Shown here one piece after another: positions 1 through 64,000 of a DNA stretch of 64,000 nt. Source of the stretch: Mobula hypostoma (Eukaryota); assembly GCF_963921235.1 (NCBI RefSeq), contig NC_086097.1, positions 11,780,001 through 11,844,000 of the forward strand, given 5' to 3'. Under the pieces are notes generated by a model, which saw only the letters and a program-made list of their open reading frames with translations, ran no database searches and was not told the origin of the DNA. The position numbers and the translations under genes are program-made. The stretch's first letter is position 1, and each line of letters opens with the position of its first letter.

Positions 1-745
1 GTTTATCCGACACCATACTTTAATATAAATACAAGCCTAATCCAGTTTTAGAGTCATAGTCCTACAAATTATATTACAGCTGATCTGTTATTAGATAGGA
101 CAATCCATAATAATTGTCCTGATATAATATTACAGGATAAACAAACGAGTACAACTTACTTAATAGATATAGCCATTCCAAACACATATAACGTACAGAA
201 ATCAATATGAAAACATCAGAAATATGCAGAATTAAAGGAGGGAATTGAAAGACGATGGAATATGAACAAACTATACATTATTCAAAATCAGAATCAGGTT
301 TATCACCGGCATGTGTCATGAAATGTGTTAACTTAGCAGCAGCAGTTCAATACAATACATAATATAGGTGAAAAGAAAATAAGTAAATCAGTTGCAGTAT
401 ACGTATATTGAATAGGTTAAAAATCATGCAAAAATACGGAAATAACATATTTTAAAAAGTGAGGTAGTGTTCAAGGGTTCAACGTCCATTTAGGAATCGG
501 ATGGCAGAGGGGAAAAAGCTGTTCCTGAATTGCTGAGTGTGTGCCTTCAGGTAATATCTACAATTGGTATCATTCCAAATTCACTACATAACAGCATTAA
601 ACAATTAGGGTTACGCAGCAATATTTACGTAAATCTCCAGAAAACCACAATAATGAACACCGCTAGAATAGTCCGAAATATCCTAGCCACTGAGAAATGA
701 GCCTGTACCTCAGGTTTTACCACTTTGAGCCGAGAAATAAAAACA
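1..745 (+). mobile_element. R4/Dong-like non-LTR retrotransposon 3' end (restriction-like endonuclease domain), split by an insertion at ~283-550
   Basis: Hand translation from 94 gives DRTIHNNCPDIILQDKQTSTTYLIDIAIPNTYNVQKSI*KHQKYAELKEGIERRWNMNKLYII (PD..D..K-KY RLE pattern). It resumes at 551-700 as VISTIGIIPNSLHNSIKQLGLRSNIYVNLQKTTIMNTARIVRNILATEK*. Confidence 0.8.
283..550 (-). mobile_element. Rex1/Babar-like LINE 3' fragment with (GATTCT)n tail
   Basis: aatcagaatcagg tail. The minus strand encodes LKAHTQQFRNSFFPSAIRFLNGR*, homologous to copies at ~2806, ~12300, ~13917 and ~17758. Confidence 0.8.
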
Positions 746-1749
746 CAATATTAAAAAAGTTAACATTATTCTGCATTCATTAGGATGGATACAAAAATAA
801 CTGATGAAGCATGCTGTGAAGTTCAAAACTTATTCAACTGAGGTGCTGAAGACTGAATAAAAACTCTAGTACAATATGATGGCTAACAAATATCAAGATC
901 ACCAAGAGTGGTTAACGTCATTACCAGCACAGGAGAACGAAATAATTGTTACTTAGGATCCAATGCAGTACATAAATCTCAATAAAGAACACAATAATAA
1001 AATAGTAACAAATATAAATACAGAAGATAGCTCATATACATTGATTGTACGTCTGTAAAGTGATGCTAAACACAGGAGTGTTTGTACATAAACTGACTGA
1101 CAGGAAATGATAAAGTAGTTGTGATAGAGGGTGAGGAGGGGTGGGTGAGTTAGTGGGTGATATGTAGCCTCATCTCTGATGGAAGAGGGACAAACAGCCC
1201 ATGAGCAGAGTGGATGTCACCTTTCTGTATACATGTCCTTGATGGTGGGTAGGCTGTAATATTTGTGGCTGTGATAATAGGCAAATAATTATGAACATGT
1301 CATATTGGCGCCAGAAGTATGGTGACACCTAGAACTTAGATTGTGTTGGTTATTGACACAAACAATGCATTTTACTGTGTGTTTTGATATTCATGTGACA
1401 AATGAAGTTAATCTTATTTAAATAGATCTATCAATGATAATCAACAATAATCCTGATGCATTGAACTTTGAACTTTGATCATTGACAATCTCTTTGCCTC
1501 CACAAATGTTGCTCAGCCTGGTAAGCTCTTTAGTCTATTTTATTTTCTTCCCCATGATTACCACATCTGCAATCCTTTAGCCTGAGCTACAAATGGGAAT
1601 AGACTACACAAACCGGCCAGATCGACACAAATGGAAAGCAAGACTATAACATTGTGTTCAGCATGGATACTTTACAATGGCACTTAGTTGTGCTATTCAG
1701 AAAGTGTGCAGAAGTATGCAAAATACAGATTATAATGCCAATTCTTAAA

Positions 1750-2100
1750 GATAAAGATTAGCTTTATTTGTCACATGTACATCAAATCATCAAATCATAC
1801 AATGAATGTGTTGTTTTTGACAAATAAAATCAAGAAGGATTGTGGTGTGTAGCCCACAAGTGTTGCCATGTATCATCAGTAACACCACAGCATGTCCATA
1901 ATTCACTAACCCTCACCCTAACCGTAACCGTACATCTTCAGTATGTGGGAGGAGCCCAGAGCACCTAGCACCTAGGGGAAACTCACATGGTCATGGGAAG
2001 AACGTAAAAACTTCTTCCATGCGGTGGTGAAAATAAATCCCAGGCTTTGATTGCTGGCTGGTGCTGTAAAGTGATGTGCTAACCTCTTTGCTACTGTGCC
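1750..2100 (-). mobile_element. tRNA-derived V-SINE-like element
   Basis: Reverse complement of the V-domain-like core (gtgggaggagcccagagcacc...aactcacatggtcatggga) shared with many copies in the window. Confidence 0.6.
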
Positions 2101-2800
2101 ACGTATCAGATCATGTGGAAATCCAACTGACCGTGAGCCCCAATCTATCACATGTATGTTAACAAGCTAGGTGGAATAAAAGTTATACAAATTAGAAAGA
2201 AGTCGAGTTTTTGTGAAGGCAAGACAGAGTTAAGAAAAATTGTTTAAACTCGAGGCACTGGTTTTATTGAATAGCTTGTTGTATGAAGTGTATTTGATGG
2301 CTTTGGGCCTGTATTGACATTGAGCTAGGCAGTTTGTATACACTGAGTCTGGGAAAAGTAAAAATTTTCACCAAACTAGCTTTTGCATACATATGATCAG
2401 ATGATTATGGATAAGGAGAGTCAGCAATGTTTGATAATGCACACAAAACTACTAGATTTGTATACAAATCTATATGGTGGTGCAAAATCATCCCATCTCA
2501 AACGTACTTGTAGATTACTTTTCATACAGACAATATAGTTCAACTTGTTTTACTATGAGATGAATTGTGAAACCATTCTTGTCTTTATGCATTGGAGTCT
2601 CCTGCTTGATGGTAGAAAGTCAAAGAGGATGCTGGATGGATGGGTGGGATCCTTGATAATACTCAGGGCGCTATGTACAGTACACTGCGCTCCTGATAAA
2701 TGTCCCTGATGGGTGGTAGGGAGACCCCTATGATCCTCTTGGCCATTCTCACATTCCTTCCTTGGGACTTCCAGTCTGATGCTCGGCACTCCCATACCAG

Positions 2801-5800
2801 AACCAGAATGAGAATCAGGTTTATCATCACCAACGTGTGCCGTGAAATTTGTTAACTTAGCAGCAGCAGTTCAATGCAATACATAATCTAGCAGAGAGAA
2901 AAAAATAACAATAATAAACAAAATAAAACATAATGATAAATAAATTAGAAAAAATTTTGTATATTGAATAGATTTTTTTAAATGTGCAAAAACAGAGATA
3001 CTGTATAATTTTTAAAAAGTGAGGGAGTGTCCAAAGATTCAATGTCCATTTAGGAATTGGATGGCAGAGGGGAAGAAGCTGTTCCTGAATCGCTGAGTGT
3101 GTGCCTTCAGGCTTCTGTATCTCCAGCCTGATGGTAATAGTGAGAAAAGGACATGCCCTGGGTGCTGGGGGTCCTTAATAACGGACGCTACCTTTCTGAG
3201 GCTCCGCTCCCTAAAGATGTCCTGGGTACTTGTAGGCTAGTACCCAAGATGGAGCTGACTAGACTTTGAGCGTACTTGTTGACATGCCAGATCTCTTCAA
3301 ACTCCTAATAAAGTATAGCCGCTGTCTTGCCTTCTTTATAACTACTTCGATATGTTGGGACCAGGTTAGATCCTCAGAGATCGTGACACCCAGGAACTTG
3401 AAACTGCTCACTCTCTCCACTTCTGATCCCTTTATGATGATTGGTATGTGTTCCTTCATCTTACCCTTCCTGAAGTCCACAATCACCTCTTTTGTCTTAC
3501 TGATGTTGAGTGCCAGGTTGTTGCTGCGACACCACTCCACTAGTTGGCATATCTCACTCCTGTACGCCCTCTCGTCACCACCTGAGATACGATCAACTAT
3601 GGTTGTATCATCAGCAAATTTATAGACGGTATTTGAACTGTGCCTAGCCACACAGTCACGTGTATATAGAGTAGAGCAGCGGGCTAAGCACACACCCCTG
3701 AAGTGCACCAGTGTTGAGCGTCAGCGAGGAGGATATGTTATCACCAATCTGCACAGACTGTGGTCTTCCAGTTAGGAAACCAAGGATCCAATTGCAGGGG
3801 GAGGCTCAGAGGCCCAGGTTCTGCAGCTTCTCAATCAGGATTGTGGGAATAATGGTATTAAATGCTGAGCTACAGTCAATGAACAGCATCCTGACGTAGG
3901 TGTTTGCGTTGTCCAGGTGGTCTAAAGCCATGTGGAGAGCCATTGAGATTGTGTCTGCCATTGACCTATTGTGGCGATAGGCAAATTGCAATGGGTCCCG
4001 GTCCTTGCTGAAGCAGGAGTTCAGTCTAGTCATGACCAACCTCTCAATTCGTCTCTATAGAGCCGTCTCTATCTGTCTACAAGAAGGGTCAGAGCAGTCT
4101 ATATTTCCTGAGGAGACTGAGGTCCTTTAACATCTGTCAGACGATGCTGAAGATGTTCTACGAGTCTGTGGTGGTCAGTGCGATCATGTTTGCTGTTGTG
4201 TGCTGGGGCAGCAGGCTGAGGGTAGCAGACACCAACAGAATCAACAAACTCATTCGTAAGGCCAGTGATGTTGTGGGGATGGAACTGGACTCTCTGACGG
4301 TGGTGTCTGAAAAGAGGATGCTGTCCAAGTTGCATGCCATCTTGGACAATGTCTCCCATCCACTACATAATGTACTGGGTGGGCACAGGAGTACATTCAG
4401 CCAGAGACTCGTTCCACCGAGATGCAACCCAAAGTGTCATAGGAAGTCATTCCTGCCTGTGGCCATCAAACTTTACAACTTCTCCCTTGGAGGGTCAGAC
4501 ACCCTGAGCCAATAGGCTGGTCCTGGAGTTATTTCCTGGCATAATTTACATATTACTGTTTAATTATTTATGTTTTATTACTATTTAATTATTTATGGTG
4601 CAACTGTAACGAAAACCAAATTCCCCCGGGATCAATAAAGTATGACTATGACTTTGACTATGACTATGACTATGAAAGCATTTCATCACCGTCCATGTAA
4701 GTGCTACCAGGTGATAGCCATTAAGGCAGCCCACATTACTCTTCTTAGGAACTGGTATAATTGTTGCCTTTTTGAAGCAGGTGGGAACTTCTGCCTGTAG
4801 CAGTGAGAGGTTGAAAATGTCCTGGAATATTCCTGCTAGTTGATTGGCACAGGTTTTCAGAGCCTTACCAGGTACTCCATCGGGACCTTCGGCCTTGTGA
4901 AGGTTCACTCTCTTTAAAGACAGCCTAACATCGGCCTCTGAGACAGAGATCACAGGATCATCAGGTGCAGCAGGGATCTTCACAGCTGTAGTTGTGTTCT
5001 CCCTTTCAAAGCGGACATAGAGGCATTGAGTTCATCTGGTAGTAAAGCAACGCTGCCATTCATGCTGTTGGGTTTCGCTTTGTAGGAAGTAATGTCTTGC
5101 AGACCCTTGTCAGAGTTGCCGTGCATTTGATATCGCCTCCAACCTCATTCGAAATTGTCTCTTCACCCTTGAAATAGCCCTTCGCAAATCACACCTGGTT
5201 TTCTGGTACAGGTCTGTGTTGCCAGACTTGAATACCACAGATCTAGCCTTCAGCAGACAATGTACCTCCTGGTTCATCCATGGGTTTTGGTTTGGGAATG
5301 TACAATAAGTCTTTGTAGGCACACACTCATCTACACAGGTTTTAATGAAGTCGGTAACAACTGCAGCATACTCATCCAGATTCAAAGATGAATCCTTGAA
5401 TACAGTCCAGTCCATCAACTCAAAGCAGTCCTGTAGGCACTCCTATACTTCCCTTGTCCATTCTTTTTTCTTGGTCCTCACTGCTTGCTCCGCAGTCTTC
5501 AGTCACTGCCTATACTCAGGAATTAGAAGTACAGCTAGGTGATCAGACTTCCCGAATTGAGGGTGTGGAATAGCACGGTAGGCATTCTTGATGGTGGTGT
5601 AGCAATGGTCCAGTGTGTTGTTTCCTCTGGTATTGCAAGTGATCTATTGATGGTAGTTGCTTAGTGGTTTTTTTCACACTGGCCTTGTTAAAATCTCCCA
5701 AAATGATGATGAAGGTGTTAGGGTGTGCTGTTTCCTGCATGTTGATCCCATTACTCAGATCATCTAAAGCCTGCTTGGCATTGGCCTGAGGTGGAATGTA

Positions 5801-6078
5801 GATTGCCACCAACATGACCCCAGAGAACTCCCGTGGCAGGTGAAAAGGATGACACTTTACTGCTAGATATTCCAGGTCTGGTGAGCAGAATTGGGACAGC
5901 ACTGATATATTTGTGCACCAAGAAGAGTTGATCATGAGGCATACTCCTCCACCTCTGCTCTTGTGAGACTCTATCGATCTATCCTGATAGTGTATAGTAA
6001 ACCCGTCGATCTGAATCACTGTATCCGGTACGGATGGGGTTAACAACGATTCCGTGAAACAAAGGACACATGTGGTCC
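2801..6078 (-). mobile_element. Long Rex1/Babar-like LINE (APE endonuclease + RT), frameshifted, flanked by TACCAG TSD
   Basis: ORF 5543-6046 has APE motifs (RGGGVC, YIPP, ILGDFN). ORFs 4585-4983, 3806-4039 ([18 protein letters not shown]) and 3259-3708 (YKFADDTT, FKFLGV) are RT. GATTCT-type tail at ~2801-2820; taccag at 2795-2800 and 6079-6084. Confidence 0.9.
4048..4675 (+). mobile_element. 5'-truncated Rex1-like LINE of another subfamily with (TATGAC)n tail, inserted antisense into the previous element
   Basis: ORF 4144-4515 (MFYESVVVSAIMFAVVCWGS..SHPLH..KSFLPVAIKLYN), then AATAAA and a tatgac repeat at ~4641-4675. The host RT sequence ctctca|aagcatttcatc rejoins across the insert. Confidence 0.88.
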
Positions 6079-6321
6079 TACCAGCTGATGATGCAGCTTG
6101 TCAGGGCACTCTCAATACTGCTCCTGTAAAATTCAGTGAAGATGGGTGTAGGAGGAGAGCTCACTTGCTTCAATTTCCTCAGGAAGGGGTGACACTGCTC
6201 TATCTTCTTATTCAGGTAAGTGATTTTGAGGGACCAGGTGAGGTCATTCACGATGTGAACTCCCAGGAACTTGGTGCACATAATTCTCTTTATGGAGGAG
6301 CCATGTATGTGCAGAGGGGGA

Positions 6322-6478
6322 TGGTTCACGAAAATGATTCCAGTATTGAATAGCATGTCATATGAAGAGCGTTTGATGGCTTTGGGCCTGTATTCACTAG
6401 TATCAGCCATGGTGAAATGGTGGAGCAGGCTCATTGGGCCAAATTGCCTAATTCTGCTTCTATATCTTGTGATCTTCT
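6322..6478 (+). mobile_element. Internally deleted CR1 3' fragment
   Basis: FTKMIP..MSYEERLMALGLYSL joined directly to the CR1 3' UTR (ggccaaattgcctaattctgcttctatatctt). Confidence 0.75.
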
Positions 6479-6699
6479 TCTCGTTCAGACTTAGGTTGTT
6501 GTTCTCACACTGGTCCACCAGCCGCTCCACTTCCTCTCTGTGCTCCGACTCATCATGGCTGTTGATGCGGTCAGCCGCTGTGGTGTCATCCGCAAACTTG
6601 ACGACACGGTTCGAGCTGAATGCTGTGTCACAGTCAATGCGTCAGCATATGAACAGTGGTGGGCTGAACACACAGCCCTAGGGAGTTCCAGTACTCCCC

Positions 6700-6950
6700 A
6701 GAAGAAGGTTTTGAGCTGGCACCGAAACATGTCAACTAAGTTTTAGTTTTAGGTATTGAATTCCACAGTTCAGGAGTGTAGTTCAAAAAAGATGACCTGC
6801 CAATTACCTTCGGAGTGAGATTGTTCGAATTTAAGAGACTGGTGGGAGAAGACTTGAGAGCAGGATTATTAAACAAAAGTGATTCTGTGATGTATTCCTG
6901 TTCTAGACGATTGAGAGTTTTTAAAACAAGTAAGAGAACTTCACAAAGAA
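6700..6950 (-). mobile_element. L2-like LINE C-terminal fragment
   Basis: ORF 6736-7002 reads VLKTLNRLEQEYITESL..LKSS..LL..GRSSFLNYTPELWNSIP, followed by FRCQLKTFF. This matches the L2 ORF2 end pattern (AP.LWNSLP..FK..LKT.LF). Confidence 0.7.
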
Positions 6951-7545
6951 GAAAGAAATGCAGAAATGTGAACTGAATGCAGGCAATGAAACAATTCAAC
7001 AAACATGGATGTTCAATTACTTAGGGAACATGATAGCATCCGACTGTAGGGCTGATGTTGAAATTAGCAGGTTTAGGATTGCTAAATGGACGTTCGAATG
7101 TCTAAGCAAGTTACTAAAGAATAACATAATTTCTATGGATACAAATCTAAGAATGCTGCGGTGCTATATTCATTCCACACTACCATATGGAAGCGAATGT
7201 TGGACAATATCAAAGCAATATGAGGAAAGACTCGATGCTGCAGAAATTTGATGAAAATATTGTGGAAGGACAGAGTAACAAATGGGGACGTCAGGAAACA
7301 TCAGCTGGAGTTTCTGGGGTGTGTACTGAGAAAAGAAAAGCTCAAACATCTTACAATGACAGGAAAATTTGATGGACGAAAAGTTCACAGTCGATGGTGC
7401 ATAACATTTAGAACTTACATCAAGGGATGGGCAAACAAATGTTCTGAAGTGCTTACTAGAACTTCTCAGATTAAAGACAGATGAAAGACCATGATCACCC
7501 ATGTCAGACAACATGGCACATTATGATGATGATGATAATGATGAA
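6950..7545 (+). mobile_element. RTE-clade LINE 3' fragment with (ATG)n tail
   Basis: ORF 6958-7251 (FNYLG, RIAK..F, LRCYIHSTLPYGSECWTI) and ORF 7248-7484 (QLEFLGCVLRKEKL.HL..TGK.DG); tail atgatgatgataatgatg at ~7523-7543. Confidence 0.85.
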
Positions 7546-7734
7546 GAGGACTTTAAAATCGATTGTAAAAGATTCAGGAAGCCAATGCAGTGTAGTTAGG
7601 ATGGGAACGATACGCTCCTTTATTCTCGTTTTGGTTAAAACTCTAATGTACAAGATACCGTAATATACAAATTACTGACTATAAGATATAGGAACGGAAT
7701 TAGGCCATTTGGCCCATCGAGTCTGCTCCATACT

Positions 7735-8330
7735 GTGTTGCTATTAAGTACTAATAGCCACAAATACCAAGATGAGTATCTCAGAGTTTTTGAAGAAGGC
7801 TTCAGGTGGCTGAACAAACACAACATAAAGCTAATAAGAAACAAGTGTGTATTCCTACCAAAGGAAATTGTCTACCTCGGACTAAAAGCAGGTGTGCAAG
7901 GACCAATAAAAGAAAAAGTGGAATAAGTTGCAAAATCATGGAAACTGAACTCAGGTTGAACTCAGGTCATTCCTGGACACAGCGTGCTAAGATTTTTTAT
8001 TGACATTTGCAGCATTTTGTACCTCATTACATCAGTTACTGACAAACACGGATCTGGGATAAAGATGGTAAAAAACATCTGAATAATGTCACAGGAATCC
8101 TGGAAGTTTTTGTACATTAATGGTGAATAAAGTAACTTACAGAAATTTGTAATACCTCACATTATGCATTAGGAACTGTCATGTGATGTATTGTAGTTAA
8201 GAAAATCTAATTCGGTTTATTTTATGCACATTGAAGAAGGCTAATTCTACTCAAATCAAGAAAGAAATTTAGAATTTACCCATGGAGTGCAAATAATACA
8301 TACACTTTTCTACAAATATATATGGTTGGT
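7735..8330 (+). mobile_element. Highly decayed Gypsy-like pol fragment (end of RT into RNase H)
   Basis: ORF 7735-7926 (L..HNIKLIRNKCVFLPKEIVYLG..PIKEKVE), then ICNTSHYALGTVM resembling the CDAS.YG.GAV RNase H motif. Confidence 0.6.
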
Positions 8331-8356
8331 AAGACCATATTTGTGGAACAATCATG

Positions 8357-8548
8357 AACAAGAGAAAATCTGCAGATGCTGGAAAGCCAAGCCACACACA
8401 CAAAATCCTGGAGGAACTCAGCAGGCCAGGTAGTGTCTACGGAAATGAGTAAATAGTTGACATCTCAGCCTGAAACGTCGACTGTTCGCACTTTTCCATA
8501 GATGCTGCCTGGCCTGGTAACTGCCTCCAACATTTTGTGTGTGTTGCC
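8357..8548. mobile_element. Short fold-back insertion made of two opposed Penelope terminal-repeat tips (ribozyme core mostly deleted)
   Basis: cacacacaaaatcctggaggaactcagcaggccagg is mirrored by cctggcctggtaactgcctccaacattttgtgtgtg; the centre keeps cctgaaacgtcgactg. Confidence 0.8.
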
Positions 8549-8859
8549 CATATTTGTAGAATTCTGTTTTCCTTAGCTAAGGAAGGGACATACTTGCCAT
8601 CAAAGTAGTGCAGCAAAAATGCAGCAGAACTGTTCCTGGGATGATATGTTCCTCATTTGAGAAAGAGTAGATTAGTCTTTGATTCTCTAAATTCAGAAGA
8701 ATGAGAGATGGACTCATTGAAACATAAATTTCTCAAAGTATCAACAGAGTAGTTATAGGGAAGGCTCTTCCCTTGGCCTCCATAGAAATAGGAGTCCACA
8801 GTTTCAAAATAAAGAATAGGTTGTTTAAGGGGTAACATAAGGATAAATTTGAGGTAGAA

Positions 8860-9143
8860 GACCAAATTCAGGAACAATTGTTTCCCTTCAACTATCATGC
8901 TCTTGAATCTGAAGGGATATCTTCACCCACCCAAACACTGAACTGTTCCTGAAACCCATGGACTCTCTTTCAAGGACTTTTCATCTCATGTTGTCCATAT
9001 TTATTGCTTATTTATTTGTTATTACTATATTGTTTTTTTTTAATTTCTTTGTGCTTGCTGTGAATGCCCACAAGAAAATGATGCTCAGGGTTATATATGG
9101 TGACATATATGTACTTTGATAATAAATTTACTTTGAACTTTGA
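8860..9143 (+). repeat. Rex-type LINE 3' UTR family with (TTTGAAC)n tail; further copies at ~10430-10635, 21215-21430, 23420-23920, 24730-24820, 35495-35870, 36950-37885, 52680-52895, 56790-58010, 60750-61775
   Basis: Shared signature caagaaaatgaatctcagggttgtatatggtgacatatatgtactttgataataaatttactttgaac, preceded in long copies by the coding end RRYRSLR.HTTRFRNS..P.TI.LLN. Confidence 0.8.
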
Positions 9144-9677
9144 GATATGACCTTGTTGAATGACAGAGTAGGCATAAGAGGCAGTTTCGGTTACTCTTGG
9201 CTCTTCTTTTTATGTTCTTTCTGATCATCAGTTTTTGTCCTAAGCTGTCGATATCAACAATGGGTTACGTTCTCGTGTTTTAGCTCTGTCATGGAGGTAA
9301 CTGAGAAGACACAGAAGATAACATTCTAAAATAAGGGTATAGAAAGACTTTGAAAGAATGAGCGTCTCAGACAATATCCAGGGGAAGTGTGAAACTCCAC
9401 AATAAACAGCAAAATAAACTGTTTTGCTGAAAAAGATTTTGTTAGATAGGAACACTAAGCTGTCATACAAGGTTCATTGAAAGGACAAACTTCTTCAGGA
9501 TTTTCATGCTGAAAGTTTCATTTCTTGTCTTGAGTTAGATAAAGACCTTTAAAGAACTAATATACGAGTATTTTATCTGCTCCAATGGCAGAGCCAATCC
9601 ATCAAAGGCAATTGGAAATGGCTAGCAAGATCTTTCTAAGGAATATGTATTGATTTCTGCGAGATTGTAGAAACAAG

Positions 9678-9948
9678 GTAGTGTAGCGGTGTGCACGACA
9701 CTATTACAGCTTGGGGCATTTGGAGTTCCAGCACTGGTAAGGAGTCTCTGTATGTCTTCCCGATGGAATGCATGGGTTTTCTCCGGTTCCTCTCACAGTC
9801 TAAAGATGTACTGCATAAGTTAATTCGTCATTGTAAATTGTCCTGTAATTTTTGGGTTAGTATTAATTGGGGTCGTGGGGATTCTGGGGCAGTATGGCTC
9901 AAAGGGCTAGAAAAGTCTACTCTGCACTGTATCGCCAAATAAATAAAA
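9678..9948 (+). mobile_element. V-SINE-like element; further copies at ~13520-13800(-), 18403-18632(+), 25480-25690(+), 28580-29000, 30855-31108(-), 37430-37715(-), 49905-50050(+), 51045-51335(-), 59233-59510(+)
   Basis: tRNA-like head (ggtagtgtagcgg..ggagttc) plus core tatgtcttcccg..atgggtttt..ccggttcctctcacagtctaaaga and an AATAAA-rich tail. Confidence 0.75.
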
Positions 9949-11086
9949 TCAATAAAAACAAAGGAGATTGATAACTTCTTCATGATCTTAGATAATCCCA
10001 CACAATGAATTGATGTGAAACATGCCAGCTCTTAAGACACAACAAAGTGTACCTGTATGGGTAGCTCGAGATCTATCTGCTCATATCATGGTTTACCTGA
10101 AGAACGAGTCTTGGAGAATGGTCCCCATCTGTATGCTTTGTGAAGTTCAGTGCTATTATTTCAGCCATATTATTCAGTAAATAGGTTGGTGGAAAGATTA
10201 GTGGGAATTGTCAAAAGTGCATGAAAGCAGGTACAGGAGTGATTAGAGGATATATTCCACAATAAGTTATTCTCTTGTTGAGACGTTGATATGTGGAAGA
10301 TTCAGAGCATAGCTTAAGTCAGTAAAATCTTAAGCAAAGAGTAGAAAAGGAGCATTGGGATAAAAGATGTGGAAAGAATCAACACTGAGGAATTATGATG
10401 TTCAGAGATGATGAAAGTGGCCATGGACTCACTTTCATAAACTTCACTCCTGAATGTTATTTGCTTACTTTTATTGTTTGCATAATTTGTTTTTTTCTGC
10501 AGATTGGACATTTGATGGTCTTTTTTAAAATTGTTTCTGCTGGATTTCTTTGTTCTGTGGCTACCTATAAGAAGATGAATTTTCAAGGTTGTATATAGCA
10601 TATAATACTTTGATAATAAATATACTTTGAACTTCGGTATGTTGGAGTGATATATTGGAACTATGTGCTACAAAGAGAAATTATGAACCAAATCGGATGT
10701 GTACACATAAGTTAGTTGATTCCTGCAAGGGAAATACAAGATAATATCAAAGGGTTGTGTAATCTTGAGTGTATTAAAGAAATCGATCTGTTTGAGACTA
10801 TGGAAGAAATTACACAAGATCCTATTGAACTGAGATGAGGAGTGACATCTTCTTCAAATCAAGGAGCAGATATAATGCTGGTTACATATTCCTTTGAGAA
10901 GATCAAAGACGCTCAGAAAACCTGTGTATAAGTTAAACTGGTAAATAACATGAATAGGTGATTTTTTTTTCTTTTCAAAAGGGATTAGTAGTGTAGAGTA
11001 TGTAAGCGTGTGACATATATATCTGATACATGACAACATGTACAGCATAGTTAAGGAAAATCGAATAAACAAGATGTTAGAGACAG

Positions 11087-11562
11087 AGAAAACATAGAAA
11101 ATAGGTGCAGGAGTAGGCCATTCGGCCCTTCAAGCCTGCACCGCCATTCAGTATGATCACGGCTGATCATCCAACTCAGAACCCTGTACTTGCCTTCTCT
11201 CCATACCCCCGATCCCTTTAGCCACAAGGGCCATATCTAACTCCCTCTTAAATATAGCCAATGAACTGACCTCAACTGTTTCCTGTGGCAGAGAGTTCCA
11301 CAGATTCACCACTCTCTACTCTGTGTGAAGAAGTTTTTCCTCATCTCAGTCCTAAAAGGCTTCCCCTTTATCCTCAAACTGCGCCCCCTCGTTCTGGACT
11401 TCCCCAACATCGGGAACAATCTTCCTGCATCTAGCCTGTCCAATCCCTTTAGAATTTTATATGTTTCAATAAGATCCCCCCTCAATCTTCTAAATTCCAG
11501 AGAGTATAAGCCTAGTCAATCCAGTCTTTCATCATATGAAAGTCCTGCCATGCCAGGAATCA
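11087..11562 (-). mobile_element. Young CR1 3' fragment (same subfamily as 38731-40246 and 36597-36782)
   Basis: Near-identical to 38740-39205, starting aaacatagaaaataggtgcaggagtaggccattcggccctt. Confidence 0.92.
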
Positions 11563-11628
11563 GTTTAAGCAGCTCTCCATGTACCTAGTGATTCATTTCA
11601 TTCCGACGTATTACAATCAGAATCAGAA

Positions 11629-12299
11629 ACACTTGAGATTCTGCAGATGCTGAAAATCCAAAACAACACACACAAAATGCTGAAGGAACTCAGCAGGCCA
11701 GGCAGCATCTATGGAAAAAGGTACTGTCAAAGTTTCAGGCTAAGACCCTTCATCAGAATTGGAAAAAAAGAGGAGAAGTCAAAGTAAGAAGGTGGGAGGA
11801 GGGAGGAAGAAGTACAAGGTGGGAGGTGATAGGTGAAACTGGAAGAGGGAGAGGGGGTGAAATAAAGAGCTTGGGAGATTGATTGGTGAAAGAGATAAAG
11901 GGGGAATCTGATAGGAGAGGATCGAGGACCAAGGAAGAAAGATAAGGAGGATGAACACTTGATGGGAGTGATGGACAGGTAAGGAGATAAGGTGAGAAAG
12001 GGAAACGGAATGGAGGGTAGTGAAGGAGATGAGCGGAGATGTTTGAATAATCAAAGTTCATGCCGTCAGGCTGGAGGCTACCCAGACAGAATATAAGATG
12101 TTGCTTCTCCAACCTGAGTGTTGCCCCATCACAACAGCCATCGAGTGACATGTTGGAATGGGGATGGGAAGTAGAATTGAAATGGGTGGCTACCGGGAGA
12201 TCTCGCTTTTTCTGGTGGAGGGAGAGGTCTCCCAATATCACCAATGTACAGGAGACCACGCCAGGAGCACCGGATACAGTAGATCACCTAATAGACTCG
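11629..12299 (-). mobile_element. Penelope-like element 3' part (GIY-YIG C-terminus + terminal repeat)
   Basis: ORF 11753-12259 (RDLPVATHFNSTSHPHSNM..LRLEKQHLIFCLGSLQPDGMN). Degenerate ribozyme at ~11725-11762; flanked by cagaatcagaa at 11618-11628 and 12300-12310. Confidence 0.85.
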
Positions 12300-13278
12300 C
12301 AGAATCAGAATCAAGTTAAACTTCACCAGTTTATGTCGTGAATTTTGTTAACTCTGTGGCAGCAGTACAATGCAATACATGGTAATAGAGAAAAAAAGAA
12401 AACTGTGTATTACAGTAAATATAGTTAAATACGTAATGCAAAAAGTAGAAAATATAAAATGTAGTGAGGTAGTGTTCATGGGCTCAATGTCCATTCAGAA
12501 ATCAGATGGCAGAGGGGAAGAAGCTGCTCCAGACTCGTGTGTCTGGCTTCAGGCTCTTTACCTCCTTCCTGATGGTAGCAATGAGAAGAGAGCATGCCCT
12601 GGATGGTGGAGGTCCTTAATAATGGATGCCGCCTTTCTGAGGCACTCTGAAGATGTCTTGGATACTATGGAGGCTGGTGCTCATGATGGAGCAGACTAAT
12701 TTTACAACTCTCTGCATCTACTTCGATCCTGTGCCGTAGTACCCTCCACTTCCACACCCCCCCCATACCAGACGGTGATTCAGCCAGGTAGAATGCTCTC
12801 CACGGTGCATCTGTAGAAATTTGCACATGTTTTGGGTGACATACCAAATTTCCTTGAATTCCTAATGAAATATAGCCAATATGTTGAGTCCAGCTTAGGT
12901 CCTCAGAGATATTACACCCAGGAACTTGAAATTGCTCACTCTTGCCACTTCTGATTCCTCTGTGAGGGCTGGAGTGTGTTCCCTTGTCTTACCCTTTCTG
13001 AAGTCCACAATCGACTATTTGGTCTTACTGACATTGAGTGCAAGGTTTTTGCTGCGACCGTACCCAAATAGTTGGTATATCTCACGCCAGTACACTCTCT
13101 CGTCACCATCTGAGATTTATCCAAGAATAGTTGTGTCATCATGAAATTTATAGATGGGATTTGAGCTGTACATAGTCATGGGTGTAGAGAGAACACCCAT
13201 GGGTTAAGCATACATCTTTGAGGTGCATCAGAGTTGATAGTCAACGAGTGAAGATATTATTTCTGATCTGCACAGAAT
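12300..13278 (-). mobile_element. Rex1/Babar-like LINE 3' fragment
   Basis: GATTCT tail, 3' UTR and decayed RT, homologous to 2801-3760. Confidence 0.85.
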
Positions 13279-13916
13279 ACGAGCTGTTAGAATAAGAGTC
13301 ACCTGTATACATTATGAATGCTTAAGATGTTGGATAAGATGCTGCTTGGTCCTGGCTGGTATCAAGCTTTGTGAGTGTTGTTTGAATTATGTTCATCTAG
13401 GCCAATGTTAATTATTCTATTGCTATCTTGATTTGTGACTTGTTGGTGGTGGAAAAGCTTCTAGATGTAAGGAAGCACAACAACTGTCAGAGAATCTCCA
13501 ATTATTTACTTAGTGGTCAGCGTAGAGTTGACCCTTCTGACTCTTCGAGCCATGCTGTCCCAGCAACTCCACAACTGCGAATAACCCCAAACTAATCATG
13601 GAACAATTTACAATAACCAATTAAAATACCCTGTATATTTTTGGACTGTGGGAGGAAACTGGATTACCTGGGGAAAACCATGCATTCCATGGGGAAGAAA
13701 TACATAAAACTACTTACAGAACAGCACTAAAAATGGACTCCAAGTTCTGGAACGCTATGAGCCGTAATGGTGTCTGGCTAACCACTACACTACCCCGCCA
13801 CCACCTTGCTGAACTGCTTTTGTAGCTTCAATAATAATGTGGCTGTTTGATTTAATCTTCTGGTCAATGGTGACCCATACGGACATTGATTGTGATGAGA
13901 ATGCTGTTCAGAGTCA

Positions 13917-15966
13917 TCAGAATCAGGTTTAATATCACCAGTATATGTCGTGAAATTTGTTGTCTTTGTGGCAGCAGTACATTGCAGAACATAATAATAA
14001 AGAAAAACATGAATTACATTAACTATATATATATAGTTGTGACGAGAATACACATAAATTAAGATGTTTGCTGGCCTGGGATAGCACCAGTGGCATCAGC
14101 AGTTGGTCTGCCACCTGTCCTCGGGGAGGGAGAGATAAGGCACACAATGAAGCAGCGTTTAGAGGTGTTAATGAAGGAACCATCAGTCTGGGTATTGTCA
14201 AGATCGGCTCCCCCTTTGAACCCTGAACTGTTTGAAGTGATGGACAGGCGATCTGGAGATGTGTAATGAAGGGACGGGAGAGAGAGCTGTCTAGAGCGGC
14301 TCCCCCTTTGAACCCTGAACTGTTTGAAGTGATGGACAGGCGATACCCCAGCAGGGGGATAAAAAGGGACAGGTTCGCTAAGGCAGGACACACACGACAC
14401 CCGAGGTAACGAGACCCTGGAAGCGGTGCGCCTCTCACAAGTCGGTGGGAAGTATCGGGCCATAAGCGCACAGGGTGGAAAGGTACGATCAGCGGGAACC
14501 CGGTGTGTGTCCACCCTCGCTTGGGTGCCGGGTTCACTGCAGAGGATCGACCGCATCTGGAGGAGGGGTCACAGTCGGTGACCTCAGGTGACACCACAAA
14601 GGACCTGCCCGAAAGCTGCTTGTGAGCAATATCGCAGGTCTGTGAGTGGAAGCCGTTCTGAATGATCAGTCGTTCTCATTCTCTCTCTCCTTCCCCCCAC
14701 ATTGTCCATCGCCATGGCAACGATTACTGCGAACTGAACTAAATTGAACTGGACTTTGTGTATCACTTTGAAATTGGTCATTTACCCCTAGACAACGATA
14801 GAGCTTGATTGATCCTGTTACCTTAATTCTGTGCACATGTGTGTTTATCATTGCTGAACTGTTACATTTATTATCCTTTCGAGTACTGTGTTGTTTGTTT
14901 CTTTAATAAAACTTTCTTAGTTCTAGTAATCCAGACTCCAACTGAGTGATCCATTTCTGCTGGTTTGGCAACCCAGTTACGGGGTACGTAACACAGTTAA
15001 GTAAGTAGTGCAAAAAGAGAGAAAAAAAAGTAGTGAGGTAGTGTTCATGGGTTCCATGACCATTCAGAAATTGGATGGCAGAGGGGAAGAAGCTGTTCCT
15101 GAATCATTGAGTGTGTGCCTTCACACTTCTGTACCTCCTTCCTGATGTAACAATGAGAACAAGACGTGACCTGGACAATGGGGGTCAGGTCCTTAATGAT
15201 GGATACCACCTTTTTGAGGCATTTCTCCTTGAAGGTGTCGTGGATACTACAGAGGCTAGTGTCCATAATGGAGCTGACTAAGTTTACAAATCTCTGCAGC
15301 TTATTTTGATCCTGCACACTAGCACCCCGCCTCACATCTCCTAATCTCAGACCAGATGGTGATGCAGCCATTTAGAATGCATCTGTAGAAACTTGCAAGT
15401 GTTTTTGAAGACATAGCACATCTTCTCGAATTCCGAAAGAAAAATAGACGCGAGGTGCATTCTTTATATCTGCATCAGAACGTTAGGTCCAGGTTAGATC
15501 CTCAGAGATATTGACACCCAGGAACTTGAAATTGCTCAGTCTTTCCACTTCTGATCCCTCAATAAGGACTGGTGTGTGTTCCTTCGTCTTACCCTTTCTG
15601 AAGCCCACAATCAGTTCTTTGGTCTTATTGATGTTGAGCGCTGGTATATCTCACTCTTGTACGCCATCTCGTCTCTCATCGCCATCTGAAATTCTGCCAA
15701 CAATAGTTGTACCATCAGCAAATTTATTGATGGTGTTTGAGCTGTGCCTAGCCACACAGTTGTGGGTGTAAAGACAGTAGAGCAATGGGCTGAGCACATA
15801 TCCCTCAGGGGTGACACTGTTGATAATCAGCGAGCTGGAAATGTTATTTCTGATCCGCACAGATTGTGGTCTTCTGTTTTGGAAGTTGACGATCCAGTTG
15901 CAGAGGGAGGTACAGAGGCCCAGGTTCTGAAACTTTCTGATTTGAACTGTAGGAACAATTGTGTTA
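13917..15966 (-). mobile_element. Rex1/Babar-like LINE 3' part interrupted by a solo LTR
   Basis: Tail atcagaatcagg at ~13916; the UTR resumes at 14994. ORF 15651-15860 (PEGYVLSPLLYCLYT..KFADGTT). Confidence 0.85.
14038..14993 (+). mobile_element. Solo LTR (956 bp) of an LTR retrotransposon
   Basis: Termini TGTGACG...CGTAACA (inverted, 6/7 match); flanks tagt/cagt (4-bp TSD, one mismatch); TATA-like GATAAAAA at 14358-14365; AATAAA at 14905-14910; CpG-rich; the host LINE rejoins across it. Confidence 0.88.
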
Positions 15967-15986
15967 AACCCTCACTGGAGTTAGTT

Positions 15987-16572
15987 AGACCATAAGCCCA
16001 TAAGATATAAGAGCAGATTTGGGCCATTTGACCCATTGAGTCTGCTCCGCCATTTCATCATGGCTAATCCATTTCCCTCTCAGCCCCAGTCTCCTGCCTT
16101 CTCCCCGTATCCCATCATGCCCTGACTAATCAATAACCTATCAACCTCTGCTTAAATATACAGAATGACTTAGCCTCCACTGCTGCCTGTGGCAACGAAT
16201 TCCACAGATCAATCACCCTCTGGCTAAAGAAATTCCTCTTCATCTCCATTCTAAATGGACATCCCTCTATTCAGAGGCTGTATCTTCTGGTCTTAGATAC
16301 CCCCACCATAGGAAACATGCTCTTCGCATCCACTCTATAGAGACCTTTCAATATTCAATAGGTTTCAATGAAACCCCCCTTCATTCTTCTGAATTCCAGT
16401 GAGTACAGGCCCAGAGCCATCAAATGATAAGCTTTTCAATCTCAGAATCATTTTTGTGAATCTCATTTGAACGCTGTCCAATGTCAGCAACACAGGAGCC
16501 CAAAAACTGCTCCAAATGTTCCAAGTAAGGTTTCACCACTGCTTTATAAAGCCTCAACATTACATCCTTGCT
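15987..16572 (-). mobile_element. CR1 3' fragment; same group at ~19555-20080(+), 20545-21000(-), 31960-33125(+), 42080-42380(-), 61060-61570(-)
   Basis: Tail agaccataag..ataggagcagaattaggcc; coding RGHSL.I.G.PFRTEMRRNFFSQRVVNLWN (ORFs 19723-19911, 32783-33037, 61143-61463). Confidence 0.88.
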
Positions 16573-19500
16573 AGGTAAATCTTGTTAGATTTTATCTCCT
16601 TGAAGATGGTCGTTACTTCATGGCATTTGTGTGGTGTGTTACTTGCCCCTTTCCAATAAATCCAACTTATTAACGAGCTCCAAATGGAATTGAATATTCT
16701 GTAATTACTAGTGAAGTGCCCACTGCCCATTCTGACCTTATGGCAGAAAGAAGGTGAATGAATGAAGCAGCTTTACATCACGTGAGCAGGAAACTTTTAC
16801 CTCATGAAGTGAATCACTCTCTCTTGGTGTCAATTCATTCATCAAAAACTGCAAAGGTACACACAGGTTATCATTAAACAGGAGACGCTCGTGTTTCTGC
16901 TTGATTAGCAATGGCCTCGAGCTTAGGTATCAGGCGACTCAGCCTGTGTGACTGCCGAAAGAGTTAAAGGAAGAGAAGTGTAGGAGGGAGAAAATGTTGA
17001 AGATTTTTCTGTGTGGCTCTTTTTGTCAGTAGTTGATCATTTACATCAACTTGACATTCTGAGGGTTTACGCTGGCACTGGTAATTGTATTCTTTCAGTG
17101 GTTCTGCATTGTCAACCATGGAAATGGAATCTCATCATCCCTGACCAATTTTTAATGTACAAAATTATTTGGCTGAGGTTCACAGGGAGGCGCAATTCAA
17201 ATCAGGTGCAGAATACATGTTTTTTCCAAATCCCCCTTCCAGAGATTTGATTGATTTTTCTTGTATCTCATGCCGGCGAACAGAAGTGGGTAGTTGTTAT
17301 TTGTGTTTAACCATTTGGATTGTAGATATTGCCTTTCGTGAACATTTTGCAGTACATATAGTCATAGATAAAGAAATTTAACACAAAAGAAAATTAACTG
17401 TTTCAGTGCCATTTTGCCTCAAGACACTCTGGCCTTAGATTAAGTTCTGTGCTCAAAGATCATTCACCGAATGTTTTTTTTCCTCTCAAAGCAGGAACAA
17501 ACGTAAATTCATTTTCTTCAGCTGCTGCCATCAGGTGCGATTGGTCCAAAGTCTGCCTCACTTGTTGCAGAGGGATTCTTCAATCAAAATCTTTCACAGC
17601 AGCTTCAAATATTAATTGTAAAATAATACAGTCCAGGAATAGGCCCTTCAGTCTACAATATTGTGTCAAACAAATTAAATTCATAGTAAAGTACCCAATT
17701 AATCTAATCCCCTCTGCCTGTACACTGTCCATATCCATTCCTTTCTTCCATATTCATGTCAGAATCAGAATCAGGTTTATTATCACCAGCATATGTTGGG
17801 AAATTAGTTGACTTTACAGCAGCAGTAAAATGCAATACATAATAATAAAGAAAAAAAGAATTAAAGTAAGTATGTACAGTATACATTAAATAGTTAAAAT
17901 TAAATACTTAGATTAAATAAGTAATGCAAAAATAGAAATTTAAAAAATTAGTGAAGCAATGTTCATGGGTTCAATATCCATTCAGGAATCGGATGGCAGA
18001 GGGGAAGAATCTGTTCCTGAATCATTGATTGTATGCATTCAGACTCCTGTATCTCCTTCGTGATGGTAGCAATGAGAAGAGGGCATGACCTGGGTGATGG
18101 AGGTCCTTAATGATGGACTCTTGGTGACAAATAGATTGTGTCAAAGCTCGCAAACACTGATAGAGCAAACTGGATCCTTCTCTCTGACAGTCATGCTTTG
18201 TTCATCTGGGAGCGCCTCTATGAAACAAGTCAACGGGTAAATGATTTTTTAAAGCTTATTGCGATGATTGAACTCTGCTTGAGGAGCAACATAGGGATTC
18301 GAACATTGTGCGGTAAAAACGTATTTTGACTACAGCTTTACATCCACACTTGTTGCCCCCCCCCCCGCCCCCCACTCCCACGCAGTAAGCAGAGGGTAAA
18401 TTTAGGGTGGCACGGCAGCATAACGATCTACAGTACCAGCGATACAAGTTCAATTCCCACTGCTGCCTATAAGGTGTTTGTATGTTCTCCCCTTGACCGC
18501 ATAAGTCTCCCCTCCTACATCCCAAAGACGTACAGATTAGTAGGTTAGTTGGTTACGTGCGTGTAATTGAATGGTGCAAGCTCGTTGGGTTGGAAATGCC
18601 TGCTACTGTGGTGTATCTCGAAATAAGATAAATTATTTTTTTTGTTAATTAGTCACATGAGTTACCTTAACAAGTTAACAGTACTAAGACCACATATTAA
18701 CCTCTTATAGAGTCATAGAACACTGCAGCACAGAAAGGAGCTCTTCCCATCTAGTCTGTGCTAAAATATTAATCTGTCTAGTCCTATCAACCTTCACCAA
18801 ACAGTAGCCTTTCACATCCCTTCCATCCATGTACTCACCTACATTTATCTTAATTGTTGAAATCAAAATCGTAACCACGTCTTCCACCTATAGCTCCCAC
18901 CACTCTCTGAGCTAAGAAGTTCCCACTCATATTCCCCTTAAACATTTCACCTTTCACCTTTATCCCATGATCTCCAGTTTTAGTCTCACCCATCCTCACT
19001 GGGAAAAGCACTGTTGAATACTGTTAAGAAGCAGTATTCAGTGAAGTTGAGTGAAGAGAAGGAGAAGATTAGTATAAAAAATGCCAAACATATTGACCTG
19101 GAGTTTCTTAACTTAATGGCACCCTTACAGGTACTTTTGGGTGTTAAGTGCAAAGTTAAATCAATGCCCAGAAATTTATCACAATGTGTTCTATAATCAG
19201 CTTCAAGGAAAAGTAATCCAGCCTATCTAGACTTTACTTGTAGTCCAGGTGAGCTGTTATGACCCAAAATGCCGACTGTTCGTTTCCCCTCCACAGATGC
19301 TGCCTGATCCATTGAATTCTTCCCACATCTCGCTTGTTGCTCCAGCTTCCAGTATCGACACTCATTTCCGTCTCCGATCTCTCCTCATAACTGAGCTGAT
19401 CCATCCCAGGCAAACATCTTGAAAGGAAGATGAGAATACAAGGAAGATTTAATTCTGATTAAGTTAGAGTGAGGTATCACATCAGCTGCTGTGTTGTGAA

Positions 19501-21809
19501 CTGTCCACAACCACGCTAGAGAATTTATAGGCATTACAAAGAATGGAATTGGATTCCTTATCTAAGAAAAAATGTGCTGGCATTGGACAGGGACCAGAGG
19601 AAACTCACAAGATGATTCCAGGAATGAAAGGGTTAATGAATGAAGCACATTTGATGGTTCTAGGCCCGTACTCACGAGAGTTTAGAAGAATGAGGGGGGA
19701 ATCCACCGAAACCTATTGAATATTGAAATGCCTTGATAGAGTAGATATGGAGAGGATGTTTCCTATAGCGGGCAAGTCTAGAACCAGAGGGCACAGCCTC
19801 AGAATAGAGCGACATCCGTTTAGAACAGAGATGAGGAGAAATTTCTTTAGCCACAGGGTGGTGAATCTGTGGAATTCGTTGCTACAGATGGTGGTGAAAA
19901 ACAAGTCATGAGATATATTTAAAGTGGAGGTTGATAAGTTCTTGATTAATCAGGGCATCAAAGATTATGAGAAGAAGGCAGGAGGATGGGGTTGAGAGTG
20001 ATGGTGTAAATCATCCATGATGGAATGGCAGAACAGACTTGATAGGTCAAATGGCCTAATTCTGCTCTTATATCTTATAACTTATAATGTGGCAAGAAAC
20101 ATTTCTTCATCATGAGGCTGGTAGAAAATTGTGACAGACTCTGATTGGGCCTTCATGATCTCATCAAGGATCACATTCTTACCGATAACCCTGAAGCTCA
20201 GTACTCAGCAGCCACGGCCGACTACCGTTGGGCAGGCCAGTCAGAATCAGGTTTAATATCATCGGTGCATGCTGTGAAATTTGTTGTTTTACAGCAGCAG
20301 TACATTACAAGGCATTTTGTGTGTGTTGCTTTGGATTTCCAGCATCTGCAGAATCTCTCGTGCTTATGTCCTTCCAGCTATTTGAGAAATATTCAATTTG
20401 TCTCAAAACATGGACACCCCTTCCACTGCAAATGTTGATCCATCATCAGACATTATTCCCTCTCCTTCTCTCCCTACATCCTTTCTCCTATTTTTTTCTC
20501 TGATCATACACCAGGCAGGAAGAAGATTCACGTCATGAGAGAAACCTTAGACCATAAGACCATGAGACATAGGAGCAGAATTAGGCCATTCAACTTTTTG
20601 AACCTGCTCTGATATTTGATCATGGCTGATTTACTTTCTCTCTCAACTTCATTCTCCTGCCTTTAATGCTGTTACTAATCAAGAACCTATCAGCCTCTGC
20701 TTTAAATATACTCAATGATGTGGTCTCCACATCCATCTATGGAGATGAATCCCACAATTCACCATCCTCTGGCTAAAGAAATTCTAAAGGGACATGCTTC
20801 AATGCTGAGGCTGTGCCCTCTGATCCTAGACCCCCCTCCCCCCATAGAAAATATCCTCTCGATGTCCAGTCTGTCTCGGCTTGTCAATATGTGATAGGTT
20901 TCAATGAGAACCCCCTTCATTCTTCTGACCTCCAGTGAGTACAGGGCAAGAGCCATCAAGCAGTCTTCATACGTTAACCCTTTCATTCCTGGGATTATTC
21001 TCCTAAAGTGCATAGACCTTTAGTATGGTGCCTGAAGAAGTTACCCTGATGTCTCACAGTAAAACATTCGGTTCATGATCAATCTTTGCTGGTTTAGCTC
21101 TGTCCGATATGCTGAGCAAGTGCCTATTTCTTGTTTCCTTTTTGGGAAAATGCTATGAGTTCCCAGTACTGCCTTATAAGGTGGGTTGACGTTTACCACC
21201 TAAATTGCTAAGATTGAAAGTTGAAAGAAAATTTATTGTCAAAGTCCATGTGTCACCGTATGATACCCTGAGATTCATTTTCTTGTGGGCATTCACAGTA
21301 AATACAAAGAGTCACGATAGAATCACTAAAAAGCTTCACACAAGACAGACAAACAACAAATGTGCAAGAGACAACAAACTGCAAATACAAAAAAAAATTT
21401 TAAGTATTAATAATAATAGGAGAAATAACACATGAGATGGTTTGATATAATACCAGCTGCAATGCACTTGTGTGGTTTCATAGTTTGGAGAGCATTTTTA
21501 ATAAAGCTGAACTTTACCCTCTGAGTTATAACATCATCAAAATCCTTTGATGGTAGTTGTAACTCAATCCTGCTTAGATATTAACAATGGTTTTCTTTGT
21601 GCAAGCATGCCTGGTATAACAGAGGATTTGCCTGAAGCAGGAAAGATATTGGTTTAATGTTCACAGCTGCTTCTCACTTGACAGCCTCAGATAAATGAGT
21701 ATTTTCAGTTTAGGGCAATGATACCATCCATGCCACATTAGATCGATGGTATCATGCATACAACACCAGGGTGATGATCTAATGCGTATACCGTACCTCC
21801 CCCCAACAC

Positions 21810-22197
21810 TTTGCCTCAAAGGCCCAGAGAGCTATGTTGGCTGGAGTCAGGGCTTTGTGCTTTGGCATTTGGCAGGGTCACCCATGCCAAACAGGTCAAA
21901 GGGTAGAGGTCAGACTAGGAGTGGTCCACCAGTCCTCCAGGTTCAGGGGGTTCAGCTCAGGGCTAACAACAACCCTGACCACTAAAGTAAAATTGTTACA
22001 GAAACAGCAATAAAGAATCATTCTACATCTGAGTGCGATGGTATTTCTGGGTCTCCACCTGGGACTTGCATGACTGACATTAGTGAAAACTGAGAGGAAG
22101 CTGCTGACATGATAGGGGAACCCCTGAGTATTGCCGGAGATGGAGGACCTTCATTGTTGCCCTAAATGCCATTGGCATAACAGGCATTAAGTAGTGA
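21810..22197 (+). mobile_element. Non-autonomous RTE-derived (bipartite) element; second copy at ~62216-62590
   Basis: The two copies align over ~370 bp. The head (gagagctatgttggctgg..agggtcacccatgccaaacaggtcaaagggtagagg) resembles RTE/Expander 5' UTRs; the end (ggaccttcattgttgccctaaatgcc..taagtagt) resembles an RTE 3' end. Confidence 0.65.
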
Positions 22198-22965
22198 GTA
22201 TACCAACATATTGAAATTATGCATACCACATCAGACCTATCACACCATGCATACTACACCAGGGCGATGATAGCATGCATCTAACTCACTAGTACATTGG
22301 TACCATACATATCACACCAAAACCTTGAAATCATGCACACCAGACCAGAATGATGATCTAATGATTACCAAAGTTCATTTATAGTCAAAGTATGCATACA
22401 TTATACAACCTTGAGATTCGTCTCCTTACAGGTAGCTACAAAAACAAAGAAACCCAATAAAAGAGACCCCATAAAAAAAGAAGACTGCCGGACACCCAAT
22501 ACGCAGAGGGAAGTAAACAAATAGCATTCAGTATGAAAGTGACTCCACAGACATCAAGCTGGGAGCAGGCCACAGCCTCACCCTCAGCCCAGTGCAGAGT
22601 CGAATAGGTGTCATGGAGCGGTGAACAGAACCAGCCTGCCATTTCAATCCATCTGGCCTGGTATTTAAATCATCCAAGCATTGTGTTGTTCCTTGTACAA
22701 GGACTTGGTCCGTCACATCAATATGCTCTGGGCCTGGACCCCACTGCCACATTTCAGCCTGTACTCAGCCTTTCCAAACTGGCCTGGCGCTGAGATCAAT
22801 GAAACCTCACCTTGGAGGAAACCTCACCTCACCTGTGTGAGTCCTCATCATACCAGCATGATGATAATAACAACAGGAATTCTGCAGATGCTGGAAATTC
22901 AAGCAACACACATCAAAGTTGCTGGTAAACGCAGCAGGCCAGGCAGCATCTATTGGAAGAGTTTC

Positions 22966-23001
22966 AGTCGACGTTTCAGGCCGAGACCCTTCGTCAGGAC
23001 T
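22966..23001 (-). ncRNA. Minimal type I hammerhead ribozyme motif
   Basis: Minus strand reads AGUC-CUGACGA-AGG(GUCUCGG)CCU-GAAAC-GUC-GACU: core boxes intact, stem I AGUC/GACU, stem III reduced to the palindrome ACGU. Confidence 0.75.
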
Positions 23002-23108
23002 AACTGAAGGAAGAGTTAGTAAGAGAATTGAAAGTGAGAGGGGGAGGGGGAGATCCAAAAAATCTCCCCCTCTCACTTTCAAATCTCTTACTAACTCTTC
23101 CTTCAGTT

Positions 23109-23144
23109 AGTCCTGACGAAGGGTCTCAGCCTGAAACGTTGACT
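23109..23144 (+). ncRNA. Minimal type I hammerhead ribozyme motif
   Basis: AGUC-CUGACGA-AGG(GUCUCAG)CCU-GAAAC-GUU-GACU; cleavage triplet GUU. Confidence 0.7.
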
Positions 23145-24826
23145 GTACCTCTTCTTATAGATGCTGCCTGGCCTGCTGCGTTTACCAGCAACTTTGATGA
23201 TGATATAATGCATGTTATATCAGTGTGATGATATGACACATGCTACTTCAGTGTAATGGTACCATGTCTGTGGCAACAGGGAGTCAAATACACTAGCTTA
23301 ATGAGAAGATGAAAGTAAAAATAACTAAAGGTAATCATTCAACTGTTTCATTCAATGGAATATTAATACACTTGTAAAAACGTACAGAGGAACGTACAGT
23401 ATGTAAATCACATCGACCTAGAGTATTGTTGCAGGAAAGCAGCATCCATCATCAGGAACCTCCTCCACTCAGATCATGCTCTCTTCTTGCGGCTGCCGTC
23501 AGGAAGAAGGTACAGGAGCCTCAGGACTCATACCACCAGGTTCAGGAACAGTAATTATCCCTCAACTATTAAGCTCTTGAACCAAAGGGGAAAATTTCAC
23601 TCAGATTCACTTGCCCCATAATTGAAATGTTCCCACAACTGATAGACCCACTTTCAAGGACTCTTCATGTCATGTTCATGATATTTATGGCTTATTTATT
23701 TATTACTATTATTATTATTATTATTATTATTTCTTCTTTCTTCTTGTGTTTACACAATTTGTTGTCTTTTGCACACTGGTTGTATGCCCAGTTTGTGCAT
23801 AGTTTCACTGATTCTATTATGGTTATTGGATTTAGTGAGTATGCCCGCAAAAAAATGAACCTCCCGGTTGTATATGGTGACATATATATACTTTGATAAT
23901 AAATTTACTTTGAACCTTTAAAGATAATTTTCAAAATCGAAGGCATTATATTTTGGATATGCAATGCTAATTTTATGTTCTTTTCGATGCATGAATATGT
24001 GATGCCTTCTTGAATCATAATAATTTAGAATAATGTAGTTTTAATATTGCCTGGAGAAATGTTAGAATTAGATAATAGCACTGAATGCAGCATAGGTAAT
24101 ATTACCCTAGACTGCGATGAAAACAGTACTAAGATCATTATTAAAGCAATATATTGGACAGTACAGTGCTGGGCAGGTCAGGACCTATGAAACCCAGAGG
24201 AAGCCATTAATCATGGAGTTTACTATGGCACTGAGCTCTTGGAATCTATAGCTGTAGAATAACTGCACTGTAATCACTAACTTTTGACACTTATGTACGC
24301 AAAGGAGCATTAGAGTGCAAATGTGAAGGAGTGGAATTGTCTGTAATACGATTACTGATATTAAGTAATTTCAGTCATGGCCCAGTGCCCTCTTTAACAT
24401 AGTGTTTTGGACAGTATAATAACATAAAGTAAAAAAAAATGCAGGACTTTGTTGTAGATAGTAGAATTCTTTTTTCAGTGATGTGTGTCAAGGCAGGGGA
24501 AAGAATTCTCTTCTTCCATATTAAATAACCAAGTGGCAACTTCAAACATTTCCCCTTTTAGAAATAAGACTAATCAGCAACTGAGGCTTGGTAGGGTGTG
24601 TTGAGAGAGGAGGCCGAAGTGGGAGGGTGAGGGGAAGTAGGGGTTGCAGGTGGTGGGTGGGGCCAATTGAGGGGAAGGTGGGAGAGTGGAGGAGCAGTGA
24701 TGGGGAAGGAAACTGGGAGGGGGTGTATGCAAAGTACAAAGTAAATTTATTATCAAAGTAATATATATCACCATATACAACCCTGAGATTCATTTTCTTG
24801 TGGACATTCACAGTAAGTACAAGAAC

Positions 24827-25322
24827 TGAGTTGAATTGAATTGACTTTATTCTTTACACCCTTCACATACATTAGGAGTAAATATCTTTACATTACGTCT
24901 CCATCTAAATGTGCAATGTACAATCATAGTCATTTATAATAAATAGAACAGTCAGTGTAACATAGAAATACACTCAAATCAGCGTGAGTTCATCAGTCTG
25001 ATGGCATATGCTTCAGCAGCTTCTGTTCTGGAACCTGTTGGTCCTGGCTTTTATGCTGTGGTACTGTTTTCCGGATGGTAGCAGCTGGAGTAGAATGTGG
25101 TTGGGGTGACTCGGGTCCCCAATGATCCGACCAGCCCTTTTTACACACCTGTCTTTATAAATGTCCTGAATCATGGGAAGTTCACAACTACAGATGCACT
25201 GGGCTGTCCGCACCACTCTCTGCAGAGTCCTGTGATTAAGAGAGGTACAGTTCCCATACCAGGCAATGATGCAGCCAGTCAGGATGCTCTCAATTGTGCA
25301 GCTGTAGAAAGTTCTTAGGATT
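24827..25322 (-). mobile_element. Rex1-like LINE 3' fragment with (TCAAT)n tail
   Basis: ORF 25013-25399 (FYSCTIESILTGCIIAWYGNC..LQRVVRTAQ..DPSHP..LLPSGK); gttgaattgaattgactttatt tail. Confidence 0.85.
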
Positions 25323-25699
25323 TTGGAGAAAAGTTTAAAGGGGATCTGAGAAGCAAAATTTTTATACAGTGGCCAGGGAGTATATGGAACAAGCCGCAAG
25401 AGGAAGTGGTAGAGGCTGGTATAATTGCACCACTTAAAAGACTCTTGGGCTTGTTCATGGTGTCAGAGTTCAGAGTTCAATTCTGTAAGAAGTTTGTTTG
25501 TCCTTCCCATGAGTGCATAGATTTCCTCCAGGTGCTCTGGTTTCTTCCCATAGTCCAAAGACATATTAGTTAGAAGGTCAATTGGTCATTGTAAATTGTC
25601 CAGTAATTAGGCTAGGGTTAAATAGGTGGGTTGATGGGTGAGACAGCATGTTGGAGGGCATGTGCCTGTTCCGCGCTGTATCTCTAAGTAAGTAAATCC

Positions 25700-28493
25700 A
25701 ACCAGCTGAGGTAGGTATCTTGTTTGGAACCAATGAACAGAGCTGGAGGGCAATGTCTTTATATTGACTGCGCCTAGATGACTGACATATAACTCATCCA
25801 ACACTTTAGCTCCCAGCTGGATGATAGAACAACATTCAATCCCCAGATAAGGCAAGCCCCTATCAGGGGCAAGTTCATCTTCGTGCTGGTAAAAATGGTG
25901 GAACTGGAATTTCTGCTGCACGTTACAGCCACCTCACACTAGAGTATCTGACATCACCATTTTCTTCAACCTTTGGATAGCCACCTCGTATGGCTTTATC
26001 CATTGCCATTTCTTTCGGATCTGTAGTAATGAGTTCAAGGGTTGGAGCACAGTAGCCAGGTTTGGCAGGAACCTGTTACAGTGATTGACAAATCCTAAAC
26101 AGGACCACAACTGTAATATGTCCTTTGGTTTTCGGGCATCCACCACTGCTTGAATTTTTTCAGCACAATTGTGCAATTCTTGTGTATCAATGGTGTGACT
26201 ACAGTAAGTGATGCTTGGTTTAAAGAACTCACACTTGCTACATCATGCTCTGAGTCCATAATCTTCTAATCTTTTTAATACTGTCTTGAGATTTTGGAGA
26301 TGTTCTTTGTTATCCTCACCAGTAACAATGATGTATGTCATCCAAGTAACACTGAGTGCTTGGGCAGCCTTGCAACACCAGGTTCATAGCTTTCTACAGA
26401 TGCTACTCCAAAAACAAGCATATTATAGTGATAAAGCCCTTTGTGAAATGCTAATGGTGAGAAACACTTTGGACTTTTCTTCCATCTCCATCTGTGGGTA
26501 GGCCTCAGTAGTCTACTTTGCTGAAAAGTTTCCTCCAGAAAAGTTTGTAAAACTATCCTCAATCTTGGACAAAGGGTATTGACCTACTTTCGGTACTAGG
26601 TTGATGGTGGCCTTAAGGTCACCACAGATCCTGTCAAATCATATCTTCTTGGCTACTGGGACCACTGGCACAGTCTATGGGCTCCACTCAACCTTGGAGA
26701 GAATTCCTTCAGGCTCCATACGATCTAGCTCACTGGCTATTTTATCACATATGGTATAAGGAACCAGACTGGCTTTGTAAAACTTGGGTGTAGCATTTTC
26801 TTTACCTCTATTTTATCCTTGTAATGTTAGATTTTAGTGCCATCCTTGAAGATTGCTGTGGCATCATTCAGTACCTTCCTTAATTCACTTTCATTTGACT
26901 GTTGCGGGGGATGAGGCATGCAAATGGTGTATGGATCTCCAATCACTGGAGATGATTGGGTGTACTTTTATCAGCCAATCACACCCCCACAATGCTGGCC
27001 CTCCTGTTTTTACCACACACAAGGCCAATGTGGCTTGTTGGTTGTTGTATTTCATTGATACGATTGTCATTCCTACAGCAGTTACCAGTTCTCCAGCATA
27101 AGTTCTTAGTTGGATATCTGCAGGCTTCAGTTCAGTATCATTGAAATGTCACACAAACTCACGACTGAAACATTTGTGTCCAAATCCATTTGAATTAAGT
27201 TGACATTCACTTCTGGCGTAGGGCATATTGCCTTCTGGCGTAGGCCATATTGCTTGTCTCCTGTTAGTTTTTATATTGTAAATCTTTAGGCTCCTGAGCC
27301 ACTCTCATCCTAATCAGATTTTTCCTCAACAGCATGCAGATTAGTGCTTTCTGAATCTGCAACTTGACTTTTTATCTTTTTTTCTTTCCTGTGAAATACA
27401 TTTATTTTTGTCTCCTTGACATGCTCTTTGTATGTGTCCTTTATTGTGGCATTTTCAGTAAGATTTGTCTTTAAACCTGCATTAGTCTGGTGTATGTGAC
27501 ACCTTGCCACAATGGTAGCACTTTTTGTTCAGTGAGGCCAGTTTCCATTTAGACGCCACAATTCTGTTTATGCTCACTGTCATTCCTGACTGCAACTGAA
27601 TAGAGTCTCCTGCATCCATTGATAAAGTGATTTCAACTGTTCTTTTAAATGTGAGTTGTGCTTCAGTTTGAAGTAAGTGTCGAACATTTTCTTGTAAGAT
27701 TCTACAAACTAAATGATTTCGCAGTGCATCAGTAAGCCCATCACTGAATGTGCAATGGTTGAACAATTTTTCAATTCAGCCACAATAGCTGAAATGGACT
27801 TCCTTTCCTTTTGATTCCACTTATGAAACCTAAGGTGTTCTGCAATTGTCAATGGTTTCAGCTCTAAATGTTCCTACATTACATTCATAATATCAGCAAA
27901 GCTTATTTCAGCTGGTTTGTTTGGAGCAGCTAATCTTCTAAACAAACTGTATGCTTTTCCATCCATTGCATTCAGCAAGACTCGCAATTGTTTTTTATCA
28001 GCTATTTCATTTGTTTCAGATGCTCCTTAATTTGTTCAGTATACATCATCCAGTTACCTGTTGTAGCCAGCCACTTGTGCTTTTTATTTATTATTATTGT
28101 TGTCACCTGGTACTCACTGTTTATGAACCCATAGCTGTACTTGTTGTTTGTTAATTTTGTCCATTTTCTGCTCTTTTTTAACTCGAACGTCTCTCTCCTC
28201 TTCTGAAGAAAAAGGTACTGTGCTTTAACAGCTAATTAGACATCTCAGATTAATTCTAAAACTTCCACTGTTATGTTTTGTAACTCCAGAAGCTAACTGA
28301 AAGAAAATCCCAGCAGTCGGGATATTTTGTCCAGTTAGTTTTTCTTTAGTGAGTTCTCAGGTTAGATGTGGTGACGTAATGACATTTGTCATTCATGTAT
28401 TTATGTATAACCCATAATGACTTATGTAAACAATAAGGAATGCTTAATCAAACAATATATTTACAATATTACTGAAATATTAAATACACTACA
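25700..28493 (-). mobile_element. Decayed Gypsy/Ty3 LTR retrotransposon: 5' LTR, gag, protease, RT, partial integrase
   Basis: gag (ORF 27482-27766: DALRNHLVC..CYHCGKVSH knuckle); protease MDLDT at ~27180-27200; RT (RICGDLK, TQCYLDD near 26340, ORF 25934-26176 LGFVNHCNRFLPNLATVLQPL); integrase N-terminus (ORF 25607-25921 KVLDELYVSHLG). Confidence 0.9.
28269..28493 (-). repeat. 5' LTR of the Gypsy element (~225 bp)
   Basis: Minus strand reads TGTAGTG...CATAACA, followed by gtgg (remnant of the primer-binding-site TGG) and then the gag leader. Confidence 0.7.
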
Positions 28494-29129
28494 CTGATTT
28501 CAGATTCTCCTTCCAGTTGACTACTCAAACAACCAAAGAATAACACATGTTATAATCCTAAAGATTACCTCCCTTTTTTTTAAAGATTAACTTTATTTGT
28601 CACATGCACATTAAGACATACAGTGAAATGCTTCCCTTGCGTCAGAATGTGCTGAGTGATGTTGCACCTCTGGTGCCAATATAGCATGCCCACAACTTGT
28701 GAACCCTAACCTAGATACCCTTGGAATTTGGCAGGAAGCTGCGACACTCAGAAGAATCCCACATGGTCTTAGAGTAGGCTTTTCTCCATGTATTCTGGTT
28801 TCCTCCCACAATCCAAAGACATGCATGTTGGCAGGTTAGTTGCCCCTCATATTTAAGTGAGTGCTGGGATCTGGAGGCAAGTGATGGGAATGTGCAGAGA
28901 ATAAAATGAGTTTAGGTAAAATTAATGCAAAAAGTGAATACTTGATGATCAGCAGAGACCTATGGGCTGAATCTCCTGTTTACATGCTGTATCTCTATGA
29001 CTATAAAGCAGGAATAATCCAGTTAGCTCACGTTGAATCAGAAGATTTATCTGGTCATTGACAGCTTGCCATCTGATTAAACTCTTCACTCCTTTTCCTG
29101 GTATAAAGGAAATTGCTTGTGACTATTGG

Positions 29130-29525
29130 AGGCTATTCATCTCAACCCCATTGTATCACTGCAAATTTCTGCAGGACCTATCATCTCCATCATCAATATT
29201 CCTTTGATCACTATCACCAGAAGTTTAGTTGTGCCAGTCAATTATAAATTGGCTACAAGAGCAAATCAGAGATTGAATACTCTATAGTAACCGACTCATT
29301 TCCTGACACCACAAGTCCTAGTCGACATCAACAAGGCCCAAGTCAGAAGCATATTGGAATGCTTGCTTCTTATCTGCTTAAGTACAGCTCCAATATTGAA
29401 GGAGTGCAATACCACCCAGGCAAAATAGCCCAATACAAAACACCTCATCAACCACTTCTAATGTTCACACCAGCTACCACCAGACCCCAGTGACAGGGTG
29501 ATGCACTGCATTTTGTCAATAGCAG
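29130..29525 (+). mobile_element. Old LINE RT C-terminal fragment of unresolved clade; same family on the minus strand at ~37990-38195 and 40274-40480
   Basis: Decayed coding similarity: LATRANQRL..THFLTPQ.L..INKAQVRSILE.. Confidence 0.5.
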
Positions 29526-29529
29526 TAAT

Positions 29530-29925
29530 GACACAAGTGATTTTGCAGATGCTGGAAATCTTGAGTAGCACACAAAAAACACTGGAAGAACTCAGCAGGT
29601 CAGGCAGCATCCATGGAGGGAAATGAACCGTCAATGCATTAGGCCGAGACGCTGTATTAGGACTGGAAAGAAAGAGAGAAGACGCCAGAATATGAAGGTG
29701 GGTGGAGGGAAAGGAGTACAAGTTGACAGGTGATCGGTGAAACTAGATGGGGGAAAGGTGGGTGAGTTGGGGAGGAGTGGTGAAGAAGAAGCTGACTGGT
29801 GGTAGTGGGAAATGGTACCGGGCTGAAGAAAGAGTTAAGGGAGGATAGAGGACCATGGAAGAAAGAAATGGTGGAGGGGCGAGTGTGGTTGAAGAATTGA
29901 AAAGCAGCAGGGAACAAAAAGGAGC
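29530..29925 (-). mobile_element. Penelope-like terminal repeat fragment
   Basis: ttgcagatgctggaaat..ctggaagaactcagcaggtcaggcagcatccatgg followed by the purine-rich UTR. Confidence 0.8.
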
Positions 29926-30269
29926 TCATGTAGATCCTCCCTCATTTCCCAAGGCCAATCAAGGATGGGCAATGAATATCAGAAAGTCCCACATCCCATT
30001 AATAACTATACTTAACTTTCGTGGTCATGCAGTGTAAGAGTCTCCACTACGTGTGAAAGAACTCTGCAGCAGAGGGTGTTCAGAGTTTCAGGACACAGAA
30101 TTCATAACTTTTTATTTTCTCTTTCACAAACACTTGGCCTGTTGGAAATAAAGATGAAGATTCCTGCATACTGGACCTGGTGATCCCTTTGTACCTCATA
30201 TACTCGGCTATAGTATTTATTTATTTAGTTATTTATTTTTAGAGACGCAGCATGGAACAAGCCCATGTG

Positions 30270-30852
30270 GCCTCCTGTATGTTGATGAGCCCCAGCGTAG
30301 ACTGGGAGACCATTTCACCGAGCACCTATGCTCTGTCCACCAGAGAAAGTGGGATCTCCCATTGACCGTGCATTTTAATTCCACTTCCCATTTTCATTCC
30401 GATATGTCAATCCATGGCTGCCTCTACTGTCACAATGAGCCCACACTCAGGTTGGAGGAACAACACTTTATATTTCATCTCCAACCTCCAACCTGATGGC
30501 ATGAACATCGATTTCTCGAACTTCAGGTAATGTCCCCTCCACCTCTCCTTCACCAGTCCCCATCCCCTTTTCCCTCTCTCACCTTATCTCCTTGCCGGCC
30601 CATCACCTCCCTCTGGTGCTCCCCCCCCTTTTCTTTCTTCCATGGCCTTCTATCCCCACCTATCAGATTCCCCCTTCTCCAGCCCTGTATCTCTTTCACG
30701 AATCAACTTCCCAGCTATTTACTTCATCCCTCCCTCTCCCGGTTTCACTTATCACCTTGCGTTTCTCTTTCCCCTCCCCCCACCTTTTAAATCTACTCAT
30801 TTTTTCGGGTGTTGCTTGGATTTCCAGCATCTGCAGATTCTCTCTTGTTTGT
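30270..30852 (+). mobile_element. Penelope-like 3' part (GIY-YIG end + UTR; ribozyme deleted)
   Basis: RRLGDHFTEHL..HFNSTSH.HSDMSIHG..LRLEEQHFIF; ends gatttccagcatctgcagattctctcttgttt. Confidence 0.85.
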
Positions 30853-31378
30853 GATGGAACAACCTCTTCTGGCCTAACAAGCAGCGCACCCAGCAATCCT
30901 CTGATTTAACCCTAGCGTAATAACAGTACTATTTACCTACTAATCAATGTATCTTTGGAATGTGGGAGGAAACTGGAGCATTTGGAGAAAATCCATGCGC
31001 TCAGGGGTATAAAGTACAAACTTCATACAGACCGTGCCGGAATTGAACTCCAAACTGCAATGCCAGAGCTGTAATAGCATTGTGTTATCCGCTACACAAC
31101 CGCGGCAGTGACGATGGTGAATTGGGTAGTGAGATGGAAGGATACTCGAAATCTTTGGAGACCTCTCCCCTTTGTTACTGTACACCATCACAACTCCACT
31201 CCTCAGCTCCTCCAGCTTATAGTCCAACAGATTTCAGCAGTCAATCAATTCCTGTCACAGGTACAATTGAGAGTGATGATGCAAATGAAATTTACAGAAG
31301 TGACTCACTTCTGATGCCTGCATGGTTGCAAAACACATCCATGTAAGCGGAATCTCTTGACTAATGTCCAGACACATA

Positions 31379-31445
31379 GAGTACTGTGCAAACATCATAG
31401 ACACATATATATGTCTAGGGTGTATAAGACTTTTGCATGGTACTG
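31379..31445. mobile_element. Tiny Tc1/mariner-type MITE
   Basis: TA-GAGTACTGTGCAAA...TTTGCATGGTACTG-TA: imperfect TIRs with TA on both sides. Confidence 0.55.
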
Positions 31446-33779
31446 TAGTAATTTTATGTATTGCATTGTACTGCTGCCGAGAAAAAAATAACTTCATGAC
31501 ATATGTGAGTGATAATAAACTTGACTCTGATATGGGTCTCTATTGTGGACTGAGAGTGGGAAGGGAGCAGGGAGAGGGGACTCATGATTGGGAAAAGGGG
31601 AAGGGAGAGGGGAGGGAGTGGGAAGCACCAGAGAGATGTTCTGTAATGACCAATAAACCAATTGTTTGGAATTAGATGACCTTGCCTGGTATTTCAGGGC
31701 TGGGTGTGCCTGCACCCATGCCACCCCCTCACACCTGGAACTCCTTCTCTGCCACCTGTCCCAAACCCCTGCACTCTCACAACTCCCAATATCCTGTTCT
31801 TCTGCCAGATTTACAAATTTGCTCTCTGCTCCTCATTGACAAATATAGCACTGTGCCTGAGCCTTCTGCATATTACTGTAAAGAGAAAGATCTCACAGGA
31901 AGTTCGATTAAGTTCTTGGGTAGAGTACCAAATATAAAAGCATTTTGCTGTTGTTTATTTGGACTTTCAGAAAGCCTTTGACAAGATGCCACACATGAGT
32001 CTGCTTAACAAGCTATGAGCCTATGGTGTTACAGGAAATATTCCAGCATGAATAGTAGATTGGCTGACTGGCAGGAGGCAAAGAATGGGAAATAGGGGAC
32101 CTTTTCTAGTTTGCAGCTGGTGATTAGTGTTGTGTTACAGGGGTTGATGTTGAGACTGCTTCTTTTCATGTTGTATGTCAATGATTTGGATGAAGGAATT
32201 GATAGGTTTATGGTCAAGGTTGTGAATGATGCGAAGATAGGTGGAGGGGCAGCCAGTGCTGAGGAAGCAAGGTGTTTGCAGAAGGACATAGACAGATTAG
32301 GAGAATGGGAAACAACGTGGCAGATAGAATGTAGTGTAAGTAAGTGCATGGCCATGCACTTTAGTAGAAGGAATAATGCCATGGACTATTTTCTAAATGA
32401 GGAGAAAATTCAAAAGTCAAAGGGACTTGGACATCCTCTTGCAGGATTCCCCAAAAGGTTAGCTTGCAGATTGAGTCGGTGGTAAGGAAGGCAATTGCAA
32501 AGTTAGCAGTCATTTTTAAAGGACTAGAACACACAAAGAAGAATGTAATGTGAGCTTCTATAAGTCATTGGTTGCACTGTGCTTGGAGTATTATGAGTAG
32601 TTTTGGGCCCCCTTGTGCTGGCATTCGAGAGGGCCCAGAGAAGGTTCACAAGAATTATCCCAGACATGAAAGGGTTAACATACAAGGACCATTTGATGGT
32701 TCTGGGCCTGTACTCACTGGAGAGTCGAAGAATGAGGAGGGTTCTCTTTGAATCCAATTGAATATTAAAAGGGTTAGATTGAGTGGATATGGCGAGAATG
32801 TTTCCTATAATGAGTGAGTCTAGGACCAAAGGACAGTGGCTCAAAATAGAGGGAACCTCATTTAGAACACAGATGAGGAAAAATTTCTTTAGCCAGAGGG
32901 TGGTGAATCTGTGGAATACGTTGCCACAGATGGCTGTGGAAGCCAATTCATTGGGTATATTTAAAGCGGAGGTTGATAGGATCTTGATTAATATGGGCGT
33001 CAAAGGTTACAGGAAGAAGACAGGAGAACTGGATTGAGAGGTGTCATAAATCAGCTATAATGGAATGGCAGAGAAGACTTGATGGTTTAAATAGCCTAAT
33101 TCTGCTCCTCTGTCTTATGGTCTTAACTGGACCTAGATGGTGTCCAGAAATATGAGGTGCATTTTGTTCTCTTAGGTAAGTGTTTACTTTTAATACTGAT
33201 ATGATCATTTCATTTTTCAAAAACTCCGAAACCTCATCCTCAACTATTCTGGTCCTGTATGTTCCTACTCTATCCTCAAATTCCCTTTCATTTCTGAAGC
33301 CAAAATTTGCCTGCCATCTCTGTGCCCATTTTTATTTTTGTAGTTTCATGTCTGAATTCCCATGTTGACACTTCTGCAACTGTCTGAGCCCAAATCAAAA
33401 TCCCAAATCGATGTCCTTGTGAGATAATCAATCGTGCATCTTCCTTCTTCACCTTCTCCAAAGACCTGGAGGACTTATTGGAACAGTTGACCAAATCATC
33501 CTTTCTCAATTTTGCATTATCCTAAACTTGGCCAACATTCCTCTCTCAAACAATATGCAGCAACATGCCGTGCCAAGCTGCTTATAGGATGCTGTAGATC
33601 AGATTATTTTGTAAGATAATATATGAGATCATTCAAGATGAGTATGATATTCTCCTAAGGGATTATTCCCTTAATGAAGAACACCTCCATGTGACTTTCT
33701 TTAATGAGATATGCTGATGCATAGGCAGCTATCTCACAGTTCTTGGTAGATCAATGTTATCATCTCCTGCCAGCTCCAC

Positions 33780-33946
33780 CATTGCGGTCTTGGTTGGAGT
33801 AATCTTTGCCTGGAACCTGCCCCTTGAACTTATCACCATCGGTGACCTTACCAGGAGCTAAGCACTGGATGACTATGCTCCAGATGGCATCACTCTCAGG
33901 ATCTCAGCCAACCACAATCCTCTCCACCACAGCAAGGTGATGATCC
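33780..33946 (-). mobile_element. RTE-type 5' UTR head fragment
   Basis: Minus strand ggatcatcaccttgctgtggtggagagg..gatcctgagag..ctcctggtaaggtcacc resembles RTE/Expander 5' ends. Confidence 0.55.
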
Positions 33947-36596
33947 TCAGAGAAGTTGGCAGCATAACCATTTAGGCAATACCTCAAAAGTTATTAAACG
34001 CAGAGAATAGCTTTAGCATCTGTACTAAGACATTGTCTGATGATGGAAACTTTCAAAATGGTAACTGTGATCTCATTTACCACAGAGACGAACAGGATTA
34101 CCGTAACAGAGGGAGCAAATCCTAGGAAAAATGCACCAATCGATCACTGGCAAATATCAAAGACTGATCTTTTAGCTATCAAAGATTGCTTTTATTTTTT
34201 CTATGACTTCATTTGCACACCTTGGTCCAGCTAGAAAGTAATCGACAGTATCTCTTTAATTGCAAATTAAGGCCAACCATTTGTATTTTCTAGACATTAC
34301 TTCAGAGGACCAGGAGCACCGAGACAAACCCATACATATGTTAAATTCTCATCAGTAATAAAGATTAAGTAGAAGTTAATGGCATCCAAGTCATGCTTGT
34401 GAAGTTAATCTCCTTTTGAAAATTTAAAATTAGATTTCAAGGATCGAAACAAACAGGGGGCGAGACTTTTTCGTAATATTTTAATCAAATTGTCATGACT
34501 GAGTGCATACAATTAAGAATCCTGTCAGTCACTATTACTGGCCCTTTTGTTTGTCAGCTGTTTGGAATGACGAAGAGAGGTATTGTGGCTAGTGATTAAA
34601 TTGTGACCTTTCTCAGCACCTGTTCCCTGACCCATGGGGTGGTGAAACCCATCAGATGGCCACTTATTTTGGCGGTGGTGAAGTGAGGAACAGAGAAGCA
34701 ATCAAGCCGGAGACACCCAAAAAATATACCACTTATATTACTCCTCGCAGTGGAGTTTAAGTTTTAACCAGGCTGTGTGGTATACATACTTTTCCCATTG
34801 ATGTTTTAAGCATCCATTACCCCAATCAAAAACAGGCCCATTCCATTTTCATTCGGCTCCTCATTAATCGTAATTCACCTCAAAGACTTTTTAACTAAAG
34901 ATCAAAAGCCTGCCGGCTGACATTATGCAGTTACCTGTTGTAAATATTTTTGAGGGGAAGCTAAAGGCAATCCAAGAGTTTATTGTTCATGCACTCATGT
35001 TAATCTTCAGAAGTGAATGGTAATCTCACTGCCAAGCAATGTTCTAATTCATTGCAGTGAAATTAAATTGATGATCACCGCGAGGAATTATAATGAGAGT
35101 TCACTATAGGCAAAGTAAAAATAATTACAGTCGTGAAATGTAAATTATATTCACTGAGTGAAAGTAGTTGCATTAGTGAAACTAACACTTTAATCACTGC
35201 AGTAAAAACAAAATTATTAACTGCAGAGAAATTGAAAAAAACTATTTATCTTTGCAAAATTAAAATGATTGCAGTGAAAAGAAAGTGACACACTAAATGA
35301 TTACTTTAATGGCTTGATCCATTGCATCCGTTCAAGAACACTGTTATGTCCAATCAGGATGCACTAATATTATTCTATTCATTTCTTACTCTTTCACTAG
35401 TGTAGGTGATCACTAAACAGCAAAAAGCTTTGACGTACTTTTAACACAGCTTCAAAAAGGCATTAACGCAGCCAGGTATCCATACCCGAGTAGTTCCAAA
35501 GTCCAAAGCAAATTTACTATCATCATATGCAACCCTTAGATTCATTTCCTTGCAGACGTTCACAGTAGACAGAAAGAAATACAATAGTGGATGAACATTA
35601 CAAAGCTGGACAAACAGCCAATATGCAAATAACAATAAACTGTGCAAATACAAAAAGAGAAAAAGAAATAATAATAATAGATAAATAGGCAAAAAGTATT
35701 GAGAATGCAAGTTGTAGAGTCCTTAAAAGTGAGTGCATAGGTTGTAGAAACTGTTGAGCTGAGTGATGTTATCCCCTTTGATTCAAGAGCCTGATGGTTG
35801 AGGGGTAATAACTGTTCCTGAACAAGATGGTGTGTGTCCTGAGGCTCCTGTTCCTCCTTCCTGATGGCACACACCCTCTGATAACACCCTGACTTAACCT
35901 TTTAAGTGGTAGGTAAATTATATTGCTGGTAGAGAGCTCATTGAATCAGTGGAAATTCAGCAACCTTGTCTGTACGTTTGACCAATTAGCTCCTTAGTTA
36001 CAAGCTCACTGCAGAGGTCAACCTTTTCAACCACATCCCCATCCTCTCTTCTCCCCCAGAGCGTCTGATGAAGTTTACTTCAACACTACAATAGAGTGAT
36101 CACTTCAACACAACTCATGATTTCCGAGGTGGATCCACAACGGATCCACTTTGATAAATGCAACTCAGAAGTGACAGGACAACATCCCATATACCATTGT
36201 TACAAGTTACATCAACTGCAATAACACCATTAATCTACAGTCCGTGACACTCAGGGTCGTGGGTTATATATATTTTTTGTGATTGTATGTTATACTGCTA
36301 TTGTAATTATCTGTGCTGTTACGTACTGTGTGCTGCGTGGGACTGTTGGTACTGAGTTTTGCATCTTGACCCTGGAGGAACGCTGTTTCATTTGGTTGTA
36401 TTCATATGTATGGTTGAATGACAATTGAACTTGAACTTGAAAAAGTCACTGAGTAACTTTGATTTCATCCAGAAGAGAGCAATATGTTTCTTTTGATGCC
36501 TCTGTCGCTAGATTCAATACCATGACTATGTACAGGGCAGGCTAAAACACTTACAACCTACAAAATACACAGCAACAACTTACTGAATAGATGTCA

Positions 36597-36782
36597 TAGA
36601 AACATAGAAACATAGAAAATAGGTGCAAGAGTAGGCCATTTGGCCCTTCGAGCCTGCACCGCCATTCAGTATGATCATGGCTGATCATCCAACTCAGAAA
36701 CCTGTACCTGCCTTCTCTTCATACCCCCTGATCCCTTTAGCCACAAGCGCCATATCTAACTCCCTCTTAAATCTAGCCAATA
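36597..36782 (-). mobile_element. Young CR1 extreme 3' fragment
   Basis: (ATAGAAAC)n tail on the plus strand and near identity to 11090-11262. Confidence 0.9.
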
Positions 36783-38730
36783 TAGTCATCTTCCTACTCT
36801 ACAACCTCTAATACTTAGGGAAGAAGAACAGTAATATTGTGGGAGCATCTTCACATTTCACTCTGTTTAGTTTAATGCTTTAAGATGCTGAATTAGATAG
36901 GACGAATAGAAGAGGCCAGTATGAAGAAGAAGAATGAAGGGAAATTACACAAAAAGAACTGGACACAGCCCAGTCCATCGCAGAAAAACCCTCCGCACCA
37001 CCGAGCACATGTACTGTACAAAGAGCAGTGCCACAAGAAAGCAGCATTGATCATCGAGCTCCTTCACTATCCAGGCCAAGCTCTCTTCTCACTGCTACCA
37101 CTGGGGAGGAGGTACAGGAGTCGTAGGCCCCACACGACCAGGTTCAGGAATGGTTATTGTCTAGCAACCATCAGCCTCCTGAACCAACATGAATAACTTC
37201 ACTTACCTCAACACAGAACTGATTCCATAATCTTTGATAAACACAAGATACTCTGCAAATGCTGGGGCAACACGCAGAACACACTGAGGAACTCAGTAGG
37301 TCGGGTAGCATCCGTGGAATCTATGGATTCACTTTCAAGGACTCTACAACTCAAGTTCTTAGTATTATTACTTACCTATTTATTATTATTATTAGTGTGT
37401 TTTTCTTCTGTTTGCACAGTTCGACTTCTTATTTATTTATTGAGATTTGGTGTGGAGTAGGCTCTTCCAGCCCTTTGAGGGGTGCCGTCAAGCAATCCAC
37501 TAATTTAATCCTAGCCTAATCACAGGGCAATTTACAATGACCAATTAACCTACCAAGTGGTACATCTTTGCAGTATGAGAGGAAAGCAGAGCACCCAGAG
37601 GAAACTCAGGCGGTCATGGAGAGAACGTACAAACTCCTTACAGACAGCAGCAGGAATTGTACCTGGTTCACTGGTACTGTAAAGCGCTGTGCTAACAACC
37701 ATGCTGCCATGCTACCTCAAATGTCTTCTTTGCACATTGGTGTGGATGCAGTCTTTGTACGTAGTTTTTCATTGATTTCATTGTATTTCTCTGCTCTAAT
37801 GTGATTACCTGCAAGAAAATATATCTCAAGGTCGTATCTATTGACATATACACACTTTGACAATCAATTTACTTGAACTTTGAGCTTTGAATTTTGGAAG
37901 TTTGAAGTCTTCTATTTATTTCATTGTTGTACACAGATCTGTCCCCATCCAGAACATTGATTAGGCTATGTGGGAATACTCAATAGGTAAATGTCTCTTG
38001 GAATATACCAATGATATATATTTTAAATTTAGTTTGTGATCTGGGCAAGGCCGTAATTGATTGCCCATTGCTTTTGAGAATGTGGTAATGAGCCATTTTC
38101 TTGAGTTGCTGCAGTCCTTCTGATGAAGCAGTCCCACAGTGCTGTTGGGAAGGGAGATCCAAGGTTTAGATCAGCCAACAATGAAGGAACCGCGATACAC
38201 TCAGTGGCCCCTTTAATGGACACCTCCTGTAACTAATAAAGTGGCTTCTGCATGCACGTTCATTGGCTATTGCTACTGTAACCCACCCACTTCAAGCTTC
38301 AATGTGTCATGCATTTACTGATCCTCTTCTCCAACACCACAGTTGTAATGCGTGGTTATTTGAGATATTGTCACCTTCCTGTCAGCTTGAACCAACCTGG
38401 CCATTCTCCTCTGACCTCTCTCATTATCAAGGCATTTTCACCCACCAAACTGCCACCTACAGGATGCTTTTTTTGTTTTTCACACTATTCTCTGTAAACT
38501 CTGGATATGAGTGTGAAATCCATGGAAATCAGTAGTTTCTGAGATACTTACCACCCCGTCTGGCACCAATAATCATTCCACGGTCAGAGTCACCTAGATC
38601 ACATTTCTTCCCCTTTCTGACATTTACTCTGAACAACAGCTGAACCTCTTGACCATGCTTGCCTGCTTTTATGCATTGAGTTGCTGCCACTGGATCGACT
38701 GGATATTTGCATTAATGACCAGGTGTACAG

Positions 38731-40246
38731 ATAGAAACATAGAAACATAGAAAATAGGTGCAGGAGTAGGCCATTCGGCCCTTCGAGCCTGCACCGCCAT
38801 TTATTATGATCATGGCTGATCATCCAACTCAGAACCCAGCCTTCCCTCCATACCCCCTGACCCCTGTAGCCACAAGGGCCATATCTAACTTCCTTTTAAA
38901 CATAGCTAATGAACTGGCCTCAACAGTTTGCTGTGGCAGAGAATTCCACAGATTCACCACTCTCTGTGTGAAGAAGTTTTTCCTAACCTCGGTCCTAAAA
39001 GGCTTCCCCTCTATCCTCAAACTGTGACCCCTCGTTCTAGACCTCCCCAACATCGGGAACAATCTTCCTGCATCTAGCCTGTCCAATCCCTTTAGGATCT
39101 TATACGTTTCAATCAGATCCCCCCTCAATCTTCTAAATTCCAACGAGTACAAGCCCAGTTCATCCAGTCTTTCTTCATATGAAAGACCTGCCATCCCAGG
39201 AATCAATCTGGTGAACCTTCTTTGTACTCCCTCTATGGCAAAGATGTCTTTCCTCAGATTAGGGGACCAAAACTGCACACAATACTCCAGGTGTGGTCTC
39301 ACCAAGGCCTTGTACAACTGCAGTAGTACCTCCCTGCTCCTGTACTCGAATCCTCTCGCTATAAATGCCAGCATACCGTTCGCCTTTTTCACCGCCTGCT
39401 GTACCTGCATGCCCACTTTCAATGACTGGTGTATAATGACACCCAGGTCTCGTTGCACCTCCCCTTTTCCTAATCGGCCACCATTCAGATAATAATCTGT
39501 TTTCCTATTTTTGCCACCAAAGTGGATAACTTCACATTTATCCACATTAAATTGCATCTGCCATGAGTTTGCCCACTCACCCAACCTATCCAAGTCACCC
39601 TGCATCCTCTTAGCATCCTCCTCACTGCTAACACTGCCACCCAGCTTCGTGTCATCCGCAAACTTGGAGATGCTGCATTTAATTCCCTCTTCCAGGTCAT
39701 TAATATATATTGTAAACAACTGGGGTCCCAGCACTGAGCCTTGCGGTACCCCACTAGTCACCGCCTGCCATTCTGAAAAGGTCCCGTTTATTCCCACTCT
39801 TTGCTTCCTGTCTGCTAACCAATTCTCCACCCACACCAATACCTTACCCCCAATACCGTGTGCTTTAAGTTTGCACACTAATCTCCTATGTGGGACCTTG
39901 TCAAAAGCCTTTTGAAAATCCAAATATACCACATCCACTGGTTCTCCCCTATCCACTCTACTAGTTACATCCTCAAAAAATTCTATGAGATTCGTCAGAC
40001 ATGATTTTCCTTTCACAAATCCATGCTGACTTTGTCCGATCATTTCACCGCTTTCCAAATGTGCTGTTATCACATCCTTGATAACTGACTCCAGCAGTTT
40101 CCCCACCACCGACGTTAGGCTAACCGGCCTATAATTCCCCGGTTTCTCTCTCCCTCCTTTTTTAAAAAGTGGGGTTACATTAGCCACCCTCCAATCCTCA
40201 GGAACTAGTCCAGAATCTAACGAGTTTTGAAAAATTATCACTAATG
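38731..40246 (-). mobile_element. Young 5'-truncated CR1 LINE
   Basis: Uninterrupted RT ORF plus 3' UTR and (GTTTCTAT)n tail. Confidence 0.97.
38829..40246 (-). CDS. CR1 ORF2 reverse transcriptase domain (open but 5'-truncated, no endonuclease)
   Basis: NYRPVSLTS, QHGF, YLDFQKAFDKVPH, GVPQGSVLGP, KFADDTKLGG, RPHLEYCVQFWSP, RTRGHSL. The first 7 residues of the track ORF (MTTLSGT) come from the Tc1 flank. Confidence 0.9.
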
Positions 40247-40760
40247 TACCTGATAAAGTGGTCACTGAGTGTACATTTCCAAATCAGCATGCTAAGTAGT
40301 TTGGAGAGCAATATAAAGGGAGAGATAGTCCCTTCTGATTGCTGACCTTACTCTTCTTGGTGGGACTGGTCATAGGTGGCCTCAGATTAACTGCCATGCA
40401 TTTTGGACAGAGTACATACTGTGGCCATTATGTGTTAGGATTGGATAAAGTGATTTTGAAATTGGTGGAAATGCTGTAAATATTTTGCCCTGAATATTGT
40501 CTAGAACCTCAAGTTGTTGGGGTTTCAAGTGGCGAGTATTTCATCACTTTCTCGATTTATGGCCTCATGCTGCGGTGTTGCCTCATGCAGCCAGCCAGGG
40601 CAGAAAACACTGGAGGCAGAAGCCTCTATGGGCACGCTGGAATTGTGCCAGGCTGGGGCCCGGCCCCTCCATTTGGTGCTGCTCTCCAGTGTTCGCTCAA
40701 TGGAAGGCAGTGAGATTGCATTCATCTATAGCTCCACTAGCGCGTGATGAGGAACTGCTG

Positions 40761-41687
40761 TAGAAAGAAACCATAGAAACCATAGAAAAACTACAGCACA
40801 GAAACAGGCCTTTTGGCCCTTCTTGGCTGTGCCGAACCATTTTCCGCCTAGTCCCACTGACCTGCACACAGACCATATCCCTCCATACACCTCCCATCCA
40901 TGTATCTGTCCAATTTATTTTTAAATGTTAAAAAAGAACCCGCATTTACCACCTCGTCTGGCAGCTCATTCTACATTCCCACCACTCTCTGTGTGAAGAA
41001 ACCCCTCCCTAATGTTCCCTTTAAACTTCCCCCCCCCACCCTCAATCCATGTCCTCTGGTTTTTTTCTCCCCTTGCCTCAGTGGAAAAAGCCGCCTTGCA
41101 TTCACTCTATCTATACCCATCATAATTTTATATACCTCTATCAAATCTCCCCTCATTCTTCTACGCTCCAGGGAATAAAGTCCTAACCTATTCAACCTTT
41201 CTCTGTAACTGAGTTTCTCAAGTCCTGGCAGCATCCTTGTAAACCTTCTCTGCACTCCTTCAACCTTATTTATATCCTTCCTGTAATTTGGTGACCAAAA
41301 CTGAACACAATACTCCAGATTCGGCCTCACCAATGCCTTATACAACCTCATCATAACATTCCAGCTCTTATACTCAATAGTTTGATTAATAAAGGCCAAT
41401 GTACCAAAAGCTTTCTTTACGACCCTATCTACCTGTGACGCCACTTTTACGGAATTTTGTATCTGTATTCCCAGATCCCTCTGTTCTACTGCACTCCTCA
41501 GTGTCTTACCATTTACCCTGTATGTTCTACCTTGGTTCGTCCTTCCAACGTGCAATACCTCACACTTGTCTGTATTAAAATCCATCTGCCAATTTTCAGC
41601 CCATTTTTCCAGCTGGTGCAAGTCCCTCTGCAAGCTTTGAAAACCTTCCTCACTGTCCACTACACCTCCAATCTTTGTGTCATCAGC
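40761..41687 (-). mobile_element. 5'-truncated CR1 of a second subfamily
   Basis: ORF 40971-41660 (LQRDL..F NTDKCEVLH..RPNLEYCVQFWSP); truncated within the ADD codons; tail gaaaccatagaaaccatag. Confidence 0.93.
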
Positions 41688-44247
41688 TGTGTACTCGTTC
41701 TTGCAGAAACTTGACTCCAGGATAACTTCAATGCACCACCAATTTGCAGGTCATGCCTCTCGGGGACTTGGATAATGTTTTTTGTAACTGTATATACTTC
41801 CTGCTCTCGAATCTATATGAGCTATGTGTTGGTACTGTGTTTTGTACCTTGGTCCTGGAGGAACACTATTTCATTTGGCTGTGCTCATGTGTATGCTTGA
41901 ACTTGAGCTTACGTGTAGCTATGATGGTATCAGTAAGTAAGTCACTCACTGCAGAATGCCCAAAATTTGATTTGCCCCCATAAACACAGCATTTACATGC
42001 TGGCCCAGTTGAATCTCTGGACAATTGTCACCCTTATGATGTTGGTGTTATTGTCTCATCAATAGTGATATCCATAGCATATAGGAGCAAAGTTAGGCCA
42101 TCTGGCCCACAGTGTCTGCTCTGCCATTTCATCATGGCTGATCCATTTTCCCTCTCAGCCTCAATCTCCTGCTTTCTCCCTATATCCATTCATGCCCTGA
42201 CTAATCAAGAATCTATCAACCACTGCCTTAAATGTACCCAACGACTTGGCCTCCACAGCTGCCTGTAGCAAAGTATTCCATAGATTCACCACTCTCTGAC
42301 TGTGTCCTCTGAACTTAGACTCCCCAACCAGAGGAAACATCCTCTTCACATCAATCTACCAAGACCTTTCAACATCTGATAAAAGCTTCCCAATCCTCTA
42401 ACTTCCCACTAATATTTGCTCTATTATATGCCCTATTTATGTTGGCTTTGACTTCGCTTGTTAGCCATGGTTGTGTCATTTTGCTTTTAGAATATTTCTT
42501 CCTCTTTGGGACCTATATATACTGTGCCTTCCAAATTGCTTCCAGAAATCCCAGCCGTTGCTGCTCTGCCATCGTCCCTGCCAGTGTTCTTTTCCAATCA
42601 ATTCTGGCCAATTCCTCTCATGTCTCTGTAATTCCCTTTACTCCACTGTAATACTGATACATCTGACTTTAGTTTCTCTTTCTCAAATTTCAGGGTGAAT
42701 TTATCATATTATGAGCATTTTCCCCTAAGGGTTCTTTTATCTTAAGCTCTATAATCAATTCTGGTTAATTGCACAACTGCCAATCCAAAATTTCTCCTTT
42801 AGAGAAAAGTATTAAAAGGTCAACAGGTAATGATATACTTGAAGATTAACTTCAGTTCAGTTAAATTTCAGAAGCAGAGTTCATTGGAACGTGTTGTCTT
42901 TAAAGGAGGGTGGAGGCTGGAGAAGATGGCCTGTCCTGGGGTTAGAGAACTGTATGTGTGTGGGTGGTTGATTAGATATTTGCATTAATGAGCAGGTGTA
43001 CAGGTGTACTTAATAGTGTGGCCATTGAGTATATATTTCCAAGTTAGCGTGCCAAGCAATTTGGAGAGCAACTTGAAAGGAGAGATTTTCCCTTGTCCTT
43101 CTTGTTGGTATTGGTCATAGATGGGCTCAGATTAACAGCTGAAGAAGGTGGCCTGTCCTGGGGTTAGAGAACTGTATATGTGTGGGTGGGTGAGAGACAG
43201 GAACAAGATTTGTTTTGCTGTTGTTGCTTTATCACTTGCTGTGTTCTGTATTGTTCCTCTGAGTATTGTGGGCATGCTATGTTGGTGCTGGAATGTGTGG
43301 TGACACTTGCAGTCTGCCCCCTGCACATCTTTGCGTGTGTTGGTTATTTGCTCAAATAACACACTTCACTGTGTGTTTCGATGTAAGTGTGATAAAAATA
43401 TCTGAATCTGAGTCTAAGTCAAATGCTTAGAATGGAGGATGGATTTCTGACTCAAACATAGTCACACAATCCCTGCAGATATTTTTCTTATTCTGAATAT
43501 TTACTCTAAGGTTACATGCCTGGATTTTGCACTTCATTGCTTTCAGAGGATTAATTGTTTTGATGGACTTCTCTGCCTATTTTTACCTCTCACTTTAACT
43601 AATTATTTAATTAAACCATTGATTATTTCCAGTAATGACTCAGTTAATTTTAGCCCCTTGATTGTCCATATGACTCTTTTCTTAATTGTTCACTCTAAAA
43701 GTTTATTTTAATCGAGAAAAGTTAGCTGATGCTTGCCATCAAAAAAAAATGGGAAGATAAATGCGAGTTCTGAGAACAGGATCTTGAAGGAAGAAATTCT
43801 TAGAAGACAGATCATTACATAGGAAAAATGCATGGAGCAAGATACTGCAGAACTCGCCAGCAGGCAGGGGGTCTTCTAAAATGTAGCGTTTCAGATAAGA
43901 TGGCTTCCTGTAATAAAGTGCATTAAAGTACATTAAAATGCCCAAGAACAATTCTTGGAGTCAGAGGTAGACATGGTAGTGAAGAAGGTGATTTGGCATA
44001 TTACCCTTCATCAATTAGGGCACTGACCATAGAAGTAGTGATGATATGTCACAGCTGTAGAAGACATTGGTGAGTCTGTATTTGGAATACTGTGTTCAGT
44101 ATTGGTCACGCTGTGATGGGAAAGATGCCTATCAGCTAGAAAGAGTGCAGAAAAAAAATACAAGGATGTTATTCTGATTCAAGTGGTGTGAGTTTGAGCA
44201 GGTTTAGACTTTTCTCGTTGGAGTGTAGTAGACTGAGGTGTGATTTT

Positions 44248-44860
44248 ATCATCATCATTGTTATGTGCCATGTCGCACAACATAGGCAATCATGGTCTAC
44301 GTGACCATGATTATCACAAACAGGAGGAGATCTGCAGATGCTGGAAATCAAAGTAATACACAAAATGCTGGAGGAACTCATCAGGCCAGGCAACATATAT
44401 GGAAAAGAGTCAACAGTCAACGTTTCAGGCCAAGATCCTTCATCATGTTGTCAACCCGAAACGTCGACTGCTTACTTTTTTCCATTGATATTGCTTGGCC
44501 TGCTGAGTTCCTCCAGCAATTTGTTGTGCATGACCATGATTATTCTTGGCAAGAGTTTCAACAGAAGTGGTTTACCACTGCCTCTTTCTGGGCAGTGCCT
44601 TACAAGACTAAAGACTCCAGCCATTATCAATAGTCTTCAGAGATTTTCTGCTTAGCGTCTGTGGTAACATAACCAGGACTTATGATATGCACCAAATACT
44701 CTGACAGCCATCCACCACTGTCTTCCCATGGCTTCACGTCACCCTGATCAGGAAGCTAAGCAGGTGCTACATCTTGCCCAAAGGTGCTCTGCAGGCTAGC
44801 GAAGAGAATGAACACCTTTCACCTCCTTTGGTGGAGATGTAGATCCACCCTGCCACCCCA
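44248..44860 (-). mobile_element. Non-autonomous element ending in the RTE 3' tail ((ATG)n)
   Basis: 44248-44300 is the reverse complement of the RTE end at 7483-7540 (agaccatgat..atggcacat..atgatgat). The remainder shows no recognisable coding similarity. Confidence 0.7.
44315..44530. mobile_element. Penelope-derived fold-back insertion with 13-bp TSD
   Basis: TGACCATGATTAT at 44302-44314 and 44531-44543; opposed terminal-repeat arms, each with a partial ribozyme. Confidence 0.9.
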
Positions 44861-45574
44861 AGACCTTATAGAGTTAAATAAATCACTTGGGGAACAGACG
44901 GGATGAATACCTATTTTCCCATTGTCAGTGAATCAAGAATTAGACGTTTAAGATGAAGATGGAGAGATCTAATAGGAAACCATGGGACAACTTTTTCACC
45001 AAGAGAGTGATCAGTATATTGAATAAGCTGCCTGTAGAAGTGCTTGAGATGGGTGCATTAGGATTTAAAATATACTTGGACAGGTACGTGGATAGAAAGG
45101 ATTTAGAAATCAAATTTTTATGGGCCAAAATGTGGGAAAATTGGGCATGGATAGATGGGAATCTTGGACAAGATTTACCAGCTGGTCCAATTGCTGTAAG
45201 ACTCTATGACATTTAAGTCTTGAAGTAACATTTAAACTCACAGTCTCCTGAGTTATGGACACAATTGTTACTACCAGGACTATGATCACTGTTTCTGACA
45301 ACATAAGCAGAGGTGAGGGGCAGGTTTTTTACACAGAGAGTGGTGGGTGCCTGGAATGTGCCTGGAGGTGGTGGGAGAGCCAGAAACTTTTGGGACTTTT
45401 AAGAGACATTTAGATAGACACACGAATGTGAGGGAAATGAAAGGATATGGGCATTACGTAGGCAGGAGAGATTAGTTCAGTTTGCCATTTGATTACTAAT
45501 TTAATTTTTTTGCACAGCATTGTGGACCAAAGGGCTTGTTCCTGTTCACTTTTCTATGCTCTATGTATCAAAAG

Positions 45575-46330
45575 CAGAAAGAGTGAGCAATTTCAAGTTT
45601 CTGGGTGTCAGTATCTCTGGGGATCTCATATGGATCCAATATCTTGATGCAGCTACAAAGAAGGCATGACAAAAAAGGTGCTGGCTTGGAGGACCTATGC
45701 TCTGCACAACATTTTGATGCAATTACAAAGAAGGCACGACCGAAGCCATATTTGATTGGGAGTTTGAGGAGATTTCGTATGTCACTTTAAACACTCACAA
45801 ATTTTTACAAATGCACCATGGAGAGCATTCTAACTGGCAGCATCACCCTCTGATATGGGGGGGCGGTGGGTGAGTGGTGGGGGCTACTGCACAGGATCAA
45901 AGTAAGCTATAGGGAGTTGTAAACATTCAGCTCTATCATGGCTCCGTAGTCCAGGACATCTTCAAGGAGCAATGCCTCAAAAAGGTGGCATCCATCATTA
46001 AAGACCCCCATCACCTAGGTCATGCCTTATTCTCATTGCTACCACCGGGAAGGGGAAACAGGAGCCTAAGAACACACACTCAATAATTCAGGAACATCTT
46101 CTTCCCCTCAGCCATCTGATTTCTGAATGGACATTGAACCCATGAACACTACCTCACTACTTCTTTATTTTTATTTTTGAACTACTTATTTAACTATTTA
46201 ATAGATATATACTTACTGTAATTTATGGGGTTTTTTCTATTATTACCTATTGCAATGTATTTCTAGCACAGAGTCAACAAATATTACCGCATATGCCAGT
46301 GATATTAAATCTGATTCTGATTCTGAATCT
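45575..46330 (+). mobile_element. Rex1/Babar-like LINE 3' fragment
   Basis: FKFLG..FYKCTMESILTGSIT..SIIKDPHH; tail tctgattctgattctga at ~46310-46326. Confidence 0.85.
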
Positions 46331-48589
46331 ATTTGTATAAATGCATAGACTTGCCAATACAATAACAGGCTACACGACGTTTCTACTACGACAGAATGCT
46401 TTCTCCAACACTCTTATATATAGGATGGGAACCTAGATAATTTCATGTTCATGTACTCCAATAATGTGGTCTGCTTCTTGCTTTTACTTATTCTAAAGTG
46501 ATTATAGTTTGCTCTTGATTAAATGAATGTGGAGAACGACAGTTAGCTCAGGCACTTTGGATGAGCAAATTGTTCTGTGTGAAATAAACATGCGGCCTCT
46601 GTGAATTTGCATGGAATGATGTCTATCTGAAGTCTCTTACATTTCTTGTTCTACTACAGTTAATAATGTTTGTCCTTTTCTATGAGGCAGCTGGCAAGGA
46701 GTTCTAGAAAAGTCCAGAAGATATTTGTCTAAGGTAGGTCAATTAAAATTAATGTAGAAACTGTGTTTGCCTGCTATTCTTTAAGGATGATACCAGTCGT
46801 TGACTAGTCATGACCTAATGCGCTAGATTTTATCAAATACCTTTTCATTTAAATACATTGTAACAGATTCCTGTCTATTGAATCCATTGCAAGAAGTAAC
46901 TTCAAAAATTTGTAATTTAAAAAAATGTCTAATTGGATTTATAATTGGCTCATTTGTAGGCAGCAGAGAGTGATGGTCAGAGATGGTTTCTCATGCTGGA
47001 GGCCTGAGGATAGTGATACACCACAGGGATTGGTGCCATGAGCTTAGTTGTTCATTATTTATAAAAATAATTTGATGTGATTGTACAAGATACGCTTAGT
47101 AAGCTTGTGTATCATACTGAAATACACGGTATTGGAGATAGTGAAGAAGCATGTCAAAAGTTACAGGGGAATCTTGATTAATTGAGTATGAGTAGAGCTG
47201 AAGGTTGATAAATACCTTTCAATTCAGGTAAATGCAAGAAGTTGCAGTTTGCATGTCAAACTAGGGTAGGACTTAGAGAGTGAATATTTGGACCCTGGGG
47301 AATGTATGGAACCGAGGGACATGGAAGAACAAATACATAATCTGTCCTTCCAAAGGGTTTCGGCTCAAAATGTCGACAGTACTTTTTTCCATAGATGCTG
47401 TCTGGCCTGCTGAGTTCCTCCAGCATTTTGTGTCTGTTGTTGAAGGCAGCATCACGAGGAAGAAGCTGTGTGCCATGTTAACATTCATCAGTCAAGGCAG
47501 TGAATTTAGAAGTTGGGATGTTATGTTATAGTCGCACAAGACATTTTGTGAGACCACACTTGGAATGTTGTGTACAATTTTGGTCATCCTCTTCAGGGAA
47601 GGACATAGTTAAACTTAAAAGAGTGCAAAGAATGTTTACAAAGATGTTTTCAGGGCTTGAGATCCTGAGTTACAGGGTGAAGTTAGACAAGCTAGGAATT
47701 TATTCCTTGGAATGTAGGAGATTAAGAAGTGACCTTTTAGAGCTGTAGAAAATCATGATGGATAATAATAAAGTGAATGCACACAGTTCATAGGACAAAA
47801 ACTATAGATTTTAAGGTGAAAGGTGAAAGATTTAAAAGGGAGCTGAGGGACAAATTCTTCATGCAGAAGGTGGTACATGCTGTATAAGGAATGTGCTGCC
47901 AGAGAAAGTGGTTGAGACAGCTACAATGACAGCATTAAGAAGATATTTAGGAAGATACCTGGACTGACAGAGTTCAGAGGGATCCCAGCCCAAAAACAGC
48001 AAATGGGACAGACTGGATAAACACTACGGTCAGCATGGATGAGTTGCCCCAAAGGGCCTGCTTCCATTACTTCATGACTTGAAGCAGGGGGAATCTTGCA
48101 GTGCGTGTCCACAGGTCTAAAGGTAGCACGGGCAGTGAAAAAGATGGTTTAGAACCCTGACTGAAGCCATCAGGGTTGCAGAACTGATGAAGGGTCTCAA
48201 CCCAAAATGTCAACTGCTTATTCCTTTCCCTAGATACTTATTGACCTGCTGTGTTCCTCCAACATTTTATGTTTGATGGTCTGGATTTCCAGCATCTCAG
48301 TATTTCTAGTGTTTAAAATTGCTGCCTTTATTAAATGAAGGAATGACCACAAGATTTGGGAGATAAATACAATTCAGACATTACTTAGGCTTTAGTTAGA
48401 GCACTCTGTACAGTTATGATCATGTTAATAAAAAAAATTATATCACATTTGAGAGGGTACAGAGGAGACTCATCAGGGAACTGCTGAATACAAGGAGAGA
48501 ATAGTTGGATTGAGTTTGCTTCTGTTAGCGTAAGAAGCTGAGGACAGAATTGACTGGGAAAAATGATAAGGGTCCTAGGTTAGGTCAGG

Positions 48590-49790
48590 TCAGAATGAGA
48601 ATCAGGTTTAATGCCTCTGGCATACAATGTGCCATGGATTTTGTTGCTTTGCAGCAGCAGTACACTGTAGTACCTAGTAATAAAAAAAATAGATAAATTA
48701 CAATCGTTTATTGTTAAGTGGAAGCAGTTCCAGGATTCGGTAAGTGGGCCAGAAGACACTGACTGCGAGCAAACATGATAATTATTTATTTACTAACAGT
48801 GAAACACTCAACCAAACATCTATGTCAAACAAGTAGTTATATTAGCCCCCCAGGTTACAAAACTATGACACTAAATACTCAATAACACTTCTAACACAAG
48901 CAGGTAGTTTATTAAGTCCCCCCAATTTACATAACTACGACACTAAACATTCAACAAACAGGTACTTGTCTAAGCGCGCATGCCTGCCCTCCTTTCTGCA
49001 GCACACTTTCCCAATGGCTCTTCGGCCCTGGTCATGACCCAGTCTAGAGGGAGCCCCTAGTGAGAAGAGACAGAACCCCCCCCATACACTCTGTTCTTAT
49101 ACCCCCGGGGTGCCCGAAACTGGAAGCTGGTGCCGTGACATGAAAGCCAGCCGATGGGACAGAACTGCCACATCCTTTGAATGGGTCAATCAGTGATCAG
49201 CAAGGCAAAAGCAGCTTTCAATCAACAGGTAAGTTAACTCTTTGCATTACAGATACGTATTTTATATATATAATTAGATAAGTGGTACAAAAAGTGAGCA
49301 TAAAAAGAAAAAAAATAGTGAGCTGTGTACATTGGTTCATTGTCCGTGCAGAAATCTGATGACAGTGGGGAAGATGCTGTTCCTAAAACATTAAGTGTGT
49401 GCTTTCAGGCTTCCGTCTCTCCTTCATTTTGGTACCAATGAGAAGAGGGCATGTCCTGGAAAATGGGGGTTTTTAATAATGGGTGCTTCCTTTTTGAGTC
49501 ATCACCCTTTGAAGGTGTCCTGGATGCTGGGGAGGCCAGTGTCCATGTTGGAACTGGCGGAGTTTACGACTTTCTGCGGCTATTTCCAATCCTGTACAGT
49601 AGCCTCTTCCTACCAGACGGTGAAGCAGTCAGTTAGAATGGTTCCCATGGTACACCTGTAGAAATTTGTGAGTGCCTTTGGTGACATACAAATTCTTGTC
49701 AAGCTCTTAATGAAATGTAGCCACTGTTATGCCTTCTTTGTAATTGCATTAAAATGTTGTGCCTAGGGTCGGTCCTCAAGCCATTACCTT
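48590..49790 (-). mobile_element. Rex1/Babar-like LINE 3' fragment interrupted by a probable solo LTR
   Basis: Tail cagaatgagaatcagg at ~48591; the UTR resumes at ~49252. Confidence 0.8.
48712..49251 (-). mobile_element. Probable solo LTR (540 bp), different family from 14038-14993
   Basis: Minus strand reads TGTAATG...CTTAACA, with TATAAG (49101-49096) upstream of AATAAA (48790-48785) and an internal ~50-bp degenerate repeat. No clear TSD. Confidence 0.65.
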
Positions 49791-50083
49791 TTGAAGATGT
49801 CCCTGATGCTGGGGAGACTACAGACTATGATGGAACTGGCTGAGCTTTCTGAGAGGACCTTTTCTCTTGGCAGATAGGTCAATAATTAGGGGACATGGCA
49901 TTTTAACATGGCTGCTCCAGTTCCCTGCCCAGTGCAAAGATGTACTGGTTGGTAAGTTAATTGGTCATTGTAAATTGTCTTTTGATTAGGCTAAGGATTA
50001 AACCAGGGGGAGTGGGAGGGGCCTATTCCGCAATGTATCTCAATAAATACTGTAAATAAATAATATTCTTTTTTTATACCTCA

Positions 50084-50394
50084 TTAAAAAAGGCATCCAT
50101 TAGTCTTGCGAGACCATGGACCTGCCCCTGGAAAGTCTTCACTCTCCAGGGCGCAGGCCTGGGCAAGGTTGTATGGAAGACCAGCAGTTGCCCATGCTGC
50201 AAGTCTCCCCTCTCCAAGACACCGATGTTGTCCAAGGGAAGGGCATTAGGACCCATACAGCTTGGCACCAGTGTCGTCGCAGAGCAATGTGTGATTAAGT
50301 GCCTTGCTCAAAGACACAACACGCTGCCTTGGCTGGGGCTCAAACTCACGACCTTCAGATCGCTAGTCTTAACCACTTGGCCACGTGCCCACAC
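50084..50394 (-). mobile_element. Full-length tRNA-derived SINE with 11-bp TSD
   Basis: Minus strand A box TGGCCAAGTGG and B-box-like GAGTTTGAGCC, then gtgtctttgagcaaggcacttaa. TTTATACCTCA at 50073-50083 and 50395-50405. Confidence 0.9.
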
Positions 50395-51389
50395 TTTATA
50401 CCTCAACAAGCGTGGCAATTGAATGGCCTCTCACTGTGCTGTTTTTTTTTGTGATTCTATGATAGTTGTCATTGGTATTACAATTTTGCAGAAGATAAGC
50501 ATGTATCATGGATGGAAAACTTGCAAAAAGGTTTTAAGTATCTAAACTGAGCAAGCAGGGTAAAGGAGAATGAAATAAATGGAGTCCAGGACCATTTGAG
50601 TGTTTTTCTGATATAAGTGGCTAATAATATACTGGAGACAATATTGAAGACTGTATTGTGTTGATAGCTTGCATTTGAAATGCAGCAAGGACACATCCTG
50701 CCTGATAGTGTACTTCTAGGCAACTCTCAGACTGTGAAGGCCTCACATGGAGAATAATGTTTTTGTTAGTTTAAGGTGTCAGAGCAGTGCACATATCTAA
50801 GCTTTGGTTCTGTTTCTCCACCGCACTTCCCACTATAGCTTCTGAAATTGTTATGCTGAAGGAACAAAGCACTCCATTCATCATGGGCCACCCCTATCAG
50901 CAACAAAAATCTATTCCCTTTTGATTCACTTACCTCATAAAACATTGTCTGGTCTAATGTATGAAATCAATGAAGAAATGGTAAATATTTACTCATTTAA
51001 CCTGTGTATTAGCAGCTTATAAATAATGAATTTAAAATATTATTTTTATTTTTGTTTAGAGATACAGTGCCGAGCAGGCTCTTCAAGCCCATCGACCCAC
51101 ACCACTCAGCAACCCACCTATTTAACCCTAGCCTAACAGCAGGACAATTTCCAATGACCAGTTAACTTACTAACCAGTGTGGCTTTGGACTGTGGGAGGA
51201 AACCAGAGCACCTGGAAGAAACACACATGGTCACGGAGAGAGCTTGAAAACTCCTTGCAGATGGCGTCAGAATTGAAGTCCAAGTTCTGACGCCCAAGCC
51301 ATAATTGCATTGAACTAACCGCTATGCTACCGTGACGCTACAACAGGCTCTCTCATAGCATTGGCCTTGGTGATTGATAATAATACTTG

Positions 51390-51860
51390 AGAACAAAATA
51401 CTCTGCAGATGCTGGGGTGAAAGCAACACTCACAACACGCTGGAGGAACTCAGCAGGTCGGGCAGCATCCGTGGAAAAGATCGGTCAGCGTTTCCGGCCG
51501 GAACCCTTCATCAGGACTGTAGAGGGAAGGGACAGAGGCCCTATAAAGGAGGTGGGGGGGAGGCTGGCAAGGAGAAGGCTGGTCAGTTTCAGGTGAAAAA
51601 CCAGTGAGGGGAAAGATAAAGGGGTGGGGGAGGGGGAGCAGGGAGGTGATAGGCAGGAAAGGTGAAGAAAGAATAGGGGAAAACACAATGGGTAGTAGAA
51701 GGAGGCGGAACCAAGAGGGAGGTGGTAGGCAGCTGGGGGAGGGGGCAGAGTGACATAGGGATGGGGGAAGGGAGGGGGAGGGAATTACCGGAAGTGAGAA
51801 TTCTATGTTCATACCAAGGGGTTGGACACTACCTAGACGGTATATGAGGTGTTGCTCCTT
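51390..51860 (-). mobile_element. Penelope-like 3' end of a distinct subfamily
   Basis: ORF 51450-51893 includes KEQHLIYRLGSVQPLGMNIEFS. Ribozyme variant CAGUC-CUGAUGA-AGGGUUCCGGCCG-GAAAC-GCU-GACC. Confidence 0.85.
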
Positions 51861-51889
51861 CCTCCCCCTCCCTCTCCCTTCCCCTATCC

Positions 51890-52662
51890 ACAATGTTGTG
51901 TCGACCCTTAAGCCCTGCCTCCCATATAACCCCCCACCTTAAATTCATCCACATACCTGTCTAGTTATCTCTTAAATTTCATGAGTGTATCTGCCTCCAC
52001 CACTGACTCAGGCAGTGCATTCCATGCACCAACCACTCTCTGAGTAAAAAACTTCCCTCTAATATCCCCCTTGAACTTCCCACCCCTTACCTTAAAGCCA
52101 TGTCTTCTTGTATTGAGCAGTGGTGCTCTGGGGAAGAGGCACTGGCTGTCCACTCTATCTATTCCTCATAATATCTTATATACCTCTATCATGTCTCCTC
52201 TCATCCTCCTTCTCTCTAGAGAGTAAAGCCCTAGCTCCCTTAATCTCTGATCATAATCCATACTCTCTAAACCAGGCAGCATCCTGATAAATCTCCTCTG
52301 TACCCTTTCCAATGCTTCCACATCCTTCCTATAGTGAGGCGACCAGAACTGGACACAGTACTCCAAGTGTGGCCTAACCAGAGTTTTATAGAGCTGCATC
52401 ATTACATCGCGACTCTTAAACTCTATCCCTCGACTTATGAAAGCTAACACCCCATAAGCTTTCTTAACTACCCTATCTACCTGTGAGGCAACTTTCAGGG
52501 ATCTGTGGACATGTACCCCCAGATCCCTGTGCTCCTCCACAGTACCAAGTATCCTGCCATTTATTTTGTACTCTGCCTTGAAGTTTGTCCTTCCAAAGTG
52601 TACCACCTCACACTTCTCTGGGATGAACTCCATCTGCCACTTTTCAGCCCACTCCTGCATCC
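51890..52662 (-). mobile_element. 5'-truncated CR1 fragment
   Basis: ORFs 52166-52684 (RPHLEYCVQFWSPHYRKD) and 51965-52153 (FFTQRVVGAWNALP). Confidence 0.92.
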
Positions 52663-55600
52663 TTTCAGGAAATCTGCAGCTCATGTTCTGTGCATTATTT
52701 CTTTACTTTTTTATTCTATTTGCATGATTTGTCCTCCTTTGCACGTTGGGTATTTGCTGATCTTGTTGTGTGTGTGTGTTTTTTTTTGGTGAATTCACTT
52801 CTGTTTCCTGGTTTTGTGGCTGCCTGCAGGAAGGTGAATCTCAGGGCTGTATATGGTGTGCATAATTTGATAATATCTTGAACTTTGAACTTTGAATGGT
52901 GTCCTGGAGAGACTGAGTCTTCGTATGCCAAAGATGAGCCAGAGAAAAAGCGGTGGCAGGAGGTCCTCAGTATATGTGGGGTAATCTACCCAACATGGAA
53001 TGTCGGCAGGTGAAGAGAAGGGGAGTCCTCTTGTCACAGGGTCCTTTACTAATAAAAGAGGATAATTGTTAATTTATATGATATTTCTACAAAGCATTAG
53101 TTTCTGGGTGTCACTCTTCAGAAAGGATTTCCAGGCCATCCAGAGCAAGCAAAGTGGGGAAAGAGGTGAATTCTTACAATTGAGAAGGTAAAGGAGAGGT
53201 TTATGTTCTCAAAACTACAAAATTGAGGAGGATTTTAAAAGGATGAACAATGAATAATTTTCTTTCTACTGGCAGGGGCTCAATATAGTAAGTACTTCAT
53301 CCGTTTGGCAGAAATAAGAGAGATAAGAAAAATTGCTTTTTACACGGTATGTTGTTCTGGTCTTAGGTACATTGTTGGGATCGGTGGCAGAATGAGACTC
53401 CGTTTAATGGTGAAATAGATATTTTCCTGAAAATGGAACATTTATTGTGGTAAAAGGGATAAATGAGGGAGAGAGAGCAATTTAAAGTAACTTTATTTGC
53501 TGGCTGAGTGGGGCCATAGGAACAACTCCTGACTCAGTATCAGCAAGACCAAAGAGCAGATTCTTGCCTTCAGGAGAAGGAAACCTGAGGTCCATGAGCC
53601 ACTCTTCATCGGAGGATCAGAGGTGCAACTTGAACTTCCTTGGTGTTATTATTTTTGAAGACCTATCCTGGACCCAACACCTAAGTGCCCAATCTGCAGA
53701 TGCTGGAAATTCCTTTCCCCCACCACTACTCTGCAAGCAAGTCTCTCTCAGGTCCCACTGCCAGCTCTTGGGTCCTCAGAGACTCAATCTTCCTTTCACT
53801 CCACCATCCCTGAACACCCCAAACCCTCAGACACTGTTAACCCACTTTCCCCCTTTGATCCCAGCTGTCATCCATGCTGGGGCTTCACCATCCCCTCCAA
53901 CCTGCCCCTCTCTGAGGCAGAATGTTCTGTCCTCAGGAAGAGCCTCACCTTTGTCCCCCTGCGCCCACACTTCAGTGAGTTCCATGCCCGCCACGAGGCT
54001 GAGCTCTTCTTCTGCCGCCTCCTTTTCCGAGTCTATTTCTTTAGCAAGGACTCTCCACCCCGCACCGAAGACCCCTTCTCCCGTCTTCAACCCTCCTCCT
54101 CTTCCTGGACACCTCACCTTGGTCCTCTGCCTGCTCTGGACATTTTCATTGCCAATTGCTGATGGGACATCAACCACCTGGACTTCACCACTCCTATCTC
54201 CAATTCCAACCTCACTTCTTCCGAACACTCTGGTCTCCACACATTCTGCGCTAATCCTAACCTCATCATCAAACTTGCAGGTAAGGAGGTGCTGCAGTAG
54301 TCTGGTAAACTGACTACTGACTTACTGAGGCCCAACGCCAACTCTCAGCCACCTCCTTTTACTTGCCCTTTGAACAGGACCTCCAGTAAGGAGACCATTG
54401 TCTCCCACACCATCACTGACCTTATTAGCTCTGGGGATCTCCCATCCACTGCCACCATCTTCATAGCTCCTGCACCCCACACCTCCCATTTCTACTTCTT
54501 ACCCAAGATCCACAAACCTGCTTCTCCAGGTAGACCGATTGTTTCAGCTTGATCCTGCCCCACTGAACTGATATCTGCATACCTTGACTCTGTTTTATCC
54601 CCGCTAGTTAGTCCCTTCCTACCTACATCCGTGACACTTCACACACTCTGGATGATTTCAGGTTCCCTAGCCCTCATCATCTTATTTTTACTATTGATGT
54701 CCAGTCCCTAATACACCTCCATCCCCAACTAGGAATGCCTCAAAGCTTTCTGTCTCTCTCTGGACATCTGACCCAACCAGTTTCCCTCCACCACCACTCT
54801 CCTCTGCCTAGCGAACTTGTCATCACACCTAATCATTTCTCTTTTGGCTCCTCCCACTTCCTTCAAAGAAAAGGGATTGTCATGGGCACTTGCATGGGTC
54901 CCAACTATGCCTGCCTGTTTATCAGCTATGCGGAACAGTCTATGCTCCCGCACTTTTCCTACACTACATCAACGACTGCATTGCTGCTGCTTCCTGCACC
55001 TGTGCTGAACTCGTCGACTTCATCCACTTTGCCTCCAAATTCCACCCTGCCCTCAAATTTACCTGTCCATTTCCGACACCTCCCTCTCCTTTCTCGATCT
55101 CTCTGTCTTTATCTCTGGAGACAACTTATCTATTGATGTCTATTACAAAACCATGGACTCTCAGAGCTACCTGGACTGTACCTCGTCCCACCTTGTTACT
55201 TGAAAAAAACGCCATCCCCTTCTCTCAATTCCTCCTTCTTCACCACATCTGCTCTCAGGATGAGGGTTTTTCATTCCAGAATGAAGGAGATGTCCTCCTT
55301 CTTCAAAGGAAGGGGCTTCCCTTCCTCTGCCATCAACACTGCCCTCAACTGCATCTCTTCCATTTCGCACATGTCTGCTCTTACCCCATACTCCCGCCAC
55401 CCTACCAGGGTTCCTCTTGTCCTCACCTACCACTTTACCAGCCTCTGCATCCAGCTCGTAATTCTCCGAAACCTCTGCCACCTCCAACTGGATCCCACCA
55501 CCAAACACATCTTTCCCTCCCCCCCCCACTTTCTGCTTTCCACAGTGATCACTCCCTATGCGACTCCCTTGTCCACTCGTCCCTCCCCACTGATCTCCCT

Positions 55601-55893
55601 CCTCACACTTATCCTTGCAAGCAGAACAAGTGTTACACCTGCCCCTACACCTCCTCCCTCACTACCATTCAGGACCTCAAACAGTCCTTCCAGGTGAGGC
55701 GACACTTTTCCTGTGAGTCTGTTGGGGTCATATACTGTGTCCAGTGCTCCCGGTATGGCCTCCTGTACATCAGCGAGAGCTGATGTAGATTGGGAGACCG
55801 CCTTGCTGAGCACCTACGCTCTGTCTGCCAGAAAAAGTGGGTTCTCCCAGTGGCCACCCATTTTAATTCCACTTCCCATTCCCATTCAGATAT

Positions 55894-56250
55894 CACACAC
55901 AAAAAATGCTGGTGAACGTAACAAGCCAGACTGCACCTATAGGAAGAGGTACAGTCGACGTTTCATGATCCTTTCTCTTCTCCAGCCTTGTATCCCTTTT
56001 GCCAATCAACTTTCCAGCTCTTGGCTCCCTCCCTCCGCCTCCCGTCTTCTCCTATCATTTCAGATCTCCTCCTCCCCCTCCCACTTTCAAATCTCTTACT
56101 ATCTCTTCTTTCAGTTAGTCCTGATGAAGGGTCTTGGCCCGAAACGTCGACTGTACCTATTCCTAGAGATGCTGCCTGGCCTGCTGCATTCACCAGCATT
56201 TTTGTGTGCGTTGCTTGAATTTCCAGCATCTGCAGAATTCCTCGTGTTTG
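55894..56250 (+). mobile_element. Younger Penelope terminal-repeat insertion with inverted 5' piece and 13-bp TSD
   Basis: CCCATTCAGATAT at 55881-55893 and 56251-56263; 55894-55965 is the inverted copy of ~56140-56210. Confidence 0.92.
56117..56152 (+). ncRNA. Minimal type I hammerhead ribozyme motif (best-preserved copy)
   Basis: AGUC-CUGAUGA-A-GGG(UCUUGG)CCC-GAAAC-GUC-GACU. Confidence 0.78.
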
Positions 56251-59200
56251 CCCATTCAGATATGTCTACACATAGCATGCTCCACTATCGTGATAAAGCT
56301 ACACTTTGGCTGGACGAACATCACCTTATATTCAGTCTGAGTAGCCTCCAATGTGATGGCATGAACATCAATTCCTCAAATTTCTGATAATGCCCCACCT
56401 CCCCTTCACCATTCTCCATCCCCTTTTCCCTCTCTCACCTTATCTCCTTGGCCACCTATCGCCTCCCTCTGGTGCTCCTCCTCCCCCCCCCCCCGCTTTT
56501 CTTTCATCCAAGGCCTTCTGTCCTCTTCTATCAGACTCCCACTTCTCCAGCCCTGTATCTCTTTCAGCAATCACTTTTCCAACTCTTTACTTCATCCCTC
56601 CCCCTTCAGATTTCACCTGTCACCTTGTGTTTCTCTCTCCCTTCCCCCTACCTTTTAAATCTACTTCTCAGCTTTTTTTTTCCAGTCCTGCCGAAGGGTC
56701 TCGGGCTGAAACACCGACTGAACTTTCTTCCATCGATGCTGCCTGGCCTGCTGAGTTCCTCCAGCATTTTGTGCGTGTTGCATGGCAATGCCTCTACTCC
56801 CTTGGGAGTTTGTGAAGATTCGCATTATGTCTAAAACTTTGACAAATTTCTTATATTGACTGTCTGCATCACAGACAAGTATGGAAATGCCCTTGAACAG
56901 AAAATCCTACAAAAAGTAGTGGATGTGGCCTAGTCCGTCACGGGTCAAGCCTTCTCCATCATCGAGCACATCTACATGAAACGCTGTTGCAGGAAAGCAG
57001 CATCTATCATCAGGGACCTCACCACCCAGGACATTGTCTCTCCTTGGTGCTGCCATCAGGAGGAAGGTACTGGAGCCTCAGGATCCACACCACAAGGTTC
57101 AAGAACAGTTATTGCCTCTCAAACATCAGGCTCTTGAACCAAAGGTGAATATGGAACGGCAAGCATGAGTTTCAGTGCCGACAGTCTGCCTTTTGATCAC
57201 CACCGAAGGAGGATTCTGTGAGTGGCCTATCACTGTGTGGCTTGTTATGGCAGGTGGGTAGCCCTCCCTGCTTCGTGTGGTGTTCCTCTCTTTCGATGAA
57301 TGTTGGTGATACTGTAGGATGTTCTGCGTTTATGGATTGGACTGTTGGGTTTATGGACAGCCGACATTTTCAGGCTTATGGTTTTTATATTGAATCACCT
57401 ATTTCTTTTCCATTTTGTTGTGCGAGGGGAGAGTGTTTGGGCATTGATGGTCTGTTAGTTTTTTTGTGCAGGGGAGAGTTTGTATCTTGGGGATCAATGT
57501 TCTGATGTTACTGTTCCATTTCGTGCAGGGGGAGGGGATTTGAGGGGTTGATAATCAGGACGCCATTCTTTTTTGTGCAGGAGAGGGTGAGTTTGATGTT
57601 TCTCCATAAATGGGCTATCATGTTCTTTCTTTGTTTCACGGTTATCTGGAGAATAAAAATTTTAGAGTTGTATACGGATACATATTTTGATATTAAATGA
57701 AACTTTGAACTTCACTCGACTACACTTGCCCCATCATTGAAATATTCCCACAACCTATGGCCACATTTTCAAGGACTTCATCTCATGTTCTCAATATTTA
57801 TTGCTTATTTATTTGTTATTATTATTTCTTTCTATTTGTATTTGCACAGTTTGTTGTGTTTTCACACTGGTTGAATGCCCACTTTGGGACAGCCTTTCGT
57901 TGATCCTGTTATGGTTATTATTCTACGGATTTGTTGAGTATGCTTACAAGAAAATGAATTTCAGGAATGCTTGTGGTGACTTTGATGATAAACTTACTTC
58001 AAACTTTGAAAGTACATATGTGTCACAATATATTATCCTGAGATTCATTTTCTTGCGGGCATTCACTGTAAACACAAAGAGATACAACAGGATAAATGGA
58101 AAACTGAATACAGGAAGACAGGAAAACAACAAGTGTGCAAAAGGCAACACTCTGTACAAATAAAAAGTGAAGAGAAAAGAAATAAATATTGAGAACTCAA
58201 GATGAAAAGTCCTTAAAAGTGAGTCAATAGATTGTGTGAGTGAGGATGAGAGGAAGATCCGTACATCCCATCACAATTTTGCTGACATTCGGTAAGAAAG
58301 CCGGCAATAATGTGATGGAACATATGGATCTTCTTCTAGGATCCCACGTTCAGTGTAGAGCTGGATGTCTGGATTGTGTCTTGCACTGAAGAATTTCTGC
58401 AATTATTTAATTCTGTGCCATACGTTTCCTGTAACAATGCTTGAGAGCCGATGGCAATATTTAGCTCTCTGGATGAGATATATGCCTCAGCGACTCAACT
58501 ATGATCTGGTTGGTCTAAGCACCCAAGTCTGGATCTTTTGACTAGTGCATTGGATGCCAGTCTGAATAACAATTTCCTGCTTGAGACTTTTCCAATTGGC
58601 TCAATTATGCAGCCAAATCTTGAGCTTGGTGCTGCTTTCAATATAATAATGGTTAATTGGATACAGACCAAATGGTCGATCTTTATGCCAACAGCGGTTT
58701 TGTTAAGCACTTCAGAATGATCGGGAAAGTCAGTGACTGCTAGATCTAAGTAGGCATTAGCTCCTCTTGGAAGGTGAGCCAGCTGGGAGAGATCATTAAC
58801 TGTGAAGGAGAATACAACATGGCCTTAGTGGTTTAAATGTTGCTTTCTTGCCAGCCCTGGTGGTGCCAATTAAAATGACTGATCAAAAGCATGGTTCATC
58901 GAAAGAGTAGCTGGTCCAATTTTGTGATGGCATTCAACAAAGAGGCAAAAAATTCAGCAGCTGATGCTGGATTAAATAAACGCAGCATGGGGACCCTCCC
59001 TTGGCGAAGTGTTTATGTTCTGAAGGATGTTTTATTCTTTTCCTTTAAGAATTTTTGAGCTACTACCTAAAATGTAAGCAATCTCCATAAGGATCTAAGC
59101 CATGCATAAAAGAAATAGAGGCTTGGAATTGATACCATGACATGGCTGAGTAAAGAGTGATGAGAAACAGGGGAGATGAAATTTGGGTGGGTAACTGGAC

Positions 59201-59969
59201 TAAAGATATGGGTATGGCCACTACGCTGCCATGGGGAAGCACGGTAGCGTTAGTGGCTAGCACAACGCTTTACAGTGCAGGCACCCAGGTTCTATCTATT
59301 AGCTGTCTATAAGGAGCTTGTACGTTCTCCCCACCACCATGTGGGATTCGTCCGCGTGATCCAGTTTCCTCCCACAGTCCAAAGATATAACTGGTGGTAG
59401 GTTGTAAATTGTAAATTGTCCTGTGCTTAGGCAAGGATTAAATCTGGGGATTGCTGGGTGGCACGGCTCCAAAAGCCAGAAGAGCCTATTCTGTGCTATG
59501 TCTCAATAAATTATATAAAAAAAACCAAAATGGCAAAAGAGGCTTGAGGGCCTTATGGTCTTTATTCTGTTACTGTTTCATGAGCTATGTTCATGAAAAC
59601 CAGACGAGGTGTAGTTTGGGCTGAATTTCTTAAATATTTGCAAAGAGGATTTATGAACTATGTGCATAAGCAGCTGCAGGCCTACAGGCAGTCATTTCCT
59701 TCTGGTCATCAGTAGAGAGGACACAGGAAATCTGCATTTTCTCGACTATTCCTGCTGGGCTTGCATCGCTGTAGTGTAATTATAAATAAGATCCAGATAA
59801 ATTTGAATGGAAGCTGTCTTTCTCAAGAGGGCACCGTCTTATACACTCAGAGATCTGGAAAGTTTCAGTTTCATTGTGCTGGCTTGGCTGGGAATGGAGA
59901 GTTCACACTCAGATTCATAGAGACACATGGCACAGAACTATGTCCCTGTCAACCCTTACCGATTGTTAT

Positions 59970-60528
59970 TGATGCACCATAGAAGCCATTCTGTCTGGAT
60001 GCATTAAGGTTTGGTGCGGCATCTGCTCTACATGCAACCACAGCAGACTGCAGGGAGTTGTGAACATGACTCAGCACATTACAGGAGCCAGCCTTCCCTC
60101 TAAGGACTCTGTCCATACTTCTTGCTGCCTTCCTTAAAGTAGCCAGCATAATCAAAGACCCCACCCACCCTTGACATTATCTCTTCTCTTCCCTCTCCCA
60201 CTCAGGCAGAAGATACAAAAGCCTGAAAGCATGTAACTCCCGGCTCAAGAACAACTCCTAACCCACTTTTATCAGACTCTTGGCTGAACCTCTTGTACGA
60301 TAAGATGGACTCTCGGCCTCACAGTCAACCTTGTTATGATCTTGCAACTTATTGTTTTCCTGCACTGCACTCTTCGTAGCCTTTACATTTTATTCTGCAT
60401 TGTTATTGCTTTACCTTATTCTATTGTATCTCATTGTACTGTGTAATGATCTGATCTGTATCAACAGTATGTAAGAGAAACTTTTCACTATATCTTGGTA
60501 CATTTAACAATAATAAACCGATACCATA
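59970..60528 (+). mobile_element. Rex1-like LINE 3' fragment
   Basis: TIEAILSGCI..LQGVVN..QHITG..SIIKDPTHP..GRRYKSLKA, then the UTR ending aataaaccgatacc. Confidence 0.8.
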
Positions 60529-63329
60529 CAGGCCTTTAGATCTACAATACCCATTCTGGCCAGCAAGCTCCCGACTACCCTGATCCCACTTACCAGCTCT
60601 TAGTCTGTAACCTTCTACGGTTTGCTGATCAAAGTACTTATTTACATGCTTCTTAAATGACGCACATAACCACATCTAAATAGTGCTCCCATTTGTCTAG
60701 TTTATTCTGAGGTAAAAAAAAATCACTGATCGATATTATGTCTGGATCACCAACCATCAGGCTCTTGAACCAGAGGCGTAACTTCACTCACCTCAGCACT
60801 GAACTGATTCCACCATCTGTGGACTCACTCTTAAGAATTCTACAACTCGTGTTCTTTATTGCTTATTTATTATTACTATTTCTTTTTTGTTGTATTTATA
60901 GATTGTTGTCTTTTGTACATTGGTTGTTTGTCCTTCTTTGCCAAGTGCAGGTTTTCATTGATCCTCTTGTGTTTCTTTGTATTTACAATGAATGTCCACA
61001 AGAAAATGAATCTCATGGTAGAATATGGTGATATACTGTATTTGTGTTTTAGTAATATGACCACAAGATATAGGTGCAGAATCAGGCCATTTGGCCCTCG
61101 AGTCTGCTCCGCCATTTCATCAATGCTAATCCATTTTCCCTCTCAGCCCTCGTCTCCTGCCTTCTTCCTGTTTCTCTTCATACCCTGACTAATCAAGAAT
61201 ATATCAACCTCTGCTTTAAATATACTCAAAGACTTGGCTTCCACAGCCACCTGTGACAACAAATTCCACAGATTCACCACTCTTTGGCTAAAGAAATTCC
61301 TCCTCATCTCCATTCTAACTGGACATCCCTCTAAATTGAGGCTGTGTCCTCTGGTCTTAGACTCCCCCACCACAGTAAACATCCTCTCCACACACACACT
61401 ATTGAGAGCTTGCAACATTTGATACTTTTCAATGAGATCACCCTTCATTCTTCTGAATTCCAAATGAGTACAGGCCCAAAATCATCGAATGTTCTTCATA
61501 TGACAAGACTTTCAATCCTGAAAGTATTTTGGTGAACCCCCTTTGAACCCTTTCCAATTTCAGCACATCCTTATTTATTATTATTATTTCTGGTATTTGT
61601 ACTTACACAGTCTTTTGGACATTGTTTTAATCTGTCTTTGCGTGTGCAGGTTTTCATTGAATTCTATCGCGTTTTTTTATATTTACTGTGAATGCCCACA
61701 AGAAGATGAATCTCGGGGTAGCATATGATGACATATATGTACTTTGATAATAAATTTACTTTGAACCTTGAACTTATAACAGTAGGTAATAGCTGTCCTT
61801 GTGCCAGGTGGGACATATTTTCAGGCTGTTGTACTTTCTGCATAATGGCAAAGGGGAGAAAAGAGAAAGTCCGAGGTTGGTGGGGTCTTTGCTCATGCTG
61901 CCTGTTTTACTTTGGCAGCGAGAAGTATAGACAGAGTCCATGGAGATGAAAGAGATTGGCAAAATACAATAAGTAAGCAATGGCCAATAATGGCATAGCA
62001 CAATGGTGCAACTGGAAGAGGCATTGATAAGGAAAGTAGAGTAGAGTTACCCAGCAAAAAGCAAAAGCACAGACTATAAAATTTTCCATGATACTTAATG
62101 AGGAAAAGATTAGCTCAAACTAATGAAGGCCCTAACAGTAGAAAATATATTCTGGGGTGAGCAAATGGCAAAGATATTGACCAATTTTTTTATTTGCCTA
62201 TCTCTACAGAAGATGCTGTCATGGTTTGGAGTCTTGCGTGCCTCAATGACCCAGAGAACTATGCTGGTTGAAGTCAGGGCTTTATGCTTTGGCTCTTAGT
62301 AGGATCACCTATACAAGCAGGACAAAAGGTAGAGGCCAGATTAAGGGTGTCCACTGGTCCTCCAGTTTGGGAGCATTAGCTCAGGCTGAAAAACCCTGAC
62401 TGGTAAAACAAAATTGTTACTGAAACATGACGAACAATCCGTCTACATCTGAGTGTGATGGTATTCCTGAGTCTCTACCCAGGAATTGCATGACTGACAT
62501 AGTGAAAACCAAGAGGAAGCTGCTGACATGATGGTGGATGCCCTGAGCAGAGATGGTGGACCTTCATTATTGCCCTAAACACCAGTGGATGAAAATGGAA
62601 CCCCAGGAAATTAGCACCAGGAAAATGGCACTGGAGAAGTTAATGGGACTGAGATGATGTCCATGCAACATCTGAGGAATGGATTTCCAAAGTTCTCTCA
62701 GAACATTTTGAATTTTTCTTTAAATATTAGTGGAATATGGACATTACTGGCAAGGCTGACATTTAGTAAGTGATTAATAATTAACTTGCTAGAGAACTCA
62801 GCAGGTTGAGCAGCATCTGTGGGAGGAAAGAAATTGCCAACATTTTAGGTCAAAACCTTGCATCAATTGCTCCAGACTTCAACATCTACAGTCTCTTGTG
62901 CCTCCATTGATTAAGTGACGACTTTTAAATAAAGTAAGCTGTCAGAACAGTTGGTAGAGTTTGATTTAAGACTGCATGGTTATAAGAATAATTTTGAAGG
63001 CACAGATTTTAAATCATAAAGCATTCACATCACGACAAAACAACTGAACGATTCCTGAACTGCCAGGGATGTGTTGTTGTAAAATTATACCATTCCTTCA
63101 TATTGCATGGAAATCTCCTTTTCTGGAAATGTATCCCCAGTCAATTGTGCTAAATCTATTATAAGGCGAGTCAATGTGCTGTAATCTGTCTTGTATATCT
63201 GGCCTCCATAGAGTCACAGAGCATAAAAAAACGGCCACTCAACCCATCATGTCCATACTGACCAGAGGGCCCCACTGATTTTAATTCATTCCATAGTGAT
63301 GTATGCCTTGATACTACTTTTGAGACTTT

Positions 63330-63978
63330 CATTCTCTACGTCACTTATGTGGAATAGCAAGTTTTGACAGAGATCCTGCTTCAGGGTTCTTTACAGGGGA
63401 CCTGCCTGTCTCCGTCTTGTGTTGAGAACCCACCTCAGTTAATGATGAGGGTTCCCAACACTATTCTCCCTCAGGCCATATATTCATCCTGATAGTGTTC
63501 CTTAACCCACTTTCCAACCCTTGATCAATGCAGCTCCCCCGCCTCAGCTACTGACCTGTGGGCTCAGTTACTGAACGCACTCACTTATCTACTGACCATA
63601 TCTACATTCTCCCCTCTCTGTCGTTGACCGCCGGACATCCACAACCCCACGACCAACTTACACTGGCTGCCAGCTCACCCCAATGCCACAACCAACCCTT
63701 ATCCATGCCTCTCTATCAATCTCATCCTGTTCTCAGTTCACAGTGATCATTGTGGTCTGAATCCCTAACATTTGATTCAGGCTGAAACCCTTCATCGGGA
63801 CTCAAAACGGAGATCAAAATGAGGGAGCAATGAGAGGGGGTCTCACTGAATTCCCATCGAAGAGAAGGCTTAAGCTTCTTCAATGTAGACGTACCTCAAA
63901 GAGATTTTGTAGTGAAGCAGTAAGTCATAGACACAAGAGGCAGATGCTAGAAATCTGATGAAGTGTCTCGGCCCGAGA
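63330..63978. mobile_element. Very decayed Penelope-like fragments and ribozyme remnants
   Basis: Weak similarity to 54930-55560; caggctgaaacccttcatcgggact at ~63778-63802 (minus) and ctgatgaagtgtctcggcccgagac at ~63955-63979. Confidence 0.5.
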
Positions 63979-64000
63979 CCATAAGACCTTATGATATAGG

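What the first reader, a model, noticed from the sequence alone, without database searches (positions are those of the whole stretch)
56117..56152. Hammerhead with a zero-nucleotide loop III, predicted to work only as a dimer
Seen: GAAAC is followed directly by GUC, so stem III is just the palindrome ACGU and cannot close within one motif. An extra A lies between CUGAUGA and the GGG/CCC stem II. Known: minimal PLE hammerheads with palindromic stem III cleave as dimers, and an extra A after A9 occurs in a natural viroid hammerhead (CChMVd). Inference: cleavage needs two same-sense copies, tying RNA processing to tandem copies or transcript concentration.
Basis: partly seen in the sequence, partly recalled or inferred. 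Interest (0 to 1): 0.72.

Follow-up and report, generated by a model that had tools for sequence, protein, structure and literature searches.

The report
Known Penelope minimal hammerhead, likely inert
This is a real but already described kind of tiny hammerhead RNA motif from the end repeat of a very abundant Penelope-type jumping gene; this copy is predicted to be zipped shut by a mirror-image piece of itself, and the ends of its sister copies suggest that the element's RNA is likely copied into DNA uncut.

Summary
In detail: 56117-56152 is a type I hammerhead motif with a loop-less palindromic helix III and an extra A after A9. Both features are in the published consensus of minimal hammerheads of Penelope-like elements (PMC4209133). 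It is one of 7,474 near-exact copies in this genome. It lies in a 357-nt fold-back stub with a 13-bp target duplication, nested in the endonuclease region of an older Neptune-type element. Here an upstream antisense arm is predicted to abolish the fold (stem I probability 0.00), and the nearest same-sense copy has a mutated core and palindrome. The natural dimer partner is likely the second terminal repeat of full-length elements (3,511 nt apart in L034). The link to RNA processing is weak: young copies start at the front edge of the motif (819 of 45,466), hardly at the predicted cut (73 of 69,924; control 31 of 49,783), and a core variant (A6C) has at least 2,621 copies. No covariation was found, and cleavage was not tested. 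The scan noted this family and the uncut-template pattern before, in this genome and others. Ordinary; low interest.

The parts
56117..56152 (+). Type I minimal hammerhead motif: stem I 56117-20/56149-52, core 56121-27, extra A 56128, stem II 56129-32/56137-40, GAAA 56141-44, palindrome ACGU 56144-47, predicted cut between 56148 and 56149
   Evidence: fits the consensus of PMC4209133 Fig. S3
55975..56250 (+). Sense arm of the young insert: 5'-truncated end repeat (pLTR) of the Penelope-like element, ending at the outer of the two usual copy ends (+129 from C3); left edge approximate
   Evidence: 56060-56230 is 92-95% identical to the 39 best other copies
55894..55964 (-). Antisense arm of the same insert: begins at GAAAC, runs across the predicted cut site, lacks the CUGAUGA half; 85.5% identical to 56141-56208 over 69 nt; predicted to pair with the motif
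55881..55893 (+). Left copy of a perfect 13-bp target-site duplication
56251..56263 (+). Right copy of the 13-bp target-site duplication
53712..56385 (+). Older, broken host Penelope-like element: reverse transcriptase region and GIY-YIG endonuclease with C-X4-C-X2-C linker, split by the insert; right edge approximate
   Evidence: (78% to younger copies)
56684..56719 (+). Host element's own hammerhead remnant, same sense, 567 nt downstream: core reads CUGCCGA and the palindrome is lost
53698..53717 (-). Inverted 20-nt piece of the element's tail at the left end of the host element
   Evidence: self-comparison, 20 of 20 identical to 56216-56235

Best explanation
The motif is the minimal hammerhead of a very abundant Penelope-like retrotransposon, carried here in a short fold-back stub where it is predicted to be inert. 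Shown: the motif, its place in the end repeat of an RT plus GIY-YIG element, the stub's two arms and target duplication, and full-length copies with two same-sense motifs 3.5 kb apart. Inferred: in a full-length transcript the two end repeats (or two RNAs held by the element's protein) would supply the two halves of helix III; alone, each motif would fold into an inactive rod in which core bases pair with CGUC, so cutting is likely slow and protein-assisted. Inferred from copy ends: the RNA likely begins at the front edge of stem I, reverse transcription likely starts about 65-75 or 100 nt downstream of the cut site, and the templates that gave insertions were uncut. Cutting would therefore most likely take an RNA out of the transposition pool (removing its 5' end or its downstream start sites) rather than make the template.
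For: Exact fit to the published consensus. 7,474 near-exact copies, control 0; 232 end-piece hits in 120 ten-kb regions. L034 has two same-sense motifs 3,511 nt apart in 359-nt direct repeats around a broken ORF. RT and GIY-YIG. Pairing probability of stem I 0.00 and stem II 0.04 in the whole insert, against 0.90-0.97 and 0.88-0.98 without the antisense arm; insert folds at z = -7.0. Rod fold -10.1 against open fold -7.9 kcal/mol. Junction counts 819 of 45,466 at stem I start, 73 of 69,924 at the cut, 31 of 49,783 at a control place. Of 48 young hits none ends before +55; 21 end at +92 to +105 and 20 at +125 to +134. PMC11167929 (main text read): PLE hammerhead cleaved only with protein, mutants did not affect insertion, no RNA reads ended at the cut site.
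Against: No cleavage or expression data for this locus or family. The motif is kept almost letter for letter between young and old groups, CpG sites included, which suggests that it is under selection for something, possibly cleavage. The cut-site junction rate is slightly above the control (odds ratio 1.68, p = 0.017); 25 of the 73 have prefixes that look like one-base deletions, but I did not fetch their flanks. Copying from a re-ligated circular RNA would also give copies that span the cut site. Folding predictions ignore protein and kinetics.
Confidence: 0.72

Rival explanations
1. One reading: dimer cleavage at both end repeats cuts out a unit RNA, which is re-ligated into a circle and serves as the template; copies span the cut site because the circle is copied through its junction.
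For: Proposed in PMC4209133, with low dimer/trimer cleavage in vitro for a Schistosoma motif. Full-length elements have two same-sense motifs. Motif conserved between age groups and across four other organisms' contigs, where all but one of the 11 variant sites inside the motif are CpG-type transitions and another subfamily stops aligning at 56117 and 56154.
Against: A circle has no end, yet 5' ends pile up sharply at the front of stem I. An A6C core variant is in 17 of 99 older sampled copies (two are a duplicate pair) and at least 2,621 genomic copies. Hammerhead mutants did not affect insertion in vitro.
Confidence: 0.15
2. The motif no longer cuts in this family; it is kept because the same bases serve as promoter/initiator, protein-binding or dimerisation element at the RNA's 5' end.
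For: 5' ends map to the motif's front edge. The downstream block +48 to +94 is as conserved as the motif (0.849 against 0.834 in old copies, non-CpG sites). No covariation. G10.1-U11.1 in 25 of 40 young copies and the A6C variant would be expected to weaken cutting (recalled hammerhead biochemistry).
Against: All other catalytic bases, the palindrome and the extra base are the majority letter in both age groups and match a consensus shared by 40 animal species; a related vertebrate PLE motif does cut with protein.
Confidence: 0.11
3. This particular copy is an active, host-used ribozyme that cuts a host transcript in trans-dimer with other copies.
For: The copy keeps every core base and G10.1-C11.1; only 29 of 154 sampled copies are this intact.
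Against: 23 of 40 young copies are equally intact, so no selection on this locus is needed. The antisense arm lies 5' of the motif and is predicted to pair with it. No expression evidence.
Confidence: 0.02

Closest known systems
Minimal hammerheads (min-HHR) in pLTRs of metazoan Penelope-like elements (Cervera and De la Pena 2014, PMC4209133; main text parts 1-2 of 4 and supplement parts 1-2 of 3 read)
   Same: Type I, CUGANGA plus one extra base, G10.1-C11.1, GAAA, palindromic 15.2-16.2 with no loop 3, short helix I, U-rich 5' flank; mostly single or opposite-strand copies from truncated elements. The listed Acropora and Ixodes motifs have the same GAAA-C-G-U-C arrangement.
   Different: No cartilaginous fish is among the species in Table S1 or Fig. 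S3 as read; copy number here is far higher (29,211 loose matches against about 4,000-9,000 in coelacanth and frog, different descriptors); helix II is at the short end (4 bp) and shows no covariation.
Hammerhead of Poseidon from Anolis carolinensis (Frangieh et al. 2024, PMC11167929; main text read)
   Same: Vertebrate PLE pLTR hammerhead; two reverse-transcription start sites that bound a 30-40 bp tail; insertions made from uncut RNA.
   Different: Poseidon clade, ORF starts inside stem II; here the element has the Neptune/Nematis-type linker and the long frame continues well downstream of the motif.
EN+ Penelope-like elements of Neptune type (Craig et al. 2021, PMC8557442; passages read)
   Same: RT plus C-terminal GIY-YIG with CX2-5CxxC linker; partial tandems, inverted 5'-truncated copies, one-sided tail.
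   Different: Clade not tested by a tree; Nematis shares the linker.
Dimer-cleaving small hammerheads of PLEs (Lunse, Weinberg and Breaker, PMC5785218; paper not seen, known only from its title and citation in the review PMC6765202, passages read)
   Same: Short palindromic stem III, cleavage proposed as dimers.
   Different: Could not compare sequences or rates.

Membership tests
Minimal hammerhead of metazoan PLEs (PMC4209133) | Core CUGANGA, GAAA and NUH triplet in type I order | tested here: met
   against the consensus
Minimal hammerhead of metazoan PLEs (PMC4209133) | Extra base between positions 9 and 10.1 | tested here: met
   A at 56128; A in 146 of 154 sampled copies
Minimal hammerhead of metazoan PLEs (PMC4209133) | G10.1-C11.1 closing pair | tested here: met
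   G56129-C56140 in this copy; G-U in 25 of 40 young copies
Minimal hammerhead of metazoan PLEs (PMC4209133) | Palindromic 15.2-16.2, no loop 3 | tested here: met
   ACGU at 56144-47; C-G in 30 of 38 young copies with both letters
Minimal hammerhead of metazoan PLEs (PMC4209133) | Located in the end repeats of a PLE | tested here: met
   L034 has it in both 359-nt direct repeats; a same-strand end piece lies just downstream of the endonuclease match in 19 of 20 loci picked for long frames
Minimal hammerhead of metazoan PLEs (PMC4209133) | Compensatory changes in helices I and II | tested here: inconclusive
   Both-side changes in 12 of 595 stem I cells and 1 of 598 stem II cells; the family is almost invariant apart from CpG decay, so the test has no power
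Minimal hammerhead of metazoan PLEs (PMC4209133) | No cleavage as monomer, low cleavage as dimer | not testable with these tools
   needs in vitro assay
EN+ Penelope-like element, Neptune type | RT followed by C-terminal GIY-YIG | tested here: met
   RVT_1 at E 2e-5 and 3e-6 and GIY-YIG at E 0.0035 on sister copies, all below Pfam cut-offs; 529 homologues, many with both families; window 55502-55780 is 37% identical to P0020, whose GIY-YIG passes the cut-off
EN+ Penelope-like element, Neptune type | CX2-5CxxC linker between RT and EN | tested here: met
   C-X4-C-X2-C in the window frame near 55615-55642; definition from PMC8557442
EN+ Penelope-like element, Neptune type | Direct or inverted pLTRs, 30-40 bp tail | tested here: met
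EN+ Penelope-like element, Neptune type | RT groups with Neptune in a tree | not tested
   no reference set in hand
Non-LTR retrozyme | Head-to-tail tandem units, each with a hammerhead | tested here: not met
   one complete motif in the insert; 7 of 36 close neighbour pairs same-sense; definition from bioRxiv 10.64898/2026.07.22.740005 passages
Canonical type I hammerhead as modelled in Rfam | Match to an Rfam hammerhead model | tested here: not met

The most novel reading that the evidence does not exclude
In this Penelope family the hammerhead is an off-switch placed at the very first bases of the element's RNA: only uncut RNA is copied, lineages with a damaged core still multiplied, and the telomerase-related enzyme, on running off the RNA's 5' end, slips back 11 bases on a 2-base match and re-copies up to about ten bases, a telomerase-like realignment recorded in over a hundred insertions.
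Probability: 0.3. Interest if true: 0.5.

Novelty: new member of a known kind. Interest (0 to 1): 0.17.

Why it matters
The motif itself adds little: its two 'odd' features are the published consensus and this copy is one of tens of thousands. What has value is the family as a natural experiment on an open question, what PLE hammerheads are for. Genome-wide copy ends favour uncut templates that begin at the motif's front edge, in line with the in vitro result for the anole element, and point to simple tests (end mapping, core mutants). The scan has already noted most of this on other copies.

Tried and rejected
Rfam: no hammerhead match. Covariation: none to speak of. Expression and cut ends: no RNA holder listed (24 runs, none on record as RNA); the four runs laid are contigs, which cannot show ends; no place with many ends and none of the joints shown is a return at the cut site, 11 joints not shown; this says nothing on expression or cleavage. 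Retrozyme tandem: rejected. Locus-specific selection: rejected, young copies are commonly intact. Cis partner at 56684-56719: rejected, core and palindrome changed. A single A6C subfamily could not be defined by linked flank changes (only one position at p < 0.01), and I have no matched A6 count. L108 first looked like a full-length element with a 5' repeat, but the stretch between stub and body is another repeat. Literature: search 'Penelope, hammerhead, shark' gave 4 papers, none on shark elements; 'Penelope, reverse transcriptase, template jumping, hammerhead' gave 0; these are narrow searches of an open-access library. The dimer-cleavage paper PMC5785218 was not available, and bioRxiv supplements are closed, so chondrichthyan examples may be in print there. 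Look-up of earlier notes by sequence gave one unrelated note.

Full report
Observation. The 36 bases at 56117-56152 form a type I hammerhead motif: stem I (4 bp), CUGAUGA, one extra A, stem II (predicted 4 bp with a U-G pair), GAAA, then C-G-U-C and the 3' strand of stem I. Helix III is only the palindrome ACGU. A strict descriptor finds 3 sites in the window and a mean of 0.0 in 100 Markov controls. No Rfam hammerhead model matches. Positions below are counted from C3 (56121) = 0; the predicted cut is between +27 and +28.

What it sits in. The motif lies in a 357-nt insert (55894-56250) flanked by a perfect 13-bp duplication. The insert has two arms: an antisense arm (55894-55964) that begins at GAAAC, crosses the predicted cut site and is 85.5% identical to 56141-56208, and a sense arm that ends at +129. 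It splits the endonuclease region of an older, broken element (53712 to about 56385) with reverse transcriptase and GIY-YIG similarity. Sister copies give RVT_1 and GIY-YIG hits below Pfam's cut-offs; a sister frame has 529 homologues among 7,994 scored candidates, the best named ones from a bamboo shark (68%) and a ray (88%), so the host is likely a cartilaginous fish. The C-X4-C-X2-C linker points to the Neptune/Nematis type (PMC8557442 passages); no tree was made.

Abundance. A 34-base near-exact pattern has 7,474 matches (control 0) and a loose core pattern 29,211 (control 31). In 120 ten-kb regions that I took at round coordinates on 31 large contigs there were 232 end-piece hits; 154 cover the whole motif, 50 keep the core, 37 also the palindrome, 29 also both stems. 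That extrapolates roughly to 670,000 pieces and 84,000 intact motifs. 23 of 40 young and 4 of 101 old copies are intact (13 could not be classed). Decay is mostly at the motif's CpG sites.

Comparison with print. Cervera and De la Pena 2014 (PMC4209133; main text parts 1-2 of 4, supplement parts 1-2 of 3) define exactly this motif, list the extra base after position 9, G10.1-C11.1 and the palindrome as consensus, report no monomer and low dimer cleavage for a Schistosoma motif, and note that most copies are single or on opposite strands. They cite De la Pena and Flores 2001 for the extra base (title seen; that the viroid is CChMVd is recalled). Frangieh et al. 2024 (PMC11167929, main text read) found that an anole PLE hammerhead cut only with the element's protein, that core mutants did not affect insertion in vitro, and that no RNA reads ended at the cut site.

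Conservation and covariation. The majority motif differs between young and old groups only at N7 and 11.1. At non-CpG sites in old copies the majority letter has frequency 0.83 in the motif, 0.56 upstream (inflated contrast: truncated copies and a pyrimidine run), 0.73 just downstream and 0.85 in the block +48 to +94; so the motif beats its immediate flanks but is not uniquely conserved. In contigs of four other organisms 10 of 11 variant sites inside the motif are CpG-type transitions, and another subfamily stops aligning at 56117 and 56154. Both-side changes are 12 of 595 cells in stem I and 1 of 598 in stem II: no covariation support. Against strict selection: G10.1-U11.1 in 25 of 40 young copies and A6C in 17 of 99 old copies (two are a duplicate pair; A-to-C at six other A positions 1-5 copies), with 2,621 genomic matches to an A6C pattern (no matched denominator).

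Can this copy work? Predicted not. In the whole insert stem I has pairing probability 0.00 and stem II 0.04; without the antisense arm 0.90-0.97 and 0.88-0.98 (z = -7.0). The arm lies 5' of the motif, so it would be present first during transcription. Even alone the motif prefers a rod in which core bases 56123-26 pair with CGUC (-10.1 against -7.9 kcal/mol; -11.9 for the natural C7 copy L004), hiding three of the four palindrome bases. The nearest same-sense copy, 567 nt downstream, has CUGCCGA and no palindrome. Among 36 neighbour pairs under 300 nt, 26 are divergent, 3 convergent and 7 same-sense. The natural cis partner is in full-length elements: L034 has two same-sense motifs 3,511 nt apart in 359-nt direct repeats, and L034, L054 and L111 share the junction from repeat to body.

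Is the RNA cut before copying? Earlier notes of the scan suggested not; I tested it. Of 48 young hits (88% identity or more, 40 nt or more) none ends before +55; 21 end at +92 to +105 and 20 at +125 to +134, a spacing like the published tail. Of 29 with a 5' edge inside the reference (two are region edges), 13 start at -8 to +5 and none between +16 and +79. Genome-wide, patterns that demand three non-matching bases before a 31-base body gave 819 of 45,466 (1.80%) at the front of stem I, 73 of 69,924 (0.10%) at the cut and 31 of 49,783 (0.06%) at a control place (Fisher tests: p about 1e-241 for front against cut; odds ratio 1.68, p = 0.017 for cut against control). 25 of the 73 have prefixes expected from one-base deletions (hand count; flanks not seen); without them the rate equals the control. 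The simplest reading is an RNA that begins at stem I and is copied uncut. A circle cannot be excluded for copies that span the site, but it does not explain the sharp 5' edge.

Side observation. 34 of the 100 listed front-edge copies carry YGA just upstream (hand count), in unrelated flanks. A pattern for these gave 159 matches; in the 100 listed, 19 continue with CTGA and 14 with CCTGA (hand count), i.e. a graded re-copy of the element's own bases -2 to +7, against under 1 expected by chance. It occurs with both 11.1 variants. Slip-back of the enzyme on the AG shared by -4/-3 and +7/+8 is my inference; a master with a short duplication is the rival.

Verdict. Real, known kind, ordinary copy, predicted inert here. 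The dimer requirement follows from the anatomy and is published; its role in processing is doubtful. Supplements of the bioRxiv preprint and the dimer-cleavage paper could not be seen and may hold chondrichthyan examples.

Noticed in passing
G000 copies listed; L183-L192: Copies that start at the front of stem I often carry a graded duplicate of the element's own first bases just upstream (19 of 100 listed with four or more further matching bases); possibly slip-back of the reverse transcriptase at the RNA's 5' end.
   Followed up: partly
window 56684-56719; old copies: Core variant CUGCNGA (A6C) in 17 of 99 old sampled copies and 2,621 genomic pattern matches, suggesting that a lineage with a changed core multiplied.
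   Followed up: partly
young subfamily, e.g. L058, L034: G10.1-U11.1 is the majority in young copies (25 of 40); the extra A could alternatively pair with U11.1.
   Followed up: partly
window 56123-56126 with 56145-56148: Core bases are complementary to CGUC (perfectly when N7 is C, 36 of 40 young copies), giving a predicted inactive rod that hides the palindrome.
   Followed up: partly
window 56169-56215: A downstream block (+48 to +94) is as conserved as the hammerhead across age groups and ends at the first cluster of copy ends; possibly the protein-binding or start signal.
   Followed up: no
window 22869-23055 (-) and 23064-23196 (+): Head-to-head pair of young end pieces, each with a nearly intact motif, arms 95% complementary.
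   Followed up: no
window, whole: 20 end-piece hits of this family in 64 kb, plus several other unrelated interspersed repeat families that were not identified.
   Followed up: no
L104:6333-9353 (+): A 1,007-codon stop-free frame next to a Penelope copy, not identified.
   Followed up: no
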